In this document: positions 1 to 64,000 of the stretch, piece after piece | Layout of the letters: each line of letters starts with the position of its first letter | How positions within the stretch are numbered: the first letter of the stretch is position 1 | IMG/VR virus record: IMGVR_UViG_3300045988_005753 | Source: a virus | Lineage: Duplodnaviria > Heunggongvirae > Uroviricota > Caudoviricetes | Reading direction: 5' to 3' (one strand) | Length of the DNA: 64,000 nt | Notes under the pieces: model-generated | What the model saw: the letters and a program-made list of their open reading frames with translations, nothing else | Told to the model about the DNA's origin: nothing | Databases searched by the model: none | Translations under genes and position numbers: made by a program

Positions 1-731
1 TCCAAGCACTTTCAGAAGAAAGCAAAGAAAGACTTCAAAAGAGAATTAATGATACCTACGCAACCTTTACAGGTTTTGTAGCTGAAGCTCGTAATATCTC
101 TGAAGAAGCTGTAAAGAATACTGAGGCGAATGTTTATTCTGCTCAGGAAGCTCTTGAACTTGGTTTAATTAACTCAATCATGTCTCAAGATGATTTCTTA
201 AATTACTTACAAGGTTCTGAAGAGGCTCCTGTAAGTTTAAACGTTAACAATTCAGGTGAAGAAATGACTGAACAAGAAAAGCAAGAACTAGAAGCTTTGC
301 GTCTTCAGGTTGCTCAAATGAAAGCTAAAGAACAGGAAGCTGCTTTGTCAGATTTGACTAATAAGATTTCTGCTTCTGCTGAAGCTTTTGGATTTGATGC
401 AAAAGAAGCTGCAACGACTATTTTAGGTGCTGGTCTTGATAACCCTCTAAGTGTTCTGTTTATGAATGCTATGGAAGGTGCTAACCAGAAACTTAATGAA
501 ACTATCGCGTCCCATGCTTCTGCAATGGAAGAAAAAGAATCAGAAATTACCAAGCTGAAAGAAACTGCTGGTGCTGTTCTTGAACATTCTAACGCTATGG
601 AAGAAGTGGGTAATGACGGCGAAGCTGATTTGGTTGAAGAAGAAAAAGAACCAGCTAAGAATGCTTCCGAAGACACCGCTGAACAACGCAAACTGGCTCT
701 CCAGAATGCTCTAAAATCTCTTATCAAATAA
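1..731 (+). CDS. prohead protease (S49/SppA-like) C-terminal part fused to a scaffold-like tail; 5' end lies outside the window
   Basis: Frame 3 is open from base 3 into ORF 180..731; translation ...NVYSAQEALELGLINSI... resembles the C-terminal motif of S49 peptidases, followed by a Glu/Lys/Ala-rich region typical of scaffolding proteins. Confidence 0.45.
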   Translation, partial: QALSEESKERLQKRINDTYATFTGFVAEARNISEEAVKNTEANVYSAQEALELGLINSIMSQDDFLNYLQGSEEAPVSLNVNNSGEEMTEQEKQELEALRLQVAQMKAKEQEAALSDLTNKISASAEAFGFDAKEAATTILGAGLDNPLSVLFMNAMEGANQKLNETIASHASAMEEKESEITKLKETAGAVLEHSNAMEEVGNDGEADLVEEEKEPAKNASEDTAEQRKLALQNALKSLIK

Positions 732-742
732 GGAACACAATA

Positions 743-1120
743 ATGGCATATCAAGGTTTTACTAAGTTAGGTAACAGAGAACCTCTGAATGATATCATTC
801 TTTGGGAACAGGTTACACCAACAGGCCACTCTCGTAAAGAGTATACCCCACAGGCATCTACAGAGTATCGTGTAGGTGAAGTTCTGAAAGCAAACGGTAC
901 TAAGGTACAAGCTGGAGAAGAATCTCAAGCAGACTCTGTATGTATCGTTAATTTCTACGCAGACCTGCAACTGTCTTACCACGGTCAGTTGAAAGTTGTT
1001 GGTATTTACCGCGACGCAGAGCTAAAAGACCTGCTAACTCTTGAATCAAGCGTTGATGCTACTGAAGTCAAGAAAGCTCTGGCTGCTAAAGGTATTGATT
1101 TCGTACCAACTGGCCTGTAA
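743..1120 (+). CDS. head decoration-like protein (positional call)
   Basis: 125 aa ORF tightly packed between the protease/scaffold and the major capsid gene, matching a lambda D-before-E gene order. Confidence 0.35.
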   Translation: MAYQGFTKLGNREPLNDIILWEQVTPTGHSRKEYTPQASTEYRVGEVLKANGTKVQAGEESQADSVCIVNFYADLQLSYHGQLKVVGIYRDAELKDLLTLESSVDATEVKKALAAKGIDFVPTGL

Positions 1121-1153
1121 TAACAATAATAAGACATTCTGGAGAATTTTACA

Positions 1154-2260
1154 ATGTTGACTAATTCTGAAAAAAGCAGATTTTTCCTTGCTGACCTGAC
1201 TGGTGAAGTCCAGTCTATCCCAAATACTTATGGGTATATTTCCAACTTAGGTCTGTTCCGTTCAGCACCAATCACCCAAACTACTTTCCTTATGGACTTG
1301 ACTGATTGGGATGTTAGCTTGCTTGATGCGGTAGACCGTGATAGCCGTAAAGCAGAGACTAGCGCACCTGAGCGTGTTCGTCAAATCAGCTTCCCAATGA
1401 TGTACTTCAAAGAAGTTGAAAGCATTACTCCTGATGAAATTCAGGGTGTACGTCAGCCAGGCACTGCAAACGAACTGACTACTGAAGCTGTAGTACGTGC
1501 TAAGAAGCTGATGAAGATTCGTACCAAGTTCGATATTACTCGTGAGTTCCTGTTTATGCAAGCTCTGAAGGGTAAAGTTGTTGATGCTCGTGGTACTCTG
1601 TATGCTGACCTGTACAAGCAGTTCGACGTTGAGAAGAAGACTGTTTACTTCGACCTTGACAACCCTAATGCTGACATCGACGCTTCTATTGAAGAACTGC
1701 GTATGCACATGGAAGACGAAGCTAAGACTGGCACTGTAATCAACGGTGAAGAAATTCACGTAGTTGTTGACCGCTTATTCTTCAGCAAACTGGTTAAACA
1801 CCCTAAGATTCGTGACGCTTATCTTGCACAGCAGACTCCGCTGGCTTGGCAACAGATTACTGGTTCTCTGAGAACTGGTGGTACTGACGGCGTTCAGGCT
1901 CACATGAACACTTTCTACTACGGTGGTGTTAAGTTTGTCCAGTACAACGGTAAGTTCAAAGACAAGCGTGGTAAGGTTCACACTCTGGTGAGCATTGATA
2001 GTGTAGCAGCAACTGTTGGTGTAGGTCATGCTTTCCCTAACGTTTCTATGCTGGGTGAAGCTAACAACATCTTCGAAGTGGCATATGGTCCATGCCCTAA
2101 GATGGGTTATGCAAATACACTTGGTCAGGAACTGTACGTATTCGAATACGAAAAAGACCGTGACGAAGGTATTGACTTTGAAGCTCACTCTTACATGCTG
2201 CCATACTGCACACGTCCTCAGTTGCTGGTAGACGTTCGTTCTGACGCTAAACCAGACTAA
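1154..2260 (+). CDS. major capsid protein
   Basis: 368 aa ORF directly after the protease/scaffold and decoration-like genes; size and position typical of a major capsid protein. Confidence 0.55.
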   Translation: MLTNSEKSRFFLADLTGEVQSIPNTYGYISNLGLFRSAPITQTTFLMDLTDWDVSLLDAVDRDSRKAETSAPERVRQISFPMMYFKEVESITPDEIQGVRQPGTANELTTEAVVRAKKLMKIRTKFDITREFLFMQALKGKVVDARGTLYADLYKQFDVEKKTVYFDLDNPNADIDASIEELRMHMEDEAKTGTVINGEEIHVVVDRLFFSKLVKHPKIRDAYLAQQTPLAWQQITGSLRTGGTDGVQAHMNTFYYGGVKFVQYNGKFKDKRGKVHTLVSIDSVAATVGVGHAFPNVSMLGEANNIFEVAYGPCPKMGYANTLGQELYVFEYEKDRDEGIDFEAHSYMLPYCTRPQLLVDVRSDAKPD

Positions 2261-2281
2261 TATTCTTAAGGAGGGTTATGA

Positions 2282-2731
2282 ATGTGCTATACAGGCGACC
2301 CAGCCAATAACCCTCTTGATAGAGTAAGAATCCTCTGCACAGACACCAATAATGATGAAATTCTTATTGAGCAGTCTGTGCTAGAGTGGTTCTATCTAGA
2401 ATCTGGAAAGGATGAAAAGAAAGCAGCCATCAAAGCTCTTAAATATTTACTCTTTCAAGTAGCCAAGATGGGAGATGAGAAGGTTGGTGGTGTTTATTTA
2501 CGTAACTCTTCCAGATTCAAATCTCTGAAAGCTGTTTATGACGACCTTGTTAAAAGCTCTGTTTCAGGACTACCCTATGCAGGTGGTATTAATCAGTGCG
2601 ACATTGATATGCGTCGTCAAAATCCTTGCTCTGTCAAGAAATACACAGAATATGGTGATGCTGCCAGATACGAAGGCAGAGATTACTGCAACCGTGTTAA
2701 TGGCGTATTTATTATCGAGCGAGATGAATAA
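2282..2731 (+). CDS. hypothetical head-tail joining protein
   Basis: 149 aa ORF in the tightly packed late operon between capsid and tail genes. Confidence 0.4.
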   Translation: MCYTGDPANNPLDRVRILCTDTNNDEILIEQSVLEWFYLESGKDEKKAAIKALKYLLFQVAKMGDEKVGGVYLRNSSRFKSLKAVYDDLVKSSVSGLPYAGGINQCDIDMRRQNPCSVKKYTEYGDAARYEGRDYCNRVNGVFIIERDE

Positions 2732-3213
2732 TGGTTAAAAGGGTTATTCACCCCGCTAGAGCAAAATTAGTCGGGGCTATGAAGAACTTGCAAACGGCTA
2801 ATGCTCAAGTTGGGTATTTTCAAGAACAAGGTCAACATAGCTCTGGTTTTTCTTATCCTGCTTTAATGTATTTACAAGAAGTTATTGGGGTTCCTTCAGC
2901 TTCTGGTAAAGTATATCGTAGGTTGTTTGAAATCACTATGATGCTAAACAAACAGACCTTGTTAGAGCAGACTAAGAAGAATCTATATAAGCAACTTAGC
3001 AGTCTCAACACAGACCCTTCAAATACCTTAGAAGCATTTGCAAAGAATGCTCAAAAGGCAATTAAAAGAGGTTTTGGTAATTCTGCTATCCTCCCTCCTA
3101 ACGCACCTTCCACAGTCAAGAAAAAAGGCTTTAATGCACCTCTTGTTGAGACAGGTGACTTAAGAGATAACCTTGCTTATAAAATTTCTACTAAGAAGGG
3201 TATTAAGAAATGA
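2731..3213 (+). CDS. hypothetical head completion / head-tail joining protein
   Basis: 160 aa ORF; its start overlaps the upstream stop (ATGA-type coupling). Confidence 0.4.
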   Translation: MVKRVIHPARAKLVGAMKNLQTANAQVGYFQEQGQHSSGFSYPALMYLQEVIGVPSASGKVYRRLFEITMMLNKQTLLEQTKKNLYKQLSSLNTDPSNTLEAFAKNAQKAIKRGFGNSAILPPNAPSTVKKKGFNAPLVETGDLRDNLAYKISTKKGIKK

Positions 3214-3611
3214 GACTCTTAAACAGACACAGCTTTGTAGTAAAGCGTAAAGTCTCTGAAGACGGTTATTACAATGATGATGGTGATTGGGTAGCTTCAC
3301 AAGATATTGTAGAGGTTAACTGTAAAGGTAATATCCAGCCATATATCAAAGGTTCTGTAAAGAATGGTACACAGATTGCTTTACCGGAAGGTATCAGGCT
3401 TACCGATACAAGAATCCTGTATACTACATATAAACTTAGAACTTCAGATGATGTAGAGTGGAATGAGTCTGACATTGTTATGATTGATGGTCATGAGTAT
3501 GAAGTATTTATGACTATGGATTGGTCACAGCAATTAGCCCATACGTCCCATTATGAATATATCATTATTAGAAGGGATAAAATGAATGCAGTTAGAAACA
3601 GCAGAACTTGA
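3210..3611 (+). CDS. hypothetical head-tail joining protein
   Basis: 133 aa ORF, 4-nt overlap with the upstream gene. Confidence 0.4.
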   Translation: MRLLNRHSFVVKRKVSEDGYYNDDGDWVASQDIVEVNCKGNIQPYIKGSVKNGTQIALPEGIRLTDTRILYTTYKLRTSDDVEWNESDIVMIDGHEYEVFMTMDWSQQLAHTSHYEYIIIRRDKMNAVRNSRT

Positions 3612-4185
3612 AAAAGGTCTAGTTAGAACCTTAGTGGATGTTATTGGTCACAGACTAGCTCGTGATAAAAATAATAGACCAAACGTAATTAGAGCTTACC
3701 CTTCTGATAACTCAAATGACAAAGGTTTAAAACCTGACCAGCCATTTATTACCGTATATTGTCAAGATGCTGCAACACCTTATGGTTGGGTTCTTGATAA
3801 GTTTGTTGAGGATGATGTAGTTTGCTACAGAATTGCTTTTCAGATTCCTGTACTAATTACGGTGAATGGTAAAGGTGCTCACAGCATCATGCTTGAGCTT
3901 AAACAACGATTAGAGATGAGTTCAGTCAGAGATTTAATTCTTGAAGAGACAGGAGCTACAGTTCTAGACACTGGAGCTATTCCAAATGACTACACTTATC
4001 TTAATACAGATTTCGAAAATTCTGCACCTCTTGTTGTAACTCTTGTAAAAAATTCGGTCCTGAAAGATGAACGTGGAAGTATTATCGAACGTGTTATTGT
4101 GGATGGTGAATTAGTTTACGAAGAAGGACAAGAGCCACCAGAATATACTATCCATCTAGATGTAGACTCCAAAGGGGTAAAATAA
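3586..4185 (+). CDS. hypothetical tail completion protein
   Basis: 199 aa ORF immediately upstream of the sheath gene. Confidence 0.4.
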   Translation: MQLETAELEKGLVRTLVDVIGHRLARDKNNRPNVIRAYPSDNSNDKGLKPDQPFITVYCQDAATPYGWVLDKFVEDDVVCYRIAFQIPVLITVNGKGAHSIMLELKQRLEMSSVRDLILEETGATVLDTGAIPNDYTYLNTDFENSAPLVVTLVKNSVLKDERGSIIERVIVDGELVYEEGQEPPEYTIHLDVDSKGVK

Positions 4186-5538
4186 ATGTGGAATCCAATT
4201 GTTAATGTAGATATTACATTGAACACCGCAGGAACTACAAGAGAAGGTTTTGGGCTGCCACTATTTTTAGCTTCAACAGATAATTTTGAAGAAAGAGTGC
4301 GTGGTTACACTTCCTTAACTGAAGTTGCTGAAGATTTCGATGAGAACTCTGCTGCATATAAAGCTGCTAAACAACTTTGGAGTCAGACTCCTAAAGTAAC
4401 TCAGCTTTATATTGGTAGACGTGCTATGCAGTATACTGTATCAATTCCTGATGAAGTTTCTGAAAGCACAGATTATTCTCTAACTGTAGCTGTTAGTGGT
4501 GGAGTTTCTCAGCCATTCCAGTACACTGCACAGTCAGAAGATACTGCTGAGAAAGTACTACAGCAGTTTAAAACACAGATTGAAGCAGAGCCTTCTGTTA
4601 AAGACCTTGTTACAGTTAATGTAACTGGTTCTGGCGGTTCAGCAACAATGGTAATTACCAAAGCTGGTGATAATGACTTCGTGAAGGTGACTTCTACAGC
4701 ACAAACAGTATCAATTGCAAGTACTACTGCTGACACAGCATCGACTGCTCTGGCAGCTATTGAAGCTTATTCAACTGACTGGTATTTCATTGCAGCAGAA
4801 GACAGAACTCAACAGTTTGTCTTAGCAATGGCTTCTGAGATTCAAGCTCGCAAGAAGATTTTCTTTACAGCTAACTCCGATGTAACAGCCCTACAAGGCA
4901 CAGAATTAGCTAGTGCAAACGATGTTCCAGCACAGCTTGCTAAGAGTCAGTACACTCGTACCGTTTGCTTGTGGCATCACACAGCAGCAGAAGACTATCC
5001 AGAAATGGCATACATCGCTTATGGTGCTCCGTATGATGCAGGTTCAATTGCTTGGGGTAATGCACAGTTAACTGGTGTAGCTGCTTCTCTACAGCCATCT
5101 AATCAGAGACCTCTGACAAGTATTCAGAAGTCAGCTTTAGATGCACGTCACTGTAACTTTATTGACCTTGATGGTGGTGTTCCAGTGGTTCGTAGAGGGA
5201 TTACTTCTGGTGGGGAATGGATTGATATCATCCGTGGTGTTGACTGGTTAGAATCAGACCTGAAAACTTCTCTGAGAGACTTGCTAATTAACCAGAAGGG
5301 TGGTAAGATTACTTATGATGATACTGGTATTACCCGTATTCGTCAAGTCATTGAAACCTCTCTGCAAAGAGCAGTCAACAGAAACTTCCTGTCATCTTAC
5401 ACAGTTAATGTTCCTAAAGCCTCTCAAGTTGCTTTGGCAGACAAGAAAGCTCGTATCCTGAAAGACGTTACCTTCTCAGGTATCTTAGCAGGGGCTATCT
5501 TGGATGTTGACTTGAAAGGTACAGTGGCTTACGAATAA
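4186..5538 (+). CDS. tail sheath protein
   Basis: 450 aa ORF followed by a tube-sized ORF, two chaperone ORFs and the tape measure gene, the canonical contractile-tail order. Confidence 0.55.
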   Translation: MWNPIVNVDITLNTAGTTREGFGLPLFLASTDNFEERVRGYTSLTEVAEDFDENSAAYKAAKQLWSQTPKVTQLYIGRRAMQYTVSIPDEVSESTDYSLTVAVSGGVSQPFQYTAQSEDTAEKVLQQFKTQIEAEPSVKDLVTVNVTGSGGSATMVITKAGDNDFVKVTSTAQTVSIASTTADTASTALAAIEAYSTDWYFIAAEDRTQQFVLAMASEIQARKKIFFTANSDVTALQGTELASANDVPAQLAKSQYTRTVCLWHHTAAEDYPEMAYIAYGAPYDAGSIAWGNAQLTGVAASLQPSNQRPLTSIQKSALDARHCNFIDLDGGVPVVRRGITSGGEWIDIIRGVDWLESDLKTSLRDLLINQKGGKITYDDTGITRIRQVIETSLQRAVNRNFLSSYTVNVPKASQVALADKKARILKDVTFSGILAGAILDVDLKGTVAYE

Positions 5539-5553
5539 TAGAGGTAAATTGGA

Positions 5554-6000
5554 ATGACTATGTATCAGCAATATTCCCCTAAAGACGTTGTGTGTAGCTG
5601 GAATGGTATTGCCATTGAAGGCTTTGCCCCAGACTCATTCTTACGTCTACAGAGAACATCACCACTTGTGACACCAGTTGTAGGTGCAGGTGGTCAAGTT
5701 GCTCTGACAAGAAATGCAGACAAGACAGGTACTATTGAGATTGAGCTAATGCAGACTTCTCTCTCTAACCAGATGCTTTCTGCAATTCAAGCTAAACAAG
5801 ACAATATGGAACTTGAAGAAGATATCTCTTCTAACTTCGTAATCTACGACCCATCAGGCTCTGTTCTGGCAACTGGTATTAATGCTTGGTTGCAGGAATT
5901 ACCGCAGATTGAACTTGGTCGTGACCAGAACTCTAAAACTTGGATTTTTGGTTGTGAGAAGCTAGACTACACTTCTACAATTCCAGCGTCAAGTGTTTAA
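5554..6000 (+). CDS. tail tube protein
   Basis: 148 aa ORF between the sheath gene and a strong terminator; position and size. Confidence 0.5.
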   Translation: MTMYQQYSPKDVVCSWNGIAIEGFAPDSFLRLQRTSPLVTPVVGAGGQVALTRNADKTGTIEIELMQTSLSNQMLSAIQAKQDNMELEEDISSNFVIYDPSGSVLATGINAWLQELPQIELGRDQNSKTWIFGCEKLDYTSTIPASSV

Positions 6001-6012
6001 TAAATCCTATAA

Positions 6013-6044
6013 GGGGGAGACTTTAAAAGGTCTTCCCCTTTTTT
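6013..6044 (+). terminator. rho-independent terminator after the sheath/tube genes
   Basis: GGGGGAGAC (6013-6021) pairs with GTCTTCCCC (6030-6038) with one G-U wobble, 8-nt loop, then a run of six T. Confidence 0.6.
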
Positions 6045-6073
6045 GTTTCTTTTAAAAGTATTAAGGAATCACA

Positions 6074-6472
6074 ATGAAAACAGAATCTAGAGTAATTAAT
6101 GGTAAGAAAGTAAATATTGTTCTGCTTGGGGCAAGAGATGGTATTAAGATGTCTATGAAGTTGGGTAAAATTGTTGTTCCAACCTTTGCACAGATGCTGT
6201 CAAGTCTGACTGATAAAGACAAGAAAGAAGCTCCAATGGTTCCATTTAAAGAACTTGTTGAAGCTTGTTTTGACAGAATTGAAGAAATTAACCTTGAAGA
6301 AATAGCTACATTACTATTTCAAGGGGCAACTGTCGATGACTTCCCACTTAATATTGATACGTACTTCCAAGCAAACTACGGTGAGTTTATTGATTACTTA
6401 GCATTTGCGCTGGAGGCAAACTTCGGAAGTTTTTTCGAAGCAAGCATTTTCAAAAGCCTAACTTCTCAGTAA
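6074..6472 (+). CDS. tail assembly chaperone (upstream ORF)
   Basis: 132 aa ORF immediately upstream of the tape measure gene; contains an in-frame slippery heptamer near its 3' end. Confidence 0.5.
   Translation: MKTESRVINGKKVNIVLLGARDGIKMSMKLGKIVVPTFAQMLSSLTDKDKKEAPMVPFKELVEACFDRIEEINLEEIATLLFQGATVDDFPLNIDTYFQANYGEFIDYLAFALEANFGSFFEASIFKSLTSQ
6430..6436 (+). other. candidate -1 programmed ribosomal frameshift site T_TTT_TTC
   Basis: X_XXY_YYZ heptamer in the zero frame of 6074..6472 (codons TTT at 6431 and TTC at 6434); the -1 frame is open from 6358 through ORF 6475..6714. Confidence 0.4.
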
Positions 6473-6474
6473 AC

Positions 6475-6713
6475 ATGGGTAACACTCTACAGACACCACT
6501 AACTGATGCTGCTGTAGAGGCAACCTATGAAGAAGCAGACGAGATGAAATTTGTGCTTGCTATTTATGGTATGGAAGGGTGTAAAGAAACACTTGACCAA
6601 CTCTTTGCTATGACATTCTCTGATTTATTATCATTGAGACAATTTCTTGAGATTCAGAGGTCGTATAAAGAGGAAATTGCTTACAACGAACTTAGAAGAG
6701 CAGGAAAAATGTA

Positions 6714-6714
<1 letters not shown>
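6475..6714 (+). CDS. tail assembly chaperone extension, probably expressed as a frameshift fusion
   Basis: 79 aa ORF in the -1 frame relative to 6074..6472; its TAA overlaps the ATG of the tape measure gene. Confidence 0.4.
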
Positions 6715-12098
<5,384 letters not shown>

Positions 12099-12099
<1 letters not shown>

Positions 12100-13568
12100 T
12101 GGCAGGATTAACTACAACAGGATTACAAACTCTAAGATATCAGGAAATTTTTGATAATATCAAATCAAGACTTCTTAGAGATATTTCACCAAACCTTGAC
12201 GTTTCTGAAGATAGCCAATTAGGTCTCTTCCTAGCTTCAATTGCAAGGTCTTTAGCAGATACACATGAGATTCTATCAGAAATCTATGACGGCGGGACAA
12301 TTGACAAGGCTGAAGGATTTAACCTTGATGATATTACAGCTTTGAATGCTGTATACAGATATGTTGCTCAGGCAACAAGGGGTCAGGTTGAGTTCACTGG
12401 AACAACTGGTGCTACCATCTCTTCAACAACAAGATTGAGAAGTACTGCTGGAAATATCTTTTATCCAGTTAACAATATTACCCTCACCCCATCATATTGT
12501 GTTGAAGCTGTTCTTGAAGTTAACTCTTTACGAACTGATGCAGATTATGTTATTATTATTGATAACGTTATTTTCTCATATAAACCAACCTCATCAGACA
12601 CAATCACCACACTACTAACTAAATTAGCAGAGGTTATTAATGGTGGTATTGTAGCAAAAGCAGAAGTTATCAATGATGGAGCCTCATTAAGAATCTATAA
12701 AGACGAGGGTGATATCATTGCAAGAACAAACCCTATGGTTGTTACTGCGACAACGTTTCTGACCTTTACAAAGATTACAACTATCTCAGATGTAGTGGCT
12801 GAAGAGGTTGGTGCTATTCCTGCTTTAGCTGGGACTCTTATTGAGATTGAGACAACTGTTGATGGTCTTGACAGCATCTATAACAGGTATGACTTAACAA
12901 CTGGTAGAAACGAAGAAACTGACACAGAACTTAGACAGAGATATTTAGAATCCTTAGCAGTTACTGGTGTAGGGACTTTGGATGCAATTGTAGCTGCTGT
13001 TAAAAGGGTTCAAGGTGTCTCAGATGCTTCAGGTGTTGAAAATGATACTGAAGAGACGAACTCAGAAGGTCTTCCACCAAAATCTTTTAAGATTGTCGTA
13101 GTCGGTGGTCAAAATGATAATGTTGCTCAAGCAATCTGGGATACAAAACCTGCTGGTATTAGAGCTTACGGCTCAATTTTTGGTACAGCCCATGATTTAG
13201 GTGGCTTAGCACATAATATTTACTTTAGCAGACCAACACCAAAATACGCATTTGTTAAAGTATCTTACTCATTATATGACGAAGAAAGCTTGACAATCCC
13301 TGAAGAGGATATCAGAGACAGTATTGTACAAGGTATTAATGCCTACGGAAGAACTCTTAAGGTTGGTAATGACGTTATCCCTAACAGAATCTACGGATAT
13401 ATCTATGATGTAATTAAAGGTATTGAGATTAATGAGGTGAAAGTAGCATTATCAAACAGCCAATCAGTTCCACCTAGTGACGGACAATATACTACAGCAA
13501 GAATTACTGTTGACGGTGACCAATATACTGTTTGGGAAAGTAGCCAGTATACCATCACTAAGGAGTAA
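12099..13568 (+). CDS. baseplate J-like protein
   Basis: 489 aa ORF following a gpW-sized gene and preceding fibre genes. Confidence 0.45.
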
Positions 13569-13570
13569 TA

Positions 13571-14425
13571 ATGTTTGAAAAGATTGATAGTGTTTATTAT
13601 AAAACACTTGATGAAAGGACTGTAACACAGTTTAAAGATAAATTTATCTATACAAGTATCTTGAAAGCAATCACTGATGAGCTACAAACATTAGAGGATG
13701 TTTGCTGGCAGATGCACACAGAGAGAAATATCAGGACGTCAGTAGGCCAACAACTTGATAATATTGGCTCACTGATTAAAGTTCCTAGACCTTTAGGTGC
13801 AGATGATGAAACATATAGAGCTATGCTTTATATCCAAATCTTCCTAAGACGTTCTGACACTACTCCAACATTCTTGCAAAAAGCAATTATGACATTGTAT
13901 GGTGCAACTTTCTCTCAGATTTTTGAGCATATTACTCCTAAGACTGGTGGTATCGTTATCCGTATTAACACCAGAAAAAGCGTTCTAGATGCTGCATATA
14001 CGCTGTCAAAGATTTCTGCAACAACTACTGGCTCCGCTGTTATCTTAAGAGATGTTACTTTAAATGGGACTGCTTGGACACCTGTAGAGGTTGCTGATTC
14101 ATCACTTGCTATTGTTGATGATAAAGAGAACTGGTTTGTAACTGATGCTAACAGAGGTCTTGTCACAAATAATACTGGTGGCTCTCTGGAGTCCAACTTA
14201 GTAGGTAGCCTTGCAGATGCTGGTGTTATTGATGGTTACTTTAAGGTTGACAGAGCAGCAAACTCACAGAGTGATGATTATATGACTGTAGATAGGTCCA
14301 ATAATAGTGGCTATTTCATCGTTGGTAAAGAAGCTATTGCAGATGGTGCATATGGAATCATGGCTGAGGTTGCACAAATTGTCAAAGGCAGAAAAGATAA
14401 ATCACAACAAGAAGGAAATTCTTAA
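13571..14425 (+). CDS. baseplate / tail fibre attachment protein
   Basis: 284 aa ORF after the J-like gene. Confidence 0.35.
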
Positions 14426-14727
14426 TGGCAGTTTTAAATTGGTCTACAAATGAAGTAGATACTGATGGTAATCAGTTAAAAGTTTTACCACCACCGGAAG
14501 TTCAAGAGACAGGTCTTTTAAAGGGTGAGCCTATGGGTAGACAGTGGTTCAACTATATTATCAACTACCTGCTGAATAAAGTAAATGGCACTGTTGGTGA
14601 AGTTCGTTCATATGCAACTGAGCAACCAGATTTAGTAGCTAATGGCTGGAATCTCATTAAGTCTGAGACAGGGACTGCATCAACAAGTACAAGAAACCTT
14701 TACACATATGAATATGTAGGAGCTTAA
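14425..14727 (+). CDS. hypothetical tail protein
   Basis: 100 aa ORF, start overlaps upstream stop. Confidence 0.35.
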
Positions 14728-14729
14728 TA

Positions 14730-15905
14730 ATGGCAGTAGGTGAAATTCAAATTAGTGCCTTGCCACAAGCGGCCTTACCAATTGATTTGAGTGATATCTT
14801 CCATCTTAAGCAAGGTGTTGAGGATAAAAGATGTACGCTTGAACAGTTGTTAGCACCTCACGCATCTTTGAGGAATAACCCTCATGGTGTAACGAAATCG
14901 CAAGTAGGTCTTGATAATGTTATTAACTCTCTTCAATTAGTTGCAGCTAATAACTTGTCAGACATTGTAAATGTTGCTGAGGCAAGAGCAAATCTACAAA
15001 TTATGTCGTCAGAGGAAGTGAATAACTTAATTCAGCAACATATTGACGACAAAAGTAACCCACATAACACAACGAAAGCACAGGTCGGTTTAAGTAATGT
15101 TCAGAACTGGACAACATCTAATCTGTACAATGAAGATGCTGATAAGTACGCTACCGCGAAAGCAGTTAATAATTTATACAAAGCTATCCAAGCATCATAT
15201 CCAGTGGGGACTATTCATCTGTCTGTTAACTCTGCTAACCCATCCACTTACTTGCTTTGTGGAGGTACTTGGGAGTTAGTTTCTAAAGGTAGAGCACTAG
15301 TTGGTTATGATACAGATTCCAGACCTGTTGGTTCAACGTTTGGTTCTCAGACTGTAGCATTAACAAATAATAATTTACCAGCACATACTCACTCTATCTA
15401 TCTAACAGGTGGTGGTCATACACACTCTGCAAGTGTATCTATCTCTAGTTTTGATTATGGTTCAAAAAGTACATCAACTTTTGATTACGGTACAAAAACG
15501 ACTAATAGTGCTGGTGCTCACACTCACACGTTTAGTGGCACAACAAGTAATGCTGGTAACCACAACCATAGAGTTCCTATGAGGGGTAATGATAGGGGTG
15601 GCACAAACGCTATTACTGCATCTGCTGATGCTGGTGTTGGTAATGCTATGTATACTGATTTAGCTGGTGCTCACACCCATAGCTTCTCAGGTACAACTGC
15701 ATCATCTGGTGCTCATAGCCATACTGTCGCAATTGGTGCTCACAGCCACACTGTTAATATTGGTTCGCACAGTCATACAGGCACTGTTACTGTTTCTAGC
15801 TCTGAGCATACACACTCAGGGACATCTGGTTCTGTTGGTGGTGGTCAAGCTTTCAGTGTTGAGCAGCCATCTTTTGTAGTGTATGTGTGGCAGAGAACAG
15901 CTTAA
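14730..15905 (+). CDS. tail fibre protein with His-X-His boxes
   Basis: N-terminal duplicated motif NPHGVTKSQVGLDNV / NPHNTTKAQVGLSNV (phage tail-fibre repeat type); C-terminal HTHS, NHNH and GAHSHTV repeats; ends ...WQRTA like the next gene. Confidence 0.6.
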   Translation: MAVGEIQISALPQAALPIDLSDIFHLKQGVEDKRCTLEQLLAPHASLRNNPHGVTKSQVGLDNVINSLQLVAANNLSDIVNVAEARANLQIMSSEEVNNLIQQHIDDKSNPHNTTKAQVGLSNVQNWTTSNLYNEDADKYATAKAVNNLYKAIQASYPVGTIHLSVNSANPSTYLLCGGTWELVSKGRALVGYDTDSRPVGSTFGSQTVALTNNNLPAHTHSIYLTGGGHTHSASVSISSFDYGSKSTSTFDYGTKTTNSAGAHTHTFSGTTSNAGNHNHRVPMRGNDRGGTNAITASADAGVGNAMYTDLAGAHTHSFSGTTASSGAHSHTVAIGAHSHTVNIGSHSHTGTVTVSSSEHTHSGTSGSVGGGQAFSVEQPSFVVYVWQRTA

Positions 15906-15915
15906 TTTCTTTACA

Positions 15916-15935
15916 GGGGCTTTATAGCCCCTTTT
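15916..15935 (+). terminator. rho-independent terminator between the two fibre genes
   Basis: GGGGCT (15916-15921), loop TTAT, AGCCCC (15926-15931), then TTTT. Confidence 0.5.
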
Positions 15936-15951
15936 AAGAGGAAAATTCATA

Positions 15952-18501
15952 ATGGCAGATTACAAATTGAGTCAATTAAACTCAATCGACACAATTCGTT
16001 CAGAAGACCTATTGCACATCAGAGTTAAGAAAAGACCTGAAATGTTGGGTGATGAAGACCGCAGAATGACCTATCAAGACTTCTTAGCTTCCTTCAAACT
16101 AGAAAGGTTTGTTCAGATTGCTGGAAGTAATATGACTGGGGATTTAGGTATTGTCAAGTTACTTTATGGTGGTAAGGCAGTATTTGACCCTACAGGTTCT
16201 TCTGAAATTACTATTGGGGATGTTTTAAAGACTTTTAAACTTAATGCAAATGGTCTTAAACTAACTATTGCAGATGCTTCAAGGTCAGCAACTGTTTATC
16301 ATACTCTGAATAAGCCAAGTCCTAATGAGCTTGGTATGAGAACTAATGAAGAGAATGACGCAAGATATGCAAGACTTGCTATCACAAACACATTCTCTGG
16401 AACTCAAAATATTCAAGGTGATGCTAACTTACTTCGCCTTAGAAACCAAAATGCAAATAATGCACAATACATCGAAGGTGTAAACCTAGATGGTTCGGCT
16501 AGATGGTGGGTTGGTATTGGTAGTAATGGCTCTGATGAAGTAAAGCTGTACAATAACAAATACAACTCAGCCTTGACTGTTGCAAGTAATGTCTCTGTTA
16601 ATAAGTCTTTAGCAATCACTGGTCAAGTTCAACCTTCAGATTTCTCTAACTTAGATGCTAGATACTTCACTCAGACAGTTGCTAATCAGAGATTTGCACA
16701 GTTAGCTGCTAATAATAATTTCACGGGCACTAACACGTTTAGTAGAAATCTAACCATCATTAGTGACAGTGCTGCTTTAAGGTTGAAAAATGCAACAGCT
16801 AGCTCACTATTCATTCATGGTGTTGACTCTCAGAACACTAACAGGTGGTATGTAGGGAACGGGGATAACACAGCCTCTGTGCTGCTACACAACTATGTAC
16901 ACGGTTCAAATATCAGGCTTGATAATGGCTATATCTCAGTCAACCAGAACTTCAGAATCACTGGTCAAGTTCAACCTTCGGATTGGACTAATATTGACTC
17001 TAGATATATTCCGGCAGCAACATTAAGTACGATTGCAAGAACTAATGCACAAAATACTTTTAATGGTGTACAGAAAGTTGTTACGGATAATGAAGCCCTA
17101 ATTGTGAAAAACTCTACTCAGAACAGACCATTGTATATCCGTGGTGTGGACACTGCTAATGTGTCAAGGTGGTGGGTAGGTGTTGGTAGGGCAGATAATA
17201 ATGATGTAACCCTAAATAACAGTTATTCTGGAACCCAATTGGTTCTCGGGAATACAACATCATACATTAACAAAACATTGACTATTGCTGGACAAGTTCA
17301 ACCTTCAGATTTCTCTAACTTAGATGCTAGATACTTTACGCAAAGTGCTAGTGATAGTAGATACCTAAGAATCAGAAGCACTAGCTTCAATGTGGGAAAC
17401 ACTGATAAGTGGGCTAAAATTGCCACTGTTGTGATGCCACAATCAGCATCCACTGCTGTTATTGAGGTATTTGGTGGGTCAGGTTTTAATATTAATACAC
17501 CAAACCAAGCAGGTAAATGTGAAATTGTTCTGCGAACTTCAAATAACAATCCAAAGGGCTTAAATGTTGTTGCTTGGAGAACATCAGAGAACACCATTAT
17601 CAGGGATATTGGTTATGTGAATACTTCTGGAGACACCTATGATATTTACTATCTTGCTGGTACGCATCAAAACAGCACAACGACAAGGGTTCAGTCTTCT
17701 AGTAATGCAAGTGTACAGTTGTTTGAAGTCCCACAGACATTTGATGATGCTCCACAAGGTATTGTGAAGGGTACAATTGCAAAATACTACACAAGTTTGC
17801 AAAAACCAACCCCTTCAGATATTGGTGCATACACTAAAGCAGAGACTGACCAGAAAATTGCAGAAGCAATTAGTGACTCTACAGACCTGAATAAAATCTA
17901 TCCAGTAGGTATTGTAACGTGGTTTAACAGTAATGTTAACCCTAATACAGCACTTCCTGGTCTAACTTGGACGTACCTGAACAATGGTGTTGGTAGAACT
18001 ATTAGAATTGCAGCAGCAAACGGTTCAGATGTTGCTACAACTGGTGGTTCAGACTCTGTAACGTTATCTGTTGGTAACTTACCTTCACATACACACAGTT
18101 TCTCTGCTACCACTTCATCATTTGATTATGGTACTAAGACTTCTAGCACAACTGGTAACCATAACCACAACAGAGGTACTATGGAGATTACTGGTTCATT
18201 TGGTTACTTCAGGAGTGACACTAGCAGCTTCTACACAGCAAGTGGTGCATTCCACCTCGGTAGTCAGGCAGGTTCTAAAGGGTTTACTGGTAATAACTTT
18301 ACTAATGGTATCCCTGTCAACTTCAACGCATCAAGAAACTGGTCTGGTGTAACAAATACAACAGGTAACCATAGCCACACTGTAGGTATTGGTGCTCACA
18401 GTCACACTGTTAGTGGTAACACAGGTGGTACTGGTTCTGGTTCAGCATTTAGTGTTACTAACCAGTTCTATAAGCTAATGGCTTGGGTAAGAACTGCTTA
18501 A
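15952..18501 (+). CDS. long tail fibre protein
   Basis: 849 aa; three internal ~110 aa repeats each containing ITGQVQPSD(F/W)(S/T)N(L/I)D(A/S)RY; C-terminal His-box module GNHNHN, GNHSHTVGIGAHSHTV ending ...WVRTA. Confidence 0.6.
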   Translation: MADYKLSQLNSIDTIRSEDLLHIRVKKRPEMLGDEDRRMTYQDFLASFKLERFVQIAGSNMTGDLGIVKLLYGGKAVFDPTGSSEITIGDVLKTFKLNANGLKLTIADASRSATVYHTLNKPSPNELGMRTNEENDARYARLAITNTFSGTQNIQGDANLLRLRNQNANNAQYIEGVNLDGSARWWVGIGSNGSDEVKLYNNKYNSALTVASNVSVNKSLAITGQVQPSDFSNLDARYFTQTVANQRFAQLAANNNFTGTNTFSRNLTIISDSAALRLKNATASSLFIHGVDSQNTNRWYVGNGDNTASVLLHNYVHGSNIRLDNGYISVNQNFRITGQVQPSDWTNIDSRYIPAATLSTIARTNAQNTFNGVQKVVTDNEALIVKNSTQNRPLYIRGVDTANVSRWWVGVGRADNNDVTLNNSYSGTQLVLGNTTSYINKTLTIAGQVQPSDFSNLDARYFTQSASDSRYLRIRSTSFNVGNTDKWAKIATVVMPQSASTAVIEVFGGSGFNINTPNQAGKCEIVLRTSNNNPKGLNVVAWRTSENTIIRDIGYVNTSGDTYDIYYLAGTHQNSTTTRVQSSSNASVQLFEVPQTFDDAPQGIVKGTIAKYYTSLQKPTPSDIGAYTKAETDQKIAEAISDSTDLNKIYPVGIVTWFNSNVNPNTALPGLTWTYLNNGVGRTIRIAAANGSDVATTGGSDSVTLSVGNLPSHTHSFSATTSSFDYGTKTSSTTGNHNHNRGTMEITGSFGYFRSDTSSFYTASGAFHLGSQAGSKGFTGNNFTNGIPVNFNASRNWSGVTNTTGNHSHTVGIGAHSHTVSGNTGGTGSGSAFSVTNQFYKLMAWVRTA

Positions 18502-18508
18502 TCCCTTG

Positions 18509-18537
18509 TTGACTGATTGTTAAGATGGTGTTAATAT
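18509..18537 (+). promoter_or_regulatory. sigma70-like promoter TTGACT-N17-TAATAT with a 9-bp inverted repeat around the start site
   Basis: TTGACT 18509-18514, 17-nt spacer, TAATAT 18532-18537; AAGATGGTG (18522-18530) is the reverse complement of CACCATCTT (18554-18562). Confidence 0.45.
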
Positions 18538-18580
18538 TCTTTATGGGTATTCTCACCATCTTGGCTGATGAGGTGATTAA

Positions 18581-18775
18581 ATGCCTACAATCCTAGCAAT
18601 TCTTCTAAAAAATCTAGGTAGCTTCTTCTGGAAACTCATTTTATCCCTTCTGAGTGAATACATGATTGAGAAAGTGTTCTTTAAGCTTGCAAGATACCTT
18701 GCGAGTAAAACAGACACACCTATTGATGATGAGTTCGTAGATAACTTAGAAAAAGCTTTTAAGGGGGAGAAATAA
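18581..18775 (+). CDS. hypothetical small protein
   Basis: 64 aa ORF with GAGG 6 nt upstream of the ATG; hydrophobic N-terminal half. Confidence 0.4.
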   Translation: MPTILAILLKNLGSFFWKLILSLLSEYMIEKVFFKLARYLASKTDTPIDDEFVDNLEKAFKGEK

Positions 18776-19147
18776 ATGAAGTGGCTAGAGGAAGCTTTTA
18801 AAAATAATATTGGTGCAATTGTAGTTGGTATTTTTAGTGTTATCGGGATGTATACCACTATGCAAGTTTCAAGTGGTAAGCAAGAAGTGTCTGTCACAAC
18901 AAAGTTACAGCAGCTAGATAATTATTCCAAAAGTAACTATTCAGCTATTCGTGATTTACAGTCTGACATGAGACTAATTCAGCTAGGGATGGAGAACCAG
19001 AAAGTCCAGTTAGAGAATGTTAAGGGTGAGAATGCGAAACTTACCAAAACTCTTGATAAATTCTCTGACAGTGTGAACAATCTGGCCCAATCAGTATCAG
19101 CCTTGCAAGCTATTACTGAAAAGAACACAAAGAATACTGAAAAATAA
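18776..19147 (+). CDS. hypothetical membrane-anchored coiled-coil protein
   Basis: 123 aa; one N-terminal hydrophobic helix (IGAIVVGIFSVIGMY) then heptad-like region; overlapping stop/start with the upstream ORF. Confidence 0.4.
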   Translation: MKWLEEAFKNNIGAIVVGIFSVIGMYTTMQVSSGKQEVSVTTKLQQLDNYSKSNYSAIRDLQSDMRLIQLGMENQKVQLENVKGENAKLTKTLDKFSDSVNNLAQSVSALQAITEKNTKNTEK

Positions 19148-19155
19148 AATTTTAA

Positions 19156-19181
19156 GGCTCCCGTAAAAAGGAGCCTTTTTT
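19156..19181. terminator. bidirectional rho-independent terminator between convergent gene blocks
   Basis: GGCTCC (19156-19161) pairs with GGAGCC (19170-19175); A-run upstream and T-run downstream; sits between a + strand stop at 19147 and a - strand stop at 19185. Confidence 0.6.
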
Positions 19182-19184
19182 GTT

Positions 19185-20084
19185 TTATTTACCTACTGAC
19201 AAAGGTGCTTCAATCTTCCCTGCATGTTGGTAGTTGTTAATACCACCAATAAAATCACTTGCAGTAAGATGTTTCAGGTCACTTAAAGTATTAAGTGGTA
19301 GACCAATCTCAAAAGTTGGTGCATGGAACTCTTCATTGTTCATCAGTTCATAAACCTGCTTCATATGGTTCTGATAAATCTGAGTATCTCCAAAGACACC
19401 TATCAAGTACCGTGGAGTGTATCCAGTCATCTTGCAAAGAACTTCTAAGATGAAGCCATAAGACGCAATGTTAAATGGAAGTCCTAAAAAGGTGTCTACA
19501 GAACGCTGATACCATTGCAAATCCACTTCACCTTCATTAGTGATATAAATCTGAAACAGAACATGACAAGGTGCTAAAGCCATTGAGTTTGCTGCAATAT
19601 CTGCTGCATTCCAAGCATTAACAAGCATGTAACGGTCTGTGATATCACCCTTCATCTTCGTTACTAAGGTCTCTAGTTGGTCTACAACACAACCATTATG
19701 ACCTTCGAAGTTTCTCCACTGGACCCCATAGATTCTCCCACCTGCATCTTCTAACCAATCTTGTTCAGAAGAATAATTAGAACTTAACCAGCGTTTAAAA
19801 TCATCTGACCAGATAGTCCAGCGTTCCCCATCATTTTCACCCCAAGTACGGTAACGGAGTTCACCAAGTTTATTCTCACCATTCAGGAACCATAAAGCTT
19901 CCCCAATAACTTGCCGTGTAAACACCTGTTTAGATGTTAAGAGTGGGAAACCAGTGCGCATATCAAAACGAAATTTTGGTGGAGCAAATGCAGAGATAAC
20001 ATCTCCAGTTCGTGTAGTACGCAGTTCACCAACGGATAAAACATGGTTCAGGATATTTTTGTAACTTGTATCTGCTTGTGACAT
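19185..20084 (-). CDS. thyA: thymidylate synthase
   Basis: 299 aa; contains the catalytic LAPCH motif with flanking QFY-type and RSxD-type context characteristic of ThyA. Confidence 0.85.
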   Translation of the reverse strand: MSQADTSYKNILNHVLSVGELRTTRTGDVISAFAPPKFRFDMRTGFPLLTSKQVFTRQVIGEALWFLNGENKLGELRYRTWGENDGERWTIWSDDFKRWLSSNYSSEQDWLEDAGGRIYGVQWRNFEGHNGCVVDQLETLVTKMKGDITDRYMLVNAWNAADIAANSMALAPCHVLFQIYITNEGEVDLQWYQRSVDTFLGLPFNIASYGFILEVLCKMTGYTPRYLIGVFGDTQIYQNHMKQVYELMNNEEFHAPTFEIGLPLNTLSDLKHLTASDFIGGINNYQHAGKIEAPLSVGK

Positions 20085-20085
20085 A

Positions 20086-20532
20086 TCAAAAGTGCCCTTT
20101 TACTTGTGGAACATAAATTTCAAAGGTGGCTTTACCATCCTCTGATGGTTTTGACTGTACCTTTGTAAATACACGGTTATCATACAGCTTCTCAAAGAAG
20201 TTTTCAAAAGGTAAATACACAGTGGCCTCTTCAGTAACTTTATGGAAAACTGTATGGAAAACTACACCATCAAGATTCTGGTAAAGCTCTTTGATGAAGT
20301 GGTCTTTCACAATCTGACTGCTAGTTGTTTCCAGCTTAATGTTCGAGATTGCTGAACCTACAGCCATATAGCCCATGACACGTTTCTTCTCAGTATGCTT
20401 AATCTTACCATCTTTGTAAGCCATAATGAGATTGGAGAGAATCTTCACACCATAATACTTTTCAAGGTGAGTGGGTACGCCATAAAAACCTAATGCGAAG
20501 TTTTCAGAGTGGATAATGTTTTCACGTTTCAT
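20086..20532 (-). CDS. hypothetical protein
   Basis: 148 aa ORF packed between thyA and the HTH gene. Confidence 0.45.
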   Translation of the reverse strand: MKRENIIHSENFALGFYGVPTHLEKYYGVKILSNLIMAYKDGKIKHTEKKRVMGYMAVGSAISNIKLETTSSQIVKDHFIKELYQNLDGVVFHTVFHKVTEEATVYLPFENFFEKLYDNRVFTKVQSKPSEDGKATFEIYVPQVKGHF

Positions 20533-20533
20533 A

Positions 20534-20833
20534 TTAATCTGCCAACCTTAAATTAAAATTAACACCAAATTTTTCACATACTCCCAACATATACTCAAGG
20601 GAGACATTACCAGTGAGATGAATTATGTTGGATACACGAGCCTGAGAGATACCACAAATTTTAGCAACTTGCTCTTGAGAAAGACCTCTGGATTTAATCT
20701 CTCTCTTAAAACGATGTGCAACGAAATCTCTCATTTCGTCTACATCCATTGGACAAATATAACTCTCCATTTCAGCCTCTCTATCAGCCTCCCAATCATC
20801 TTGTGGGGCATAAGGGTCAAAAACCTCATTCAT
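20534..20833 (-). CDS. helix-turn-helix (XRE-type) DNA-binding protein
   Basis: LSQEQVAKICGISQARVSNI is a canonical HTH motif; the track start at 20863 is a TTG, while the internal ATG at 20833 overlaps the upstream stop, so the shorter start is preferred. Confidence 0.5.
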   Translation of the reverse strand: MNEVFDPYAPQDDWEADREAEMESYICPMDVDEMRDFVAHRFKREIKSRGLSQEQVAKICGISQARVSNIIHLTGNVSLEYMLGVCEKFGVNFNLRLAD

Positions 20834-21038
20834 CTTTCTTCTTCCGTTTGCGTGAAGTATCAATCAACGAATCTATGTTTGTAGCCCTAACCTTTTCACG
20901 TTCATCATTAAGATAATCATCAAGAGCCTTTTCAATCTGTGAATCATCTTGACAGATAACTGTAAAGACTGTAAAGCCGTCTGTATCGTCAATTATCTTA
21001 CCATAACCGCTTCTGGGATGTAACTTTTTAAGAGCCAT
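20826..21038 (-). CDS. hypothetical small protein with basic C-terminus
   Basis: 70 aa ORF, 8-nt overlap with the downstream HTH gene. Confidence 0.4.
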   Translation of the reverse strand: MALKKLHPRSGYGKIIDDTDGFTVFTVICQDDSQIEKALDDYLNDEREKVRATNIDSLIDTSRKRKKKDE

Positions 21039-21039
21039 A

Positions 21040-21423
21040 TTAGATACCTGTGCAGCTTCTGTTTTCTAAGAAATACTCAACACCATACATAGCTTTTTGC
21101 ATCAAATCTTCTTTAAACTGGATACGATGGTTGAGCATAGCCTGTACATCAATATCATCATGGTGCTTCTCTTTAATATTTGCAGATTGCAGGAAATACT
21201 CTGCAAGAACGCGATATTGATAGTCAGTCACCTTGTCAGTCATCTCTGTCAAAGATTCTTCAGAGATTGGTTTAAGTAGCTCACCATTAGCTAGAGCAAC
21301 ACCTTTTACAATCTGGCAAGTATCTTCTGGAACACCTGACAAGTCCACATTTGGGAGTTCTGTTGCATTGACTGGTAAATTCATTGCCATAACCATTGCA
21401 GCAGCTAATAAAATCTTTTTCAT
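21040..21423 (-). CDS. secreted/periplasmic protein with N-terminal signal peptide
   Basis: MKKILLAAAMVMAMNLPVNA has the n-, h- and AxA-like cleavage features of a Sec signal peptide; GAGG 5 nt upstream of the ATG. Confidence 0.5.
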   Translation of the reverse strand: MKKILLAAAMVMAMNLPVNATELPNVDLSGVPEDTCQIVKGVALANGELLKPISEESLTEMTDKVTDYQYRVLAEYFLQSANIKEKHHDDIDVQAMLNHRIQFKEDLMQKAMYGVEYFLENRSCTGI

Positions 21424-21467
21424 AATGACCTCAAAGTTATATTAAATTTTGTATTACATTGAGTATA

Positions 21468-21496
21468 AAAATAAGCTATAACACCTGACTTGTCAA
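21468..21496 (-). promoter_or_regulatory. candidate sigma70-like promoter TTGACA-N17-TATTTT (read on the - strand)
   Basis: Reverse complement of 21491-21496 is TTGACA; a TATTTT hexamer follows after a 17-nt spacer; lies about 45 nt upstream of the 21423 start. Confidence 0.3.
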
Positions 21497-21530
21497 CAGA
21501 TTTTATAGCTTATTTGGCAGATTTTTTATA

Positions 21531-21641
21531 AGGCTACTGCCATCCTTCCATACATTACCTAACCAAGCCGAACATCACACAACCAGACCGAGCCGCACCC
21601 CGCCTTATTAAAAGACCCTGTTTAAAGACCTTTTAAAAAGG
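21531..21641 (-). repeat. intergenic module copy 1: GT-rich tract (CA-rich on + strand) plus conserved ~39-nt AT-rich core
   Basis: + strand 21531-21602 has almost no G or T runs (GCCGCACC motif); core CCTTATTAAAAGACCCTGTTTAAAGACCTTTTAAAAAGG at 21603-21641 is nearly identical to 22878-22915. Confidence 0.5.
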
Positions 21642-21657
21642 AGCCTCCAAAGAGGCT
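21635..21657 (-). terminator. rho-independent terminator after gene 21669..22109
   Basis: AGCCTC (21642-21647) and GAGGCT (21652-21657) form a stem; on the - strand it is followed by CC then TTTTT. Confidence 0.45.
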
Positions 21658-21668
21658 ACCTAGTCAAC

Positions 21669-22109
21669 TTAGAAAGGTTTTCTACGTTGCTTGTTAATGT
21701 TAGCTTTCATAGCAGCTAAATGGTTTTGCTGTTCAATTAGTCGTGAACGTTCTTGATGGCTAAGTGCCATAGTGTTCACATTCTCAATTGCTTGAGTGGC
21801 TTGCTTTAAAGCTCGACCAATCTTACCAGACATTTTACGTTTTGCAATAGTTGCTTGATGTTTAGGCTCAACCACACGATAACCAACACCCATTGAAGCA
21901 ACCAGATAAATCTTCTCTTCTTTAAGAAGCTTTTCAATAAACTTCTCAAGTCGGTTTAGACGTGTAAGTGCATAAGCCTTCATTTCATCTTCGTACTTAA
22001 CAATGTCACCTTGATAAGTTGGCTTCACAATACCTAAGAAGGTATCCATCTCAGAGTGTGATACAGTGTCACCGTAACTAAACTTTGCTGCTAATGCTTT
22101 TGTATTCAT
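21669..22109 (-). CDS. hypothetical protein
   Basis: 146 aa ORF, basic C-terminus. Confidence 0.45.
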   Translation of the reverse strand: MNTKALAAKFSYGDTVSHSEMDTFLGIVKPTYQGDIVKYEDEMKAYALTRLNRLEKFIEKLLKEEKIYLVASMGVGYRVVEPKHQATIAKRKMSGKIGRALKQATQAIENVNTMALSHQERSRLIEQQNHLAAMKANINKQRRKPF

Positions 22110-22111
22110 AA

Positions 22112-22717
<606 letters not shown>

Positions 22718-22790
22718 TTAGTTGATTGTTAAGTTGTTTGTAAAGAACCCTCAATAGAAGACTCTTTAGAAACTTGGTAGATTTTTAACG

Positions 22791-23121
22791 TGGCTACTAC
22801 CATCCACCCATACCATACCATACCAAACCTGACCAAATCTTGCCGCACCCAACCTGACCTCGCCTAACCTTACCACACCTCATTAAAAGACCCTTTTAAA
22901 GACCTTTTAAAAAGGTAAGTCTCATTTTAATGTAGCTGAGACTAACTACCCATACCTTACCGCACCGGACCTTACCGGACCGCACATCGCCGCACCAAAC
23001 CAAACATCACATTACCTGACCTCACCGCGCCTTACCATACCTCACTTAAAAACCCTCTTAGAAAGACTCTTAAGTGATGCTGGTGAGTACCCGTTGGTTT
23101 ATGCTGCTCAGTATACTCACC
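22791..23121 (-). repeat. intergenic module copies 2 and 3: two tandem units of hairpin + AT-rich core + GT-rich tract
   Basis: Hairpins GGTGAGTA/TACTCACC (23082-23121) and AGTCTCA/TGAGACT (22918-22943); core at 22878-22915 and a degenerate core at 23046-23072; CA-rich tracts 22791-22877 and 22945-23046 with GCCGCACC and TACCATACC repeats. Confidence 0.5.
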
Positions 23122-23133
23122 AAATTTTCTATG

Positions 23134-23322
23134 TCAACAACTTTCTAATAAAGTTTTATGAAGATTTTGCTTAACAACTCGCCTCACATGCCTATGTTCT
23201 TTCTTAATAAAGAGTGACCTCTTCTTGATAGAGCGCCTATTCTTGTAAGTATTACTAGGATACTTATCATGAACCGGACAACAACTACCCGGATTTGTAA
23301 ACTTGATAATCTCTCTTTTCAC
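23134..23322 (-). CDS. hypothetical small basic protein
   Basis: 62 aa ORF whose start overlaps the ligase stop. Confidence 0.35.
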   Translation of the reverse strand: MKREIIKFTNPGSCCPVHDKYPSNTYKNRRSIKKRSLFIKKEHRHVRRVVKQNLHKTLLESC

Positions 23323-24422
23323 TATTCATAATCCCTAATAACGAGACCAACAGGGAACTGTAAAGACCCCTTACGAGTCATCTTCTGGAACTGAACCGTT
23401 AAAGGCTTCCCGATAAACTCTTCAGGATGCTCAGCAAGATACTGTTTCTTCTCATGAGTAGTCTTCCATGAGACATCTACAAAGACGTTAGGAAGAGTCT
23501 CTACAACGAACTTGCCATGACCACGTTTATCGGTCTTGACACCAGTCACTTTAAACTCTTCAGTGTGCATCTTCTTGTGCTTAATCAAGAAATATGAACG
23601 GTGACAACACTCATAGAAGGAGTCTTCAGAGATTGAACGGTACATTGCACCTTCAAACTTAGCTTCAACCCACTTATCATGGGCTTCGTCAAACTCTTCC
23701 CAAGAATTTACACGGATAGTCTGTACAGGAACAACTCTACAGGTATCCCCAAGCTCAACAATGGGTGAGTTATCGATAACTTCACGACGCTCAGGCCAAG
23801 ATTTTGAATTGTCACAGATATCATACCAGTAGAATTTAAGAAGGTGACGGTCTGGATTGTCAGCATTCTTAATCATAGACACAATATCTTCTAAGTCCCA
23901 ACCATGAGCATAAATCTCGCCATCAAAGTCTTCAACTTGCGGGTGTAATTTAAGCAACAAAAGCAAATCTGGGATTAGTTCTGCTGGAACGTTGTAAACA
24001 GTATTCTCACGAGAATAAGCCGTGAAACTAACTGTATCAGCATCTCTTGAAATTCTACAACGGACACCATCAAGCTTTGGTTGAGCATCAGCAGGGAACT
24101 TCAGATACTTTGCATGACTAACCTTTGCAGCGTCATGAGCAAGCTGTACACCTACCTTCTCAGTATTCTGTGCAGACTCTTTTGTGTAAGCATAACCCTT
24201 GCGGTCAACTTGCTTTTTATACTTAGCAGCAACTTCAAAGAGAGCTTGCTGTTCAGCGTTACGCTCATTCTTTTTACCGATGTTTTTAGGTTCTGCTGTA
24301 TACTCTTCAAACATCATCTTGCCATTTTCTTTACCGTAGGTTGTAATAACTTTGTCACCTACAGCAACACATGACCAAACGTTGAAGGAACCATCTTTAT
24401 TTTGTTTGTACAGAATTGTCAT
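23322..24422 (-). CDS. ATP-dependent DNA ligase
   Basis: 366 aa; KLDGVRC matches ligase motif I (KxDG adenylation lysine). Confidence 0.75.
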   Translation of the reverse strand: MTILYKQNKDGSFNVWSCVAVGDKVITTYGKENGKMMFEEYTAEPKNIGKKNERNAEQQALFEVAAKYKKQVDRKGYAYTKESAQNTEKVGVQLAHDAAKVSHAKYLKFPADAQPKLDGVRCRISRDADTVSFTAYSRENTVYNVPAELIPDLLLLLKLHPQVEDFDGEIYAHGWDLEDIVSMIKNADNPDRHLLKFYWYDICDNSKSWPERREVIDNSPIVELGDTCRVVPVQTIRVNSWEEFDEAHDKWVEAKFEGAMYRSISEDSFYECCHRSYFLIKHKKMHTEEFKVTGVKTDKRGHGKFVVETLPNVFVDVSWKTTHEKKQYLAEHPEEFIGKPLTVQFQKMTRKGSLQFPVGLVIRDYE

Positions 24423-24427
24423 TCAAA

Positions 24428-24952
24428 TTACCTTAGCATGTGTGATTTTACTGGAATAAAGATACCAAATTGTGAGACTGCTAAACCAGATAGTGACATA
24501 CACTGTTCAGGTAAGTACACAAAAACCCCTGTGTAGAAGTCTATAAAAGAACCATCATCTTGTTTGCAGGCTAGTTTTCCATAACCATAGTTGTACAACT
24601 TTAATGAACCATCATCATACTTTAAGTAGTTCTTGAACTGAACATTAAAAGCATATTCAGAGAACCTTGTGTACAGGTCATAAAGCAATCCAATACTGTC
24701 GTCGACTATTGCTACACCAAACTTTTTACAAATATCTACATAGTTTTTGTATAATTTATTATGATTTTCAGGTGTTGCAAAGTTTGTATACCAATGTTCT
24801 AAGATAGATAACTTAATTGGCTGATTTTTAGAATATTCTAATACCTTCATGTCATACCAAGATTTCCTAAGTCTGACATCATCTAGCCTTAAATTTTGAG
24901 ACACTTCGCGGAAGTTTTTGATGATTATATTTCTGCGCCTATTGTCAATCAT
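24428..24952 (-). CDS. hypothetical protein
   Basis: Track ORF 24428..24985 trimmed to the ATG at 24952, which abuts the upstream stop at 24955. Confidence 0.4.
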   Translation of the reverse strand: MIDNRRRNIIIKNFREVSQNLRLDDVRLRKSWYDMKVLEYSKNQPIKLSILEHWYTNFATPENHNKLYKNYVDICKKFGVAIVDDSIGLLYDLYTRFSEYAFNVQFKNYLKYDDGSLKLYNYGYGKLACKQDDGSFIDFYTGVFVYLPEQCMSLSGLAVSQFGIFIPVKSHMLR

Positions 24953-24954
24953 AA

Positions 24955-25146
24955 TCAATCCTCTGAGTGATACCAAGTGTTGCAAGCATTACATGCGTAA
25001 AGCTCTAAGTCATTTTTATCTGGTTTATGAAAACAGTTCGCTCCGCAGTGACAACGAAATGGTTTTCCACCAACTGTCAGAATGAAGGATTGAACCTTTC
25101 CATCAGGAGTTCGTACAGCATTTTTATGCTTGTCTTCTTTATTCAT
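24955..25146 (-). CDS. small Cys-rich (zinc-ribbon-like) protein
   Basis: 63 aa with CHC...C and CNAC cysteine pairs. Confidence 0.4.
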   Translation of the reverse strand: MNKEDKHKNAVRTPDGKVQSFILTVGGKPFRCHCGANCFHKPDKNDLELYACNACNTWYHSED

Positions 25147-25302
25147 TTGTGCTATTGCCTTTGTCAGATTTCATATAGGACATGTTACTACGCCTTTTAA
25201 TAAAATGTACAACGCATTTTGGTGTATCCTTTGCGTCTTTGATGTGCAATCTCTCGAAACTGTGCACTGTGAAGGTTGCATCTGTCATTGTTTGCTTAGG
25301 TT

Positions 25303-25509
25303 TCATTTTCTCTTACCACCAATCTCTACGTCGATAACTTGAACATCGCCAGCAACATCAAACTTATGAATGATGCTTTCAACAGTGTAAGTCCAACCAT
25401 CAATGCGAACCAACTCACCTTCTCGTGGGACGATTGGATTACGTTGAGCTACGGTTGTAGTGGAGTGAACAACATCATAACGATAGATATAGTTTACTAA
25501 TACTTCCAT
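25303..25509 (-). CDS. hypothetical protein
   Basis: Track ORF 25303..25608 overlaps the lipoprotein gene; the internal ATG at 25509 has GAGG 8 nt upstream and starts just after the lipoprotein stop. Confidence 0.35.
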   Translation of the reverse strand: MEVLVNYIYRYDVVHSTTTVAQRNPIVPREGELVRIDGWTYTVESIIHKFDVAGDVQVIDVEIGGKRK

Positions 25510-25519
25510 CGTGAAAACC

Positions 25520-25777
25520 TCACTCAATAACCGTGGTATGTGATTGACTATTTTTGCCATAGTTATAAGATGTTGTTGTTTGAGAGTTTGGACATCTGAC
25601 AACAACAATATCTCTGCTTATAGCATCACCATTGAGTTTGTAGATTTTGCAGTCTTGCATCTCTGGAGGGAGGCTGTAAGAATCATCTTTGATTTCATAA
25701 GATGGGTTGCAGCCAGCCAGAAAAATTACTCCAAGTGCAACCATTGCTTTCACACAACCCTTAACCTTATTGTTCAC
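25520..25777 (-). CDS. predicted lipoprotein
   Basis: 85 aa; MNNKVKGCVKAMVALGVIFLAGC has a basic n-region, hydrophobic core and an L-A-G-C lipobox. Confidence 0.5.
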   Translation of the reverse strand: MNNKVKGCVKAMVALGVIFLAGCNPSYEIKDDSYSLPPEMQDCKIYKLNGDAISRDIVVVRCPNSQTTTSYNYGKNSQSHTTVIE

Positions 25778-25909
25778 GATAGTCTACCTCTCTGTATGTT
25801 TTTAAATAGTGAGTGATGAGTTCTGGTAATTCACTACGTTTAACGTTTGAACGAAGAAGTGTCCAGTCAAAACCTTTACCAACCCTTCCCCAGAGACTGT
25901 ACATTTTCT

Positions 25910-26143
25910 TCATAGCAACTCCAGAATATCAATACGTTCGCCTTTGAGTACTCCAGTACGGTCTTTTGCAATCTTACCATCAACGATAAGGATGTGTGTA
26001 GACCTTAAAGCGTCGTTGTTAAAGGTTTTTACGAACTTGCTAGGCATGACTACAATGGACATCTCCTGAATTAACTCTGGAGTGTAGCAGTTATCATGAA
26101 GTTGCTGAATAACGTCTGCAAGTGTCATTTTTGATGTCTCCAA
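25910..26143 (-). CDS. hypothetical protein
   Basis: 77 aa ORF in the early leftward operon. Confidence 0.4.
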   Translation of the reverse strand: METSKMTLADVIQQLHDNCYTPELIQEMSIVVMPSKFVKTFNNDALRSTHILIVDGKIAKDRTGVLKGERIDILELL

Positions 26144-26340
26144 TATTCAATATCTACAAGTTCTTGTGCAATACTTTTAAGGTTACTTTTAAGGAAAACT
26201 TTCTCACCACCAGACATGGAAGTGTTATCAATGAGTCTATTCATTCTCTCAAACAACTTCTGCTTACGGTTCTTGATAGTTTCCTTTGATGCACCTTTCA
26301 TCATTGCTGCATGGGTTCTTCCACGGTGGCTCATAATCAC
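26125..26340 (-). CDS. hypothetical basic protein
   Basis: 71 aa ORF immediately downstream of the polymerase gene. Confidence 0.4.
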   Translation of the reverse strand: MIMSHRGRTHAAMMKGASKETIKNRKQKLFERMNRLIDNTSMSGGEKVFLKSNLKSIAQELVDIEYWRHQK

Positions 26341-26395
26341 TCCTATATAAGATATTGTATATGGTACTCTTCCATGAGCACCTTGTCAATACTAA

Positions 26396-29095
26396 TCAGT
26401 GAACCTCAAGCCAGCTTTTACCAACCTTACCAGTACCTGTAACAAGTGTTTCTTTCTTAAGACCTAAGTTTTTAGAAGCTTGTCCATAATACCAGTCAGT
26501 AACTGCTTTCACTTCTGCCGTCATACTTTCTGGACATTCCCAGCTTGTTTCATCGTGATATGCGCAGAGTAAACGAGCACCAATAGCTGGTTGACGACCA
26601 TTTAACTTCATCAAACCTTCGTCAATCATACGACGACAAGCAAGGTTAATTGCCTCATTTTGAATCTGAGCCTCTGAACCCATCAAAAGGTAGTTCAACA
26701 GTTTGTGTGGAGATTTACACCACAACCAAGCTCCAGCAACCTTTACAAAACCCCCTTTAGAGATTGCAGCAGTCTTACCAAACACCTCTTCAAGTGCCTT
26801 TTTAGTTGCTTTGTAGTCAGCTTCCAAGTCATCTAGCAGCTTCTTAATTTTAGGCAAACGGATAAAGTAAGTCTGTTTAGTCAGCGCACCTTCCTGAGTA
26901 GTTGCAGCCTTAATCGTCTTAGCAAACTTCTCATCACCTGCACCGAACAGCAGTGCATAGATACCATTCTTAGCTTTCTTACGACCCTTACTAATCTCAT
27001 GAAGAAGGTTCTCATCCTGAGTAGCACGACAAGTCAAGATGTCCTGCTCATCATTCAAGCTAAAGTAAATACTATTCAGTGTATGCGCATCAGTCCCTGA
27101 ATAGACAACGTACAGGTCATTCTCAGAGTCATAACGAAGGTACTTATCAATCTCTGGGTTGAGGTACTCATCAAAGTGTTTGCAGTAATAGCGTCCATCT
27201 TCTTGACGAATAAACTCAATCTCTTCTTTACCTTGCGTTACCGCTTTGGTGAAGTCTTTATCACCCATAAAGTTACAAAGCAGAACTAACTGGGCCGAGT
27301 TCATATCTACAGAGACAACGTTAGTACCTTCCTCACAAATCCACACTGCCCTCATTGGTTCCCCATAGACAGCAGCACCAGACGGTACGTTTACAATACC
27401 ATATTGTGTCATACGTCCAGTTGAAGTACCAAACACCATTGCACCAGCACTAAGTCGACCATCAGGACGAATCTGGTTCAACCAACCTTTTTCATCATCC
27501 TTTGAGTTCTCAATAGTTCTGCGTCTGTGCATCAAAGTATAGTACTTAGCAATCTTCTGTCCAAGCTCACCTTCAATCGTATCATAAGATGATTCAGTAA
27601 GTTTTGGTGAAGTACGGATTAAGCAAGGCTCAAGCAAATCTGTGTACTTCTTCACAGACCAGTTATGCTCAATGTACTGGACACCTTCATGCTCAACATA
27701 GCTCAAACCACACCGCTCAACCATTTCCTGCCACTTAGGATGCTTTGTAATCATCTTTTTATTGTCTTTGAAACGACAAACTTTGACAGGGCGACCATCT
27801 GAGTCTTTCTTGTAATTCCAATCATCTGGAATCCAGCCAACTGATTTCAAGTAGTCTTTAACAACTGCTACCTGAGTCATGCGAGAAACTTCGAACTCAA
27901 TTGGTGTATATGGTGCATCAATCAAACCTGTGTAGCGACTTGACTCAAGTTCAAAGTGGTTAACAACATGACTGTTATAGTACTTCACAGTTTTGACTGT
28001 TTTTACTGGCTTCCAGTCTTTGCATTTCTTACCAATCTTTGCGTTCAACTCATTGCAAATTGCACGAGCATCCTTCATTGCTACAAAACCTTCCTTGTAC
28101 TCTTCACCAGTTACAGAGTTGGTTGGCGTATAGCAATTTCTCTTTTCAATGTTAAAAATCTTTGTAGTTGGCTTACCAAATGGCTTGATTTCGTATGTCT
28201 GCATCTCACCGTTACGTACCTGCTGACGATACTTTGTTTTAGGGTACTTGGTAATTCTCTTCAGTCCATCTGCATGACCAAATGTTTCAACATACTCATT
28301 CCAAGCTTTTGCAAACTCTTCTCCAGTGACTTTACCTTTGGTCTTAATAGTTGGAGGTAGATGTGGTTCAACCTCTGAGGCAAGCTCATTAGTCAACTTG
28401 TCAAGCTCCTTTACATGGAACTCCATAAGCTCCTTATCAGCTTTCCAACCATTGATAGCTTGTTGACTCATCCAGAAAGATGTTTCTTTAGCTCGCATGT
28501 AGGTTTCATAAGTGTCTATGCCACACTTCTTAAGCTTGAGATACTCATTATCAAGTGCCCGTTTAGTTTTGGCGTTAATACGAATATCTTCTACAACACG
28601 AGTGAAGATTTCTGCATTCCAAACACCCCAATGCTCAATCTCTGGCTTACGAACACCAACACGAGCACCCCATGCAGCCAAGCCATGAGCACCTTTATAA
28701 CCCTTTGGAGTTGGTCTATCCATCCACTGAACACGAGACTGGATAAGAGAATCCTGAAAGAAATTACTCCACGGCTTACACTTTGGATTATCAAAGTTCC
28801 ATAAATCAGGGGCAATGTGATTGAAAACCCACCAGTCATAACCGAGACCATTATGGATGCAAAGACGTTTTGCCTTTAACGCAAACTCAATACCTTCACG
28901 TAAGCCACCCTTAATGTACTTGGTATACTTGTGACCGAGGATAGGCTCGTCTGTAAATACCCATACAGGCGGCTCTTCATCGTCAGATTTATAGTCTGCG
29001 AAAGCCATTACGTGAACTTTAGTGAACTCAAGGAGTAAACCATCAGTTTCTGTATCACCAACTAAATGTAAGTTTTTAAAATCTACGTTTTCCAT
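26396..29095 (-). CDS. DNA polymerase, family A, with 3'-5' proofreading exonuclease domain
   Basis: LVGDTETDGL matches the Exo I motif (Klenow FDTETDSL); KAKNGIYALLFGAGD and YHDE resemble motifs B and C. The track start at 29125 lacks an RBS, whereas the ATG at 29095 has GAGGGAG upstream. Confidence 0.8.
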   Translation of the reverse strand: MENVDFKNLHLVGDTETDGLLLEFTKVHVMAFADYKSDDEEPPVWVFTDEPILGHKYTKYIKGGLREGIEFALKAKRLCIHNGLGYDWWVFNHIAPDLWNFDNPKCKPWSNFFQDSLIQSRVQWMDRPTPKGYKGAHGLAAWGARVGVRKPEIEHWGVWNAEIFTRVVEDIRINAKTKRALDNEYLKLKKCGIDTYETYMRAKETSFWMSQQAINGWKADKELMEFHVKELDKLTNELASEVEPHLPPTIKTKGKVTGEEFAKAWNEYVETFGHADGLKRITKYPKTKYRQQVRNGEMQTYEIKPFGKPTTKIFNIEKRNCYTPTNSVTGEEYKEGFVAMKDARAICNELNAKIGKKCKDWKPVKTVKTVKYYNSHVVNHFELESSRYTGLIDAPYTPIEFEVSRMTQVAVVKDYLKSVGWIPDDWNYKKDSDGRPVKVCRFKDNKKMITKHPKWQEMVERCGLSYVEHEGVQYIEHNWSVKKYTDLLEPCLIRTSPKLTESSYDTIEGELGQKIAKYYTLMHRRRTIENSKDDEKGWLNQIRPDGRLSAGAMVFGTSTGRMTQYGIVNVPSGAAVYGEPMRAVWICEEGTNVVSVDMNSAQLVLLCNFMGDKDFTKAVTQGKEEIEFIRQEDGRYYCKHFDEYLNPEIDKYLRYDSENDLYVVYSGTDAHTLNSIYFSLNDEQDILTCRATQDENLLHEISKGRKKAKNGIYALLFGAGDEKFAKTIKAATTQEGALTKQTYFIRLPKIKKLLDDLEADYKATKKALEEVFGKTAAISKGGFVKVAGAWLWCKSPHKLLNYLLMGSEAQIQNEAINLACRRMIDEGLMKLNGRQPAIGARLLCAYHDETSWECPESMTAEVKAVTDWYYGQASKNLGLKKETLVTGTGKVGKSWLEVH

Positions 29096-29290
29096 TTTTA
29101 CTCCCTCTAAAATCATTAACCCCATACATTACTGCAAAAAATTATAAAAAGCAAGTTGACAATACACTTGACAAGGTGTTAATCTTTGCGAAGTGGGTTT
29201 TTACTTAAAAGGTTACTTAACAGTTTAACTATACAGATACTTTAGAACTCTTAAAAGATTATTTAATAGCTTTTAAAAAGCTTTAAAGTA

Positions 29291-29309
29291 TAACGTATAG
29301 AATACGTTA
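29291..29309. promoter_or_regulatory. perfect inverted repeat in the divergent control region (candidate operator)
   Basis: TAACGTAT-AGA-ATACGTTA, 8-bp arms with a 3-nt spacer, about 45 nt upstream of the 29353 start. Confidence 0.35.
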
Positions 29310-29352
29310 AGATAAAAGATTAAAACTTAATAGTTACTTAAAAGAGGCTTAC

Positions 29353-29775
29353 ATGCAGAAAATGTTTGTTCACCCAGACATAGCTGACTTTGTTAGAGCT
29401 TTGCAGAAGTTGGAAGAACTTGACATTGCTGCTCAACGGGAATATGCTCACCATCACAGGGGAATGGTAGATATACAACATGAAATAGAGTTGTCTGAAA
29501 ACTATGAAGATGACTTAAAATGCTCTGTATTTGAGCATATGAAAGATGTTGCTACAGCGAGACGTAAAGCTAAAGACACAGTTGCTTTACTAGATTCTCT
29601 TAAAAAGAGGTTGCAAAGTGGTACAGACCTGTGTAATCTAGCGTCACTGATTAACGATGTTGAAACTTCTTGGGATAGGCACTATTATCCACGTTCTGAA
29701 AAGACACTTGACTTTTCTTCATCAGAAAACTTAAAATGTTCTAGAAAGAAACTTAACCAACTGAGAGAGAAATAA
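29353..29775 (+). CDS. hypothetical protein
   Basis: 140 aa; AGAGG 6 nt upstream of the ATG; first gene of the rightward block. Confidence 0.45.
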   Translation: MQKMFVHPDIADFVRALQKLEELDIAAQREYAHHHRGMVDIQHEIELSENYEDDLKCSVFEHMKDVATARRKAKDTVALLDSLKKRLQSGTDLCNLASLINDVETSWDRHYYPRSEKTLDFSSSENLKCSRKKLNQLREK

Positions 29776-29776
29776 T

Positions 29777-30577
29777 ATGAATATCGATGTAGAAAAGATG
29801 CTTGAAGAAAAAGGTATTGACGAAGCATTTTTAATCAATGCCGTAGAAAGCATGGCTATGATTCTTCGTGGGAACAACTACACAGAACAGTTTATGCCTG
29901 CAAGCTACAACTTGCCTGAAGACAAGTCTGATAACGGTGCTTTTGCAGAACAGGTCAACATGATGCTTTGCGACAAAACACTTGCTTTAGCATCTATCGT
30001 TGTAGGTGTTGATGCTCTTGCAGAGTTCATTTTTTATGAGATGCAGAAAAATGACTATATTGCCATGACCACTGAAGAAAAAGACTTGCTACTACTCGCA
30101 GGTAATGATGAGCTAATTGACCTGTTAATTTCATCAACCAGTGCTGTTATGGCTGCTCTTGAGAAGCGAATGGAAGAGAAGTTGTCACGATATGAAAAAC
30201 TTGATTGGGGTGTAGAAGAACTAAACCCACGAATCAAGGAGATTATCCAGCAAACTAAAGAGTCTTTGGAAGAAGCTGTTGAGAATGACTCTGTAGCTGA
30301 TATAGAACCGCTTCAGGTGAAAGTTGCACTAATGATTCCAGCTATCTCTACGATGATGAATATCGTTGCACTAATCCAACTTTCACAGATGATGGGTGTG
30401 AGTATTGAGTTCATTGAAGAGATGACTGGTGGCGTCAGTATGCAAGCAATCAATGATGTTTTGGTGAACATTGGTGCTTCCATCATTGAAGAGAAACTAC
30501 GCATCAACTTCGGTGATGATTTTGTGAAGCAACTCTCAGCTATGGCTGAAAAAGAGTCTGCTGAGCAACTACACTAA
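29777..30577 (+). CDS. hypothetical acidic protein
   Basis: 266 aa ORF, start adjacent to the upstream stop. Confidence 0.45.
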   Translation: MNIDVEKMLEEKGIDEAFLINAVESMAMILRGNNYTEQFMPASYNLPEDKSDNGAFAEQVNMMLCDKTLALASIVVGVDALAEFIFYEMQKNDYIAMTTEEKDLLLLAGNDELIDLLISSTSAVMAALEKRMEEKLSRYEKLDWGVEELNPRIKEIIQQTKESLEEAVENDSVADIEPLQVKVALMIPAISTMMNIVALIQLSQMMGVSIEFIEEMTGGVSMQAINDVLVNIGASIIEEKLRINFGDDFVKQLSAMAEKESAEQLH

Positions 30578-30595
30578 GTCTTTATAAATCTTACA

Positions 30596-30619
30596 AGCCT
30601 CCTTAGTTGGGGGCTTTTT
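30596..30619 (+). terminator. rho-independent terminator
   Basis: AGCCTCC (30596-30602) pairs with GGGGGCT (30609-30615) with one G-U wobble; then TTTT. Confidence 0.5.
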
Positions 30620-30638
30620 AGTAATTAATGGAGATAAA

Positions 30639-31382
30639 ATGAGTAATATTATCGCATTTACTGGAAAGGCACGTTCTGGAAAAGACACCTCATGTTCTAT
30701 TGTGAAGAACATCTTAGAGGATGAGTATGGCTACAATGTTGAAGTAATGGCCTTTGCAGACAACCTTAAACTATCTGCATCAAAGATATTTGACTTGACT
30801 TGGAATGACCTGTACGGTGAAACTAAAGAGACTCCACAGGTTTTTGACTTATCATATCCTGAACTGATGTTTAAAGTTACGGAAGCTATGGAGTTCACCT
30901 TCAGGGATGAACGTTACCATATGGACTTCAAGCTTATGTCAGAGTTAACCGGACGATTAATCATGGAGCTTAAGAAGGTTGCTAAACCAACTCTATTGAC
31001 ACGTCTGGGGTTTAGCAAAAAGTATAAATTCTCATCAAGACAAATTCAACAGATTTGGGGTACTGAAGTTGTCCGTAAAGTAATGGGCGACAAGTTCTGG
31101 TCTAAAGACCTTGAAAAAAGAATGGTTAGATTCCATGAAATGTGCTCACTTAGAAATCAATATGGTTTTGTCTTAATCAGTGATTTAAGATTTGACTCTG
31201 AAGCTGAATGGCTGAGTAGATTTGCACACCAAACTATTGAAGTAAAAAGAGACAATGTGGACAAAGTTTCATCACATGTTTCAGAAAATGGGATTTCTAC
31301 AAAATATGAGCGTGACATTATTCATAATAATGGTACTCTTGCAGACCTTGAGAACAAGCTAAGAGCCATCATTAAAGTTTAA
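30639..31382 (+). CDS. P-loop NTPase, possibly deoxynucleoside monophosphate kinase
   Basis: N-terminal FTGKARSGKDT Walker A motif; 247 aa; lies in the nucleotide-metabolism/replication block. Confidence 0.4.
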   Translation: MSNIIAFTGKARSGKDTSCSIVKNILEDEYGYNVEVMAFADNLKLSASKIFDLTWNDLYGETKETPQVFDLSYPELMFKVTEAMEFTFRDERYHMDFKLMSELTGRLIMELKKVAKPTLLTRLGFSKKYKFSSRQIQQIWGTEVVRKVMGDKFWSKDLEKRMVRFHEMCSLRNQYGFVLISDLRFDSEAEWLSRFAHQTIEVKRDNVDKVSSHVSENGISTKYERDIIHNNGTLADLENKLRAIIKV

Positions 31383-31390
31383 AAGAGAGA

Positions 31391-31591
31391 ATGAAGATGA
31401 GAGTAAAAGACAATTTTAAAGTTATTGACCACCGTTTAGTGGAACTCTCATCTCTTTCCAATGAGGTAATGATTGAACGTCTTAAGAGAGTTGAATCACG
31501 AAGGAAAGAGATTGCAGATGAAATTCATGAACTGGACAAGATTGAAAATGGATTGAAGGCAGAACTACAACGAAGAGGTGCTAATGTCTAA
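31391..31591 (+). CDS. hypothetical small coiled-coil protein
   Basis: 66 aa ORF overlapping the primase-helicase start. Confidence 0.4.
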   Translation: MKMRVKDNFKVIDHRLVELSSLSNEVMIERLKRVESRRKEIADEIHELDKIENGLKAELQRRGANV

Positions 31592-33569
31592 AGGTCGTAA
31601 ATTGAAAGAGGCTGGTCAGTTTGTTGGTCATTGCGCATGTCCACGTTGTGGTTCATCAGATGCTGGTTCAATCTATCATCATGACGATGATTCTTATTCA
31701 ATGACTTGCTTTAGTTGTAACAAAGGTTTCCCAGAGTGGGATTTTGATAAAGGACAAATCGTGAGCACTTATTCTACTGGTTCAGACAATAAAAACCGTA
31801 CTTTCCGTGGAATGGATTTAGACGATGTAAAAGAAAACCTAGAAGCAATGGACTTGAAAGATAGGAAGATTCCTGCAAAAGTCCTTGAACGCTTAGGTAT
31901 CAAGGTTGACATTGACAGTGACGGTGAAATTGATGCGCACTTCTATCCAACTTACAAACGTAATGAAGATGGTAAGCTAGCACATGTTGGCTACCGTGTT
32001 CGTCACCGTTACCCAGAAGACCATCCAAAAGAGCACCTACGTGGTAAGCTAAAAGACTTTTCTGGTGGTGTTGGAGACATTAAAGGTGAACTGGCAATGT
32101 TCGGTTCATGGATTGCTCCAGAAGGTGGTAACCGTCTATTCATCTGGGAAGGTGAGATGGAATGTGCGACAGCAATCTACATGACTTCTTTGGCGATTAA
32201 AGATAAGTCTCGTCGTAAGAATTACTGTCACGTATCTGTTCCGTCAGGTGCAAACATTAAGTCTATCAAAGACAACTATCAGTACATCACATCATTTGAT
32301 GAGATTTACTTGTGCTTTGATAACGATGAAGCAGGTGCTAAAGCTACCAAAGAGGCTGCTGGTATCCTACCTATTGAGAAGGTTCGTTTATTCCAGTATC
32401 CAGAAGGTGTAAAAGACCTTAACGAATGGTGGACAAAGTTCTATAAAGAGAAAGACACAGTTCTTGAAGGGTTTAAGCAGCGTATCTACAATGCGCCCCG
32501 TTACTGCCCTGCTGGTATCAAGAACTTCGCAGATGGTTTTGAGGCAATGAAGAATCGTGGTCAGATTCCATTGATTCCTTTCCCAGAATCTTTCGGAGAT
32601 TTGAACAGGCTGACTTATGGCGGTTACGGTTTAGGTGAGATTACAACTCTGGCAGCACCATCTTCAGTGGGTAAATCTGCATACACTCGTGAAATGATTT
32701 ATACTGCTTGGAAAGATACCGATTACAATATTGGTGTAATTCCTGTAGAAGATACCTATGAAGAGTTGATGGAGATGCTTTGTGCAATCCACCTGAGCAA
32801 GCAGATTTCTGAGATTCCTTATGACGAACGTGATTGGGATGAATTGAAGGAAGCACATGCAGAACTGTCTAAAGGTCGTCGTATCCACATCGTAGACCAT
32901 CAAGGGGCAATTGACCAAGATAACCTGCTGGAATTTGTTGATTATCTTGTTAACAGTTTAGACTGTAAGATTATTATTCTTGACCCTATTACGTTGGCTC
33001 TGTCACGTTCAGATACGGATGAAGAGGAAGTTTTGTCTGAGCTATTGCGCCGTTGCAAACGCTACCAGTATGCACAGGTGAACGTCTGTCACGTTCGTAA
33101 GAGCGCAGGTGGTCAGAAAGCCAACTCTGAAGGTGGAGATATCTCTGAAGAGGATATTAAAGGCTCTGGTGCGTATTTCCAGATTTCTATGAACAACATT
33201 CTGTTAATGCGTAACAAGGTTGACCCAGACCCTGTTAAGAAAAACTTGACAAAAATCAAGTTAACTAAATGTCGTCGTCATGGTAAGTCAACTGGTATTG
33301 CTGGTCATACTTGGTACAATCCAGATACAGGACGTCTCATCAAAGCATCTGGTTGTGGAGTTGACATTGATGGCGCAGCAGAGAATATTCGCCAACAGTT
33401 TGGTATTGGTGAAGCTGAAGACCATTACGATGACTCTTTGCCACATTATGAGGATGAAGTGTTTGACCGTGAGACTGGTGAAGTCTATACTGAAGAGCAG
33501 CGTCAAAGCTCAACGATTCCACCTGTATTAAGTGAGGATGCAGATGACTGCCCGTTCGAAACTGAGTGA
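31578..33569 (+). CDS. DNA primase-helicase (zinc-ribbon / primase / DnaB-like helicase fusion)
   Basis: N-terminal CACPRCGS...CFSCNKGF zinc ribbon; C-terminal Walker A-like APSSVGKSAY and an acidic C-terminus; 663 aa. Confidence 0.75.
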   Translation: MLMSKGRKLKEAGQFVGHCACPRCGSSDAGSIYHHDDDSYSMTCFSCNKGFPEWDFDKGQIVSTYSTGSDNKNRTFRGMDLDDVKENLEAMDLKDRKIPAKVLERLGIKVDIDSDGEIDAHFYPTYKRNEDGKLAHVGYRVRHRYPEDHPKEHLRGKLKDFSGGVGDIKGELAMFGSWIAPEGGNRLFIWEGEMECATAIYMTSLAIKDKSRRKNYCHVSVPSGANIKSIKDNYQYITSFDEIYLCFDNDEAGAKATKEAAGILPIEKVRLFQYPEGVKDLNEWWTKFYKEKDTVLEGFKQRIYNAPRYCPAGIKNFADGFEAMKNRGQIPLIPFPESFGDLNRLTYGGYGLGEITTLAAPSSVGKSAYTREMIYTAWKDTDYNIGVIPVEDTYEELMEMLCAIHLSKQISEIPYDERDWDELKEAHAELSKGRRIHIVDHQGAIDQDNLLEFVDYLVNSLDCKIIILDPITLALSRSDTDEEEVLSELLRRCKRYQYAQVNVCHVRKSAGGQKANSEGGDISEEDIKGSGAYFQISMNNILLMRNKVDPDPVKKNLTKIKLTKCRRHGKSTGIAGHTWYNPDTGRLIKASGCGVDIDGAAENIRQQFGIGEAEDHYDDSLPHYEDEVFDRETGEVYTEEQRQSSTIPPVLSEDADDCPFETE

Positions 33570-33825
33570 TAGCTATAAAAGAGAGGGGTTCACACCCTTC
33601 TTTGAAGAAAAAAGTTTAAATAAATTTCAGGAAGAGTGTTTGACAAAGGTTGATAGGTTCTATAGAATGCTCTACATGAAATGTGATGGAGGTGTTGAGG
33701 TAGAAGAAAAGTTCCATCACAGTATTATCACAGTCACTATTACTATACCTGAACATAATATTGGTTGGCTGTTTATAATGAAAGAAAATGTGTTTGAATA
33801 TCAAGTATATCGGAGAATATCATGA
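33544..33825 (+). CDS. hypothetical protein
   Basis: The track ORF starts at a GTG at 33532; the ATG at 33544 has GAGG 6 nt upstream; its TGA overlaps the next small ORF's ATG. Confidence 0.3.
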   Translation: MTARSKLSDSYKREGFTPFFEEKSLNKFQEECLTKVDRFYRMLYMKCDGGVEVEEKFHHSIITVTITIPEHNIGWLFIMKENVFEYQVYRRIS

Positions 33826-33971
33826 AACACTCTAAAGCATTTGAAAAAGTTTTTGGGGATTCCTTAAAAGCCACTGCTGGAAAACCAGCAAAATACTATG
33901 AAGAAAAACGTGTAAGAACTGGAAAAACTGCACGTAAAGCAGCTTCTAAAGATAAGCACAACTTCCAGTAA
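33822..33971 (+). CDS. small basic protein (49 aa), below the ORF-track size cut-off
   Basis: ATG at 33822 with GGAG 6 nt upstream; translates to MKHSKAFEKVFGDSLKATAGKPAKYYEEKRVRTGKTARKAASKDKHNFQ. Confidence 0.3.
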   Translation: MKHSKAFEKVFGDSLKATAGKPAKYYEEKRVRTGKTARKAASKDKHNFQ

Positions 33972-33978
33972 TTAGTAT

Positions 33979-34007
33979 TTGACAATAGAGTATCAACAAA
34001 TTAGAAT
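33979..34007 (+). promoter_or_regulatory. sigma70-like promoter TTGACA-N17-TAGAAT
   Basis: TTGACA 33979-33984, 17-nt spacer, TAGAAT 34002-34007; 36 nt upstream of the 34044 start. Confidence 0.5.
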
Positions 34008-34043
34008 TGGTACTCTTCATAAATTGAGATAGAGGTTTAAATA

Positions 34044-34901
34044 ATGTCTAAAGTTGTTAAAATGAAAGCTCCGGTAGAGAAGTACAACGGTACTGAACGT
34101 CAAACTCTGCGTTACCTTCTGAAAGATGTCTGGTTTTATTACCTGAACACTTCACCACGTCCGGGAAAAGGTAAGTCTATTGATAAGAAATTTCCAGGCA
34201 AAGATTGTAACTACAGCGTATCAATTCTGGCAGAAGACGGTAACAAACTGTTTAAAGAGTTTACTAAGTCTAAGAAAAATCCAGAAGGCTGGGATAAAGT
34301 CACTACTGAAGCAGTTGATGCAGATGACTTCGAAGAGAAGTTTGGTTGCAAACCACCATTTGAAGCAGATACTTACTACATCTTGAAAGTAAGTCGTGCA
34401 GCAGCTTATAAAGATGGTGCTGTGTGGACAGCTAAACAGTCATTCCCTGTAATGCTGATTGAAGAAGTAAATGGTAAGCGTGTAGCTGTTAAGCAGCCGA
34501 TGAAGAAAATCAAAGCTCAAGCATCTGATAAACATGAAGATGACAAGAACTATGATGTAATTCATCCAGATATTGCAGTTGGTAACGGTTCTTTTGGTAG
34601 TGTGATTCTTTCTACTCACTTCTACACTTTTGAGAACAATGTCTTGACAAAGCCTATTCAGGAACAGTTTATCATTGATACTCTTGTACCTTACACTGGT
34701 GGTAACGGTGCTAATGGTGAGCCTGAACTGGATGAAGATGAATTGGCTATGCTTGGTCTTGATGGTGTTGAAGATAACGGTGAAATCACTGAAGAAGACG
34801 CAACAGACCATAAATCTTCGAATGATTCTGATGATGGTGACGATGAAGACTTGCCAGACCCAGATGACGAAGAAGATGAAGACTTCGATACAGAAGACTA
34901 A
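34044..34901 (+). CDS. putative single-stranded DNA-binding protein
   Basis: 285 aa with a highly acidic C-terminal tail (DDGDDEDLPDPDDEEDEDFDTED), sited in the replication block; no motif-level confirmation. Confidence 0.4.
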   Translation: MSKVVKMKAPVEKYNGTERQTLRYLLKDVWFYYLNTSPRPGKGKSIDKKFPGKDCNYSVSILAEDGNKLFKEFTKSKKNPEGWDKVTTEAVDADDFEEKFGCKPPFEADTYYILKVSRAAAYKDGAVWTAKQSFPVMLIEEVNGKRVAVKQPMKKIKAQASDKHEDDKNYDVIHPDIAVGNGSFGSVILSTHFYTFENNVLTKPIQEQFIIDTLVPYTGGNGANGEPELDEDELAMLGLDGVEDNGEITEEDATDHKSSNDSDDGDDEDLPDPDDEEDEDFDTED

Positions 34902-34919
34902 TCTCTAAAAAGTTACTTT

Positions 34920-34948
34920 AAAGCCCTGTACTTAGTATGGGGCTTTTT
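34920..34948 (+). terminator. rho-independent terminator
   Basis: AAAGCCC (34920-34926) pairs with GGGCTTT (34940-34946); T-run follows. Confidence 0.5.
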
Positions 34949-34964
34949 CATATGGAGAGCCATA

Positions 34965-36005
34965 ATGGAGAAGTACACATTAACAAAACTTCCAGATTCA
35001 GTTACACATGTCTTTATTGACTCTGACAGCATTGCCTATAAAGGTGCTTGTGTAGTTGAGAAAGCAAAGTATAAATACGTTAATAAACTCACAGCAGAAG
35101 AATCTGAACCATTTGATAATGCGAAAGATGCTGCAAGATGGTTAGCAGACCAGAGAATCCTTGTGGAAGAGCTTGGCCTGACATTTGATGAAGATGAATG
35201 GGAAAGACAAACTTGGAAAGAAGCTAAGAGTGAAAAAGAAGCTATCATGGCTACTCAACAGGTTCTTCAGGAATGGCTTAAGGTTGTTGGTAAAGAAAGA
35301 ACTTGGGTGGGTTATTTAACAGAGAAAGGTGTGCATAAACATAAAGACATTAAAGGTCTTGAGCACCAATATCAAGGTAACCGTAAAGATGCTGTCACAC
35401 CAACACACTTAGTCGCTTGTCGTGAATACCTTTTATCCAGACCAGAGTTCAAGCTCTTAAAGGGAGGCTTCGAAGCCGATTCAATCGTAATTGCTAAAGC
35501 TGAAAAGATGGGTAAGAAGGCTGCTCTTATGAGTATTGACAAAGACCTTCGACAAGCTGAAGGAACTTATTGTATTGATATGACTTATGAAAAATCACCA
35601 CTAATCTTTATTGCTGATAATAATGTTGGTGATATCTGGGATTGTCCTATCAAATCAAAACCAAAAGCTGCAAAAACAGTTGGTGTAGGTTTTAAATTTT
35701 TGTGTTATCAGGCTGTTGCTGGAGATAATGCAGACAACTACTTTGGCCTTAAAGGTGCTGGCAAAGTAGCTGTGATGAATGCTTTAGATGGTAAAGAGAC
35801 CTATAAAGAGTGCCTTGACGCTATCTATGAACTCTATGCTAAAAAAGAGTCTTACACCTATGTGTCATGGGATGGACAGACTGTTACCAAAACACCATTA
35901 GAGTTAATGGAGCAACATTTCTGGATAGCATATCAAGAGAGAAATCCAAAAGATAATTTCTCTTTTAAGAAATATAATTGGGAGCCGTGTATGAATGAAG
36001 ATTAA
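34965..36005 (+). CDS. 5'-3' exonuclease / flap endonuclease (RNase H-like)
   Basis: N-terminal VFIDSDSIAYKG resembles the FEN/5'-exo motif; AVAGDNADNYFGLKGAGKVAV resembles the helix-3-turn-helix motif GDxSDNIPGVxGIGxKTA. Confidence 0.6.
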   Translation: MEKYTLTKLPDSVTHVFIDSDSIAYKGACVVEKAKYKYVNKLTAEESEPFDNAKDAARWLADQRILVEELGLTFDEDEWERQTWKEAKSEKEAIMATQQVLQEWLKVVGKERTWVGYLTEKGVHKHKDIKGLEHQYQGNRKDAVTPTHLVACREYLLSRPEFKLLKGGFEADSIVIAKAEKMGKKAALMSIDKDLRQAEGTYCIDMTYEKSPLIFIADNNVGDIWDCPIKSKPKAAKTVGVGFKFLCYQAVAGDNADNYFGLKGAGKVAVMNALDGKETYKECLDAIYELYAKKESYTYVSWDGQTVTKTPLELMEQHFWIAYQERNPKDNFSFKKYNWEPCMNED

Positions 36006-36492
36006 AGGATTTGGCAATTGTCCCACCTACGGTCATTGGGTATCTTTGTGTGGGGAAGTTGACCCCACTAAACATTTTGGCTTTGTCTATTTAGTATACT
36101 GTAAGAAAACCGGACAATACTATATCGGAAAGAAACAGCTTAATAGTGTGACCAAAAGAAAAGTTGCTGGTAAGACTCGGAAGAAGGTAGTCACTAAGGA
36201 AAGTGATTGGATGACTTATGAGACTTCTTCTGAGTATATTAAAAAAGATATTGAAAGCTTTGGAAAAGAATCTTTTGACTTTTACATTATTCAAACCTAC
36301 TACACAAAAGGTGGCCTAGTCTATGGTGAAGCAAACCTTCAACATAAATTCGATGTAATGACAAAAAGGATTGACTCGAAGCTCAGACTCTTCTACAATG
36401 CCAATATTGCAGCAATTAAGTTTATTACTAAAGAAACTTATGAAGATGCTGAAAAAAGAATCCATAAGGTAATGAAAGCAAATTGTGCTTGA
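35995..36492 (+). mobile_element. putative free-standing GIY-YIG endonuclease
   Basis: 165 aa ORF with GFVYLVYCKKTGQYYIGKK, a GIY...YIG-like pair about 10 residues apart. Confidence 0.35.
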
Positions 36493-36498
36493 TAACTA

Positions 36499-36762
36499 TT
36501 GAGAGAGAATAAAATGTTTAACAAAAGTAAAGCTGTGAGTCATGTAGCAAAAGTTGACAGCAAGATTGAAGAACTTGAGCGCATTCTTGCAAATGCCAGA
36601 GAGTCGATAATTAAAGAGGTTGAAGCTGTTGAATCTCAAATGCAGCACCTAATGCTTAAACGTCAAGAGCTACGTGAGCATCTGGAATATATTGAAACAC
36701 GAGAGCTAAAGGTTAACAGATATTTTAAGGAGTCCAAATGTTTAACTCAAGAGAATCAGTAA
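36499..36762 (+). CDS. hypothetical coiled-coil protein
   Basis: 87 aa ORF. Confidence 0.4.
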   Translation: MRENKMFNKSKAVSHVAKVDSKIEELERILANARESIIKEVEAVESQMQHLMLKRQELREHLEYIETRELKVNRYFKESKCLTQENQ

Positions 36763-37493
36763 AAAACTGGAATCTTCGTTGTGGAAACACTCAAAAGCAA
36801 CCTTACAGTGATGAGTATTGGGAATCTTTGAAATCTCAATCTCTGTGTATGCTTGAAGAAGCAAAAGAGCTTGTAAAAGCAATTGAAGAGAAAGACCCCA
36901 TTGAGACACTGGATGCTCAGGCAGATTTGCAATATGTTCTTGACGGTTTGATTTACCTGTCACAACATGACCATAACGGTGCTATGAAAGCTGTTTGCCA
37001 TAATAATGACCTGAAGTACACAGACGACTATGAAGAAGCTTTAAAGCGTCTTGCAGATATTGAGAAGCGTACTGGTCAAGAGTGTATCATCAGAATGTCA
37101 GTAGTTGATGGTAAAGAGTGGTATGCGATTGTTCGTGCAGCCGATGGGAAGATTATGAAGCAATCAAATCTCCCTAAAGTTCAGCTTGGTGAATACATTG
37201 TAGAACTTGAAAGCCAAGAACTTTTTGTGGTAGTATCTGACACATGCGTTATCTGCAAAGGTATTGTATGTAGCTTAAAGGATTTGGGTGTAGATGGTTT
37301 TGTAGAAGTTAATCCAATTACCTCTAAAGCAGATAAAGATTTCTGTAAAGAGAATGGACTATGGATTGCAGATATTGTCTACTATGATGGTGAGCAGTTC
37401 CATGTAACCTCATACCCGAAACTGAATTATGATGCTAATAACCTGAAGTGCTGGTTAAAAGGGGTTGGTTATAATGGATTCACAGAACATTAA
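36738..37493 (+). CDS. hypothetical protein with possible MazG-like NTP pyrophosphohydrolase N-terminal domain
   Basis: EEAKELVKAIEEKD...ETLDAQADLQYVL resembles the EExxE/D helix motifs of all-alpha NTP pyrophosphatases. Confidence 0.3.
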   Translation: MFNSRESVKNWNLRCGNTQKQPYSDEYWESLKSQSLCMLEEAKELVKAIEEKDPIETLDAQADLQYVLDGLIYLSQHDHNGAMKAVCHNNDLKYTDDYEEALKRLADIEKRTGQECIIRMSVVDGKEWYAIVRAADGKIMKQSNLPKVQLGEYIVELESQELFVVVSDTCVICKGIVCSLKDLGVDGFVEVNPITSKADKDFCKENGLWIADIVYYDGEQFHVTSYPKLNYDANNLKCWLKGVGYNGFTEH

Positions 37494-37797
37494 TAAAGAA
37501 GGTGTGGCTCAGAAGAGCCACTTCTCAAACTACAATATCTCTATGACGGTGTTTATGAATGACCCGTTACTTGAGAAGTATGGTGAGACTCCAGATACAC
37601 TTCTGGATAATGAACAAGTTTTAAAAGCAGTCCTGTACAAATACGGGATTGATATTGAGAAAGAGTATTCTTTTGAAATCTGTCAACACAGGAATACTTT
37701 TGGTAAAGTTGTAATGGCTCCACTCTTCATGGGTGTAGAAAGAACTGACTATGGTTGGTTATATCTAAAAAGAAACTTGGAGAAATACCGTGTCTAA
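37465..37797 (+). CDS. hypothetical protein
   Basis: 110 aa ORF. Confidence 0.4.
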   Translation: MVIMDSQNINKEGVAQKSHFSNYNISMTVFMNDPLLEKYGETPDTLLDNEQVLKAVLYKYGIDIEKEYSFEICQHRNTFGKVVMAPLFMGVERTDYGWLYLKRNLEKYRV

Positions 37798-38122
37798 AGC
37801 AAAAAAGTTATCTTATGATGACATTATCTCAGGTGCTAAATTAGGTGTTGATAGTATCGGACAAGATGTTAAGCACGGAGACACAGTTATGTACTGTGAT
37901 GACCGAAGAGGCAGAAGTGCAATCTTGTTTGGAAGAGTTGTTTGCAAGATGCGAGGCAATTACGTTGTTGAAGACATGAATGTGGATGTCACAAAACAGC
38001 TTGAAATAATTATGAATAGTGATATATCATGGTTCGTCAATTGTATGCACACTTCGTCAGTCACAAAGGTAAGTGATAAGTTTTACGATATGTGGCAGAA
38101 TGAGCAAATTTTCAAGATTTAA
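37790..38122 (+). CDS. hypothetical protein
   Basis: 110 aa ORF. Confidence 0.4.
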   Translation: MSKAKKLSYDDIISGAKLGVDSIGQDVKHGDTVMYCDDRRGRSAILFGRVVCKMRGNYVVEDMNVDVTKQLEIIMNSDISWFVNCMHTSSVTKVSDKFYDMWQNEQIFKI

Positions 38123-38127
38123 ACTAG

Positions 38128-38150
38128 GAGCCTCTTCGGAGGCTCTTCTC
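38128..38150 (+). terminator. terminator-like hairpin
   Basis: Perfect 7-bp stem GAGCCTC/GAGGCTC with a TTCG loop, then TTCTC. Confidence 0.45.
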
Positions 38151-38167
38151 ATCTGTAGGATTCAAAA

Positions 38168-40402
38168 ATGATTAAGACAATTAAAAAATCAAACGGTACA
38201 GTGGTAAGTTTTGACCCAGAAAGACTGAATAAGTGGGCATCATGGGCAGATAAGCGTGGAATCATCTGGTCAGAAGTCACTATGGAAGCCATGAAACGTG
38301 TCTATGAAGGTTGCACCACAAAAGAGATGCACCAAGCCATGATTGATGTTTGTGTTGATAAACAAACTCAAGAGTACTCAGACATGGCTGGACGGCTACT
38401 TCTGGGGATTATCTACAAAGAAGCCTTTGGAGGCTTTACTAAGGTTCCTACGCTGGTTACCTTCGTTAAAAATATGGAGAGAGCAGGACTTTGGGAGAAA
38501 ATGGACTATTCTCAGGAAGAGCTTGAATATCTGCAAGGGTATATTGTGCACTCAAAAGATATCTCTTACGGCTATGCAGTGTTGAAACAGTTCAGAGACA
38601 AATATGGTATCCGTGATATTAAAACAGGAAGACTTTTTGAGTCACCACAGTTTATGTTTATGGGTATGGCTATGAAAGCCTTTGAGAAGCAACCAAAACA
38701 CCGTAGACTGCAAGATGTGATTAAGCTGTACACTTACTTATCTGACCTGAAGATTAACGCTCCTACGCCTTATCTGAATGGCTTAAGAGCTACTAAATCA
38801 GGTTATGCGTCATGCTGTTTGATTAAGGCGAATGATACTGCTGAATCTCTAGGTATTGCTGCAAAGGTTGCCTATGACATGACCACAAAGCAAGCTGGTA
38901 TTGGTATGCTGATGGAGACTCGCACTATTGGTGATGGTATCCGTCAAAACACTATTGAGCACATGGGTAAACTGCCTTATTACAAGCTTGTACGTTCATC
39001 TGTAGAGGCAAATAAACAGAAGAGTCGTGGTGGTTCAGCTAACAACTTCTACACCGCTCTAGACCCGCAGATTGAAGATTTACTACGTTTGAAGCACCCT
39101 ACAACGGTTCCTTCTAAACGTATTAATGAGATGGACTACTCATTTGGTACAAATGATTATTTCTGGCAGTGTGTTCAATATGATACAGATTGGTTGCTAT
39201 TCTCTTACAAGGATGCACCAAAACTTTATGATATGTTCTACACCGCATCTGCTGATGAGTTTGCTATGGCAGTTGGTCACGCAGTACATTCTGGTGTTAA
39301 ACATAGACGAGTAAAGGCTCGTGAAATTGCTAAACTGTTTATCCAGCAGCGTTATGCAACAGGTCGTGTGTACCCATTCTTCACAAATAATGCAAACACA
39401 CATACACCATTTAAAGAGCCTTTGAAGATGTCAAATCTTTGCATGGAAATTGTGTTGCCAGTGTACGGCTTTGAGAAAGAGACAGACCTTTACAGAGATG
39501 ATGCTGTGAAAGAGGATGGTGAGGTAGCTCTTTGCTTCCTAGCTAGTTTGGTTGCAGGGAGAATTTCAGAAGATGAATACGCTGACGTTGCTTATTATGC
39601 TCTTGCAATGGTTGACTCCGTTATTGACCTTATGGATTATCCGTATCCATCGATGCGCAACCATGTTCAGAAGCGTCGTTCTGTTGGTATTGGCCTTACA
39701 AATGTGGCTCATTACCTTGCGAAAAACTACGTGAACTACTCTTCAAGAGCAGGTAAAACGAAGCTTCATGAGCTTGCTGAAATGCACTCTTACTACTTAC
39801 ACGAAGCTTCTTTAAGACTTGCTAAAGAGCGTGGTGTACCTGAATACATGAAGTTCACTAAGTATCCTGAAGGATGGGTTCCTCCGAAGACAGCTAACAA
39901 GAAGATTGATGAGAAGCATGATGCAAAACTAAGATATGATTGGGAAGACTTAGCACAACGTATCAAAGAAAATGGTGGCATCCGAAACTCTGTACTTGAG
40001 GCTTATATGCCTAATGAGAGTTCTTCACTGGCAACTAACACGACAAATGGCTTGTACCCAATTCGTGACTTTATTTTAACTAAAAAGTCTGCAACTGGTA
40101 ACGTACTGTTTATTGTTCCAGATTATGAAGAGTTAAAGTATGTCTATGAAATTGCTTGGGCTATTGACACCTTTGACCTGATTGATTGTTATGCAATTGT
40201 TCAAAAGTTCACTGGTCAAGCTATCTCTTCAGACTTCTATGTTGACTATGCAAAGTCTAAGAAGGTATCATTGGCTCAAGCTTTAAAATACATGATTTAC
40301 GCTAACTCGGTAGGTATGAAAACCATGTACTACCTTAACAGTCGCATCGGTGTAGGTAAGTCTGCACTGCAAGATGCCTATTGCGAGGGTTGTGGTGTTT
40401 AG
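38168..40402 (+). CDS. nrdA: ribonucleoside-diphosphate reductase, large subunit (class Ia)
   Basis: 744 aa with an N-terminal ATP-cone-like segment (MIKTIKKSNGTVVSFDPERLNKW); followed by a small-subunit gene and a redoxin. Confidence 0.8.
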   Translation: MIKTIKKSNGTVVSFDPERLNKWASWADKRGIIWSEVTMEAMKRVYEGCTTKEMHQAMIDVCVDKQTQEYSDMAGRLLLGIIYKEAFGGFTKVPTLVTFVKNMERAGLWEKMDYSQEELEYLQGYIVHSKDISYGYAVLKQFRDKYGIRDIKTGRLFESPQFMFMGMAMKAFEKQPKHRRLQDVIKLYTYLSDLKINAPTPYLNGLRATKSGYASCCLIKANDTAESLGIAAKVAYDMTTKQAGIGMLMETRTIGDGIRQNTIEHMGKLPYYKLVRSSVEANKQKSRGGSANNFYTALDPQIEDLLRLKHPTTVPSKRINEMDYSFGTNDYFWQCVQYDTDWLLFSYKDAPKLYDMFYTASADEFAMAVGHAVHSGVKHRRVKAREIAKLFIQQRYATGRVYPFFTNNANTHTPFKEPLKMSNLCMEIVLPVYGFEKETDLYRDDAVKEDGEVALCFLASLVAGRISEDEYADVAYYALAMVDSVIDLMDYPYPSMRNHVQKRRSVGIGLTNVAHYLAKNYVNYSSRAGKTKLHELAEMHSYYLHEASLRLAKERGVPEYMKFTKYPEGWVPPKTANKKIDEKHDAKLRYDWEDLAQRIKENGGIRNSVLEAYMPNESSSLATNTTNGLYPIRDFILTKKSATGNVLFIVPDYEELKYVYEIAWAIDTFDLIDCYAIVQKFTGQAISSDFYVDYAKSKKVSLAQALKYMIYANSVGMKTMYYLNSRIGVGKSALQDAYCEGCGV

Positions 40403-40457
40403 TTTTAATAACTATGAGGGTCGTAAAAGACCCTCTAAAATTAACTTTGGAGAGACT

Positions 40458-40715
40458 ATGAAAGATTTAATAGCAAACCATGAATGGACTATATACTTGC
40501 TCCACAAACCTCGGAAAACGTTGTACTACGTGAGTAGCACAGACATGATGATAAAACAAAATGATGACTCATGGGTCGATGGTGTCTCTTACATCTCTAC
40601 AGCAGATGGTAAAATCTATGCAAGACCTTATGACATGTTTAATAAAGAAAATTGGGAAGTTTTAGACAGAAAACAAGCCTTAGAGATGATAAAGAAAGGA
40701 GAAATCACATTATGA
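40458..40715 (+). CDS. hypothetical protein between nrdA and nrdB
   Basis: Track ORF 40374..40715 trimmed to the ATG at 40458 (GGAGA 5 nt upstream); its TGA overlaps the nrdB ATG. Confidence 0.4.
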   Translation: MKDLIANHEWTIYLLHKPRKTLYYVSSTDMMIKQNDDSWVDGVSYISTADGKIYARPYDMFNKENWEVLDRKQALEMIKKGEITL

Positions 40716-41785
40716 TTAACCAACACCCAATCTTTTTAGGTGGTGAGAGAAAGACATTTGACTCACTTAACAAGCACTACCCAAAAATCTTTGAGCTATA
40801 TAAACAACAAAAAGCTCAAGACTGGTCAGAAGATGAGTTCCCTTTTGAACAATCACGTCTTGATTTTGAGAGTGTACCAGCATCAATGTCAGGTGTAATG
40901 CTTGAGATTCTTAAGTGGCAGTGGGAAGCAGATACCCAAGTTGCTAAGAGTTTAGCGTTTGCTTTTGCACCATTCATCTCTGATGACATTTATGCAACTG
41001 CAATTATGAAGCAGTCTGAGATTGAAAACCTACACGCTCTGACTTACTCGGAGATTGTAAGGCAATGTATTAAAAATCCTGAAACAATCTTAGATGAGAT
41101 TAACCAGAACATTGCTGTACAAGACCGATTAAAAACTGTGAATCATGTTCTTGAAGAATTACTGGATGAAGGTATAAACTATCGACTGAGTTATGTCCGC
41201 GACTCACTTCTGGACAAAGACCCTTTACACTTCCATAAAGTGATTCTGAAAGGTCTATTTGCAGTGACTGCACTGGAAGGTATTTCTTTTATGGCATCCT
41301 TTGCATGTACTTTTGCACTTGATGCTCAAGATAAATTTCAGGGTATTGCTCAAGCTGTCCAGAAAATTATGCTTGACGAAATCCTTCACACTAAAATTGA
41401 TATTGAAGTTTTAAAAGAAACTTTAAGAGATGATGAGTGGCAAAAAGCTTTTCAACAAATTCTACCAGAGATTAAAGTAATCTTAGATGAAGTAGTTGAA
41501 AGTGAAGAGAAATGGTCGTATTATATCTTCTCCGAAGGACGTGCTGTAGTTGGTTTAAATACAAAACTTCTTCATGAGTGGGTTTACTATAACGCTGCCC
41601 CACTGTATGATATGTTTGGCATTCCCAGAGATTTTGTAGCTCCTAAAGAACCACCTTTGAAGTATATGATTAAGAAGATGGAAATTGATAAAGAGCAGAA
41701 TGCTAATCAGGAGCAACAGAACGGTGCGTATTTATTGAATACTGTTGTAGACGATTTGAATAGTGGATTTTTAGAGGTTCCTTAA
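40712..41785 (+). CDS. nrdB: ribonucleoside-diphosphate reductase, small subunit
   Basis: The track ORF starts at 40652 inside the upstream gene; the ATG at 40712 (MINQHPIFLGG...) has AAGGAG upstream; size fits the di-iron subunit. Confidence 0.75.
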   Translation: MINQHPIFLGGERKTFDSLNKHYPKIFELYKQQKAQDWSEDEFPFEQSRLDFESVPASMSGVMLEILKWQWEADTQVAKSLAFAFAPFISDDIYATAIMKQSEIENLHALTYSEIVRQCIKNPETILDEINQNIAVQDRLKTVNHVLEELLDEGINYRLSYVRDSLLDKDPLHFHKVILKGLFAVTALEGISFMASFACTFALDAQDKFQGIAQAVQKIMLDEILHTKIDIEVLKETLRDDEWQKAFQQILPEIKVILDEVVESEEKWSYYIFSEGRAVVGLNTKLLHEWVYYNAAPLYDMFGIPRDFVAPKEPPLKYMIKKMEIDKEQNANQEQQNGAYLLNTVVDDLNSGFLEVP

Positions 41786-42027
41786 TGACTTATGTAATTT
41801 ACTCCAAAACTGGATGCCCTCAGTGTGAGACTGCAAAGAATTTTGCGAAAGCTCGTGGTATTGACCATGTTGTGAGAATGTTAGGGCAGGATTATGAACT
41901 GTCAGACCTGATGGATATTGCACAGATGCCAGTTCGTCAGATGCCATTCATCATGAAAACTGACGGTCAAAACTTAAAACCTGTTGGAACGCTACAGAAT
42001 TTTATGGCAGAGGTGAATAATGCTTAA
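41785..42027 (+). CDS. glutaredoxin/NrdH-like redoxin
   Basis: 80 aa with a CPQC active-site motif near the N-terminus; translationally coupled to nrdB. Confidence 0.6.
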   Translation: MTYVIYSKTGCPQCETAKNFAKARGIDHVVRMLGQDYELSDLMDIAQMPVRQMPFIMKTDGQNLKPVGTLQNFMAEVNNA

Positions 42028-42226
42028 ACGCCTTTGGGAAGGTTTGGTTGTTGATGCACCAGCTATTGTGATTGGTATGCTTGTTGTTAACCTATTTACT
42101 GATTTTGAACAAGGTTCGTTGTTCGGAGCCATGTTACTATGGGTTATCTTTGAAATATTAGAGATACAGTTAGGCATCACTGAAAAACTAAGAGAACTCT
42201 TTTCGAAGTTTTCTAAAAAGATTTAA
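42020..42226 (+). CDS. small hydrophobic membrane protein
   Basis: 68 aa with two hydrophobic segments. Confidence 0.4.
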   Translation: MLKRLWEGLVVDAPAIVIGMLVVNLFTDFEQGSLFGAMLLWVIFEILEIQLGITEKLRELFSKFSKKI

Positions 42227-42233
42227 AATGAAA

Positions 42234-42255
42234 GGGTCTCTTCGGAGACCTTTTT
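42234..42255 (+). terminator. rho-independent terminator
   Basis: GGGTCTC, loop TTCG, GAGACC, then TTTTT. Confidence 0.55.
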
Positions 42256-42274
42256 AGCATGTAAAGGGGCAATA

Positions 42275-44419
42275 ATGAACAAAGTACAAATTATTAAAAA
42301 GAATGGCTCACTTGAAGAACCGGATATCAAAAAAGTTTTAGCAGCAGTCACAAAGTCAGCTAATAGGGTTGGATATAAAGAACTTCCACCAGATGTTACC
42401 CAAGCTCTTGAGTCAGCATTTATGAGGATTCTGGTAAAGTCCACTAAGCAGAATAATTTACTCATCTCGGTAAATGATATTCACAGTATTGTCGAGGGTG
42501 CTTTGGCAGAAGTCAATCACGAGATTTATGAGTCTTACTCAACATATAGAAATTACCGTAAAGAGGTTGCTCAAAATTGGGATGAGCTTTACCAAAAGAC
42601 TAAGGACACACTCTTCTTAGGTGACCGTGAAAATGCTAACTTTGACAGCAGTTTAATCTCCACAAAAGGCTCAATTATTCGTGGTTATCTGACTAAAGAA
42701 ATCTTTAAGCAGTACCATTTAACACCAGAGGAACTTGAAGCCATTGAAAAAGGGTTTATCTACATCCATGACTTAAGAGACCTAATTTTTGGTGGGATTA
42801 ACTGTTGCCTGTTCGACATTGGTAAAGTACTGAAAGGTGGCTTTGAAATGTCTGGCATCGAATACTGTGAACCGAAGTCTGTACTGTCAGCCTTACAAGT
42901 TATCGGTGATGTAGTTCTTTCAGCAACTGCACAGCAATTTGGTGGCTTTACTTTAGCAGAGATTGATAAGGTACTTGTACCGTATGCTAAGAAGTCTCTA
43001 CGTTATCATGCTGAGAAAGCAGAATCTTATGGTATTCCTAAAGAACATTACCATAATTATGTCATGGAGCAGCTACAGATTGAATTAACTCAAGGTTTCC
43101 AGTCACTTGAAATGAAACTAAACACTGTACCTTGTAGTCGTGGAGATTTTGCATTCACAACTTTAACATTTGGGTTACTTGACCCAGACATGTCTAATGA
43201 AGACAACCGATTACAATACATGATTGCAAGTACTCTCCTAGATGTTCGTATGAATGGACAAGGTAAGAGCAAGAAGCCTGTTGTATTTCCTAAACTGGTT
43301 TATATTTATGACCAGAAGAGACATGATGAAAATATCTGTCAAGGTCACCTGTACAGTAAAGCTATTGAGTGTTGCTCTAAAGCAATGTATCCAGACTTCT
43401 TAAGTGTATCTGGTCATGGTGCTGTAGCAGAGGCTTTTGAGCGTTCTGGCAAGGTAATTTCACCGATGGGTTGCAGAGCCTTCTTATCTCCATATCTTAA
43501 TGAGGATGGGGAAGAGTTCTATATTGGTCGTGCTAACATTGGTGCTGTATCTTTGAACTTACCGATGATTTACCAGTATTCTAAAGAGAATGGTTTAGAT
43601 TTCTGGAAAGAGCTTGATAAGTACCTAGAGATGATTCGCAGCTTCCACAAGAAACGCTACGAAATGATTGCTAATATGCCAGCAAGTTCTAACCCTCTTG
43701 CATTCACACAAGGTGGTCTGTACAAAGGAACTAAGAAACCTACTGACAAGGTTGGTTGGGATATTGTGAAGTCCTTCACAGCTTCTTTTGGTGTTACTGC
43801 GCTTGATGAGCTATCTGTTCTTGCTGAAGGTAAACGACTTCATGAAGTTGGAAGCTGTAGTTTTGCATACGATGTTCTGGCATACATCAACATGAAAACT
43901 GAAGAGTTTAAAAATGAAGATGGCTTCTTATATGCCGTCTATGGTACTCCAGCAGAATCACTTTGCGGAACTCAGCTAAAACAGTTCAGAGATATGTTTG
44001 GCGTTATCAAAGGTGTTTCTGATAAGGAATACTTTACAAACAGTTTCCATATGAATGTTGCAGCAGACATCTCACCATTTGAGAAGCAGGACTTAGAAGA
44101 GCCATTCTTCCATATCTGTAGAGGTGGGAGAATCCAGTATGTCAGGGTAGCTAACCCAGAAAACTTAACAGCACTTAAAAGTTGTATTACAAGAGGGATG
44201 TTGAAAGGTTTCTATCAGGGGCTTAACTTTGACTTAGCAATCTGTGAACATTGTGGTAACAGACCAAAGGCTGATGTTGAAGAATGTGAGGTTTGCCATT
44301 CACATGATATCTCTGTGATTAACAGGGTGTGTGGGTATCTTGGATGGACTAAGATTAAAGGTGAATCCCGAATGAACGATGCAAAAATCGCTGAGATTCG
44401 TGATAGAGTCTCTATGTAA
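42275..44419 (+). CDS. nrdD: anaerobic ribonucleoside-triphosphate reductase (class III)
   Basis: 714 aa; C-terminal RVCGYLG matches the glycyl-radical motif; the activase gene nrdG lies downstream. Confidence 0.8.
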   Translation: MNKVQIIKKNGSLEEPDIKKVLAAVTKSANRVGYKELPPDVTQALESAFMRILVKSTKQNNLLISVNDIHSIVEGALAEVNHEIYESYSTYRNYRKEVAQNWDELYQKTKDTLFLGDRENANFDSSLISTKGSIIRGYLTKEIFKQYHLTPEELEAIEKGFIYIHDLRDLIFGGINCCLFDIGKVLKGGFEMSGIEYCEPKSVLSALQVIGDVVLSATAQQFGGFTLAEIDKVLVPYAKKSLRYHAEKAESYGIPKEHYHNYVMEQLQIELTQGFQSLEMKLNTVPCSRGDFAFTTLTFGLLDPDMSNEDNRLQYMIASTLLDVRMNGQGKSKKPVVFPKLVYIYDQKRHDENICQGHLYSKAIECCSKAMYPDFLSVSGHGAVAEAFERSGKVISPMGCRAFLSPYLNEDGEEFYIGRANIGAVSLNLPMIYQYSKENGLDFWKELDKYLEMIRSFHKKRYEMIANMPASSNPLAFTQGGLYKGTKKPTDKVGWDIVKSFTASFGVTALDELSVLAEGKRLHEVGSCSFAYDVLAYINMKTEEFKNEDGFLYAVYGTPAESLCGTQLKQFRDMFGVIKGVSDKEYFTNSFHMNVAADISPFEKQDLEEPFFHICRGGRIQYVRVANPENLTALKSCITRGMLKGFYQGLNFDLAICEHCGNRPKADVEECEVCHSHDISVINRVCGYLGWTKIKGESRMNDAKIAEIRDRVSM

Positions 44420-44428
44420 AACTTGACA

Positions 44429-44467
44429 AGGTGATGTGGGTCTTGATAGGCTTACATCACCTTTTTT
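44429..44467 (+). terminator. rho-independent terminator after nrdD
   Basis: AGGTGATGT (44429-44437) pairs with ACATCACCT (44454-44462); a run of six T follows. Confidence 0.5.
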
Positions 44468-44573
44468 ATTGGATGTTAGATATGGCAGAGAGTATTATTG
44501 GGTTGTTCATAGGTTCTGTCTTACTAGGGTTCTTTTTAGGACTCTCTTATTGTGAATTGAAAGGTAAGTTAAA

Positions 44574-44774
44574 ATGTTTAAGATATCAAAAGCGTTGATA
44601 TACATACTCCATATTCTAGTCTTCTTCTTTGGGGTTAGTGTTATGGTATGGGGTTTTTCAGACCCACAATGGAGTTTCTCATATCACGGTCAGATGGATT
44701 TATGGTCATGCTTCAAACCATTTTTAGGGTTAGTCATAGCATTCAGTGCATTACCAACTAAGGTGAAATTATGA
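44574..44774 (+). CDS. small membrane protein
   Basis: 66 aa, hydrophobic N-terminal half. Confidence 0.4.
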   Translation: MFKISKALIYILHILVFFFGVSVMVWGFSDPQWSFSYHGQMDLWSCFKPFLGLVIAFSALPTKVKL

Positions 44775-45166
44775 TTAAGTTGAGCCAAAAACAGTTAGAG
44801 TGGATTAAAGATTATGCCTCAGAGTGTGGCTCTTGTGAAAAGAATCACGTAAGATACTCAACATTCCACACGGTCTTCACATTGTATATCGGCGACAATG
44901 TTCTAAGTGATTCTGTAGAAGATGGTGTAGCATTGCCTAATGAATTGCTTGACAAATTAGCTGTAGTCTCTGGAACTTGGTCTGAAGAAGACGGTCATGA
45001 ATTATCTAACGATGTTGTCTTCTACACTCTTGAAAACATTATGAATCCAGAGTACATTATACTAATGACTTGTGCACAAGATTGTGTGCCATTACAAAAC
45101 TTCATTAAAGAACACTGCGAAGAATTTATTACTAAACAGGTTCCTTGTCAGGTGGTGTTTGAATGA
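44771..45166 (+). CDS. hypothetical Cys-containing protein
   Basis: 131 aa ORF with ATGA overlap to the upstream gene. Confidence 0.45.
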   Translation: MIKLSQKQLEWIKDYASECGSCEKNHVRYSTFHTVFTLYIGDNVLSDSVEDGVALPNELLDKLAVVSGTWSEEDGHELSNDVVFYTLENIMNPEYIILMTCAQDCVPLQNFIKEHCEEFITKQVPCQVVFE

Positions 45167-45462
45167 GTAAAACAATTCGAAGAAAAGGTTTAAAGAACGT
45201 TCATGGACTCTATGAGTGGAGAAATGAGGTACGTAACAGAGAAAATGCTTCAGATGTCTACTTCCATTCTGATATGATGTCCAGAAAAGGTGGCTCTTAC
45301 GACTTCACAAGCCAGCCTTGTAGAGAGATTAAGAAGGCCACTAAACGTCTTACAAGAACACAAATAAGGCAGCTTTCTAAGACATCCTTCTTAGATGAAG
45401 ATTTTGATATTGATAGCAAGTCTCCAAAGAAAGCCGCTAAGAACACTTATATGTATTGGTGA
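45163..45462 (+). CDS. hypothetical basic protein
   Basis: 99 aa ORF with ATGA overlap. Confidence 0.4.
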   Translation: MSKTIRRKGLKNVHGLYEWRNEVRNRENASDVYFHSDMMSRKGGSYDFTSQPCREIKKATKRLTRTQIRQLSKTSFLDEDFDIDSKSPKKAAKNTYMYW

Positions 45463-45471
45463 GGTAACTAG

Positions 45472-45957
45472 ATGAATTACATGGAGATTCGACCATTTGA
45501 CACAGCTAATGGTGAAGGGGTTCGTGTAAGCCTCTTCGTAGCTGGTTGTAAGCATCACTGTGAAGGTTGCTTTAATAAGGAATCTTGGAAGTTTAATGCT
45601 GGTAAAGAGTTCACTTATGCAAACCTTTATGGCATCATTAAGTTAATGGATGATAATGCCATCAGTGGGCTGTCAATACTTGGTGGAGAACCTCTGGATG
45701 ATAGAAACATTCAAGAGGTTACCAACATATGCAAACGTATTAAAACCATTTACCCAGAAAAATCTATCTGGCTCTGGACAGGTTTTCAGTTACATGAAAA
45801 AATTCACCTTGATGTGATGAAATATGTTGACGTGGTGATTGATGGTAAGTATGATTCATCTAAACCAACAGTTAAACCATATCGTGGTTCTGATAACCAA
45901 AACCTCTGGAGAAAAGAGTACGGATGGCAAGGTGATTGTCAGTGGAGAGCAGAGTGA
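45472..45957 (+). CDS. nrdG: anaerobic ribonucleotide reductase activating protein (radical SAM)
   Basis: 161 aa; CKHHCEGC is the CxxxCxxC radical-SAM cluster motif in the context typical of NrdG. Confidence 0.75.
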   Translation: MNYMEIRPFDTANGEGVRVSLFVAGCKHHCEGCFNKESWKFNAGKEFTYANLYGIIKLMDDNAISGLSILGGEPLDDRNIQEVTNICKRIKTIYPEKSIWLWTGFQLHEKIHLDVMKYVDVVIDGKYDSSKPTVKPYRGSDNQNLWRKEYGWQGDCQWRAE

Positions 45958-46053
45958 TTATTCTGGCAAATGGACTAAGGTATAACTCCAATTGGTATCA
46001 CTGAAGAAGAACTTCATAAATTATGTATTAAACTTTAATGAGAGAGACTAAAA

Positions 46054-46320
46054 ATGGGAATTTTAGGTAATATGAAAGCTGGATTCTTGAAGGCACTGGC
46101 AAAAGCAGCAGCAATTGTTTCTATGACTGGAAAGCAGGTCGGTGTAGATGCTTCAGCGGTTGCACAGGTTCTTACAAGCCAAATTGAACAGCAGCCTTAC
46201 ATCTACGTAGGACGTGGTAAAGGTGGTAAGAAACAAGCCCACCGCCAATCTGGTGCAGCAGCTATTAAACGAGCAGCTAAGAAAGCTCGTAACCGTAAAC
46301 GTAATAAGAAGGCTAAATAA
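46054..46320 (+). CDS. hypothetical protein with Lys/Arg-rich C-terminus
   Basis: 88 aa ORF. Confidence 0.4.
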   Translation: MGILGNMKAGFLKALAKAAAIVSMTGKQVGVDASAVAQVLTSQIEQQPYIYVGRGKGGKKQAHRQSGAAAIKRAAKKARNRKRNKKAK

Positions 46321-46322
46321 TC

Positions 46323-46643
46323 ATGAGCAAAGTTTATAACACTCGTAAATTACAGATTTTCTTACTGTGCCAGTTTATGGCTAGAGAGCATAACTCCTAC
46401 TATTGTGGTACAGGATTCATTAGTGATAATGATGGCTCATATCTCCCATTCAAAGAGGCTGTAAAACTCTTCAATGAAGAGAAAAGCTCTGAGAAAGATA
46501 TTGAAAAGGTTAAATTAACCTATAGTAAGAAAGATAAGAAGATTATCTGCCTAGATAACTTTGTGAAAGTTACCAAAGAAACTAAAGAATTAATGGAAGA
46601 AAGTGAAATTCCATTCACAAGAATCTTGAAAGTAGCTCAGTAA
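46323..46643 (+). CDS. hypothetical protein
   Basis: 106 aa ORF. Confidence 0.4.
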   Translation: MSKVYNTRKLQIFLLCQFMAREHNSYYCGTGFISDNDGSYLPFKEAVKLFNEEKSSEKDIEKVKLTYSKKDKKIICLDNFVKVTKETKELMEESEIPFTRILKVAQ

Positions 46644-46656
46644 GCAGATACTATAA

Positions 46657-46680
46657 GGGAACTGTAAAGGTTCCCTTTTT
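46657..46680 (+). terminator. rho-independent terminator
   Basis: GGGAAC (46657-46662) pairs with GTTCCC (46670-46675); then TTTTT. Confidence 0.55.
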
Positions 46681-46694
46681 ATTTTGGAGATAAT

Positions 46695-47210
46695 ATGTAT
46701 CTGTCAAACCTGAAACGTTCTGCTGCAATGTCAGTGTTAAGACTCAGTTTTGATGAGCGTCAAGAGTTTATAGACTCCCACAAATATGACCCTTCAAATT
46801 CTAATCACATGGTTCTTTGGAATCGTGAGAGTACTCGTGAAAGAGCATTATTTCGATATTACCCACACTACACCATAGACAACCTATATGAATGCTTTGT
46901 TGTGAAGAACACCATTACAGTACTCAATAAACTTTGCAGATACACAGGCAGTCAATCCTTCACATTAGGCCACCACAAACCTGTTACAAAAGGTGGTGAA
47001 CATCACTGTGCAAACTGGTTTATTCAGACTAAAGCTGATAACCAGAAGCAAGGAGATAGCCTTTTAAGTGCCCCTAAGATGACCTATGAAGAGCAAGAGA
47101 GATATATCAAAAATAATATGCCAAATGTGCTTGACAACAACTATACAGATTTGGCAATATCTCTCCTGTTGAAGTTCGAGATAGTTTATAGGGCAACTTA
47201 TAATGGCTAA
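46695..47210 (+). mobile_element. putative free-standing HNH endonuclease
   Basis: GHHKPVTKGGEHHCANWFIQTKADNQKQGD follows the HNH pattern His-His...GG...N...N-x-K. Confidence 0.4.
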
Positions 47211-47481
47211 AGAAAAGTGGGAGATTTTACCATTAGTCAGTGAAGGAGGCAATGGTTGTGAAATGTACATGATACGTGGTCATGTTCCAGAGCCAATCGC
47301 ACTTGAGATGGTAAACAACTTTACAGATGGTTCTTACAAAGACTTAGGCGAACCAACTGTCAAGCAACAATGGGTTAAACCTGTACCAGACAGCACAGGT
47401 AACTGTAGTGTACTTTATCACGTTGTAGACCCTGCAAAATGCAAATCTGCAATGGCAGTAACAAACGTAACTTTTGATTGA
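47203..47481 (+). CDS. hypothetical protein
   Basis: 92 aa ORF. Confidence 0.4.
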   Translation: MAKEKWEILPLVSEGGNGCEMYMIRGHVPEPIALEMVNNFTDGSYKDLGEPTVKQQWVKPVPDSTGNCSVLYHVVDPAKCKSAMAVTNVTFD

Positions 47482-48374
47482 GAGAGAAAACTATGAAAAC
47501 ATCTATACGTGTTACAGTTCATTCACCAACTAAAGGAACTCATGAAGAGGAGTTTAACATCATCCAATTTCCTTCTGGTGAGATTGGTGGACACTTTTCG
47601 CCAGAGTTTGTTGATTTTACTGCTTATGCAGCATCATCCATCAACAATGTGATTATGATTGTAAAAGGTTATGATAAAGACACATTGTTTGCTGTGGCAC
47701 TTGCTAAAGAAGCAATTGATGATTTAGTACCTCATAAGTTTGCTATGAAGACCATTATCTTTTACTATTTGCCAAATGCACGTTATGACCGTCACATGTT
47801 TAAAGGTGATGCAGCAGCTTTGAAAGTGTTTGCACAACAGGTTAATGCAATGGGTTTTGATGCAGTCTGTGCAGTTGACCCTCACAGCTATGTACCAGAT
47901 AACCTGTTTAACTGCTTCCAGAGTATTCCTCAAAAGGAAATTGCAGTCCACTATGCAAATGACCCACTGGTTGATTACTTAGTAGCCCCAGATGCAGGTG
48001 CTGCTAAGAAGATTGCAGAGACTGCTAAAGAGGTGGATAAACCATACATCACAATGTCTAAAGTGCGTAACCTTAAGACTGGTGAAATTACTGGTATGCG
48101 AATCCTTGATGATGTTGATTTGACAGATAAAACCGTCATGATTCTGGATGATATTTGTGATGGGGGCCGAACCTTCATAGAAGCAGCTAAACATCTTCGT
48201 GAAGCAGGTGCAAAACGTGTGGAACTCTATGTAACACATGGTATCTTCTCTAAAGATGTTGAAAACCTTCTTGACAACGGCATTGACCACATCTACACTA
48301 CAAACTCTTTAGGGGAAGCTAAAGACCGTGGTTTAACACATTATGGTCAAGTTACCGTAGCAAACCTTGATTAA
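47478..48374 (+). CDS. ribose-phosphate pyrophosphokinase family protein (Prs-like; possibly an ADP-ribose pyrophosphokinase)
   Basis: 298 aa; VMILDDICDGGRT matches the PRPP-binding motif; N-terminus diverges from housekeeping Prs. Confidence 0.65.
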   Translation: MREKTMKTSIRVTVHSPTKGTHEEEFNIIQFPSGEIGGHFSPEFVDFTAYAASSINNVIMIVKGYDKDTLFAVALAKEAIDDLVPHKFAMKTIIFYYLPNARYDRHMFKGDAAALKVFAQQVNAMGFDAVCAVDPHSYVPDNLFNCFQSIPQKEIAVHYANDPLVDYLVAPDAGAAKKIAETAKEVDKPYITMSKVRNLKTGEITGMRILDDVDLTDKTVMILDDICDGGRTFIEAAKHLREAGAKRVELYVTHGIFSKDVENLLDNGIDHIYTTNSLGEAKDRGLTHYGQVTVANLD

Positions 48375-48383
48375 AACTTTATA

Positions 48384-48404
48384 GGGGCTTTTAAGCCCCA
48401 TTTT
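48384..48404 (+). terminator. weak terminator/attenuator hairpin between the Prs-like and Nampt-like genes
   Basis: GGGGC/GCCCC stem followed by ATTTT. Confidence 0.3.
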
Positions 48405-48419
48405 GAGAGAGATTAAAAG

Positions 48420-50201
48420 ATGACTAAATCACTTTATGCAGTACCAGCAGGTTTAAACGCAGATGCTTACAAATCTGGTCACATCTACCAGTATCCTAGT
48501 GCAACAGAGTACTTGATGTTCAACCTGACACCACGTAGCGATAAATGGTTTAACAGCCCATTAGCAATTGATGGTGTAGTTGCTTTTGGTATTCAACGTT
48601 TTGTTAAAGATTACCTGATAGACCACTGGAACGCCACCTTCTTCGAACGTGACAAAAAAGAAGCAATTGACGAAATCTTAGAAGTCATGAATGGTGTTCT
48701 GGGTAAAGATGCTATTGGTCGAGAACATTGGGAAGCACTCCACGACTTAGGTTATCTACCAGTTGAAGTCTACGCTGTAGAAGAAGGAACAGTTGTCCCT
48801 ATGCGTGTACCAATGATTGTCTTCCAGAATACTGTTTCAGGTTTCCATTGGGTAGCGGGGTATCTGGAAGATGCTTTTTCTGCTGAGATTTGGAAGGCTT
48901 GTACCATTGCAACTATTGCATTGCACTACAAACGTATCTGTAAGAAGTGGTCTGACCTTACTTGTGACAACGACTTACATTTGCCTTATCAGTGCCATGA
49001 CTTTGCTATGCGTGGTATGTCCGGCTTTACTGATGACGCATTTAACGCTGTAGGCCACTTAACCAGCTTTAAAGGAACCGATAGCTTCCCTGCTGTATAC
49101 ACGGCTAAACGCATCTATGGACAGTCCTACCCAATTTCTGATATTGGCAGTTCTGTACCAGCCACTGAACACTCTGTAATGTGTGCAAACATTGCTTGGG
49201 AAGGTGGTAACGAGTTAATTGAAGAAGAAAGACGCTTTAAAGGTGAGTTACAAACCTTCCGTCGTTTCTTAACAGAAACTTACCCAACGGGTATTGCAAG
49301 TGTTGTTTCAGATACTTATAACTTCTGGAGAACTGTATCAGTCATATTACCAGAACTCCGTAAAGAGATTATGGAACGTAATGGCAAACTGGTAATTCGT
49401 CCTGATTCTGGAGACCCTGTACATATTGTCACAGGTTATAAAGCAATCCACTTAGAGTGTGCTAAAAAGGCTTATTACGAACACCTAAGCAAGCTGGAAG
49501 CCAGTGACACAATGTTGAATGCTGTTCTGAACATGAAGCTTGAGGATATTAACTATGGTATTGCTGGATGGCTACTGTCAGAAGGCTACGAAATGGTTGT
49601 TGACAGAGAAGACTTTGAAGTTGCTGACACAGTGATGTTGAAAAACGCTTATATGGTTGGTTCTGCAAACGTTGTAACACGTCCTGTAGCAGAGATTGAT
49701 GGGGCTATTAAGACCCTGTATAACATCTTTGGAGGGACTATCAACTCTAAAGGCTTTAAGGTACTTGATGAGCACATTGGACTCATCTATGGTGACTCTA
49801 TCACGTTGGAACGTGCAAACGAAATCCTGAAGCGTTTGTATGAAATGGGTTTTGCAAGCTCTAACGTAGTGTTTGGTGTAGGTTCTTACACTTACCAGTA
49901 CATGACTCGTGACACCTTTGCATTTGCTGTCAAAGCAACTCTTGCAAGCATTGGTGGTAAAGAGATTATGCTTGCAAAAGACCCTAAAACAGATAGTGGT
50001 GTTAAGAAGTCTGCTTTTGGTGGTGTAGCACCTATGTGGGATGGTGATAATCTGAAAGCTGTAGATGGTTATGGATTCCAGAGCTTTGAAGATGTACTTG
50101 AACATCCAGCTTGTGCTTTACGTTTAGTCTTTAGCGAATCTGAGCAGTTTGGCTACACAACTCTTGGAGATATTCGAAATAATATTGACAAGCAGCTTTA
50201 A
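48420..50201 (+). CDS. nicotinamide phosphoribosyltransferase family protein (Nampt/NadV-like)
   Basis: 593 aa; N-terminal ...ADAYKSGHIYQYP... and ...HDFAMRGMSG... resemble conserved Nampt motifs (DSYK...YP; DFGxRG). Confidence 0.7.
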   Translation: MTKSLYAVPAGLNADAYKSGHIYQYPSATEYLMFNLTPRSDKWFNSPLAIDGVVAFGIQRFVKDYLIDHWNATFFERDKKEAIDEILEVMNGVLGKDAIGREHWEALHDLGYLPVEVYAVEEGTVVPMRVPMIVFQNTVSGFHWVAGYLEDAFSAEIWKACTIATIALHYKRICKKWSDLTCDNDLHLPYQCHDFAMRGMSGFTDDAFNAVGHLTSFKGTDSFPAVYTAKRIYGQSYPISDIGSSVPATEHSVMCANIAWEGGNELIEEERRFKGELQTFRRFLTETYPTGIASVVSDTYNFWRTVSVILPELRKEIMERNGKLVIRPDSGDPVHIVTGYKAIHLECAKKAYYEHLSKLEASDTMLNAVLNMKLEDINYGIAGWLLSEGYEMVVDREDFEVADTVMLKNAYMVGSANVVTRPVAEIDGAIKTLYNIFGGTINSKGFKVLDEHIGLIYGDSITLERANEILKRLYEMGFASSNVVFGVGSYTYQYMTRDTFAFAVKATLASIGGKEIMLAKDPKTDSGVKKSAFGGVAPMWDGDNLKAVDGYGFQSFEDVLEHPACALRLVFSESEQFGYTTLGDIRNNIDKQL

Positions 50202-50215
50202 AAGTATATGATAAG

Positions 50216-50238
50216 AGGCTCCTACGGGAGCCTTTTTT
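50216..50238 (+). terminator. rho-independent terminator
   Basis: AGGCTCC, loop TACG, GGAGCCT, then TTTTTT. Confidence 0.6.
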
Positions 50239-50255
50239 AATTTCTGGAGAAGATT

Positions 50256-50591
50256 ATGAAAATCAAAGAGATGAACATCAACATTGTCTTAGAAGAACGT
50301 TGGGAGAACATCAAGAAGCCTGAAAATGGTCATAAGTTCCTCAACAAAATCTTAGTAGCAGCTAAAGAAGAACTGACTGGCAAGGTTGCAGCAGCAATCA
50401 CAATAAAAGTTTGTGTAAAAGGTCTTCCAGACAATCACCAATTTGCACTTGACGTGTTTAAAGAAAACTTCTACAATCCAAACAAACAGATGCTTGAAAG
50501 TAACTTTGCAGTATCTACAAGTATCGTCCATGACAGAAGCTTTATCCTTTACAAAAATATGAGAGGTGAGTCATGCAAGCATATTGGGTAG
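50256..50591 (+). CDS. hypothetical protein
   Basis: 111 aa; GGAGA 5 nt upstream of the ATG. Confidence 0.4.
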   Translation: MKIKEMNINIVLEERWENIKKPENGHKFLNKILVAAKEELTGKVAAAITIKVCVKGLPDNHQFALDVFKENFYNPNKQMLESNFAVSTSIVHDRSFILYKNMRGESCKHIG

Positions 50592-50749
50592 AAATTTTAC
50601 TGTCACTTGGTAGTGTAGCAGTACTTGTTTACCTTCTTTGTAAGTACTTTGCAGAACACAAGAAGTGTGACTACTGTAACGGAGAAGGGTATACAAGAGC
50701 AGGTTGTTGCCCTATGTGTGGTGGTTCTGGTAAAATGTTTAATAAGTAA
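50573..50749 (+). CDS. small membrane-anchored protein with two CxxCxGxG zinc-finger motifs (58 aa, below the track cut-off)
   Basis: ATG at 50573 behind AGGTGA; N-terminal hydrophobic helix, then CDYCNGEG and CPMCGGSG, the DnaJ-type Cys-rich repeat pattern. Confidence 0.35.
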   Translation: MQAYWVEILLSLGSVAVLVYLLCKYFAEHKKCDYCNGEGYTRAGCCPMCGGSGKMFNK

Positions 50750-50777
50750 TTTAACAGTAAACTAAGAGGAAAGTATT

Positions 50778-53144
50778 ATGCGCATGGTAAATGACCACGC
50801 AGAAGTGATTAAGAGTTCAACTTCTTTAGAGACGTCTCAAGCACAGATTACAATGACACCTGAGATGTTCAGCCTTTTGAGTTCTGGTGTATACACCTTT
50901 AAAGAAAGGGCAGTGATTCGTGAACTGTCATGTAACGCAGTAGATGCTCAGAAAGAAGCTGGAAAAGAGAACATTCCATTCCATGTGCATTTACCTACTC
51001 GTTTTGAGCCTTACTTCGAAGTTCGTGATTTTGGAACTGGATTGACTCATGATAAAGTTATGAGTTTGTACCTAAACTATGGAGCTTCTACGAAGAATGA
51101 CTCTAATGACTACATTGGTGCAATGGGTATCGGCTCAAAGTCACCATTTTCAATTGCTCAGTCATTCACAGTATCTAGCTATGTTGACGGTGTTGTTAAT
51201 AAGTACTCTGTTTATCTTGAGAATGGTATCCCTCAAGTAACTAAGCTGACAACTAACCCAACAAAAGAACCTAATGGTTTAGCTGTACGTGTGGCAGTTG
51301 CTGACCACCGTATCTCAAAGTTCTTTGAAGAAGCTGGGAATGTGTACTCATACTTCACTGTAAAACCAGAAAGTAATATTGAGTACGACGATGTATTAGC
51401 AGATATGAACGTCATTGCCCGTGAAGAAGGTGTTTATGATGCCATGATTCATAAGCAAAGCTGGCGTTCTAGTGGTAACAGGACAGAGTTTAATGTGGTG
51501 ATGGGTAACATTGCCTACCCTGTTAATATGGAAGCATTACTTGGTGATGATTTCTTCAAAGTATTGCCAGAATTTTTCCGTAGGAGCGTAGACCTTGTAA
51601 ACATCTACATGCCTATTGGTTCAGTTGCTATTGCAGCTTCTCGTGAAGCATTGCAGATGAATGACACGACAAAAAATGTTATCATTGAGGCTACTAAAAA
51701 GATAACTGAAGCAATTACAAAGGATGTTATCAAGAAAGTTAATAGCCAACCTACACTCATGGATGCTGCACAGGCTTATGCTGAGTTACGTTTGAACTCA
51801 CGAGAGATGTTTAATGCTGTGTGTCCAAAGCTAGAGTGGGGAGGTGTTAAGCTTGATTCTCTGGAAGAAGAATTACTAAACATTCGTCGTGGAATTATCT
51901 ACGCAGAAGACGGCTCAGTCATTTACGAACGTGACGGTAAAGGCAATATCAAGGTTGATAGGAACGGGAACAATATCCCTAAAGTAGATTATCTTTATGA
52001 CCCAGTTGCTTATGTCAAGTTCAACTCTTTAGAGAGTAAGATTCGTGCAACATCGCTTTCCTACACTCAAGAGGCAAGTATGTTCAATATCTTTGGCGCA
52101 ATGCGTAAAAGTCAAATTGAACAGTTTTTGTTTGTTATAAATGACCGTCGAAATAAAAATGGTACTGAGAAGACTGTAGGACGCAACCAAATCTTGCGTG
52201 GTGCATGTCGAGACTATGCCAGTGAGTCAAGTCTGTTTCACAGATACAATGGTATTGTCTTTGTATTCTCTACAGAGAAAGAGCTAGACGACTTAATCAA
52301 TCTGCACAAACTTGATAAAAGCTTGTTAAAGATTGTGAAGATGTCTGATAAGGAACATCATTATCAGCGTAAAGAAGCTGTAAGAGGCGTTGTAAAACTT
52401 TGGAAAGCTGTTCCAGCAGAAGGTGTAGCTTCCTATAAAGAGGTTTCAGAGGACTTAGATACGATTGAAGAGCCTCAGCTTTATATTAAGGCAGTAGGCG
52501 ACACAGTTGATGGCGAATGTTTTTGCTCATCTCCAGAAGATGTAGCTAAGTCAGTTGCCAATGTCATTGGAAAGAAAGTATATGTTTTCCGAAAAGCAAA
52601 TTGGAAAAAGATACCAGAAGACTGGATTGAAGTAGATGAGAAGCTCTTGAATGACAGCTTAACTGATGTTCACTGGATTAACCATAACAGGTATATGACA
52701 CGTATCTATATGAATGGTGTCCTTGACCTTACAAGCAGTTGGATTATTGCCAGAAACTTTACGTTCAATAACAGGAAGATTTCTCGTGGCTATTGTTATT
52801 CGCGGGATACAAACAAAACTATCTTCTTAGAAGGTAATGAAGATGCTGTAGAGGCAATGTTTGGTAAAATCCAATACGTTGCTGCACCATTTGCATACAC
52901 TTACATTATTAGTGTGTTGCAAGATTTGAAAAGGTGTCTTGATAATGATACAAAGCTTTACAAGAAAATTAAGAAAGCTGGTGACCGCATGGTCATTAAG
53001 GTGACAAACTACCTTTCAAAAAGAAAACAAGAAAACTTCTTGCTTTCTCATTTAGATTGGAATAAAGTGTCACCTATTGAAGTGAGTAAGTTCTTAGGCT
53101 TTGATGTGAAGTGTGTTCCAGAAGGGACTACAATTTACGATTAA
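50778..53144 (+). CDS. GHKL-family ATPase, rIIA-like
   Basis: 788 aa; RELSCNAVDA (N box, ExxxNAxDA), DFGTGL (G1 box) and GAMGIGSKS (G2 box) define a Bergerat-fold ATPase; a 369 aa partner gene follows. Confidence 0.5.
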   Translation: MRMVNDHAEVIKSSTSLETSQAQITMTPEMFSLLSSGVYTFKERAVIRELSCNAVDAQKEAGKENIPFHVHLPTRFEPYFEVRDFGTGLTHDKVMSLYLNYGASTKNDSNDYIGAMGIGSKSPFSIAQSFTVSSYVDGVVNKYSVYLENGIPQVTKLTTNPTKEPNGLAVRVAVADHRISKFFEEAGNVYSYFTVKPESNIEYDDVLADMNVIAREEGVYDAMIHKQSWRSSGNRTEFNVVMGNIAYPVNMEALLGDDFFKVLPEFFRRSVDLVNIYMPIGSVAIAASREALQMNDTTKNVIIEATKKITEAITKDVIKKVNSQPTLMDAAQAYAELRLNSREMFNAVCPKLEWGGVKLDSLEEELLNIRRGIIYAEDGSVIYERDGKGNIKVDRNGNNIPKVDYLYDPVAYVKFNSLESKIRATSLSYTQEASMFNIFGAMRKSQIEQFLFVINDRRNKNGTEKTVGRNQILRGACRDYASESSLFHRYNGIVFVFSTEKELDDLINLHKLDKSLLKIVKMSDKEHHYQRKEAVRGVVKLWKAVPAEGVASYKEVSEDLDTIEEPQLYIKAVGDTVDGECFCSSPEDVAKSVANVIGKKVYVFRKANWKKIPEDWIEVDEKLLNDSLTDVHWINHNRYMTRIYMNGVLDLTSSWIIARNFTFNNRKISRGYCYSRDTNKTIFLEGNEDAVEAMFGKIQYVAAPFAYTYIISVLQDLKRCLDNDTKLYKKIKKAGDRMVIKVTNYLSKRKQENFLLSHLDWNKVSPIEVSKFLGFDVKCVPEGTTIYD

Positions 53145-53149
53145 AGTGT

Positions 53150-53179
53150 TTGACAAGGGGCTTTGAAGCCCCTTAGAAT
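53150..53179 (+). promoter_or_regulatory. sigma70-like promoter TTGACA-N18-TAGAAT with a GC hairpin in the spacer
   Basis: TTGACA 53150-53155; TAGAAT 53174-53179; GGGGCTT/AAGCCCC inverted repeat inside the spacer. Confidence 0.4.
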
Positions 53180-53223
53180 ATCCTCACAAAATGATTTATT
53201 AACTAACAAGAGAGAGTAATAAG

Positions 53224-54333
53224 ATGACTACTAAAACTAAAGCACAGATTGACGCAGAAATTTACAAACTGGTTAAAGAAGGTAAGCTGACTAAAACAGC
53301 TATTGCACAGAAATTTAATACTTCAACCCGTTCAGTCGGTCGTGCTGTAGAGCGTCATGAAGCAACCTTAAAAGGTAAGAAAAAGGTTGCTTCTACACCA
53401 GCTACGAAGACTTTGAAGCAAGTTGCTAAGACCTTTAAGAAGAAAGCTGACAAACCAGTTGAAAAGGTAGTTAAAGATGCTGTACAGAAAGCTCCAGTAA
53501 ATAAACTGCACGAAGCTATGCAGAAAGATGACAAGATTGAGTACATGATTACTGGTGATTCTGTAATTATGACTTATGGTTCAGAATCTGAAATTGTTGA
53601 GTCTACTCATCCGAACTATCAAGAGATTGTAGTTCATGTTGTGAAAGGTGAGTTCAAGAAAGCATTTGAACTGATGAACATTCGTAAGTCTATCGAAAAC
53701 TTCACTCAGGGTGCTATCACAATCAAAGGTGACAAGCTATTCTACGGTGCTGTTGAGATGCGTTCTACTCTGGTTGACCGTATTCTTCACATGATGAAAA
53801 CTGGTGATAAAGGTTTTGAACGACTTGTAATGTTCTTCGAAAAACTGATGGAAAACCCATCTAAAGATTCTGTAGAACAACTTTGGGGATTTGTATCTCA
53901 CCTTGATGTTGAAATTGATGAAGAAGGCTACATCATTGGTTGGAAGAAAGTCTCTACTCGTGAAGGCAAGCTGGTTGACTCTCACACCTACAAAGTACCT
54001 AATGATTTGGGTAACATTGTAGAGATGCCACGTTGGATGGTTGATAATAACCGTAACGTAACTTGCTCTCAAGGTCTTCATGTTGGTGCTTGGGATTACG
54101 TTCGTTGCTTCTCAGGTGATACCATCCTGAAGGTTCGTGTCCATCCACGAGATGTTGTATCTGTTCCAACTGATTACAACGATATGAAGATGCGTTCCTC
54201 TCGTTATGAAGTTGCAGCAATCGTTGATAATCAACGTAAAGTACTGAAAGCATGGGATGGTAAGACTGAAGCTTTGCATGTCATCGTTGGCACTGCTGGT
54301 GAACTCATCTCTCAACGTAAACGTGAAATCTAA
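53224..54333 (+). CDS. hypothetical protein, rIIB-like by position
   Basis: 369 aa gene directly after the GHKL ATPase. Confidence 0.3.
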   Translation: MTTKTKAQIDAEIYKLVKEGKLTKTAIAQKFNTSTRSVGRAVERHEATLKGKKKVASTPATKTLKQVAKTFKKKADKPVEKVVKDAVQKAPVNKLHEAMQKDDKIEYMITGDSVIMTYGSESEIVESTHPNYQEIVVHVVKGEFKKAFELMNIRKSIENFTQGAITIKGDKLFYGAVEMRSTLVDRILHMMKTGDKGFERLVMFFEKLMENPSKDSVEQLWGFVSHLDVEIDEEGYIIGWKKVSTREGKLVDSHTYKVPNDLGNIVEMPRWMVDNNRNVTCSQGLHVGAWDYVRCFSGDTILKVRVHPRDVVSVPTDYNDMKMRSSRYEVAAIVDNQRKVLKAWDGKTEALHVIVGTAGELISQRKREI

Positions 54334-54349
54334 TAAGTAATTTCTTAAA

Positions 54350-54372
54350 AGGCTGCTTCGGCGGCCTTTTTT
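54350..54372 (+). terminator. rho-independent terminator
   Basis: AGGCTGC, loop TTCG, GCGGCCT (one G-U wobble), then TTTTTT. Confidence 0.6.
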
Positions 54373-54374
54373 AT

Positions 54375-54402
54375 TTGTATTTTGTGCAGAGTGCTGTATA
54401 AT
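54375..54402 (+). promoter_or_regulatory. promoter candidate with consensus -10 TATAAT and weak -35
   Basis: TATAAT at 54397-54402; best -35 is TTGTAT at 54375-54380 with a 16-nt spacer. Confidence 0.35.
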
Positions 54403-54433
54403 TGTTGTCACGATAAACTAAACAGGAGAACCA

Positions 54434-54982
54434 ATGAAGAAATTGATTCTAGGCTTGTGCTTAATGTTTACAGCACACTTATCTTATGCAGTTGACTGCC
54501 CAGAGCTAACAATTAGCCAAAAAGTAAACATGTTAAAAGCTTACCAGTATGGTGAGAATAATATGGGGAAAGGCTGGGGTATTACTCTAGCAGCTATAGC
54601 CTTACAAGAGTCAGAGTTAGGTCTGAAGGTAGAGAATAAAAAGACCCACGACTATGGTATTTTCCAGAATCACTTGAAGACTGTTGTAAAGCGTAACAAA
54701 ATTAGTCCTAATGTGGCTAAAAAGAAACTCTTAAAAGACTTTGACTATGCAGCAAAAGAGACACATAAAGAGCTTGAGTTTTGGACTAAGGTGCATGGTC
54801 ACCCAAAGTCAAAGAAGACTTTACAAAAAGTTTTAGCATCATATAATGCTGGGTATTCGTACAAAATCCCTAAAGCTAAGAAATACTCTCAAGATGTCTA
54901 TAACAATATGAAAGTTATCGCTCAATGTGAATTTGCAACAAACATTTCTAAGGTAAATCATGAAAAAATTAAGAAAGTCTGA
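54434..54982 (+). CDS. secreted lytic transglycosylase (SLT-domain) protein
   Basis: Signal peptide MKKLILGLCLMFTAHLSYA; IALQESEL (catalytic Glu-Ser), DYGIFQ and ASYNAGYS resemble the ES / GLMQ / AYNxG motifs of SLT domains. Confidence 0.5.
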   Translation: MKKLILGLCLMFTAHLSYAVDCPELTISQKVNMLKAYQYGENNMGKGWGITLAAIALQESELGLKVENKKTHDYGIFQNHLKTVVKRNKISPNVAKKKLLKDFDYAAKETHKELEFWTKVHGHPKSKKTLQKVLASYNAGYSYKIPKAKKYSQDVYNNMKVIAQCEFATNISKVNHEKIKKV

Positions 54983-55655
54983 TGAAGTCCTGTGCCATGC
55001 TTATGACTTGCATCCTCATGAGTTAGGTCTTGATTCCTGTGTATGGACTCCAGAACAGTGCAGGGATTTTGAAGACACTGCAAGAGAAGTTGTATGTTCA
55101 CTTGAAGAGTTCCACACATCAGAACCAATTGTGAACGTTGTGGACAAAGAGACTGGACAGGCTATAGGTGTAAGGCGTGACAGTTTAGTCATAGTCAATA
55201 AAGACCTTGTAGAAAAAGGTAACCTCATCTTAGCAGATATTGATGGTGTTCTTACAAATTTTAATCACGAAGATTGCTCAACGGAATTGACTGATGGGTC
55301 ATTCTCACAGTACACTAATCTTCTTGACTCTGTAAGAGCAAAACCAACGTATGTTTTTAGTATTATTGATGCAATTGCTAATCATGCTGCCATTGGACTC
55401 TTGACAGCGAGAGGTGAATCTCAGAGAATACCTACTGAGATGTTTTTAAGGCATAACATAGAGCATGATTACATGCTTTTTATGCGTGGTTTTGGAACTA
55501 ACTCTATAAGTGCAGAAAGTTTAAAAGTGAGGATGATTCAGTCTTGCATTCTTCCTTATTTTAATATAGTATGCTTTATAGAAGATACAGAGAAGAATGT
55601 TCAGAAGGTAAACAGAATCCTTCCACACATTAAAACCATGTTAGTTAAACATTGA
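54960..55655 (+). CDS. HAD-superfamily phosphatase-like protein
   Basis: LILADIDGVL matches HAD motif I (DxDGV/T); 231 aa with a Cys-containing N-terminal extension. Confidence 0.35.
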   Translation: MKKLRKSDEVLCHAYDLHPHELGLDSCVWTPEQCRDFEDTAREVVCSLEEFHTSEPIVNVVDKETGQAIGVRRDSLVIVNKDLVEKGNLILADIDGVLTNFNHEDCSTELTDGSFSQYTNLLDSVRAKPTYVFSIIDAIANHAAIGLLTARGESQRIPTEMFLRHNIEHDYMLFMRGFGTNSISAESLKVRMIQSCILPYFNIVCFIEDTEKNVQKVNRILPHIKTMLVKH

Positions 55656-56131
55656 GAGAAAAACTTATGAACAATATCATTACGGTAGCACTGGACGATA
55701 CGGCAAACAAATCTGAAGTAGTTCGTAAAATGATTCAAGGTAACTTTGAAGGTAAAATTTTCCGTGCTGTTAATGTAAAAGCTGATGGCAGTATTCGTGA
55801 ATATCGTGCATTGTTGAATGTTAAAAAGCACGTAAAAGGTGCTGGTTCAACGACTGCACACAAAGAAAACCTGATGACTATCTATGATATGGGTAAGGCT
55901 TCAGAGTTAGGTGCTGAAGGTATCGTTAAAGAAGGTGCTCCGTATCGCTCTTTCAATCTGGAAACTACTCTTATGCTTTCCTTTACGAGTGGTTCTAAAA
56001 CAATCACTTATCTCTTTACTGATGCTGCAACGGTATCTGCTATTAAGGATAGCACTGTCAAAGCTGGCGTAGTTGCTGCTGCAAAAGCTTCTTCGATGGC
56101 TGCAAATATCCTTGCTAAAGTCCTCGGTTAA
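55652..56131 (+). CDS. hypothetical protein
   Basis: 159 aa ORF with ATGA overlap. Confidence 0.45.
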   Translation: MREKLMNNIITVALDDTANKSEVVRKMIQGNFEGKIFRAVNVKADGSIREYRALLNVKKHVKGAGSTTAHKENLMTIYDMGKASELGAEGIVKEGAPYRSFNLETTLMLSFTSGSKTITYLFTDAATVSAIKDSTVKAGVVAAAKASSMAANILAKVLG

Positions 56132-56142
56132 GGTTAAGATAC

Positions 56143-56164
56143 AGGCTCCTTCGGGAGCCTTTTT
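56143..56164 (+). terminator. rho-independent terminator
   Basis: AGGCTCC, loop TTCG, GGAGCCT, then TTTTT. Confidence 0.6.
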
Positions 56165-56183
56165 CATTTCAGGAGATTGTTAA

Positions 56184-56531
56184 ATGACATTTAAAGAGTT
56201 CTGTCAAGCTACTTTCATAATTGTTTTCTTAGTTGGGGCAGGTGTCTGGGGAGGATACTCTTACAGAGACTACCAAGTTGCTGAAGCTGAGTTAAGTAAT
56301 GAGAAACTAATAAGTGTTGCTAAAGATGCTTATCAGGAAGGTTTAGCCACACTCAGCACCAATTACAAAAATGATTTGAAAGATGTGCTTGCTAAGAATA
56401 AGCATACAAAAGAGGTACTAACATATGAAAAAACTAAGCCAGAGTTTTATAATGTTTGTGTTACTGATAATTATGTCAGGGTGTTCAACGAACAAAGTGA
56501 ACAGTACATTCAAAAACTCCCAAGTAAGTGA
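56184..56531 (+). CDS. i-spanin-like protein (Rz-like)
   Basis: 115 aa with one N-terminal transmembrane helix (FIIVFLVGAGVWGG) and a charged helical remainder; the 3' end overlaps a lipoprotein ORF in another frame. Confidence 0.4.
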   Translation: MTFKEFCQATFIIVFLVGAGVWGGYSYRDYQVAEAELSNEKLISVAKDAYQEGLATLSTNYKNDLKDVLAKNKHTKEVLTYEKTKPEFYNVCVTDNYVRVFNEQSEQYIQKLPSK

Positions 56532-56694
56532 GAGTGACAAGTACACTCAAGAGGAGTCAAGATTCACTGTCAAAGGTAATACCGGTAGTGATGTGGCAGC
56601 AGCCCTTGAGTTTTACCGTGATGGATTCTACCAGTGTACAATCAAAGCTAATAACCTTATTGATATGATTTTATTAGGAAACAAACAGCAATGA
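56425..56694 (+). CDS. o-spanin-like lipoprotein (Rz1-like), overlapping in the +1 frame
   Basis: MKKLSQSFIMFVLLIIMSGC: signal peptide with an M-S-G-C lipobox; the ORF starts inside 56184..56531 in a different frame. Confidence 0.4.
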   Translation: MKKLSQSFIMFVLLIIMSGCSTNKVNSTFKNSQVSESDKYTQEESRFTVKGNTGSDVAAALEFYRDGFYQCTIKANNLIDMILLGNKQQ

Positions 56695-56960
56695 CAGAGA
56701 ATGAAGATACTTTTTACGTAGAAGGTTACTTACTGTTACCACGACCAAAAGAAACTTATATGCGGGTTGATTTCTCACCAACCATTATGGATAACGTGAT
56801 GTGTCATATCTTTATGCAAGGTGTCACAGCACAGCTTAAGCACGTTGGTAAAGAGTGCAAAATAAAGGTTGACACTCATCCAGAAATCAAAGAGAATCAC
56901 TACACATGGTTCTTACCAGACTCTAAAGAAATCTTAGCAGTTCTTAAAACGAGGAAGTAA
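56691..56960 (+). CDS. hypothetical protein
   Basis: 89 aa ORF. Confidence 0.45.
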   Translation: MTENEDTFYVEGYLLLPRPKETYMRVDFSPTIMDNVMCHIFMQGVTAQLKHVGKECKIKVDTHPEIKENHYTWFLPDSKEILAVLKTRK

Positions 56961-56962
56961 CT

Positions 56963-57289
56963 ATGCAGATTAATGGAAGAGACTTTGTAGCCATTTACTA
57001 CGAGAAAGATAAAGAAGTTGGCGTAGCACAAGTATCTTATGGTAATGGTAAGTGGTTGTATGGGACAATCGCAGTAGTTGGAACAAGAAGTGATACAAAA
57101 ACTTTTAAAGATTGTGTTGACCTTCTTGAAGAATCCATCCACAATCATTGGTGTCTAATATGGATGACTGACAACGAAGTGATAGAACGCTTCAAAAAGA
57201 TTGGTATCAACATTGATAGTATTGAGCATGTTGATTTATATGAGCTAACTGAGAAGGTAAACTATGAAAGTAATACTAGCCAGAGATAA
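56963..57289 (+). CDS. hypothetical protein
   Basis: 108 aa ORF. Confidence 0.45.
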   Translation: MQINGRDFVAIYYEKDKEVGVAQVSYGNGKWLYGTIAVVGTRSDTKTFKDCVDLLEESIHNHWCLIWMTDNEVIERFKKIGINIDSIEHVDLYELTEKVNYESNTSQR

Positions 57290-57491
57290 AAAGACACGGA
57301 AACTTATCAGGTCAGCGGTGTTCATTGGACGAAATGAGGTCATCCCATTTACAGCAAATGATGTGATAGCTTACCGGAAGAACTTAGTATACACTGACTG
57401 TTTACGTGGCTTCATTTCTGAACCATTGGAAGACTTTAAAAGTCGTTGTGGTAAAGGTATCATCATTCAAGAGGCAATTATTCATGGCTGA
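57264..57491 (+). CDS. hypothetical protein
   Basis: 75 aa ORF. Confidence 0.4.
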   Translation: MKVILARDKKTRKLIRSAVFIGRNEVIPFTANDVIAYRKNLVYTDCLRGFISEPLEDFKSRCGKGIIIQEAIIHG

Positions 57492-57684
57492 CTTCTGCAA
57501 AGACTGTGCTATCGAAATGTTCGGACGTGATACAGGTGACTTAAAAGGTCTTATCACTGAAGATGACTTTAAAGCTGGCTATGCAATGCCAGTAATCTGT
57601 GAAGGTTGTGGGTGCATCTGGGTAGACCACGAAGGGCAGCGTGTAAAACCTTCAGAAGATAAAGAATCTTGGGAGAGATGTTAA
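57484..57684 (+). CDS. small zinc-ribbon-like protein
   Basis: Track ORF 57406..57684 trimmed to the ATG at 57484, which overlaps the upstream stop; CKDC...CEGCGC cysteine pairs. Confidence 0.4.
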   Translation: MADFCKDCAIEMFGRDTGDLKGLITEDDFKAGYAMPVICEGCGCIWVDHEGQRVKPSEDKESWERC

Positions 57685-58470
57685 ATGGGTATTGTAAAAA
57701 TCATCAATGGCGATATCTTTGCCGCATTTGATAAAGGTAAGTTTGACATTATTGGTCACGGTTGCAACTGTATGAATTTAATGGGTGCAGGTATCGCTGA
57801 CAAGATTTCTAAACTTTACCCAAAAGCATATGAGACAGATACAGAAATCTATCTATATGCAGGTGGCATAGGTCACAAACCCTGTGAAAATTTACTGGGT
57901 AATTTCTCTGTAGCACGTTTAAAACAAGGTCGTATAGCTAACCTTTACACTCAGCTTAAGACTGGTAAAGATGCCCGATACAGTGCTTTAGAGTCATCTT
58001 TGAAACAGCTTAACAGATACTGTGAAGTTAACCAGTTGAAGAAGGTTGGTCTACCTATGATTGGTGCAGGTATCGGTGGACTTGACCCTCAAGCTGTCAC
58101 AGTTATCATCAATCAGGTGATGAAGAGTGTAGATGTTTATCTGTATGTCTATGAAGGAGAGATGTACCACAAGTTACGCTCAGGTTGGAAGAACTACTGT
58201 GAACCAGAATACTTTGCAGGTGTAGCAGTGTTCACGGATAACGCAGTTACCCTCTTCAGACGAAGAAAAGCTAAGATACATCAAAGTAACCCTCCGGTTG
58301 AAAGGATGTCTCTAAGTAACGCTCTAGTTACCCACCTGTCGAAGAGCAATCACAGAATAGCTGTGACATTTGGTAGTGATGCAGATGCTTACATCTATGC
58401 AAGAACTGATGAGGATATCGAGGCAATTTTCTCATCACCGGAAGTTACCTTCTTAGACGCAAAGAACTAA
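57685..58470 (+). CDS. macro-domain protein (ADP-ribose binding/processing)
   Basis: DIIGHGCNCMNLMGAGIA and GLPMIGAGIGGLD resemble the two glycine-rich signature segments of macro domains (xNAANxxLxxGGGV and AFPxISTGxYG). Confidence 0.45.
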   Translation: MGIVKIINGDIFAAFDKGKFDIIGHGCNCMNLMGAGIADKISKLYPKAYETDTEIYLYAGGIGHKPCENLLGNFSVARLKQGRIANLYTQLKTGKDARYSALESSLKQLNRYCEVNQLKKVGLPMIGAGIGGLDPQAVTVIINQVMKSVDVYLYVYEGEMYHKLRSGWKNYCEPEYFAGVAVFTDNAVTLFRRRKAKIHQSNPPVERMSLSNALVTHLSKSNHRIAVTFGSDADAYIYARTDEDIEAIFSSPEVTFLDAKN

Positions 58471-58544
58471 GAAACTCTGTAGAATATTCACAATAGACTA
58501 AGCCTTTCTTATCTGGTAAATTTTTCAGGTAAGGGGGGCTTTTT

Positions 58545-58722
58545 CATTTCAGGATTGTGCAGGTAGAGTTCTGTATAGAAATCTGTAGAGAGTATTTTGA
58601 ACTCCAAAGAGAAAATTCATTTTCAAACTGTGCAGGTAATCTCCAAAGAGCTTTTTCATTTTCAAAACGTGCAGACCCCGCTCAGGTCGGGCAAGAAAAA
58701 TCATTTTAGAATTGTGCAGGTA
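58545..58722. repeat. cluster of four imperfect direct repeats, core CATTTTCAAACTGTGCAGGTA
   Basis: Copies start near 58545, 58618, 58657 and 58702; the middle two form a tandem ~39-bp unit that begins CTCCAAAGAG. Confidence 0.55.
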
Positions 58723-58746
58723 GGTTTTTATAGAGAGCCAGACCAA

Positions 58747-58777
58747 CCCCTCTCCCCCTCTTACTCCCCCTCTCCCC
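58747..58777. repeat. polypyrimidine tract; the complementary strand has four G-runs (G-quadruplex-capable)
   Basis: CCCCTCTCCCCCTCTTACTCCCCCTCTCCCC; complement GGGG-AGAG-GGGGG-AGTAAGAG-GGGGG-AGAG-GGGG. Confidence 0.5.
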
Positions 58778-58899
58778 AAAAGTCAAGAGAAAAATTTGTA
58801 GCGGATTGAAAAATAATTCTTGATTTGTGTTCTGTTTTGTGGTAGTCGTGTGCGCACGTTTCATTACAGTTTTTGCAAAAAATATTTTTAAAATTCCTA

Positions 58900-58928
58900 T
58901 TGACTCTTTGAGTATGGTTATCTAATAT
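58900..58928 (+). promoter_or_regulatory. sigma70-like promoter TTGACT-N17-TAATAT
   Basis: TTGACT 58900-58905, 17-nt spacer, TAATAT 58923-58928; same hexamers as the promoter at 18509; about 50 nt upstream of the first cassette ORF. Confidence 0.5.
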
Positions 58929-58978
58929 TTGCATCAGACGGGCAATCAAGCCCACTTCCTAAACTGGAGAATCTAAAA

Positions 58979-59185
58979 ATGCTGTACAGTCGCGAATTGA
59001 TGGTTACAACTAACATTAACACAAAGGCAAAACGTTTTTACATGCAAATCTGTGGCGTGTGGTCCAGAATATCAGAAGCTGACTATTGCAACTATGTAGA
59101 AACAGCTATAAACTCTAATTGCTACCTTACAAGAAACACTAAGAACTTTATAAGACAGTCAGCAATTTACTACTACGATAAATAA
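58979..59185 (+). CDS. hypothetical small early protein
   Basis: 68 aa; preceded by the conserved CCTAAACTGGAGAATCTAAAA ribosome-binding region. Confidence 0.45.
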   Translation: MLYSRELMVTTNINTKAKRFYMQICGVWSRISEADYCNYVETAINSNCYLTRNTKNFIRQSAIYYYDK

Positions 59186-59247
59186 AAAGTACTTTACAGG
59201 GGGCTTATAAGGCTGTACAGTAAGCCCCAGATAAAGAGCTTTACCAC
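59186..59247 (+). promoter_or_regulatory. family B intergenic cassette: TTTACA -35-like box, hairpin, conserved AGATAAAGAGCTTTACC
   Basis: GTACTTTACA after the stop; stem GGGGCTTA (59200-59207) / TAAGCCCC (59221-59228); TTTACA-N17-TACAGT geometry. Confidence 0.4.
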
Positions 59248-59275
59248 ATTAACCCTTAAACTAGGAGATTCTAAA

Positions 59276-59656
59276 ATGGCATATCGTGCACCTAAATTCA
59301 TCAACAAAGACAACTTTCGTAGCGTACTGGAGAAGTCACTTGATGAGAATTTTAAAGGTAACGTTATTGTTGTTCACTCGTTCAATTTCAAGTATGATAT
59401 TAACGGGAATAAAATCAACCATTACACGGCGACAATGCTAGATGGTACTCTTCCAAGTGAAAAAGCCATTTTGCATGCACTTGCGGGACGTGGTAAAAAC
59501 CTGATAAAATGCGATAAGAGACGTTATCAGGGTGGCGCATATGGTTATGATGATGCTGTTTATCATCTTGAAAATATGGGCTATCAAGTAGAAAAAGCTG
59601 GAGTGTCTCAAATAATTGGTAGTGATGGTTATGTAACAATCTTCAAAATTAAATAA
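59276..59656 (+). CDS. hypothetical small early protein
   Basis: 126 aa behind the conserved GGAG ribosome-binding region. Confidence 0.5.
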   Translation: MAYRAPKFINKDNFRSVLEKSLDENFKGNVIVVHSFNFKYDINGNKINHYTATMLDGTLPSEKAILHALAGRGKNLIKCDKRRYQGGAYGYDDAVYHLENMGYQVEKAGVSQIIGSDGYVTIFKIK

Positions 59657-59716
59657 AGTACTTTACAAGGGGCTTATAGTTCGATAGAGTAAGCCCCAGA
59701 TAAAGAGCTTTACCAC
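59657..59716 (+). promoter_or_regulatory. family B intergenic cassette
   Basis: Same flanks as 59186-59247; stem GGGGCTTA (59669-59676) / TAAGCCCC (59690-59697) with a different loop; TTTACA-N17-TAGAGT. Confidence 0.4.
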
Positions 59717-59741
59717 TAAATCCTAAACTGGAGATTCAAAA

Positions 59742-60038
59742 ATGAAACTATCAAATAAAGTCCGTGAAAATCTAAGCAAGTTACTTAATAAAATTGATTT
59801 CATTGAAACATCAAGGAATAGTCATGATGTTATGGAATGGTTACACGGAAAAATCAAAGGCCGTCGTGTAGTGATTTGCTTATGGAATAGTTGCAGGGAA
59901 TATAAAAAACCTGTATTGCAAGTCAATATCTATGATGATACTTTTAAAAGCCCTGTAAAGTCTAAAAGCGATTTATTAGAATCCTATGAGATAACTGTAA
60001 ATGGCAAAGTATCACGTAAAGAGGAAACACCATGCTAA
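59742..60038 (+). CDS. hypothetical small early protein
   Basis: 98 aa ORF. Confidence 0.5.
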   Translation: MKLSNKVRENLSKLLNKIDFIETSRNSHDVMEWLHGKIKGRRVVICLWNSCREYKKPVLQVNIYDDTFKSPVKSKSDLLESYEITVNGKVSRKEETPC

Positions 60039-60364
60039 TGACTGGTATCACTGCAATCATTGCCATTTTCGCGCTATATAAGGCATATAAAGCCTATAAT
60101 CTAGCAAATAAGGCAATCACACAGCAGGTTAGCAATAACCTTGTAGAGAGCTTTCTAGGGCGTTTAAGTGATGAGCAAATAAAGCGGCTAGAGATGAGCT
60201 TCAGATATAAAGCGAAAACCTATCAAATAAGTGACATCTTCAAAGATGATTTTCAGTTAGTTGATGATTATAATTCTCTGATAAATGCTTTAAATATCAG
60301 TGACTTAAAAGACTACTACGCTGTAATTGTTCAAGAATTGAGCAAACGAAAACAAAACTGTTGA
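60032..60364 (+). CDS. hypothetical small membrane protein
   Basis: 110 aa with an N-terminal hydrophobic helix (ITAIIAIFALY); overlaps the upstream ORF by 7 nt. Confidence 0.45.
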   Translation: MLMTGITAIIAIFALYKAYKAYNLANKAITQQVSNNLVESFLGRLSDEQIKRLEMSFRYKAKTYQISDIFKDDFQLVDDYNSLINALNISDLKDYYAVIVQELSKRKQNC

Positions 60365-60452
60365 CACTGGTTTTTAGATAGATTAAATTACACATCAACG
60401 GGGAGGGAATGACCTTCCCCACTAAATAAAGTCCTAAACTGGAGATTCTAAA
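60361..60452 (+). promoter_or_regulatory. family A cassette: promoter TTGACA-N17-TAAATT, 5'-UTR hairpin and conserved ribosome-binding region
   Basis: TTGACA 60361-60366, TAAATT 60384-60389; hairpin GGGGAGGG (60400-60407) / CCTTCCCC (60413-60420); then ACTAAATAAAGTCCTAAACTGGAGATTCTAAA before the ATG. Confidence 0.5.
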
Positions 60453-60725
60453 ATGTATACTACTAACAACGGTCGCACTTTAAATGTCACACTACGTCAC
60501 TATGTAGATGGTGTCATGCACTTTGAAGACTTACAAGCTGAACAACATATCTTAGATTGGCAAGTCGCAGGACTCCAAAAAACTGCTACGGGATACGGTA
60601 AAAAGATTCCAACCAGTTGGAAAGTACACTACGAAGGACGTTTGCGCAGAATTTATCAGGATGTGCAAAGCAATAGTGCATCGAGTTACATTATAGTAAA
60701 AGGTAAAAAACTGCATTTAGTGTAA
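60453..60725 (+). CDS. hypothetical small early protein
   Basis: 90 aa ORF. Confidence 0.5.
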   Translation: MYTTNNGRTLNVTLRHYVDGVMHFEDLQAEQHILDWQVAGLQKTATGYGKKIPTSWKVHYEGRLRRIYQDVQSNSASSYIIVKGKKLHLV

Positions 60726-60784
60726 AGTACTTTACAGGGGGTTATCAAGCTGATAAGATAACCCCAGATAAAGAGCTTTACCAC
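60726..60784 (+). promoter_or_regulatory. family B intergenic cassette with compensatory stem changes
   Basis: Stem GGGGTTATC (60738-60746) / GATAACCCC (60757-60765) preserves pairing with a different sequence from the other B copies; TTTACA-N17-TAAGAT. Confidence 0.4.
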
Positions 60785-60809
60785 TCAATCCTAAATTGGA
60801 GATTCTAAA

Positions 60810-61214
60810 ATGGCTATTAATAACCGTGAATTATCAATCTTAAAAGCACGTTTGACCGTCAACCGGATTAATGTTCTGACATCATCAGCGCCTGATGAGA
60901 CATTGCACAACATTATCGGAAAGATTCAAAGTGTTATCTTAGACGTTGAAAACGTAAAAAACTCATTGGCTGACGTTGCAGCAGGTATCACGCTAGACGG
61001 TGCGCAATATGAAATGATTGATATGTTAGGCAAATCAAAGGTTATGAATAAAGAGTTAGACCTAAAAATGTTTCGATTTGCCGTGAAAGTATGGCTATCT
61101 GTCGAGTATGATGCTAATTTTGCAATCGCTGATTTCTTCGCCACTTGGTTACAACGTAATTTGACAAATCACGATTTTCGTGGCATCTGCGATGCAATTT
61201 ATGCAGAACTCTAA
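60810..61214 (+). CDS. hypothetical small early protein
   Basis: 134 aa ORF. Confidence 0.5.
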   Translation: MAINNRELSILKARLTVNRINVLTSSAPDETLHNIIGKIQSVILDVENVKNSLADVAAGITLDGAQYEMIDMLGKSKVMNKELDLKMFRFAVKVWLSVEYDANFAIADFFATWLQRNLTNHDFRGICDAIYAEL

Positions 61215-61223
61215 AAAATTTTG

Positions 61224-61317
61224 TTGACACTGGTTTTTAGATAGATTAAATTACACATCAACGGGGAGGGAATGACCTTCCCCACTAAATAAAGTCCTTA
61301 AACTAGGAGATTCAAAA
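61224..61317 (+). promoter_or_regulatory. family A cassette, near-identical copy of 60361-60452
   Basis: TTGACA 61224-61229, TAAATT 61247-61252, hairpin 61263-61283, conserved ribosome-binding region. Confidence 0.5.
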
Positions 61318-61521
61318 ATGGCTATTATTAACGGTTTAACCATTGAAACTACACACATCAAAGATATCAAAGTTGGTGATATAGTCCTTTCCCACGGCGT
61401 AGAAAAAACTGTCACTGCAAAGGATATCAAAGAGGATTCTTTCATGGGTAGGACTCTCTTCGGTGATTCTTATTGCTTAGGTTATCTTGCAGTTTTAAAA
61501 GTTGTCAAAATTAACAAATAA
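61318..61521 (+). CDS. hypothetical small early protein
   Basis: 67 aa ORF. Confidence 0.45.
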   Translation: MAIINGLTIETTHIKDIKVGDIVLSHGVEKTVTAKDIKEDSFMGRTLFGDSYCLGYLAVLKVVKINK

Positions 61522-61580
61522 AGTACTTTACAAGGGGCTTATAAGTCTGTAAAGTAAGCCCCAGATAAAGAGCTTTACAC
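61522..61580 (+). promoter_or_regulatory. family B intergenic cassette
   Basis: Stem GGGGCTTA (61534-61541) / TAAGCCCC (61555-61562); TTTACA-N17-TAAAGT. Confidence 0.4.
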
Positions 61581-61605
61581 AATCCTTAAACTAGGAGATT
61601 CAAAA

Positions 61606-62148
61606 ATGAAATGCTATCACGGAACTACTCAAGAAAATTTCCTCAACCTGATTAATAACGGTGATAAACCATCAGGCGCATGGAATTGTTCGGATATGGA
61701 CGGCAATTTTTACGTGTATCCAGAAAATAAAATCTATGGCGACGATGAGGAAGAAATAGCATCAGAAGGTATCCAACAAGCTCTAGGAAATGCCACTATC
61801 ACCGCAGCTTTCCAGATGAAAACCCAAAATATTGTTATCTTAGAACTCGATATTCCAGAGGATGAGCTGAATGATGATTATTCTTGTGATAATATGTCGA
61901 GTGTAGCAAGTTTTACAGAGTACTTTGATGTAAATTGGATTAAAAAGGTCTATACAACAGAGTTTAACGCTATGTATTCACCTTTTTGTCTTCCTTCATT
62001 GGATAACCCAAATTTAAACTATCTTGATGAGTCTCTGGAGCTTCTTGCTAAAAGTGTTCAACAGTCGGACAGTATTCAGGTTTTTTGTGACATCATGGAT
62101 ACACTGACAGGGAACATTGCAGAAGAGGATTTAAAGAGCTTTTTCTAA
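61606..62148 (+). CDS. hypothetical acidic early protein
   Basis: 180 aa ORF. Confidence 0.5.
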   Translation: MKCYHGTTQENFLNLINNGDKPSGAWNCSDMDGNFYVYPENKIYGDDEEEIASEGIQQALGNATITAAFQMKTQNIVILELDIPEDELNDDYSCDNMSSVASFTEYFDVNWIKKVYTTEFNAMYSPFCLPSLDNPNLNYLDESLELLAKSVQQSDSIQVFCDIMDTLTGNIAEEDLKSFF

Positions 62149-62214
62149 AAACCTATGCAATCACCTTATAAACACTAATCAGCCCCTTGTAGGGGCTTTT
62201 AGGGGGCTTAAATC

Positions 62215-62448
62215 ATGCTTACAACCATTTACCTCATCCTTTCCATCTGTAATGGCCATTCATGTGACTTTAAGGGGCTTGAAGAGTTTACAGGAAGTAA
62301 AGAAAATGCTATTCAAGTTTGCCAGATAGCAAGACAAGACTATCCCGCCAGTGATGATATACAATGCTATTTTAAGACAGAAGATGACGAAGGAATCTAT
62401 TTCGACAGTGTTGACGGCCAATATGAAATTATCATTGAAAAAGACTAG
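62215..62448 (+). CDS. hypothetical small early protein
   Basis: 77 aa ORF with a hydrophobic N-terminus. Confidence 0.45.
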   Translation: MLTTIYLILSICNGHSCDFKGLEEFTGSKENAIQVCQIARQDYPASDDIQCYFKTEDDEGIYFDSVDGQYEIIIEKD

Positions 62449-62540
62449 ACAAGCCTGATAAAAGTCTGTAAATTGTCAATCAACGGGGAGGGAATGACCT
62501 TCCCCACTAAATAAAGTCCTTAAACTAGGAGATTCTAAAA
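62446..62540 (+). promoter_or_regulatory. family A cassette (promoter TAGACA-N17-TAAATT, 5'-UTR hairpin, conserved ribosome-binding region)
   Basis: TAGACA 62446-62451, TAAATT 62469-62474; hairpin GGGGAGGG (62485-62492) / CCTTCCCC (62498-62505). Confidence 0.45.
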
Positions 62541-62882
62541 ATGGCTTATGTAACCGTAATTACCGATAAAGAGGATTCATCTTGGTCAACTCAAGTAAGT
62601 GATAAGATGTCGCCTATGCAGTGCCTAAAATACTTTGAGCAGTGGAACAAAGGCGAGGATGTAAGCCCCTTTCAGGTAATGCAAATCATCCATACAGATA
62701 ACGAAGGGAATAAAACGACACTGAATAGTGAGTACTATGCAAGCCGTTTTGAAACGAGAAGTAAAACAATGAAGCTTTTACGTGAATCCGGCTATTCTCA
62801 CATTGCCGCGCTAATCTGGGATGACCTGCTAAAAAGTCAGCGTATCAGCTATGTAAAACCTGAAAAAATATTCATCAGTTAA
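62541..62882 (+). CDS. hypothetical small early protein
   Basis: 113 aa ORF. Confidence 0.5.
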   Translation: MAYVTVITDKEDSSWSTQVSDKMSPMQCLKYFEQWNKGEDVSPFQVMQIIHTDNEGNKTTLNSEYYASRFETRSKTMKLLRESGYSHIAALIWDDLLKSQRISYVKPEKIFIS

Positions 62883-63010
62883 TCAATAACTTATAAAAAA
62901 CTTTTAAAAAAGTGTTGACAATACCCCTTGACATTGGTAACTTTGTTCGAGGGGGTTTATCTAAAAGGATTCACTTAAAAGATTCTTTATAGATAAGCTT
63001 AAAAAATTGC

Positions 63011-63039
63011 TTGCAATCAGCTATCAAAAACTTTATAGT
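63011..63039 (+). promoter_or_regulatory. sigma70-like promoter TTGCAA-N17-TATAGT
   Basis: TTGCAA 63011-63016, 17-nt spacer, TATAGT 63034-63039; upstream of the conserved ribosome-binding region and the ATG at 63082. Confidence 0.45.
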
Positions 63040-63081
63040 TTATCTCAAGCAATAATGCTTTCCTAAACTGGAGATTCAAAA

Positions 63082-63612
63082 ATGAACAAGTTCAAAGCTA
63101 TCAACTACATTCGCTCAAATAGTGTCATGTCTAAGCCTGTTAAAGATACCTTTGAGTTCCGCTGTAATGGTGTACACTTTGCAACCATCACTAAATCAGA
63201 AAACGGGGCTTATTATGTACATCGTCGTAATGTTCCAACCGTTGTAGTCTCTCACTTTATGCAAGCCGTAGCGGAGTTATTACCGTTATTCTTAGAGATT
63301 TACTTAGATGAGTGTAAAAACGTTCGCAACCATGTTAAAAACCTTTTAAATGGTTATAAGATGGCTTATGAACGTTCTATCAAGAATCTTAACAAGTTCT
63401 ATAAAGCCCCTGAAAATACTGTATCAATAGCTTATGATGTAAGCGGTGAAATGGTCAACCTCTCTAATGTAGAACAAATTAGCCTTTATGATTTACGTCC
63501 TAGTGGCTACTCTAAGACTCTCGGTGAAGGTTTATCCTTCAATATCAAGAACTTAGAAAAAACTTTAAAAGATATTGAAAAAGATATTGACGAGACAATC
63601 AAAAGTCTGTAA
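63082..63612 (+). CDS. hypothetical early protein
   Basis: 176 aa ORF. Confidence 0.5.
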   Translation: MNKFKAINYIRSNSVMSKPVKDTFEFRCNGVHFATITKSENGAYYVHRRNVPTVVVSHFMQAVAELLPLFLEIYLDECKNVRNHVKNLLNGYKMAYERSIKNLNKFYKAPENTVSIAYDVSGEMVNLSNVEQISLYDLRPSGYSKTLGEGLSFNIKNLEKTLKDIEKDIDETIKSL

Positions 63613-63674
63613 ATTGTCAATCAACGGGGGATAACCTCCCCCACTAAACAAAATCCTAAACTGGAGTTATCAAG
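63587..63674 (+). promoter_or_regulatory. family A cassette variant with a covarying hairpin
   Basis: TTGACG 63587-63592, TAAATT 63610-63615; hairpin GGGGGA (63626-63631) / TCCCCC (63637-63642) keeps the stem with a changed loop. Confidence 0.45.
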
Positions 63675-63938
63675 ATGGAAAACGTAGAATTAACCACAAT
63701 TTTACAAATTGCAACCGACAAAGAAGATGTAGCATTATTCCACCGTATCGAAAGCGATTTGTTCAATGGTGAAATCATTAAAGAATCTTACGAAGTTGTC
63801 GGATTCAAAGATGGTAAAGCATTTGGCTTTTTTGACCTCGACAAAAGCAAAGCGGTTACAATGTACGATGTTCTATCTTGTGAAATTCTGACAAAATACA
63901 ACGAAAAAAGGCTTGCAACCTACGCCAATATGCAGTAA
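63675..63938 (+). CDS. hypothetical small early protein
   Basis: 87 aa ORF. Confidence 0.5.
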   Translation: MENVELTTILQIATDKEDVALFHRIESDLFNGEIIKESYEVVGFKDGKAFGFFDLDKSKAVTMYDVLSCEILTKYNEKRLATYANMQ

Positions 63939-64000
63939 ATTACTAATCAACGGGGAGGGAATGACCTTCCCCACTAAATAAAGTCCTAAACTGGAGATTC
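63913..64000 (+). promoter_or_regulatory. family A cassette running off the end of the window
   Basis: TTGCAA 63913-63918, TAAATT 63936-63941; hairpin GGGGAGGG (63952-63959) / CCTTCCCC (63965-63972); conserved ribosome-binding region reaches the window edge. Confidence 0.45.

Follow-up and report, generated by a model that had tools for sequence, protein, structure and literature searches.

Adjacent Prs-like and Nampt-like genes of a Felixounavirus very probably form a NARP1 operon for NAD+ reconstitution

Two adjacent genes in a 64,000-nucleotide stretch of phage DNA (IMG/VR record IMGVR_UViG_3300045988_005753; hereafter the window) very probably form a NARP1 operon (NAD+ reconstitution pathway 1), a system already described by genetics, biochemistry and structures. 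NARP1 was discovered in genes 79-80 of Bas63 (Osterman et al., bioRxiv 10.1101/2024.02.11.579819), which is Escherichia phage JohannRWettstein (MZ501086, 87.1 kb; accession from the Osterman supplement). We establish here that the window pair is orthologous to the Bas63 operon, that its catalytic and specificity residues are kept, and that the Prs-like gene lies directly upstream of the Nampt-like gene, with no NMN adenylyltransferase (Nmnat) gene found among the scanned ORFs of the window or proteins of the Bas63 remainder.

In the proposed pathway, a host defence such as SIR2-HerA, type I Thoeris or DSR2 would split NAD+ into ADP-ribose and nicotinamide. The Prs-like enzyme (Adps) is predicted to act on ADP-ribose with ATP as the pyrophosphate donor: the terminal ribose would be pyrophosphorylated at its 1'' position, yielding ADPR-PP and AMP. 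The Nampt-like enzyme (Namat) would then replace the pyrophosphate of ADPR-PP with nicotinamide to give NAD+ directly. NAD+ would be rebuilt with neither an NMN intermediate nor an adenylyltransferase.

Results

The locus and its genes

The window is a Felixounavirus genome whose DNA is 95-97% identical to that of many E. coli and Salmonella phages, and the gene order from nrdD/nrdG to rIIA/rIIB is common to it and Bas63. The pair occupies two ORFs on one strand (47478..48374 and 48420..50201), and both genes are real. Their identification as Prs-like and Nampt-like in the initial annotation was borne out by Pfam, PHROG and NCBIfam. The Prs-like ORF matches Pribosyltran (E=1.6e-11), Pribosyl_synth (E=4.9e-10), PHROG 619 'ribose-phosphate pyrophosphokinase' (E=5e-98) and TIGR01251 (124 bits, cut-off 113). 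The Nampt-like ORF matches NAPRTase PF04095 (E=2.9e-34), PHROG 448 'nicotinamide phosphoribosyl transferase' (E=1.6e-200) and NF006629 (465 bits, cut-off 405). These family names suggest classical nicotinamide salvage, in which ribose-5-phosphate would be converted to PRPP and then to NMN, and host NadR, or PncC with NadD/NadE, would complete NAD+. The motifs pointed out earlier (VMILDDICDGGRT, DAYK..YP and HDFAMRG) are all present, and the Prs-like N-terminus does diverge from housekeeping Prs, the profiles aligning only from about residue 60-90.

The program-derived adps ORF opens at TTG 47478 and encodes 298 aa. ATG 47493 (293 aa) is the likely start because a GAGAGAG Shine-Dalgarno-like run precedes it and the annotation of the Bas63 orthologue uses the same ATG. 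The namat start lies 45 nt past the adps stop codon; in 97% of the Adps clade a Namat gene is reported to lie close by. Coordinates are collected in Table 1.

Table 1. Features of the window that bear on the gene pair
Feature	Coordinates	Strand	Description
Terminator-like hairpin and T-run	46655..46677	+	9-bp stem, 4 GC pairs; tail TTTATTTTGG
171-aa gene, bas63_0077 orthologue	46695..47210	+	94% identity; PHROG 3500; weak HNH similarity
92-aa gene	47203..47481	+	PHROG 4726; directly 5' of adps; overlaps end of preceding gene
adps, Prs-like; predicted ADP-ribose pyrophosphate synthetase	47493..48374	+	293 aa; 80% identity to Bas63 Adps
Conserved stem-loop, adps/namat gap	48384..48399	+	GGGGCT-TTTA-AGCCCC; next come ATTTTG and a ribosome-binding-like GAGAGAG run
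namat, Nampt-like; predicted nicotinamide ADP-ribose transferase	48420..50201	+	593 aa; 97% identity to Bas63 Namat
Namat selectivity-clamp loop, residues 40-50	48537..48569	+	SDKWFNSPLAI; identical to Bas63
Inserted alpha/beta domain, residues 340-428	49437..49703	+	89 residues; missing from SPbetaL1 Namat and Nampt
Namat selectivity-clamp helix, residues 488-498	49881..49913	+	GSYTYQYMTRD; fits published Namat signature; identical to Bas63
Terminator-like hairpin and T-run, directly 3' of namat	50213..50236	+	10-bp stem, 5 GC pairs
Macro-domain (Poa1p-like) protein gene	57685..58470	+	261 aa; PF01661 E=7.8e-8; PHROG 335 'phosphatase'

The Prs-like protein

Adps aligns without gaps to Bas63 gp79, with 235 of 293 residues identical. 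The identity is unevenly spread: it is 71% over the first 180 residues and 96% in the C-terminal domain. At the nucleotide level the first 540 nt are 71.5% identical to Bas63, as against 91-95% for the flanking genes. By this comparison the N-terminal domain is a second allele, distinct from that of Bas63 and the one that prevails in the genus: of 254 related records, 156 carry the window type and 97 the Bas63 type.

We compared the protein with Adps enzymes and with housekeeping Prs. It scores 43-107 bits against the Prs equivalog models, far under all of their cut-offs (296-536), which argues against a PRPP-making enzyme and the salvage route. It is 31-36% identical to the Adps of ICP1, SPbetaL1, Gary, A24 and vB_VIPPAEUMC01 (the ICP1, SPbetaL1 and Gary sequences were taken from the Osterman supplementary table) and 24% identical to E. 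coli Prs; activity has been demonstrated for the ICP1 and SPbetaL1 enzymes. Housekeeping Prs retains the C-terminal helices, whereas window Adps, like other Adps and as judged from sequence alignment, is without most of the alpha11-alpha12 region.

Lys190 (nt 48060-48062) occupies the alignment position of the catalytic lysine in the beta-hairpin (ICP1 K185, SPbetaL1 K162), and the equivalents of ICP1 F18, R87, H121, D161, K185, D212, D213, C215, D216 and F221 are all kept. The acceptor-groove residues F26, R97, H131, D167, D219 and D220 are conserved, a match that is necessary but not discriminating because most of these residues also occur in Prs. ICP1 Phe92, which contacts adenine, aligns with Met102, and Phe103 stands next to it. 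The donor-site PP loop reads DDICDGGRTF in the window (nt 48147-48176), DDICDGAASF in ICP1 and DDMIDTGGTL in E. coli Prs; the remodelled loop (ICP1 C215-S220, then F221) is conserved among Adps homologues. Judged by identity to seed members, of which Bas63 Adps is one, and by signature residues, the window protein falls in the Adps clade rather than with housekeeping Prs. A sequence search of solved structures returned only canonical Prs (best 4twb), from a set evidently without the ICP1 Adps structures.

The Nampt-like protein

Namat and Bas63 gp80 are identical at 578 of 593 positions, again without gaps. Sequence and fold comparisons both rank the crystal structure of SPbetaL1 Namat (9w5w/9w5x) first among solved structures; the AF2 model of the window protein (pLDDT 93.3) matches it with a TM of 0.95, normalised to the target. 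The catalytic core residues D15, Y17, F195, R198, D221, H251, R327 and D329 are invariant in a 40-sequence alignment (A7), the reference core being SPbetaL1 D13', Y15', F189, R192, D215, the catalytic His, R306 and D308.

Two elements form the adenine clamp, which is missing from Nampts and so speaks against NMN salvage. In the published clamp-loop signature the third residue is Arg, Lys or Tyr, and the loop supplies a stacking residue. The window loop reads S-D-K-W, with Lys third and Trp next, and in Bas63 Namat the fourth residue has been described as the stacking one. In the clamp helix, HdNadV (GAQTYQRNTRD) and Xcc Nampt (GGALLQKVDRD) lie outside the consensus, the aromatic residues being missing. 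The inserted domain of 89 residues showed no recognisable fold.

The transcription unit

The hairpin that had been noticed between the two genes is real. The 56-nt intergenic region folds at -12.6 kcal/mol (z=-2.6), and the stem is invariant between the window and Bas63, changes being confined to loop bases. We rejected it as a terminator; the terminator consensus scan made no call, because just four T follow the stem. The hairpin at 46655..46677 is the likely upstream boundary of the unit holding the pair, and that at 50213..50236 its likely end, both by their terminator-like form. The latter stem-loop is identical in Bas63, where the T-run is one T shorter. On consensus scans, the sole basis for co-transcription and for the role of the intergenic hairpin, adps and namat are probably co-transcribed with the two small upstream genes between these two hairpins.

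The 171-aa gene shares this terminator-bounded unit and is outside the NAD+ chemistry; its Bas63 counterpart gp77 was found by PhageMaP to counter retron Ec67. The 92-aa gene has 95% nucleotide identity to bas63_0078. The small gene 3' of namat in Bas63, bas63_0081, was absent from the window in a local tblastn search.

Search for other NAD+ genes

The initial annotation saw no NMN adenylyltransferase in the window, and our scans agree. Of the 95 window ORFs with 55 aa or more, 83 were scanned with Pfam, and none of these matched a CTP_transf_like, Nudix, NadR or PnuC family; the other 12 ORFs comprise ten in the structural (capsid/tail) region, rIIB and one of 70 aa. No Nmnat, Nudix, NadR or PnuC was found among the 27 proteins of the Bas63 genome part beyond the window, and the six genes flanking the pair on each side yielded no Adpp, Nudix or Nmnat gene. 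The phage-encoded NMN adenylyltransferase that defines NARP2 was found neither in the 83 window ORFs nor in the 27 Bas63 proteins, and homologues of the PnuC-like transporter and NadR-like enzyme of NARP3 are not represented among the Pfam families detected.

The sole Macro-domain gene found in the window is conserved across Felixounavirus and lies 7.5 kb downstream of the pair; a Macro domain is encoded by none of its six nearest neighbours on each flank, so the gene is not within two genes of the operon as in NARP1-AP. Its product is 29% identical to the VPG01 Macro protein across the full length of that Vibrio phage gene, which lies between adps and namat, and is a candidate ADPR-1''-phosphate phosphatase.

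Discussion

The initial annotation correctly named two candidate chemistries, NMN synthesis and NAD+ rebuilding from ADP-ribose, and the missing Nmnat favours the latter. It was too pessimistic, however, in holding that sequence could not decide between them: orthology to Bas63 79-80 (80% and 97% identity with synteny), together with the discriminating features of Adps and Namat, leads us to select NARP1 over plain NMN salvage.

The window shares with Bas63 the genus, the gene order, the gene lengths (293 and 593 aa), the Namat clamp loop and helix, the Adps C-terminal domain, and the sequences of the intergenic stem and downstream terminator stem-loop. It differs in its Adps N-terminal allele and in lacking bas63_0081. 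Deletion of the Bas63 operon makes the phage sensitive to SIR2-HerA and lowers NAD+, and ADPR-PP (m/z 720.010) appeared in infected cells only when wild-type Bas63 and the defence system were present together. PhageMaP showed independently that either single deletion causes a 1e4-1e6 drop in plating on Sir2-HerA. By analogy, we infer that the window's own proteins, notably its different Adps N-terminal allele, behave like those of Bas63.

Bas63 Adps 'did not purify well', and in-vitro enzymology and structures come solely from the distant homologues of SPbetaL1 and ICP1 (31-38% identity to the window proteins). SPbetaL1 NARP1 and ICP1 Adps (PMC13586617) have the two-enzyme architecture in common with the window, and their catalytic Lys, acceptor-groove residues and DDxxDG..F loop are kept in window Adps, as are the SPbetaL1 catalytic core and aromatic clamp helix in window Namat. 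However, identity is just 31-32% for Adps and about 37-38% for Namat, and window Namat differs from that of SPbetaL1 in its inserted domain, in a smaller insert past HSVMCAN and in the Lys-Trp of the clamp loop in place of Arg.

NARP1-AP of Vibrio phage Gary/VPG01 (Adps-Adpp-Namat; bioRxiv 10.64898/2026.01.28.702374) likewise joins the Adps and Namat families to a Poa1p-like Macro protein. The window Macro gene differs in standing outside the operon and in encoding about 100 additional residues at the C-terminus. It is conceivable, though we consider it unlikely, that this distal protein converts ADPR-1''-phosphate to ADP-ribose and so feeds Adps. The motifs H-x-CNC..G-x-GIA and P-x-IG-x-G are common to the window and VPG01 proteins, and the published Adpp screen spanned only two genes from NARP1, so that the window gene would be missed. 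On the other side, the Macro family occurs in 2849 phage records, T4-like phages included, the gene is about 12 genes from the operon, past rIIA/rIIB and the lysis genes, and a polynucleotide kinase gene nearby suggests a role in RNA repair instead. If the extension held, Felixounavirus NARP1 would work as NARP1-AP and would resist RES-type (aRES) NAD+ phosphorolysis, and operon-based surveys would nonetheless score such phages as plain NARP1.

Classical salvage, the reading that the database names suggest, is very improbable. In published in-vitro work Namat makes NMN from PRPP, retaining this Nampt-like activity when ADPR-PP is absent, and some NMN may therefore be formed in vivo. Given both donors, however, its product was NAD+ only, and a control reaction intended to detect Prs activity yielded no product with SPbetaL1 Adps. 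Bas63 moreover still overcame SIR2-HerA in a pncC nadR double-deletion host; host PncC and NadR are dispensable for the phenotype. A NARP2-type pathway, in which a Nampt would act with an NMN adenylyltransferase that the phage encodes in another part of its genome, is scarcely credible: about 36% of the genome would lie beyond the window if the phage is of Bas63 size, but the corresponding Bas63 remainder, like the scanned ORFs, yielded no such gene, the Bas63 protein is labelled 'Adps-associated' in the Osterman table, and NARP2 Nampts form a separate clade without an Adps neighbour.

The NARP1 reading sets the pair apart from NARP2 of Vibrio phage KVP40 (Nampt and bifunctional Nmnat), which also restores NAD+ through a Nampt-fold enzyme but is without Adps, requires Nmnat and uses PRPP. 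Bacterial 'prs-nadV' operons under NrtR control (Rodionov et al. 2008, PMC2330246) contain the same two genes in the same order, and a Klebsiella chromosomal pair found in this analysis is Adps-like and Namat-like. Those operons differ from the window in being chromosomal, beside the gene for an ADPR-responsive repressor, and without the insertion domain.

The scientific gain is small; what we add is that the Adps tested in Bas63 has the less common N-terminal allele of the genus and that Namat of this lineage has an inserted domain. The practical value lies in annotation. Public records of this phage group still label the pair 'ribose-phosphate pyrophosphokinase' and 'nicotinamide/nicotinate phosphoribosyltransferase' and should read Adps and Namat, with a role in counter-defence against NAD+-depleting immunity. 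This is relevant to the choice of Felixounavirus phages for therapy or biocontrol on hosts with SIR2, TIR or DSR2-type systems.

Identity of the operon

The adjacent Prs-like gene (adps, ADP-ribose pyrophosphate synthetase) and Nampt-like gene (namat, nicotinamide ADP-ribose transferase) very probably form, as judged from sequence, a NARP1 (NAD+ reconstitution via ADPR-PP) operon, a new isolate-level copy of a characterised system; NARP1 itself is already known. Both ORFs were recovered where the initial annotation had placed them, and every motif quoted there is present in the pair. The first ORF matched PHROG 619 'ribose-phosphate pyrophosphokinase' (E=5e-98), and the second matched PHROG 448 (E=1.6e-200) and NF006629 (465 bits; cut-off 405). 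The adps start is most likely ATG 47493 rather than the mechanical TTG 47478, because it is preceded by a GAGAGAG run, as is the second gene, and because the orthologue in phage Bas63 is annotated from the same ATG. The hairpin reported between the genes was confirmed as a GC-rich 6-bp stem-loop within the 45-nt spacer; its stem is unchanged between the window and Bas63 and its loop varies.

Features of the operon and of other genes discussed
Feature	Coordinates	Strand	Remarks
MazG-like nucleotide pyrophosphohydrolase	36738-37493	+	PF01503, PHROG 2144; amid replication genes
Terminator-like hairpin with T-run	46655-46677		
171-aa gene	46695-47210	+	94% identical to bas63_0077
92-aa gene	47203-47481	+	Uncharacterised; within terminator-bounded unit, before adps
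First ORF (adps)	47478-48374	+	Prs-like; phosphoribosyltransferase and PRPP-synthetase domain matches
adps N-terminal segment	47493-48030	+	Two alleles among related phages
Spacer stem-loop	48384-48399		6 bp
Second ORF (namat)	48420-50201	+	NAPRTase/Nampt family
Terminator-like hairpin with T-run	50213-50236		Stem-loop same in Bas63
788-aa ORF	50778-53144	+	Putative rIIA by position and length alone
rIIB	53224-54333	+	PHROG 609
Polynucleotide kinase	54960-55655	+	
Macro-domain protein, 261 aa	57685-58470	+	N-terminal Poa1p-like Macro (PF01661); PHROG 335 'phosphatase'
543-nt ORF	61606-62148	+	Matches bas63_0107 by position and length, not sequence

A 3.7-kb query around the pair matched 257 phage records, nearly all of them from Felixounavirus-like phages that infect Escherichia, Salmonella, Shigella or Citrobacter, with Escherichia phage KEP3 (96.8% identical) at the top. 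The flanking genes are a Felix O1-like myovirus set, with nrdA, nrdB, nrdD and nrdG upstream and a putative rIIA, rIIB, polynucleotide kinase, spanins and the Macro-domain 'phosphatase' downstream. In a more distant relative, Salmonella phage vB_SenM_SB18 (L007:4648-7830; Namat 46% identical), adps and namat are separated by a 165-aa HNH endonuclease gene.

Comparison with Bas63

Bas63 (JohannRWettstein, MZ501086) is a BASEL phage and likewise a Felixounavirus. The Nampt-like and Prs-like proteins align without gaps to Bas63 gp80 (578/593, 97% identical) and gp79 (235/293, 80% identical), and the gene order on either side of the pair is the same. NARP1 was discovered in Bas63 genes 79-80; phage lacking them became sensitive to SIR2-HerA, and NAD+ fell in the infected cells (bioRxiv 10.1101/2024.02.11.579819). 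In the same study, ADPR-pyrophosphate, a new metabolite, was seen only when the Bas63 operon and the defence system were present together, and rescue was retained without host pncC and nadR, which between them account for both routes by which NMN is made into NAD+. Independently, in a genome-wide knockout study (PhageMaP), either single deletion lowered plating on Sir2-HerA by 1e4-1e6, and complementation restored it. One difference lies just downstream: bas63_0081 (114 aa), between namat and the next gene in Bas63, is absent, no homologue was found elsewhere within the window, and 50202-50255 contains the conserved terminator alone.

The divergence from Bas63 falls entirely within the opening ~540 nt of adps; identity in that stretch is 71.5% and climbs from 56% (5' end) to 86%, as against 91-95% for the remainder of the operon and the genes next to it. 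This segment is bimodal among 254 related Felixounavirus-like records: in 156 its identity to the window is 90% or higher, in 97 it is 60-80% (Bas63 type) and in 1 it is intermediate. The split may stem from recombination or selection. Thus, the window carries the majority adps allele, whereas Bas63, which was tested experimentally, carries the minority one. All catalytic and ligand residues of Adps are common to both alleles.

Chemistry of the pair

The gene identities and the two candidate chemistries (NMN synthesis or NAD+ reconstitution) initially proposed were correct. The view that sequence could not tell the two chemistries apart was too cautious, since the sequence evidence favours rebuilding of NAD+ out of ADP-ribose and nicotinamide. 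In NARP1, Adps consumes ATP to turn ADP-ribose into ADPR-PP, and Namat, which favours ADPR-PP when PRPP is also offered, joins ADPR-PP with nicotinamide to give NAD+. This was demonstrated in vitro with SPbetaL1 proteins (bioRxiv 10.1101/2024.02.11.579819) and later with ICP1 Adps (PMC13586617).

The features that set Adps and Namat apart from housekeeping Prs and Nampt come from two structural papers. For Namat the discriminating feature is an adenine 'selectivity clamp'. The window clamp reads GSYTYQYMTRD and S-D-K-W, each the same as in Bas63; at the clamp-helix position the Haemophilus NadV sequence is GAQTYQRNTRD and that of Xanthomonas Nampt is GGALLQKVDRD. The alignment shows an intact catalytic core, and the AlphaFold model (pLDDT 93.3) is matched best by Namat crystal structures, with NadV and mammalian NAMPT behind. 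The window Adps keeps the equivalents of ICP1 F18, R87, H121, D161, K185, D212, D213, C215, D216 and F221; the sole change among the residues compared is F92 to Met102, adjoined by Phe103. Its donor loop is DDICDGGRTF, it terminates ahead of the Prs C-terminal helices, and it scores well under all Prs equivalog cut-offs. It shares 31-36% identity with Adps homologues of other phages, two of which (ICP1 and SPbetaL1) have demonstrated activity, as against 24% with E. coli Prs.

NARP2 (Nampt and Nmnat) and NARP3 (PnuC-like and NadR-like) were excluded as far as testable, because Pfam scans detected none of the Nmnat, Nudix, NadR and PnuC families, either in the 83 window ORFs covered (out of 95 of at least 55 aa, the other 12 being rIIB, a 70-aa ORF and ten from the structural capsid/tail region) or in 27 proteins of the Bas63 genome part beyond the window. 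The adenylyltransferase that the initial annotation associated with NMN synthesis was thus absent from both sets.

Neighbouring genes

Between the two terminator-like hairpins, the 171-aa gene, the 92-aa gene, adps and namat follow one another with overlaps or short gaps, and the four are probably co-transcribed. PhageMaP reported bas63_0077 as a counter of retron Ec67, and the four genes may together make up a small cluster directed against host defences. That study labelled bas63_0077 GIY-YIG; its window orthologue showed weak HNH similarity alone. Directly downstream are the 788-aa ORF, for which a Pfam scan gave no rII match, and rIIB; Bas63 g84 and g85 (rIIA and rIIB) are reported by PhageMaP to counter the qatABCD defence system.

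In some phages the NARP1 operon includes a Macro-domain ADPR-1''-phosphate phosphatase (Adpp), by which aRES is defeated (bioRxiv 10.64898/2026.01.28.702374). No Macro gene occurs within six genes on either side of the window pair. The 261-aa Macro protein, with a C-terminal region of ~100 residues without annotation, is encoded 7.5 kb away; it is 29% identical to the Macro protein of Vibrio phage VPG01, across the whole of the VPG01 protein, whose gene lies between adps and namat. Such a gene would escape the published Adpp survey, because that survey reached two genes from NARP1 (bioRxiv 10.64898/2026.01.28.702374). Because the family spans 2849 phage records, T4-like phages included, we consider it rather unlikely, though possible, that the protein is an unlinked ADPR-1''-phosphate phosphatase tied to NARP1. 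The knockout study likened the bas63_0107 product to the NAD-binding domain of RNA 2'-phosphotransferase. The polynucleotide kinase, the 543-nt ORF and the putative Macro phosphatase could together serve in RNA repair and act on ADP-ribose phosphates as well.

Chromosomal relatives

The closest relatives of the window Namat without its 89-residue inserted domain are chromosomal. On the Klebsiella michiganensis chromosome (L008:3211-6491), an NrtR-like gene (Nudix and WHD_NrtR) is divergent from an Adps-like gene, which is followed by a Nampt-like gene. The Adps-like protein shares 48% identity with the window Adps across 188 aa, as compared with 28% with E. coli Prs, and the chromosomal proteins related to its Nampt-like partner in a 40-sequence alignment have the Namat motif. 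NrtR represses 'prs-nadV' operons and is released by ADP-ribose; a 2008 study described the role of this second prs as unexplained (PMC2330246). Our literature search found no paper naming both 'NrtR' and 'NARP1'. These NrtR-linked operons may be bacterial NARP1 pairs that are induced by their own substrate.

What the first reader, a model, noticed from the sequence alone, without database searches (positions are those of the whole stretch)
50573..50749. Unannotated 58 aa membrane-anchored protein with two DnaJ-type CxxCxGxG zinc-finger motifs
An ORF below the track's size cut-off starts at 50573 behind a good Shine-Dalgarno sequence. It encodes a hydrophobic N-terminal helix followed by CDYCNGEG and CPMCGGSG, the spacing of the DnaJ cysteine-rich zinc centre. 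A minimal membrane-tethered zinc finger of this kind could target host chaperone clients or a membrane complex.
Basis: seen in the sequence. Interest (0 to 1): 0.45.

Follow-up and report, generated by a model that had tools for sequence, protein, structure and literature searches.

The report
Membrane-anchored zinc-knuckle protein beside rIIA
This is a real, strongly conserved 58-residue phage gene (the orthologue of Felix O1 ORF131) encoding one membrane helix plus a single DnaJ/Anti-TRAP-type zinc knuckle; public phage records already list it as a hypothetical membrane protein, and its function is still untested.

Summary
The ORF at 50573..50749 exists as described: a good Shine-Dalgarno sequence, one hydrophobic helix, then CDYCNGEG and CPMCGGSG. 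The window is a Felix O1-like phage (Felixounavirus).

The gene is not new. It is Felix O1 ORF131, a RefSeq "hypothetical membrane protein". Some records call it "heat shock protein", and it belongs to PHROG 3931 (unknown function).

It is a genuine coding gene:
- pN/pS is 0.085 in its own frame, against 1.0-1.9 in the other two.
- Across 14 homologues down to 27% identity, the only invariant residues are Met1, four cysteines and three motif glycines.

It is not a DnaJ. It has no J domain and two motifs rather than four, so it can form only one Zn(Cys)4 site. The model best matches Anti-TRAP (rmsd 1.1 Å over 31 residues).

The charge pattern predicts an N-out/C-in topology, with the zinc knuckle in the cytoplasm.

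In seven Ounavirinae lineages the gene lies directly upstream of rIIA-rIIB, inside one terminator-bounded unit. In RB49-like phages it instead overlaps an nrdH-like gene. Other rII-carrying phages lack it.

My best reading is a membrane-tethered protein-binding knuckle made early in infection, whose partner is unknown. It is an ordinary member of a known domain class, of modest interest.

The parts
50185..50212 (+). Sigma-70-like promoter match (TTGACA-16-TATGAT, 11 of 12) at the end of the NAMPT gene
   Evidence: A match sits in the same position in Shigella phage Sf16. This is a consensus match only.
50213..50236 (+). Terminator-like hairpin (10-bp stem plus a T run) that closes the NAMPT unit and marks the upstream boundary of the unit holding the target gene
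   Evidence: An equivalent hairpin is present in Sf16 and in Pectobacterium phage Wc4-1. The phiEa21-4 record annotates a terminator at the same place.
50256..50591 (+). Upstream 111-aa gene of unknown function (phrog_4262; Felix O1 ORF130); its last 19 nt overlap the target gene
   Evidence: The AF2 model has pLDDT 67, and its beta-alpha-beta-alpha-beta-beta fold only weakly resembles the IF3 C-terminal domain.
50563..50569 (+). Shine-Dalgarno sequence GAGGTGA
   Evidence: Purine-rich SD-like motifs sit in the same position in eight homologues.
50573..50749 (+). Coding sequence of the 58-aa membrane-anchored zinc-knuckle protein (orthologue of Felix O1 ORF131)
   Evidence: pN/pS is 0.085, and variable sites number 5/4/23 by codon position.
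50585..50641 (+). Transmembrane helix, residues 5-23 (the AF2 helix spans residues 3-28)
50666..50689 (+). Motif 1, CDYCNGEG (Cys32, Cys35, Gly37, Gly39)
50708..50731 (+). Motif 2, CPMCGGSG (Cys46, Cys49, Gly51, Gly53)
50778..53144 (+). rIIA (788 aa) with a GHKL/HSP90-like ATPase N-terminus; no predicted transmembrane segment
53224..54333 (+). rIIB (369 aa); no predicted transmembrane segment
   Evidence: (PF26926 in the orthologous locus).
54347..54370 (+). Terminator-like hairpin after rIIB, the downstream boundary of the inferred unit

Best explanation
This is a real accessory gene of Felix O1-like phages. It encodes a bitopic inner-membrane protein with about four residues outside, one transmembrane helix (residues 5-23), and a roughly 30-residue cytoplasmic tail. 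In the tail, Cys32, Cys35, Cys46 and Cys49 hold one zinc ion, forming a knuckle built like Anti-TRAP and like one repeat of the DnaJ cysteine-rich domain. It is probably transcribed with the 111-aa gene, rIIA and rIIB from a sigma-70-type promoter, which would make it early. It most likely acts as a membrane-tethered protein-binding module, holding or blocking a partner protein at the cytoplasmic face of the inner membrane. Soluble Anti-TRAP does this with TRAP, and the plant thylakoid protein FIP does it with FtsH5. Candidate partners are RIIA/RIIB, which have no membrane segment of their own, or a host inner-membrane protein. It is not a J-protein co-chaperone. What is shown: the gene is real and constrained, its architecture, the motif conservation, the fold similarity and the synteny. 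What is inferred: zinc binding, topology, co-transcription, early timing and the binding function.
For: Coding and constrained: pN/pS is 0.085 in frame against 1.93 and 1.03 in the other frames among 12 distinct Felixounavirus alleles, with 23 of 32 variable sites at third codon positions; it is 0.13 among Mooglevirus/Suspvirus alleles. The small protein (at least 80% identical) and rIIA (at least 90% identical) are each found in 214 phage records.
Motif: the only invariant columns in 14 homologues (27-59% identical to the query) are M1, C32, C35, G37, C46, C49, G51 and G53.
Fold: the AF2 model has pLDDT 80.4, with a helix at residues 3-28 followed by hairpins. The best PDB matches are Anti-TRAP 3ld0/2bx9 (rmsd 1.1-1.2 Å over 31 residues, probability 1.0), followed by DnaJA2, the DNAJA3 zinc finger, BSD2 and the E. 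coli DnaJ cysteine-rich domain. The family profile hits the DnaJ cysteine-rich domain 1exk at E 4.5e-9 (E-value for the PDB-sized library) as two repeat units.
Topology: there is no Lys/Arg before the hydrophobic window in any of the 13 scored members, and at least one just after it in all 13. Two qualifications: Wc4-1 carries Lys4 inside its window and its only downstream basic residue is the Arg within motif 1, so about 12 of the 13 fit cleanly; and phiEa21-4 gp117, not scored there, shows the same pattern by eye.
Context: the gene lies immediately upstream of rIIA-rIIB in Felixounavirus, Mooglevirus, Suspvirus, Kolesnikvirus (phiEa21-4 gp117), Pectobacterium phage Wc4-1 and two metagenomic lineages. 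Terminator-like hairpins bound the unit at 50213-50236 and 54347-54370, with none in between, and this is conserved in Sf16 and Wc4-1. It is the only protein of that unit with a hydrophobic window above 1.6.
Precedent: FIP has a transmembrane segment plus two CXXCXGXG motifs, lacks a J domain, and binds FtsH5 (PMC5915565).
Against: No expression, zinc-binding, topology or interaction data exist for any family member; the literature searches found none.
The link to rII is not general. Hafnia phage SarahDanielle (Ounavirinae), a Vequintavirus, N4, a Kuttervirus and T4 have no such gene upstream of rIIA. In Krischvirus the homologue sits beside nrdH, not beside rIIA.
The Foldseek E-values (0.04-0.07) are weak in absolute terms for so small a domain, and the model rests on a 10-sequence alignment.
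Promoter and terminator calls are consensus matches only. A weaker promoter-like site lies between the gene and rIIA (50751-50779), so rIIA may also be transcribed on its own.
One homologue (Wc4-1) has Lys4 within its hydrophobic window and an acidic segment just after the helix, which clouds its predicted topology.
Confidence: 0.5

Rival explanations
1. Redox module. The CxxC pairs act as a thiol-disulfide oxidoreductase or redox switch at the membrane rather than as a purely structural zinc site, as reported for the DnaJ cysteine-rich domain and some plant DnaJ-like zinc-finger proteins.
For: In Krischvirus-type phages the homologue overlaps the 3' end of an nrdH/glutaredoxin-like gene by 11 nt, in both Phi1 and a divergent metagenomic relative. 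The abstract of PMC8262869 reports oxidoreductase activity for DnaJ.
Against: In Ounavirinae the coupled upstream gene has no CxxC motif and no thioredoxin-like fold. The invariant Gly residues and the 10-residue spacer are those of the structural zinc knuckle seen in Anti-TRAP and DnaJ.
Confidence: 0.12
2. DnaJ mimic. The tethered zinc finger captures DnaK/DnaJ clients or competes with host DnaJ at the membrane.
For: There is sequence-level homology to the DnaJ cysteine-rich repeat (Pfam PF00684 at E 0.0065). Some annotators call it 'heat shock protein'.
Against: There is no J domain, G/F region or C-terminal client-binding domain. Only two of the four motifs are present. Scores are 17 bits against cut-offs of 32.7 (Pfam) and 377 (TIGR02349). 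The 'heat shock protein' label is annotation transfer from the motif.
Confidence: 0.1
3. Holin or another lysis-timing protein. The Felix O1 genome paper lists gp131 among five small membrane proteins that could be the holin.
For: PMC3185647 names gp79, gp116, gp118, gp119 or gp131 as possible holins, and ORF131 is the orthologue. The protein is small, with one transmembrane segment and a basic C-terminus. Spanin genes lie about 2 kb downstream of rIIB.
Against: It lies in the rII/nucleotide-metabolism block behind a sigma-70-like promoter, far from the endolysin. A different gene is annotated as holin in EcoM2. An invariant zinc-knuckle tail is not a known holin feature (my own knowledge). 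Homologues also occur in Krischvirus (RB49-like) phages; from my own knowledge, not checked here, these T4-related phages carry a T4-type holin of their own.
Confidence: 0.06
4. Chance ORF or non-functional remnant.
For: A few database versions are frameshifted and lose the zinc knuckle or the helix: phiWec177, NJ12 and two metagenomic contigs.
Against: pN/pS is 0.085 and 0.13. The gene is conserved across at least seven Ounavirinae lineages with invariant motif residues. The motif pair is far above chance.
Confidence: 0.01

Closest known systems
Felix O1 ORF131 / gp131 (NP_945023.1, 'hypothetical membrane protein'); PHROG 3931
   Same: It is the orthologue: 94.8% identical, the same 58 codons, and the same position as the last gene before rIIA. 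The match to phrog_3931 is full length at E 4e-33.
   Different: Nothing material. The family has no assigned function; the only published idea found is 'possible holin' (PMC3185647).
Anti-TRAP (RtpA) of Bacillus subtilis and B. licheniformis (PDB 2bx9, 3ld0, 3lcz)
   Same: It is a very small protein whose core is one Zn(Cys)4 site made by two adjacent DnaJ-type motifs. It is the best structural match (rmsd 1.1-1.2 Å over 31 residues). By my own recollection of the Anti-TRAP sequence, not checked here, the spacer between the second and third Cys is also 10 residues. It works by binding and blocking another protein (PDB entry titles; own knowledge).
   Different: Anti-TRAP is soluble and, from my own knowledge, trimerises through a C-terminal helix. 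The phage protein has an N-terminal membrane helix instead and ends 9 residues after the last Cys. The NCBIfam RtpA model scores 11 bits against a cut-off of 65. Enterobacteria have no TRAP, so the target must differ.
DnaJ cysteine-rich domain (E. coli DnaJ, PDB 1exk; Pfam PF00684)
   Same: The CxxCxGxG motif is shared. The family profile aligns to both repeat units of 1exk (E 4.5e-9), and without gaps to motifs 3-4.
   Different: DnaJ has four motifs and two zinc centres embedded between a J domain/G-F region and client-binding domains; here there are two motifs and none of the rest. The single sequence scores 17.1 bits against a gathering score of 32.7.
Plant FIP (FtsH5-interacting protein, AT5G02160) and other stand-alone DnaJ-like zinc-finger proteins such as BSD2 (PDB 6ekb)
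   Same: FIP has a membrane anchor followed by a C-terminal C4 zinc finger with two CXXCXGXG repeats and no J domain, which is the same architecture (PMC5915565). BSD2 appears among the fold matches.
   Different: FIP is a eukaryotic thylakoid protein with a transit peptide, reported only in land plants. Direct sequence relatedness to FIP beyond the motif was not tested here. BSD2 is soluble and binds Rubisco large subunit.
RB49 ORF046 / Phi1 ORF046 (Krischvirus) and phiEa21-4 gp117
   Same: They share the helix plus two-motif architecture at 52-54 aa. They are retrieved by tblastn, by the profile search and by the fold search. The phiEa21-4 annotators had already noted the RB49p046 similarity.
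   Different: The Krischvirus copy sits between nrdH and 55.2 and overlaps nrdH, not next to rIIA.

Membership tests
Type I J-protein (DnaJ/Hsp40) | J domain with an HPD motif | tested here: not met
   The protein is 58 aa. There is no J-domain hit in Pfam or NCBIfam, and the DnaJ equivalog TIGR02349 scores 17.3 bits against a cut-off of 377.
Type I J-protein (DnaJ/Hsp40) | Cysteine-rich domain with four CxxCxGxG motifs forming two zinc centres | tested here: not met
   Only two motifs are present.
Pfam PF00684 DnaJ_CXXCXGXG | Score at or above the gathering threshold (32.7 bits) | tested here: not met
   The single sequence scores 17.1 bits at E 0.0065. At profile level the family does match the DnaJ cysteine-rich domain 1exk (E 4.5e-9, two stretches). 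The repeat unit is therefore homologous, but the full domain is not present.
Anti-TRAP (RtpA, NCBIfam NF058604) | One Zn(Cys)4 knuckle formed by two adjacent motifs | tested here: met
   Foldseek gives rmsd 1.1 Å over 31 residues with probability 1.0. This is a predicted model only; zinc binding was not measured.
Anti-TRAP (RtpA, NCBIfam NF058604) | Family HMM score at or above the cut-off (65 bits), a soluble protein with a C-terminal trimerisation helix, and a TRAP target | tested here: not met
   The score is 11 bits. The protein has an N-terminal transmembrane helix and no C-terminal helix.
Membrane-anchored stand-alone DnaJ-like zinc finger (plant FIP type) | Transmembrane anchor plus a C-terminal zinc finger with two CXXCXGXG repeats and no J domain | tested here: met
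   compared with the description of FIP in PMC5915565. This shows shared architecture only; common descent was not tested.
Membrane-anchored stand-alone DnaJ-like zinc finger (plant FIP type) | Binds the FtsH protease | not testable with these tools
   This needs a pull-down or two-hybrid assay against E. coli or Salmonella FtsH.
PHROG 3931 | Full-length match to the family HMM | tested here: met
   E 4e-33, residues 1-58 against profile positions 1-59 of 59. The family is of unknown function.
Component of the rII module | Conserved adjacency to rIIA-rIIB wherever those genes occur | tested here: not met
   The gene is adjacent in seven Ounavirinae lineages. It is absent upstream of rIIA in Hafnia phage SarahDanielle, a Vequintavirus, N4, a Kuttervirus and T4, and it sits elsewhere in Krischvirus.
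Holin | Late expression, lysis-cassette context, and membrane lesion formation | tested here: inconclusive
   The context argues against it: the gene lies in the rII block behind a sigma-70-like promoter, and another gene is annotated as holin in EcoM2. Holin activity itself cannot be tested here.

The most novel reading that the evidence does not exclude
The protein is a dedicated third component of the Ounavirinae rII system, or a phage inhibitor/adaptor of a host inner-membrane machine such as FtsH. In the first case it would be a zinc-knuckle membrane anchor that recruits the transmembrane-less RIIA (a GHKL-type ATPase) and RIIB to the inner membrane. The second case follows the example of plant FIP. 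Either would give a first molecular handle on how rII-type proteins engage the membrane, or a new class of small phage-encoded regulators of membrane proteases.
Probability: 0.12. Interest if true: 0.6.

Novelty: new member of a known kind. Interest (0 to 1): 0.3.

Why it matters
Small phage membrane proteins are a large share of phage "dark matter". This one is near-universal in a phage genus widely used for Salmonella and E. coli typing and biocontrol. How the classic rII proteins meet the membrane is still unclear, so showing that this protein anchors or regulates RIIA/RIIB, or blocks a host membrane protein, would be useful. As it stands, the finding mainly corrects two annotations: "heat shock protein" is unjustified, and the overlapping +1-frame ORF is not a gene. 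It also defines a clean, testable domain model. It does not reveal a new kind of system.

Tried and rejected
- T4 rIIA.1, the gene in the equivalent position upstream of T4 rIIA, is unrelated: it has no hydrophobic segment and no Cys.
- A single-sequence search of the word-indexed protein database found only close relatives and frameshifted versions. An alignment query and the exhaustive HMMER run were needed to reach further.
- Most of the 1142 HMMER hits, all 73 hits in cellular genomes, and the IMG/VR hits L020-L027 match only the zinc-finger half. They are DnaJ itself or long multi-repeat proteins, not family members. No full-length homologue was found in one genome from each of 185,579 bacterial and archaeal species.
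- The cyanophage S-RIM2 and Vibrio phage K288 tblastn hits were motif-only or spurious.
- The upstream 111-aa partner gave only a low-confidence model (pLDDT 67) with weak IF3-C-like matches (E about 0.01, TM about 0.45). This was too weak to use.
- The literature searches found no functional or expression data for this gene. The HIDEN-SEQ essentiality preprint does not cover Felixounavirus. One search with loose settings returned only irrelevant papers.
- A link between the length of rIIB and the presence of the small gene was considered and dropped: Wc4-1 has the gene and a long rIIB, while SarahDanielle lacks the gene and also has a long rIIB.

Full report
**What is there.** The window is a Felix O1-like myovirus. 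A 4.8-kb stretch around the finding is 95-97% identical to many Felixounavirus genomes. The ORF at 50573..50749 (+) reads MQAYWVEILLSLGSVAVLVYLLCKYFAEHKKCDYCNGEGYTRAGCCPMCGGSGKMFNK. GAGGTGA at 50563-50569 precedes the ATG by 3 nt. The start overlaps the last 19 nt of a 111-aa ORF (50256..50591). The two C..C.G.G motifs are the only ones in all six reading frames of the 64-kb window; mononucleotide shuffles give 0.18 per window on average.

**It is already annotated elsewhere.** The orthologue is ORF131 of Felix O1: 'unknown' in AF320576, 'hypothetical membrane protein' NP_945023.1 in RefSeq. It is called 'membrane protein' in JH2 and 'heat shock protein' in EcoM2 and Mushroom. It matches phrog_3931 (unknown function) over its full length at E 4e-33. 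The Felix O1 genome paper names gp131 as one of five small membrane proteins that 'could be the holin' (PMC3185647). I found no experimental work on it.

**It is a real gene.**
- Among 12 distinct Felixounavirus alleles, pooled Nei-Gojobori pN/pS is 0.085 in the annotated frame, against 1.93 and 1.03 in the other two. Of the 32 variable sites, 23 fall at third codon positions.
- Among four Mooglevirus/Suspvirus alleles the ratio is 0.13, against 1.3 and 2.0.
- These are pooled pairwise counts, not phylogenetically independent, but the contrast between frames is clear.
- The small protein (at least 80% identity) and rIIA (at least 90% identity) each occur in 214 phage records, so the gene is essentially universal in the genus.
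- A few database versions are frameshifted (phiWec177, NJ12 and two metagenomic contigs). I did not determine whether these are sequencing errors.

**Family and conserved residues.**
- Homologues with the same architecture occur in Mooglevirus (Sf16, 54%), Suspvirus (SUSP1, 47%), Kolesnikvirus (phiEa21-4 gp117) and Pectobacterium phages Wc4-1/Arno162.
- They also occur in two metagenomic Ounavirinae-like lineages and in the RB49-like Krischvirus group (Phi1/RB49 ORF046 and relatives).
- In an alignment of 14 such proteins, down to 27% identity, the only invariant columns are Met1, Cys32, Cys35, Gly37, Cys46, Cys49, Gly51 and Gly53. Gly39 is kept in 13 of 14.
- Cys23 and Cys45 are not conserved, so the four zinc ligands are Cys32, Cys35, Cys46 and Cys49.
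- No full-length homologue turned up in one genome from each of 185,579 bacterial and archaeal species; those hits cover only the zinc-finger half.

**What the domain is.**
- Single-sequence model scores are sub-threshold: PF00684 scores 17.1 bits against 32.7, DUF5351 18.6 against 27, TIGR02349 17.3 against 377, and RtpA 11 against 65.
- The family profile, however, hits the solved E. coli DnaJ cysteine-rich domain (1exk) at E 4.5e-9. It aligns twice, once to motifs 1-2 and once without gaps to motifs 3-4. The tail is therefore homologous to one repeat unit of that domain.
- An AlphaFold2 model from the 10-sequence alignment (pLDDT 80.4) gives a helix at residues 3-28 followed by two short hairpins.
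- Its best PDB matches are Anti-TRAP from B. licheniformis and B. subtilis (rmsd 1.1-1.2 Å over 31 residues, probability 1.0, E 0.04-0.07). DnaJA2, the DNAJA3 zinc finger, BSD2 and 1exk follow.
- In DnaJ the four motifs build two zinc centres (own knowledge). With only two motifs, this protein can build one, as Anti-TRAP does.
- There is no J domain, G/F region or client-binding domain, so it is not a DnaJ. The 'heat shock protein' label is annotation transfer from the motif.

**Topology (inferred).**
- The best hydrophobic window has a Kyte-Doolittle mean of 2.14.
- None of the 13 scored family members has Lys/Arg before the window, and all have at least one just after it.
- The Wc4-1 protein is the least clear case. 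It has Lys4 inside the window and an acidic segment after the helix, and its only downstream basic residue is the Arg within motif 1.
- By eye, phiEa21-4 gp117, which was not scored, shows the same pattern as the others.
- By the positive-inside rule the protein is N-out/C-in. That places the cysteines in the reducing cytoplasm, as a zinc site requires.

**Context.**
- The gene order is PRPP synthase, NAMPT, [terminator-like hairpin 50213-50236], 111-aa gene, target gene, rIIA, rIIB, [terminator-like hairpin 54347-54370].
- A strong sigma-70-like match (50185-50212) abuts the first hairpin. Weaker or internal matches precede rIIA (50751-50779) and rIIB (53150-53179).
- The promoter-hairpin pair recurs in Sf16 and Wc4-1, and the phiEa21-4 record annotates a terminator at the same spot.
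- The target gene lies directly upstream of rIIA in all seven Ounavirinae lineages that have it.
- The 111-aa gene is missing in Wc4-1, so adjacency to rIIA is the more stable feature.
- Within the unit, only the 58-aa protein has a predicted membrane segment. The maximum 19-residue hydropathy is 1.29 for RIIA and 0.69 for RIIB.
- The RIIA N-terminus matches GHKL/HSP90-type ATPase models.

**Limits of the rII link.**
- Hafnia phage SarahDanielle (Ounavirinae), a Vequintavirus, N4, a Kuttervirus and T4 carry no CxxCxGxG gene near rIIA.
- In Krischvirus the homologue overlaps the end of an nrdH-like glutaredoxin gene, between nrdH and 55.2.
- The gene is therefore a lineage-specific accessory, not a general part of the rII system.

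**Mechanism.**
- The best-supported reading is a membrane-tethered, zinc-stabilised protein-binding knuckle. It is made with the rII proteins and holds or blocks a partner at the cytoplasmic face of the inner membrane.
- The precedents are Anti-TRAP, a roughly 53-residue zinc knuckle that inhibits TRAP by binding it, and plant FIP. FIP has a transmembrane segment plus two CXXCXGXG motifs, has no J domain, and binds FtsH5 (PMC5915565).
- The identity of the partner is unknown.
- Rival readings are a redox function (suggested by the nrdH coupling in Krischvirus), DnaJ mimicry, and holin or lysis timing (the published suggestion).
- The holin idea is weakened by the gene's position in the rII/nucleotide-metabolism block and by another gene being annotated as holin in EcoM2. 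From my own knowledge, not checked here, the Krischvirus phages that carry homologues also have their own T4-type holin.
- A chance ORF is excluded.

**Verdict.** This is a new, uncharacterised member of the known class of stand-alone DnaJ-type zinc-knuckle proteins, and it is of modest interest.

Noticed in passing
window 50625-50765 (+): A 46-aa ORF in the +1 frame inside the target gene is annotated as a CDS in at least one relative (Pr103Blw_00130). Its frame shows pN/pS 1.9, so it is an annotation artefact. The frameshifted database proteins P0003, P0005 and P0006 read into this frame.
   Followed up: partly
window 50185-50236 (+): A strong promoter-like site sits back to back with a terminator-like hairpin right after the NAMPT stop codon. 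A transcript starting from this promoter would begin inside the hairpin stem. The arrangement is conserved in Sf16 and Wc4-1.
   Followed up: partly
window 50778-51200 (+), rIIA N-terminus: RIIA residues 30-134 match HSP90-family and sacsin-type GHKL ATPase models (NF010683 at E 5e-11). Neither RIIA nor RIIB has a predicted membrane segment.
   Followed up: no
window 47478-50591; protein P0165: A metagenomic protein from a 95.7-kb contig fuses the N-terminus of the PRPP synthase to the C-terminus of the 111-aa protein. This implies either a variant with NAMPT deleted or a mis-assembly.
   Followed up: no
between NAMPT and the 111-aa gene (window about 50201-50256); L003 2356-2700, L005 2472-2687, L028 1197-1412: This intergenic slot is variable. 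Some relatives carry an extra 345-nt ORF or a 216-nt DUF7279 ORF here, phiEa21-4 has a 462-nt ORF, and Felix O1 and SUSP1 have a homing endonuclease between the PRPP synthase and NAMPT.
   Followed up: no
window 56184-56694 (+): ORFs at 56184-56531 and 56425-56694 appear, from their size and position, to correspond to the genes annotated as Rz-like i-spanin and overlapping o-spanin in JH2 and EcoM2. That would put spanin genes about 2 kb downstream of rIIB, far from the endolysin. The correspondence was not checked by alignment.
   Followed up: no
GenBank MG065664.1 ('Campylobacter phage A132'): This record is 98.6% identical to the window's rIIA and 94.8% identical to the small protein, so it is a Felixounavirus. 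It is probably a mislabelled or contaminant record.
   Followed up: no
L006 2236-2653; L030 3742-4177; L031 255-699: In RB49-like phages the homologous helix-plus-zinc-knuckle gene always overlaps the 3' end of the nrdH-like glutaredoxin gene by 11 nt. This suggests translational coupling to a redox protein.
   Followed up: partly
window 50256-50591 (+): The 111-aa partner gene (phrog_4262) has homologues in Moogle-, Susp- and Kolesnikvirus. Its low-confidence model (pLDDT 67) has a beta-alpha-beta-alpha-beta-beta fold that weakly resembles the IF3 C-terminal domain.
   Followed up: partly

Follow-up and report, generated by a model that had tools for sequence, protein, structure and literature searches.

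The question at this locus is whether a gene for a GHKL (Bergerat-fold) ATPase and the gene behind it form an rIIA/rIIB pair or a different two-gene system. The window, the whole stretch of 64,000 nucleotides that we analysed, is Felixounavirus DNA with 96-97% identity to many records. We put the probability at about 0.9 that the two genes are the rIIA-rIIB module of Felixounavirus, a two-gene phage counter-defence system; their identity as rIIA/rIIB and a counter-defence role, taken jointly, we regard as very nearly certain.

Both proteins belong to the RII families

An earlier note on this DNA described an open reading frame of 788 aa followed by one of 369 aa, and both exist. They lie on one strand, rIIA upstream of rIIB, with a gap of 79 nt from ORF to ORF.

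50778..53144, + strand: rIIA gene, ORF with ATG start, 788 aa; PHROG 612, T4 rIIA match
53224..54333, + strand: rIIB gene, ORF with ATG start, 369 aa; PHROG 609, T4 rIIB match

Profile searches match RIIA over residues 1-770 to PHROG 612 'RIIA' (E 1e-189) and RIIB to PHROG 609 'RIIB' (E 3.6e-89), which are also the best families of T4 rIIA and T4 rIIB. BLASTP aligns RIIA aa 24-317 with T4 rIIA (32% identity, E 4e-37) and RIIB aa 11-339 with T4 rIIB (37% identity, E 4e-61). These matches support the rIIA/rIIB-like reading proposed earlier, and the profile comparison set beforehand as its refuting test placed the ATPase in the RIIA family and its partner in the RIIB family. The earlier wording, that the assignment was positional apart from the ATPase boxes, was too cautious: the alignment with T4 rIIB covers almost the full length of RIIB, and each of the two proteins is a direct match to its T4 prototype.

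Pfam-A gave HATPase_c on RIIA at E 0.12 and weak helix-turn-helix (HTH) matches on RIIB, all below the cut-offs. The 98%-identical cluster representative of RIIB bears PF26926, for which our local Pfam scan of RIIB gave no match. Since RIIA and RIIB each have thousands of homologues, both ORFs are far beyond chance; rII homologues occur in ~2,900 of 50,697 phage records. Among the matches listed, the majority of the annotated records carry the label rIIA/rIIB, and gene 1 of Felix O1 has been named rIIA since 2010 (Felix O1 genome paper, PMC3185647). The pair is the ordinary, previously annotated rIIA/rIIB of a Felix O1-like phage and is not new.

Spanin genes lie 1.8 kb downstream of the pair, and no tRNA genes were found in the 64-kb window. 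Contingency-locus homopolymers have been reported in T4 rIIA (10.1101/2025.10.21.683753). Here rIIA holds one A6 run (at 51671) and rIIB none, a density of 0.29 per kb in rIIA/rIIB versus 0.72 per kb across the window, that is, no enrichment.

RIIA carries a GHKL ATPase module nearest to Hsp90 and MORC

The GHKL N, G1 and G2 boxes that the earlier note had read in the 788 aa protein are all intact, with residues conserved across relatives.

50778..51767, + strand: RIIA N-terminal ATPase module, aa 1-330; Bergerat-fold GHKL plus a transducer/middle-type second domain
50922..50945, + strand: N box, E49-LSC-N53-AV-D56, with the catalytic Glu and the Mg-binding Asn; located as a motif
51027..51041, + strand: G1 box, D84-F-G-T-G88; located as a motif
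51117..51140, + strand: G2 box, G114-AM-G117-I-G119-S-K121; located as a motif
51639..51647, + strand: S288-R289-E290 loop, R289 aligned with HtpG R336
51768..53141, + strand: C-terminal half of RIIA, aa 331-788, particular to the Ounavirinae lineage

We judged conservation on two alignments, one with 10 rIIA relatives and one with 114. Residues E49, N53, D56, D84, G86, G114, G117, G119, K121, R289 and E290 are invariant, and G88 of the G1 box and S288 are conserved to at least 90%. With single sequences, phmmer searches against PDB sequences gave no match for RIIA, and those for RIIB did not rise above noise. Matching RIIA to HtpG needed a profile built from 10 rIIA N-termini, with which the similarity to the HtpG N-domain is significant (E 9.6e-16). 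A second co-linear stretch of the same profile, not significant alone, places 'SRE' on HtpG residues 335-337. HtpG R336 serves as catalytic arginine in the middle domain of Hsp90. The AF2 model of RIIA has a mean pLDDT of 90.1, and TRAP1 aligns with RIIA structurally over 327 residues. Residues 1-330 make up a whole ATPase module, GHKL domain plus transducer, nearest to Hsp90/TRAP1 and MORC. The module keeps all catalytic residues and is of the dimerising-clamp type.

In the C-terminal half, BLASTP against T4 rIIA gave only noise beyond aa 317, and hhalign of an Ounavirinae C-terminal profile with the T4 rIIA C-terminus gave E 0.12 and a probability of 0.5%. The rIIA C-terminus has been described as 'highly variable' (PMC7824862), so homology to T4 in this half does not define the family. 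No transmembrane helix was found in RIIA or RIIB; the top 19-residue Kyte-Doolittle windows of the two proteins score 1.29 and 0.69.

RIIB joins a helix-turn-helix to a domain of its own

53239..53370, + strand: RIIB N-terminal helix-turn-helix, aa 6-49
53377..53496, + strand: RIIB disordered lysine-rich linker, aa 52-91, pLDDT < 50
53533..54330, + strand: RIIB-specific C-terminal alpha/beta domain, about aa 104-369

The HTH resembles the DNA-binding domains of sigma region 4, LuxR and DeoR. Around the linker (aa 46-100) Lys/Arg outnumber Asp/Glu by 15 to 5. The C-terminal domain, large and conserved, is confined to RIIB proteins and is not a known effector-binding domain.

Expression signals and a small upstream gene

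53150..53179, + strand: promoter-like site TTGACA-N18-TAGAAT before rIIB, 11/12 consensus positions
53156..53173, + strand: G+C-rich stem-loop AGGGGCT-TTGA-AGCCCCT, filling the spacer of this site
54347..54378, + strand: intrinsic terminator after rIIB, 10-bp stem (5 G-C pairs), 4-nt loop, T-run
50573..50749, + strand: small ORF of 58 aa directly upstream of rIIA; PHROG 3931, E 4e-33

The site before the 369 aa gene had been pointed out in the earlier note and is present as described. Both hexamers are identical in Bas63 and SeKF_63, and SUSP1 keeps the site with the first hexamer shifted by one base. Promoter-like sites are common in the region (42 found versus 25 expected from shuffles). The spacer hairpin, at -11.6 kcal/mol, is by far the most stable among the 27 sites of the TTGAC[AT] type across the window; the runner-up reaches -4.8. 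Its stem is invariant, and the loop reads TTGA here, TCAA in Bas63 and GAAA in SUSP1. We considered this intergenic hairpin as a terminator of rIIA and rejected it; it was not called by the terminator scan, and it is not a canonical terminator because it has no T-run. The stem-loop after rIIB, GGCTGCTTCGGCGGCC, and its T-rich tail match terminator t2 of Felix O1 letter for letter (PMC3185647). Transcription of rIIA probably starts from a promoter-like site at 50185-50212 and crosses two small ORFs; rIIB has a putative extra promoter of its own at 53150-53179, and the unit is predicted to end at 54347-54378.

The 58-aa ORF combines a hydrophobic N-terminal segment with two CxxCxGxG motifs, and its family, PHROG 3931, has no assigned function. 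Its match to DnaJ_CXXCXGXG is weak (E 0.0065), and that of the copy in Pectobacterium phage Wc4-1 reaches 6e-5, both below the cut-off. Its position is kept in Bas63, SUSP1 and Wc4-1 and is not found in LPML1 or T4; tblastn matches come almost only from Felix O1-like phages of enterobacteria. Its product is possibly an associate of the rII pair.

Close orthologues act against unrelated defence systems

RIIA is 97.7% identical to Bas63 gp84, and RIIB is 83.0% identical to gp85. In Bas63, loss of either gp84 or gp85 lowers the efficiency of plating (EOP) 10^4-10^5-fold on hosts with qatABCD, and complementation restores it (bioRxiv 10.1101/2024.10.10.617714). The SUSP1 orthologues are co-linear over their full length (63% identity for rIIA, 80% for rIIB), and their knock-down lowers EOP only on hosts carrying lambda RexAB (PMC11879866). 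Thus in close orthologues both rII genes are dispensable on plain hosts, and each is needed against RexAB or QatABCD, which are unrelated systems. Felixounavirus rII is among the few versions with a clean deletion phenotype (Bas63, QatABCD). RIIB by itself is toxic and by itself triggers a CARD-gasdermin system (10.1101/2023.05.28.542683), and is therefore active without RIIA, which counts against the mechanism proposed below.

How the pair may work

In the rII literature cited here we found no report of DNA binding by RIIB or of ATPase activity of any RIIA. We suggest that RIIA and RIIB may act as one complex, because phage RB43 carries them as a single fused polypeptide of 1049 aa; on the PHROG 609 profile (1055 positions) T4 rIIA falls on 19-310 and T4 rIIB on 751-1049. 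ATP binding and hydrolysis would close and open a dimeric RIIA clamp. RexA is described as a DNA-binding protein in PMC11077077. Because RexA binds DNA and RexAB and QatABCD are unrelated, we propose that the complex would act upstream of the defence effectors and would not plug each of them separately. There it would mask or remodel an infection-specific nucleoprotein signal read by DNA-binding sensors such as RexA; masking at this level would explain how one module could counter unrelated systems. This trigger-masking step is a tentative proposal, at rather less than even odds.

In the classical literature the rII proteins are said to associate with the membrane, which suggests that they act there. 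It is possible, if on balance doubtful, that RIIA and RIIB protect membrane integrity, preventing or repairing at the inner membrane the depolarisation caused by RexB or by a putative QatABCD membrane component. GenBank notes speak of a 'membrane integrity protector', RexAB works through membrane depolarisation (PMC11879866), the PhageMaP authors propose a depolarisation model for QatABCD, by QatB (bioRxiv 10.1101/2024.10.10.617714), and in several Ounavirinae a small membrane-anchored ORF lies directly upstream of rIIA. However, both proteins lack a transmembrane helix, and their folds, a soluble clamp of the GHKL type in one and an HTH protein in the other, show no resemblance to channel blockers. 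The strongest sequence relatives of the RIIA ATPase are Hsp90 chaperones, not DNA enzymes, and this kinship means that a model with protein clients fits at least as well as trigger masking. RIIA would then be an ATP-driven clamp on defence sensors or triggering phage proteins, with RIIB as adaptor or co-chaperone, a reading that we nevertheless rate as unlikely. One elaboration, a long shot, would combine the RIIA clamp and its Arg-bearing SRE loop with RIIB and a membrane-anchored, DnaJ-like CxxCxGxG mini-protein (50573-50749), neutralising the triggers or sensors of unrelated abortive-infection systems. If true, such a three-part, membrane-tethered, chaperone-like machine would provide a concrete biochemical model for the 70-year-old rII problem and would account for the 'membrane association' of proteins without a transmembrane segment.

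It is decidedly improbable that RIIB mainly tunes phage gene expression, with RIIA accessory and counter-defence indirect. The likeness of its HTH to sigma region 4, LuxR and DeoR domains speaks for this, as does the listing of rIIB among phage-specific transcription factors by Iyer et al. 2021 (PMC7824862), but neither knock-down nor deletion of rII affects plating where the defence system is absent, and the C-terminal domain of RIIB is no known effector-binding domain. The product names in GenBank and PHROG and the nearby spanin genes would fit a pair that delays holin triggering, as the label 'lysis inhibitor' says. Yet this label is a historical one that goes back to the 'r' plaque type, named for rapid lysis; where Rex is absent, rII knock-downs show normal plating (PMC11879866), and the T4 GenBank note ascribes the rapid-lysis phenotype to prophage genes; we consider a role in lysis inhibition very unlikely. 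Least of all do we credit another GHKL two-gene conflict system, such as a MORC-like or Tiamat-like defence relative carried by the phage. Conflict systems widely contain GHKL modules, and PADLOC gave a weak match to TmtA (E 6e-9, residues 20-134), but this match covers the ATP-binding core only of a 1302-position model, RIIB has no PADLOC match, and the strong matches of both proteins to PHROG 612/609 and to the T4 rII proteins refute such an assignment.

The reading as an rIIA-rIIB counter-defence module leaves the annotation unaffected, as most annotated records among the close matches listed already carry these labels. The value of the pair lies in recalling how widespread the rII module is. 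Its domain anatomy (an ATPase module with an Arg loop in RIIA; an HTH and an orphan domain in RIIB) defines point mutants that would separate the rival mechanisms.

Comparison with known systems

Structural alignments of RIIA with the Hsp90 family (HtpG, TRAP1, Grp94) give 13-14% identity. RIIA differs from Hsp90 in its unrelated 450-residue C-terminal half, and no match to the Hsp90 C-terminal dimerisation domain was seen. Searching the literature for rIIA and Hsp90 jointly turned up Fc-receptor papers only. The likeness is best taken as a structural and mechanistic analogy, and we do not file RIIA in the Hsp90 family. Compared with the modules of MORC, SMCHD1, MutL and type II topoisomerases, RIIA lacks CW, coiled-coil, Toprim and endonuclease domains. 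A lysine is the typical conserved transducer residue in those families, whereas that of RIIA is the Arg in the SRE loop.

In T4, rIIA and rIIB are likewise adjacent, in the same order and in the same PHROG families. T4 rIIA has the same GHKL boxes, but its C-terminal half has no detectable sequence similarity to that of RIIA here. The T4 rIIB match spans nearly the whole length, HTH included, and RIIB here has in addition a lysine-rich linker of ~50 residues. The small ORF upstream of rIIA here is unrelated to its T4 counterpart rIIA.1, whose product is soluble and helical.

Escherichia phage phiSUSP1 (Ounavirinae) shares the neighbourhood and the promoter-plus-stem design; it belongs to another genus, and the C-terminal half of its RIIA has noticeably diverged. 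Bas63 (Escherichia phage JohannRWettstein; bas63_0084, bas63_0085) is of the same genus, Felixounavirus. Its RIIB differs from that of the window at 17% of positions, and it has three small ORFs between NAMPT and rIIA where the window has two. Between rIIA and rIIB it has the same promoter-like site and the same stem as the window, with the loop TCAA in place of TTGA, and the two phages have in common the gene order PRPP synthetase-like, NAMPT, small ORFs, rIIA, rIIB, phrog_600 ORF, polynucleotide kinase and spanins.

Identity and distribution of the gene pair

The earlier note had described a GHKL ATPase of 788 aa followed by a 369 aa gene behind its own promoter, and had read the two as an rIIA/rIIB-like pair or a different two-gene system, to be decided by profile comparison. 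Both ORFs, and a promoter-like site before the second, were found on the plus strand.

Features of the rII unit (window coordinates, strand)
50778-53144, +, rIIA, ORF of 788 aa
53150-53179, +, TTGACA-N18-TAGAAT, promoter-like, 11/12 consensus positions, inside the 79-nt rIIA-rIIB gap
53224-54333, +, rIIB, ORF of 369 aa
54347-54378, +, strong intrinsic terminator downstream of rIIB

The profile comparison was unambiguous. RIIA matched PHROG 612 'RIIA' (E 1e-189, residues 1-770) and RIIB matched PHROG 609 'RIIB' (E 3.6e-89), which are also the top matches of T4 rIIA and rIIB (NC_000866). Direct BLASTP likewise paired T4 rIIA with RIIA (32% identity, residues 24-317, E 4e-37) and T4 rIIB with RIIB (37%, residues 11-339, E 4e-61). 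Together the shared families and direct matches show that the rIIA/rIIB-like reading is correct. Another GHKL conflict system is unsupported: the PADLOC match of RIIA to TmtA is short and covers the core GHKL alone (E 6e-9, residues 20-134), and RIIB matched no PADLOC model.

Among the matches listed, the 3.6-kb region has 96-97% DNA identity to Felix O1-like phages of Escherichia and Salmonella, and most annotated records carry the label 'RIIA/RIIB lysis inhibitor' or an equivalent. A single match spans at least 80% of the region in 211 records. Searches by tblastn of all phage records returned rIIA relatives in 2,926 and rIIB relatives in 2,911. The 87-kb Ounavirinae record OK283618.1 ('Listeria phage LPML1') encodes a full-length rIIA relative (35% identity across 97% of the query), with a gene for 531 aa where rIIB would lie. 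Listeria would be an unusual host in Ounavirinae, all other matches from the subfamily here being phages of Gram-negative hosts; the host label may merit a check.

Anatomy of RIIA and RIIB

The three GHKL boxes that had been reported for the 788 aa protein were all located.

ATPase boxes of RIIA
N box, E49-LSC-N53-AV-D56
G1 box, D84-FGT-G88
G2 box, G114-AM-G-I-G119

We aligned the N-termini of ten RIIA proteins representing six phage lineages and, separately, 114 database relatives. E49, N53, D56, D84, G86, G114, G117, G119, K121, Y247, R289 and E290 are invariant in both alignments. The ATPase site is intact. A profile built from the ten N-termini and run against PDB sequences matched Hsp90-family N-domains (HtpG, E 9.6e-16; TRAP1, E about 2.5e-13; Grp94, E about 1e-11). 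A further stretch, co-linear with the first and non-significant by itself, aligned HtpG 335-337 with the invariant S288-R289-E290. These HtpG residues form the loop of the Hsp90 middle domain in which an Arg (R336 in E. coli, R380 in yeast) touches the ATP gamma-phosphate. In the predicted model the ATPase module is complete, with an ATP-binding domain and a second domain supplying the catalytic loop.

Structural relatives of RIIA (match score)
TRAP1 (327 residues aligned), 19.0
MORC2, 18.7
MORC3, 18.3
SMCHD1, 17.5
Topo VI-B, 17.2
Phage T6 topoisomerase II ATPase, 16.6
MutL, 15.5

These matches confirm the Bergerat fold of RIIA by structure. Residues 331-788 are well folded in the predicted model; nothing else in PDB matched them, and similarity to the C-terminal half of T4 rIIA was not detectable. 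The RIIB model (mean pLDDT 84.1) has an N-terminal domain of three helices (residues 6-49), a lysine-rich disordered linker (52-91) and a confident alpha/beta domain that reaches the C-terminus. RIIB contains an HTH.

Promoter-like sites and stem-loops

A G+C stem of 7-8 bp (53156-53173, -11.6 kcal/mol) occupies the stretch between the two hexamers of the rIIB promoter-like site. Of the spacers of all 27 TTGAC[AT]-type sites that the window contains, this one folds by far the most stably (next, -4.8). The stem is invariant across the related phages Bas63, SeKF_63 and SUSP1, and its loop varies (TTGA, TCAA, GAAA). In the more distant Ounavirinae LPML1 and Wc4-1 a stem-loop in the rIIA-rIIB gap encloses a -10-like hexamer (gap stem-loops of distant Ounavirinae: 5365-5395 in OK283618.1; 3010-3035 in a second record, L013). 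Because it is without a T-run, the 53156-53173 stem-loop is no canonical terminator; it may form the rIIA mRNA 3' end, stabilise RNA or modulate the promoter. The stem-loop and T-rich tail after rIIB have the sequence of Felix O1 terminator t2 (PMC3185647).

Another promoter-like site is tightly paired with a stem-loop at 50185-50236 (+), after the stop codon of NAMPT and ahead of the first small ORF in the rIIA unit: TTGACA-N16-TATGAT (11/12) is directly followed by a terminator-like T-run hairpin (50213-50236). Related promoter-plus-stem cassettes repeat before small ORFs at 59182-63990 (+). Family D2 (4 copies) has TTTACA and then a GGGGCTTA...TAAGCCCC stem around the spacer and -10; family D1 (4 copies) has TTGACA-N17-TAAATT and then a GGGGAGGG/CCTTCCCC hairpin, followed by a conserved leader and RBS (TCCTAAACTGGAGATTCTAAAATG, 5-7 copies). 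Both presumably resemble the promoter-early stem-loop (PeSL) cassettes of T4-type phages.

Neighbouring genes

Just upstream of the rII unit lie a PRPP-synthetase-like gene (47478-48374, +; Pfam Pribosyltran and Pribosyl_synth) and a nicotinamide phosphoribosyltransferase gene (48420-50201, +; NAPRTase and NAMPT_N). Their Bas63 equivalents, g79 and g80, are reported counters of the NAD-depleting Sir2-HerA defence. With rIIA/rIIB and a downstream polynucleotide kinase, these genes look like a counter-defence neighbourhood.

In a 58-aa ORF directly 5' of rIIA (50573-50749, +; PHROG 3931), the N-terminal segment WVEILLSLGSVAVLVYLLCKYF is hydrophobic and there are two CxxCxGxG motifs of the DnaJ type, CDYCNGEG and CPMCGGSG; the match of this ORF to Pfam DnaJ_CXXCXGXG is weak and under the cut-off. 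Bas63, SUSP1 and the Pectobacterium phage Wc4-1 have it at the same place, LPML1 and T4 do not; by tblastn it occurs in 258 records, nearly all of them from Felix O1-like phages of enterobacteria. It is curious that a DnaJ-kind zinc-finger mini-protein should adjoin an Hsp90-like ATPase. Downstream of rIIB, a 182-aa ORF (54434-54982, +; PHROG 600) with a signal-peptide-like N-terminus matches an SLT lytic transglycosylase domain weakly, under the cut-off (E 0.0013); its position is conserved in Bas63, SUSP1 and SeKF_63.

Possible mechanism of the rII pair

The favoured reading, to which we give a probability of roughly 35%, is that RIIA and RIIB mask or remodel an infection-specific nucleoprotein signal. 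The two would act as one complex, as suggested by their natural fusion in RB43 (a single polypeptide of 1049 aa), and each of the nearest structural relatives of the RIIA ATPase module is an ATP-gated dimeric clamp. That one module beats two unrelated defence systems points to a shared upstream signal rather than to each effector. RexA is a DNA-binding protein (PMC11077077), and this, with the RIIB HTH, the fusion, the clamp relatives and the two systems beaten, argues for signal masking.

The classical view, that rII proteins protect membrane energetics directly, is possible, if slightly less probable; a membrane-spanning hydrophobic segment was sought in RIIA and RIIB and found in neither. 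The Hsp90-family matches would suit a chaperone that captures protein clients, which we consider unlikely, and the HTH would suit a transcription-factor role for RIIB, the most doubtful of these explanations. The remaining interest lies in the rII mechanism and in the small DnaJ-like membrane ORF beside an Hsp90-like ATPase, the latter being a lead and not a result.

Comparison with characterised rII systems

Bas63 (JohannRWettstein, MZ501086) is a Felixounavirus with the gene order of the window; its gp84 (rIIA) and gp85 (rIIB) are 97.7% and 83.0% identical to RIIA and RIIB. SUSP1, of a different Ounavirinae genus, has 63% and 80%. Divergence this uneven is suggestive of recombination (mosaicism) separating rIIA from rIIB, with the intergenic cassette as a possible site. 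The PhageMaP preprint gives gp84/gp85 'high sequence homology (>80%)' to T4 RIIA/B (10.1101/2024.10.10.617714), whereas our values between Felixounavirus and T4 proteins are 32% for RIIA, confined to its N-terminal 300 residues, and 37% for RIIB.

Bas63 without gp84 or gp85 plates 10^4-10^5-fold less on hosts with the QatABCD defence system, and complementation largely restores plating (10.1101/2024.10.10.617714). Knock-down of rIIA or rIIB by CRISPRi-ART in T4, MM02, EdH4, SUSP1 and N4 reduced plating when the host expressed lambda RexAB and not otherwise (PMC11879866). T6 RIIB is toxic when overexpressed by itself and suffices to set off a CARD-gasdermin defence system, whose T6 escape mutants map to rIIB and gain RexAB sensitivity (10.1101/2023.05.28.542683). 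Work by others has shown, in orthologues, that rIIA and rIIB become essential when the host carries RexAB or QatABCD and that RIIB triggers a gasdermin system. The window pair are textbook rII genes of a well-sampled phage genus, for which annotation, and genetics on a near-identical form, already exist.

Follow-up and report, generated by a model that had tools for sequence, protein, structure and literature searches.

A predicted secreted Vs.1-family SLT protein and a separate overlapped spanin pair in a Felixounavirus phage

Do the genes at positions 54434-56694 of this tailed-phage DNA form one atypical lysis module, or are they separate genes of known kinds? The sequence-only reading of the window (the whole stretch of 64,000 nucleotides analysed here) had described an atypical lysis-related cluster made of a secreted SLT-like transglycosylase and an overlapping spanin-like pair. 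All of the ORFs it listed exist at the coordinates given (54434-54982, 56184-56531, and 56425-56694). It was found that the window belongs to Felixounavirus (Felix O1-like phages), with 96-97% identity to many sequenced phages, and that it corresponds to approximately 21.3-87.1 kb of a relative's genome. The block spanning the SLT gene to the spanin genes is covered by 230 Felixounavirus records. The explanation that best accounts for all the evidence, and which I consider quite probable, is that the interval holds two separate known gene kinds rather than a single atypical lysis module. The first of them is the following.

54434..54982, plus strand: predicted Vs.1-family secreted SLT/GH23 lytic transglycosylase, 182 aa
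54434-54490 (residues 1-19), plus strand: predicted Sec signal peptide of the SLT protein, from n/h/c rules and conservation

The motifs and homologues of this 182-aa protein support its reading as an enzyme of the SLT fold that carries a Sec-type signal peptide. The SLT motifs are present as E59-S60, G75-I-F-Q78, and Y137-N-A-G140. In an alignment of 16 homologues, E59, Q78, Y137, N138, G140, and Y151 do not vary and S60 hardly does; the motifs are also conserved across nine phage lineages. The motifs align with NES and GIMQ of EtgA, the best solved relative within the lysozyme-like SLT fold that was found for the protein. Foldseek E-values are weak (0.02-1), while the matches belong to the same families throughout. 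The Pfam SLT (PF01464) score of the window protein is 18.7 bits, just under the GA of 21.3; 15 of the 16 homologues match the same family with E <= 0.01 (best 8e-12), and Vs.1 orthologues score 21.4-40 bits. Besides the catalytic residues (E59-S60, Q78, Y137-N138-x-G140, and Y151), the mature protein has Cys22 and Cys165. Both cysteines are present in six of the nine lineages sampled and both are absent in three. Is the protein perhaps a catalytically dead module for peptidoglycan binding or regulation? The sub-threshold Pfam score would suit such a module, as would a literature on Vs.1 homologues that is without activity reports. Against this, lineages with an overall identity of only about 30% all share the general-acid Glu and the GxxQ, YNxG, and Y motifs without change. 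Such invariance is what an active enzyme would be expected to show, and a dead module is very unlikely.

The signal peptide was assessed by sequence rules and conservation. The N-terminus reads MKKLILGLCLMFTAHLSYA, with VD following the predicted cleavage site; the n-region is basic, the h-region has 13 residues, and the residues at -3 and -1 are small (S and A). The c-region S-Y-A before V fits the signal rules, the n, h, and c regions are conserved in homologues, and signal-like N-termini were found in all nine phage lineages sampled. The AF2 model has low confidence at residues 1-20. An h-region of just 13 residues, together with the cleavage motif, makes a SAR-type domain unlikely. A lipoprotein reading (L-G-L-C9) was rejected; the Leu at -1 breaks the lipobox, and the Cys is not conserved. 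A cleavable Sec signal also bears on whether the protein might be a virion-associated or injection-stage hydrolase for the wall of the next host. SLT domains do occur in many phage virion proteins, and T7 gp16 and phiKZ gp144 are among the fold matches. Nevertheless, such a signal would take the protein out into the periplasm, whereas virions are assembled in the cytoplasm, and the gene lies in a non-structural block after rIIA/rIIB. The cryo-EM paper on Bas63, a Felixounavirus phage, mentions transglycosylase for other systems only, and the running text on the VpaE1 virion proteome names structural-region proteins only. A role in the virion is extremely unlikely.

In public Felixounavirus records, the SLT gene is left as 'hypothetical' in many cases, mislabelled as 'endoribonuclease', 'RegB', or 'PseT' in others, and named 'lysin' or 'putative lysin' in some.

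To which family does the protein belong? A T4-like Vs.1 was matched by BLASTP (E 5e-17, 32% identity over residues 1-155, nearly full length), and the tblastn matches of the SLT protein fall on genes annotated vs.1 in T4-like phages. By these alignments, the SLT protein is a member of the T4 Vs.1 family, homologues of which were found in 2,128 phage records. In T4 on a laboratory K-12 strain on LB, 46 of the 52 TA sites in vs.1 were hit, which marks the gene as non-essential; this result may not transfer to Felix O1-like phages. In the same data, e (4 of 45 TA sites hit) and t (1 of 65) are both essential, and the analogous spanin genes pseT.3/pseT.2 are essential or show a strong fitness defect. 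The dispensability of T4 vs.1 next to the essentiality of e and t argues, indirectly through homology, against the SLT protein as the lysis enzyme. No significant vs.1 effect was found among the T4 conditions examined. One T4 dataset has vs.1 nominally depleted (log2FC -1.0, p 0.04, adjusted p 1.0), but this row was disregarded as a library-versus-library comparison. Nothing decisive came out of the literature searched, whether on what Vs.1 or the Felixounavirus protein does, on when it is expressed (PMC4690856 included), or on whether it is in the virion. The link of phrog_600 to T4 Vs.1 points to a secreted, apparently active, dispensable muralytic enzyme that is conserved in more than 2,000 phage genomes.

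Is the SLT protein the only cell-wall enzyme, as had been thought? The endolysin of the genus, a protein of the T4-lysozyme type (Pfam Phage_lysozyme PF00959, 1e-40), is encoded at 5.9-6.3 kb of the relative's genome. Since it was absent from the window by tblastn, the notion of an only enzyme is an artefact of the window edge. The PF00959 lysozyme has been described as the endolysin of Felix O1-like phages (PMC4319497, PMC4392139). The layout with scattered lysis genes has also been published for these phages (PMC4319497), so that the lysis system is the known one of the genus and not atypical. As for the holin, it is true that none lies within 54434-56694, whereas the idea of a holin-less mechanism did not hold up, given a candidate with one TMD elsewhere in the window.

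18581..18775, plus strand: small amphipathic protein, speculatively a holin partner or antiholin, 64 aa, immediately 5′ of the holin candidate; phrog_402
18776..19147, plus strand: holin candidate, 123 aa, with a TMD at residues 10-29 (KD profile) and a helical C-terminal domain; phrog_4038, no function assigned

The 123-aa candidate lies directly 3′ of the tail-fibre gene (15952-18501) and is 98% identical to the 'putative holin' of Pr103Blw, while it matches no Pfam holin family. A class-III holin with one TMD and an N-in, C-out topology has been described in phage Mushroom (PMC4392139), and the predicted features of the candidate fit this description. In the 64-aa protein, no hydrophobic segment above the KD threshold was found.

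Next, the transcription units around the SLT gene were considered. The features upstream and downstream of the gene are as follows.

50778-53144, plus strand: rIIA, upstream context, annotated in relatives
53224-54333, plus strand: rIIB, upstream context, from the annotation in relatives and Pfam Phage_T4_rIIB matches in homologous loci
54347..54370, plus strand: intrinsic terminator after rIIB, a 10-bp stem then a T-run; phage ASO1A has a terminator annotation at the same site
54375..54402, plus strand: putative sigma-70-like promoter of the SLT gene, with a perfect TATAAT (54397-54402) and a weak -35, read from the sequence
54960..55655, plus strand: PseT-like HAD phosphatase ('polynucleotide kinase' in annotations); phrog_3970, 1e-134; homologues match HAD_PNKP
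55667..56131, plus strand: conserved protein, last gene of the SLT unit; phrog_2267, weak WYL_2/Sm-like match
56143..56160, plus strand: intrinsic terminator that separates the spanin genes from the SLT unit, a 7-bp GC-rich stem then TTTTT; annotated as a terminator in ASO1A

The site equivalent to the putative promoter is annotated as a promoter in ASO1A (3 mismatches). Because a stricter consensus scan missed 54375..54402, this promoter is counted as inferred. The phosphatase gene overlaps the SLT gene by 23 nt, and the overlap is kept in the distant relatives L005 and L008. The two genes would head a unit that ends at the terminator at 56143-56160. Between this terminator and the i-spanin gene, no promoter was found, including in the ASO1A annotation. 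Read-through of the terminator must therefore be assumed for spanin expression, and thus co-transcription of the SLT gene and the spanin genes is possible. On the other hand, more distant relatives retain the pairing of the SLT and phosphatase genes with no spanin pair downstream; in two distant Ounavirinae-like contigs, no pair of a TMD protein and a lipobox protein was found downstream of the SLT gene. Neither the distant relatives nor any other lineage sampled keeps the SLT gene and the spanin genes adjacent. With two unrelated genes and a terminator in between, the SLT gene and the spanin genes do not make up the cluster that had been proposed.

This arrangement bears directly on whether the SLT protein could be a Sec-dependent signal-peptide endolysin, which would wait in the periplasm, become active on collapse of the membrane potential by a holin or pinholin, and form a lysis module with the spanins, beside or in place of the cytoplasmic lysozyme. 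The architecture and size are those of an endolysin that has been tested by experiment, the 188-aa signal-peptide SLT protein of Campylobacter phage F352, which is azide-sensitive and activated by a holin (PMC7692668). In addition, the SLT gene lies about 1.2 kb upstream of the spanin genes throughout Felixounavirus (230 records), some records carry the names 'lysin' or 'putative lysin', and the holin of the genus is only a candidate. Since that holin is unproven and none was identified in phage Meda (PMC6486253), the secreted enzyme may still contribute to lysis. However, the genus has a canonical PF00959 endolysin, T4 vs.1 is non-essential while e is essential, and F352 Lys aligns at the signal peptide only. 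Moreover, a terminator and two unrelated genes precede the spanin genes, the SLT gene stands beside lysis genes in no other lineage sampled, and the distant Ounavirinae-like relatives lose the spanin adjacency. I regard an endolysin of this kind as rather improbable. F352 Lys had also been tried as a relative of the SLT protein and was rejected; hhalign aligns the signal peptide only (probability 1.6%), and the homologue P0021 gave a BLASTP E of 0.74.

If the enzyme is an accessory one, what might it do? It is conceivable, although doubtful, that the Vs.1-type enzyme acts outside lysis, in early peptidoglycan remodelling, superinfection interference, or counter-defence, as a conditionally useful accessory gene. 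It would have its own putative sigma-70-type promoter directly after rIIA/rIIB, and its neighbours are of the accessory or anti-defence type: rIIA/rIIB, the PseT-like phosphatase, and a macro-domain protein, whose gene is an accessory-type neighbour near the SLT gene block in the window. T4 vs.1 adjoins regB, vs, and tk.4, and tk.4 is reported to act against DarTG2. Although T4 can do without vs.1 on K-12, the gene is conserved, catalytic motifs intact, in more than 2,000 phage records, which is typical of conditional-fitness genes. The T4 data examined speak against such a role insofar as they hold no significant vs.1 effect, the single vs.1 row examined being a library-versus-library comparison with an adjusted p of 1.0. 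It is likewise only tentatively suggested that the Vs.1 family represents widespread, holin-independent, Sec-exported lytic transglycosylases (in Felix O1-like phages, T4-like phages, Kuttervirus, and other large myophages) with a conditional periplasmic job and not host lysis. The role of the secreted Vs.1-type enzyme is a tractable question in the model systems T4 and Felix O1.

What, then, is the second gene kind in the interval?

56184..56531, plus strand: i-spanin, 115 aa, with a TMD at residues 3-26 and a periplasmic domain with a conserved Cys92; phrog_1152 'Rz-like spanin', 9e-42; publicly annotated
56425..56694, plus strand: o-spanin, 89 aa; phrog_4180, 5e-51; phrog_456 'Rz-like spanin', 8e-5
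56425-56484, plus strand: predicted signal peptide of the o-spanin with the lipobox MSGC; the codon of Cys20 (lipidation site) is at 56482-56484

The proposal of an overlapping spanin pair was borne out by the phrog_1152 match, the conserved features, the cassette of phage Solent, and the listing of Felix O1 in a spanin survey. By sequence, the pair is a genuine two-component spanin, one that has already been annotated publicly. The sole hydrophobic segment of the i-spanin is at residues 3-26 (KD 2.14), and the TMD is conserved in SUSP1, Panisse, and Solent. A single-sequence AF2 model of the i-spanin is all-helical, although its pLDDT of only 48 makes it too uncertain for use. The o-spanin gene lies in the +1 frame, overlaps the i-spanin gene by 107 nt, and extends past the i-spanin stop codon, which places it in the overlapped class; a Shine-Dalgarno sequence AAGAGG lies 9 nt upstream of it. 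Its product begins with MKK and an uncharged h-region and reads MKKLSQSFIMFVLLIIMSG-C20-S around the lipidation site, with Ser and no Asp at +2. In the six frames of the 64-kb window, it was the only ORF that passed a simple lipoprotein-signal rule, and none passed in 50 shuffles.

Homologues of the o-spanin were found in 359 phage records. In the homologues aligned, the lipobox is MSGC, TASC, or ISAC, and the +2 residue is S or T. Cys92 of the i-spanin and Cys71 of the o-spanin are conserved in all four aligned phages. Even at 28-34% identity, spanin homologues keep the TMD, the lipobox, the non-Asp residue at +2, and one periplasmic Cys each. In phage Solent, the homologous pair belongs to a cassette of holin/antiholin, endolysin, holin/antiholin, i-spanin, and o-spanin. 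Felix O1, FO1a, and UAB_Phi87 were placed in the 'overlapped' class of the spanin survey (PMC6139136). As for annotation, the RefSeq record of SUSP1 uses the same 89-aa start of the o-spanin, while in many records the gene is missing or its start codon is placed such that the signal peptide is lost. For Felix O1-like phages, the literature already covers the spanin pair and the scattered lysis genes as well as the uncertainty about the holin.

How may these genes work during infection? With the mechanism taken over by analogy from lambda Rz/Rz1, the i-spanin would be held in the inner membrane by its N-terminal TMD, and the o-spanin would leave the cytoplasm through Sec, receive its lipid at Cys20, and end up in the outer membrane. 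Joined across the periplasm, the pair would complete lysis by disrupting the outer membrane once the peptidoglycan has been destroyed. The earlier steps would be carried out by genes elsewhere, namely the soluble T4-lysozyme-type endolysin outside the window and the putative one-TMD holin, giving a scattered, T4-like lysis layout overall. The SLT gene, in turn, would head a three-gene unit in the order promoter, SLT gene, PseT-like phosphatase gene, phrog_2267 gene, and terminator. Its cleavable Sec signal would bring the enzyme to the periplasm without a holin, where a Cys22-Cys165 disulfide probably forms, and the SLT domain, with E59 as the general acid, most likely works as a lytic transglycosylase that cuts glycan strands. 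If T4 is a guide, the SLT protein would be a muralytic enzyme of the periplasm that is accessory and dispensable, and the endolysin would be another protein; this is part of the overall explanation that I consider quite probable.

Finally, the two gene kinds were compared with known systems. Like P2 LysB-LysC and the overlapped spanins of Felix O1, the window pair has an i-spanin with an N-terminal TMD and an o-spanin lipoprotein whose +1-frame gene begins before the i-spanin gene has ended and runs on past it. As in overlapped spanins, for which lambda Rz/Rz1 are the functional paradigm, each protein has one conserved periplasmic Cys, while the window pair is without sequence similarity to Rz/Rz1. 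The lipobox MSGC, with Met at -3, is slightly off the consensus [LVI][ASTVI][GAS]C, and the spanin genes stand outside any lysis cassette.

The SLT protein resembles the endolysin of the Campylobacter Fletchervirus phage F352 in being a small protein with a cleavable-type signal peptide and an SLT domain, in the scattered lysis genes, and in the holin-independent Sec export predicted here; the paradigm of a signal-peptide endolysin is Lys44 of Oenococcus phage fOg44. In F352 the SLT protein is itself the endolysin, whereas Felix O1-like and T4-like phages encode a cytoplasmic lysozyme separately. Specialised lytic transglycosylases of secretion systems include EtgA, IagB, IpgF, VirB1, and P19. 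Unlike these enzymes, the SLT protein is phage-encoded and has no associated secretion apparatus, and its relationship to EtgA is at the superfamily level only (about 20% identity). A further likeness is to T4 Vs.1: both proteins are 181-182 aa in length, begin with a Sec-type signal, and share the ES, GxFQ, YNxG, and Y motifs, and the genes of both lie in early or accessory regions not far from a macro-domain gene. They differ in that the Felixounavirus protein carries Cys22/Cys165 while Tequatrovirus Vs.1 is without the pair, and in their neighbours, which are regB and vs for T4 vs.1 but rIIB and the PseT-like phosphatase gene for the Felixounavirus SLT gene.

The locus quite probably combines a pair of known spanins with an unlinked, T4 Vs.1-type accessory periplasmic muralytic enzyme, while the holin and the endolysin are encoded elsewhere in the genome. 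A nucleotide search of phage records with a 5.5-kb query centred on this region found 276 matching records, 230 of which have at least 80% query coverage and 90-97% identity; nearly all of these belong to Felixounavirus, the Felix O1-like myophages that infect Escherichia, Salmonella, and Shigella. The window is collinear with 21,342-87,125 of the 88.4-kb genome of phage vB_EcoM-Pr103Blw (Pr103Blw). The local order is rIIA, rIIB, a 182-aa SLT-like protein, a PseT-like phosphatase, a phrog_2267 protein, the i-spanin, the o-spanin, several small ORFs, and a macro-domain protein. The features are as follows (terminators from a sequence scan).

18776-19147, holin candidate of 123 aa with one TMD (residues 10-29), directly 3' of the tail-fibre gene
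54347-54370, intrinsic terminator after rIIB
54434-54982, 182-aa SLT-like protein
54960-55655, PseT-like phosphatase
55667-56131, phrog_2267 protein
56143-56160, intrinsic terminator between the phrog_2267 gene and the i-spanin gene
56184-56531, 115-aa ORF (i-spanin)
56425-56694, 89-aa ORF (o-spanin)
57685-58470, macro-domain protein
58500-58541, intrinsic terminator after the macro-domain gene

About 300 bp with one small ORF (Pr103Blw 79661-79975) are missing from the window 3' of the spanins and present in several close relatives (window about 56950-56975 compared with MW481326 79674-79948). Just 5' of rIIA, a 58-aa ORF (50573-50749) combines an N-terminal TMD with a CxxC...CxxC zinc-ribbon-like tail; its label in Pr103Blw is 'putative membrane protein'.

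Sequence and structure analyses revealed an SLT fold with intact catalytic motifs (E59-S60, G-I-F-Q78, and Y137-N-A-G140) in the 182-aa protein. The Pfam SLT profile matches this protein marginally (18.7 bits; threshold, 21.3). A database search found 22 homologues, and Pfam SLT matches 15 of the 16 aligned ones (best E, 8e-12). In the alignment of 16 sequences, E59, G63, Q78, Y137, N138, G140, and Y151 are invariant and S60 is nearly so. The best solved relative by the family profile is EtgA (E, 3.6e-5), a type III secretion-associated lytic transglycosylase that aligns at its catalytic NES and GIMQ motifs. AlphaFold models residues 21 to about 165 with confidence (mean pLDDT, 85.7; pTM, 0.80), and the top Foldseek matches of the model are only g-type lysozymes and lytic transglycosylases, with weak E-values. 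Lytic transglycosylase chemistry would be expected of this protein.

The N-terminus, MKKLILGLCLMFTAHLSYA followed by VD, fits the n/h/c rules with S at -3 and A at -1, and the confidence of the AF2 model is low for residues 1-20. An equivalent of this signal-like segment is present in every homologue (nine phage lineages). Six lineages have both Cys22 and Cys165 and three have neither, a pattern that would be expected of a periplasmic disulfide. The protein is probably exported via Sec; the signal would be cleaved after A19, and a Cys22-Cys165 disulfide would form. With a hydrophobic core of just 13 residues and a cleavage motif, the segment is unlikely to be a SAR domain. A lipoprotein reading (LGLC9) was rejected, since Leu at -1 does not fit a lipobox and homologues do not conserve the Cys.

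A tblastn search of the phage collection with the 182-aa protein found 2,128 records, about 220 from Felixounavirus and about 1,870 with less than 60% identity. The latter are mostly T4-like phages with the gene label vs.1 ('transglycosylase SLT domain-containing protein'), and further carriers are Kuttervirus, Schizotequatrovirus, Acinetobacter phages, and Aeromonas phages. In BLASTP, the protein aligns almost full-length with a Tequatrovirus Vs.1 (32% identity; E, 5e-17), whose N-terminus, MRKALLAGLLAISMMAHS followed by SE, is also signal-like. Judging from these matches, the 182-aa protein is a homologue of T4 Vs.1; its family membership, like the terminators and the spanin hallmarks, was revealed by sequence or structure analysis. 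The family has been recognised since the T4 genome era, and the protein itself is 100% identical to one deposited protein. No functional study of Vs.1 was found in the literature. In a transposon-sequencing preprint (10.1101/2025.11.20.689424, supplementary table), T4 vs.1 was disrupted at 46/52 TA sites and classified as Non-essential. In the same dataset, e (endolysin, 4/45), t (holin, 1/65), and pseT.3 (i-spanin, 5/28) are Essential, and pseT.2 (o-spanin, 6/30) has a Strong fitness defect. By analogy with T4, the 182-aa protein would have an accessory, non-essential role.

Some records mislabel Vs.1-family proteins as 'protein RegB' or 'endoribonuclease' (Salmonella phage dinky_79, locus L015 2902-3519; homologue rows H30 and H45), and that of phage Shy is labelled 'putative PseT polynucleotide'; the wrong names were probably transferred from a nearby gene. 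A 215-kb contig from a Campylobacter coli assembly also encodes a Vs.1-like homologue (L006 7001-7582), and its chimallin-like protein (PF25677; L006 9019-10953) suggests a nucleus-forming jumbo-phage-like element in Campylobacter. Felix O1-like SLT-protein and o-spanin genes also occur in records named 'Staphylococcus phage SA1' and 'Listeria phage LPML1' (H78; H107), whose stated hosts look doubtful.

The three ORFs of the sequence-only reading were found at exactly its coordinates, and its proposal of a two-component spanin was borne out. The 115-aa ORF has only one hydrophobic segment (residues 3-26). The 89-aa ORF starts inside it in the +1 frame (107-nt overlap), with an AAGAGG Shine-Dalgarno sequence 9 nt upstream, and begins with MKK, an uncharged hydrophobic stretch, and M-S-G-C20-S. 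Among all Met-initiated ORFs in the six frames of the window, only this ORF passes a simple lipoprotein-signal rule (0 in 50 shuffles); the pattern is confirmed and is more than chance. The i-spanin matches phrog_1152 'Rz-like spanin' (9e-42); the matches of the o-spanin are phrog_4180 (5e-51), which has no assigned function, and phrog_456 'Rz-like spanin' (8e-5). Public records already label the pair as i-spanin and o-spanin, and a published survey includes Felix O1, FO1a, and UAB_Phi87 in the 'overlapped' spanin class (PMC6139136). In all, 359 phage records contain an o-spanin homologue. In Kolesnikvirus Panisse and siphophage Solent (28-34% identity), the o-spanins keep the signal peptide, lipobox (TASC, ISAC), S/T at +2, second periplasmic Cys, and C-terminal NxLID motif, and the i-spanins keep the TMD and periplasmic Cys. 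In Solent, the pair ends a canonical cassette (holin/antiholin, endolysin, holin/antiholin, i-spanin, o-spanin). These results settle the spanin identity as far as sequence analysis allows. As with lambda Rz/Rz1, the pair would disrupt the outer membrane after peptidoglycan degradation. The single-sequence AF2 model of the i-spanin (pLDDT, 48) is too poor to support a helical periplasmic domain.

Several public records place the o-spanin start at or beyond the Met of 'MSGC', so that its signal peptide is lost, or omit the gene; Pr103Blw starts at that Met, Shy at Val25, and ASO1A lacks the gene (loci L001 6474-6695, L002 4497-4694, and L009). The start at 56425 is correct, and the same full 89-aa ORF is in the SUSP1 RefSeq record. 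The PseT-like phosphatase gene lies two genes 5' of the spanin genes, and the T4 spanin genes are also near pseT, although the order differs (alc > pseT.3 > pseT.2 > pseT.1 > pseT).

Do the SLT gene and the spanin genes form an atypical lysis cluster, as had been proposed? In the curated ASO1A record, all three terminators are annotated, as is a promoter just 5' of the SLT gene, with none before the i-spanin gene, and the window has a perfect TATAAT at 54397-54402. Thus, the SLT gene is the first of three genes in one unit, followed by the PseT-like phosphatase gene, which it overlaps by 23 nt, and the phrog_2267 gene. The next stretch contains the spanins, which read-through would reach. Two distant Ounavirinae-like contigs (37-38% identity) keep rIIA, rIIB, SLT, an overlapping HAD_PNKP gene, and, farther on, a Macro gene, and have no TMD-plus-lipobox pair 3' of the SLT gene. 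Kolesnikvirus has four additional genes between the phosphatase block and the spanins. No annotated lysis gene adjoins the Vs.1 gene in the sampled loci of T4-like phages, Kuttervirus, Schizotequatrovirus, and Acinetobacter phages; its neighbours there are regB/vs/tk.4, nrd, or rI-region genes. Since the adjacency is lost in relatives and other lineages, it is genus-specific, with no sign of a functional module. The proposed cluster is contradicted by the intervening terminator, this restricted adjacency, and an endolysin encoded elsewhere.

The macro-domain protein (Pfam Macro, 7.8e-8) closes the same gene block and may have an anti-DarT function. In the distant contigs L005 and L008, a Vs.1-like gene is likewise followed by a macro-domain gene, and the T4 macro-domain gene tk.4, whose product is a reported anti-DarTG2 factor (AdfM), is two genes from vs.1.

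The Felixounavirus endolysin is of the T4-lysozyme type (Pfam Phage_lysozyme, 1.2e-40; phrog_7) and is encoded at 5.9-6.3 kb of Pr103Blw, beyond the window; a tblastn search of the window for it found no match. Thus, the SLT-like protein appeared to be the only cell-wall enzyme because of the window edge. No holin adjoins the spanins, a known state of affairs, but a putative one is encoded at 18776-19147 and shares 98% identity with the 'putative holin' of Pr103Blw. Because this candidate matches no Pfam holin family, the holin of the genus is unproven; none was identified in phage Meda (PMC6486253). T4 holin t likewise lies directly 3' of tail-fibre genes 37 and 38. A 64-aa amphipathic ORF (18581-18775; phrog_402) lies between the tail-fibre gene (15952-18501) and the candidate, and may encode its partner. 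Both the spanins and the scattered arrangement of the lysis genes have been published before.

If the Vs.1-type enzyme is indeed accessory, its role may even lie outside lysis, in remodelling, superinfection, or counter-defence. Such a role is suggested by the gene neighbours, which are of an accessory or anti-defence type in Felix O1-like and T4-like genomes alike, and I regard it as a tentative option. The closest experimentally studied analogue is the 188-aa signal-peptide SLT endolysin of Campylobacter Fletchervirus F352, which cannot lyse E. coli without the phage holin or in the presence of azide (PMC7692668). This case shows that a Sec-exported SLT enzyme can act as an endolysin in a Gram-negative host, as had been imagined for the window protein; that the latter is a working signal-peptide endolysin is nevertheless improbable. 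Except for the signal peptide, the F352 enzyme has no sequence relationship to the Vs.1 family, and while no second endolysin is reported in F352, one is present in Felix O1-like and T4-like phages.
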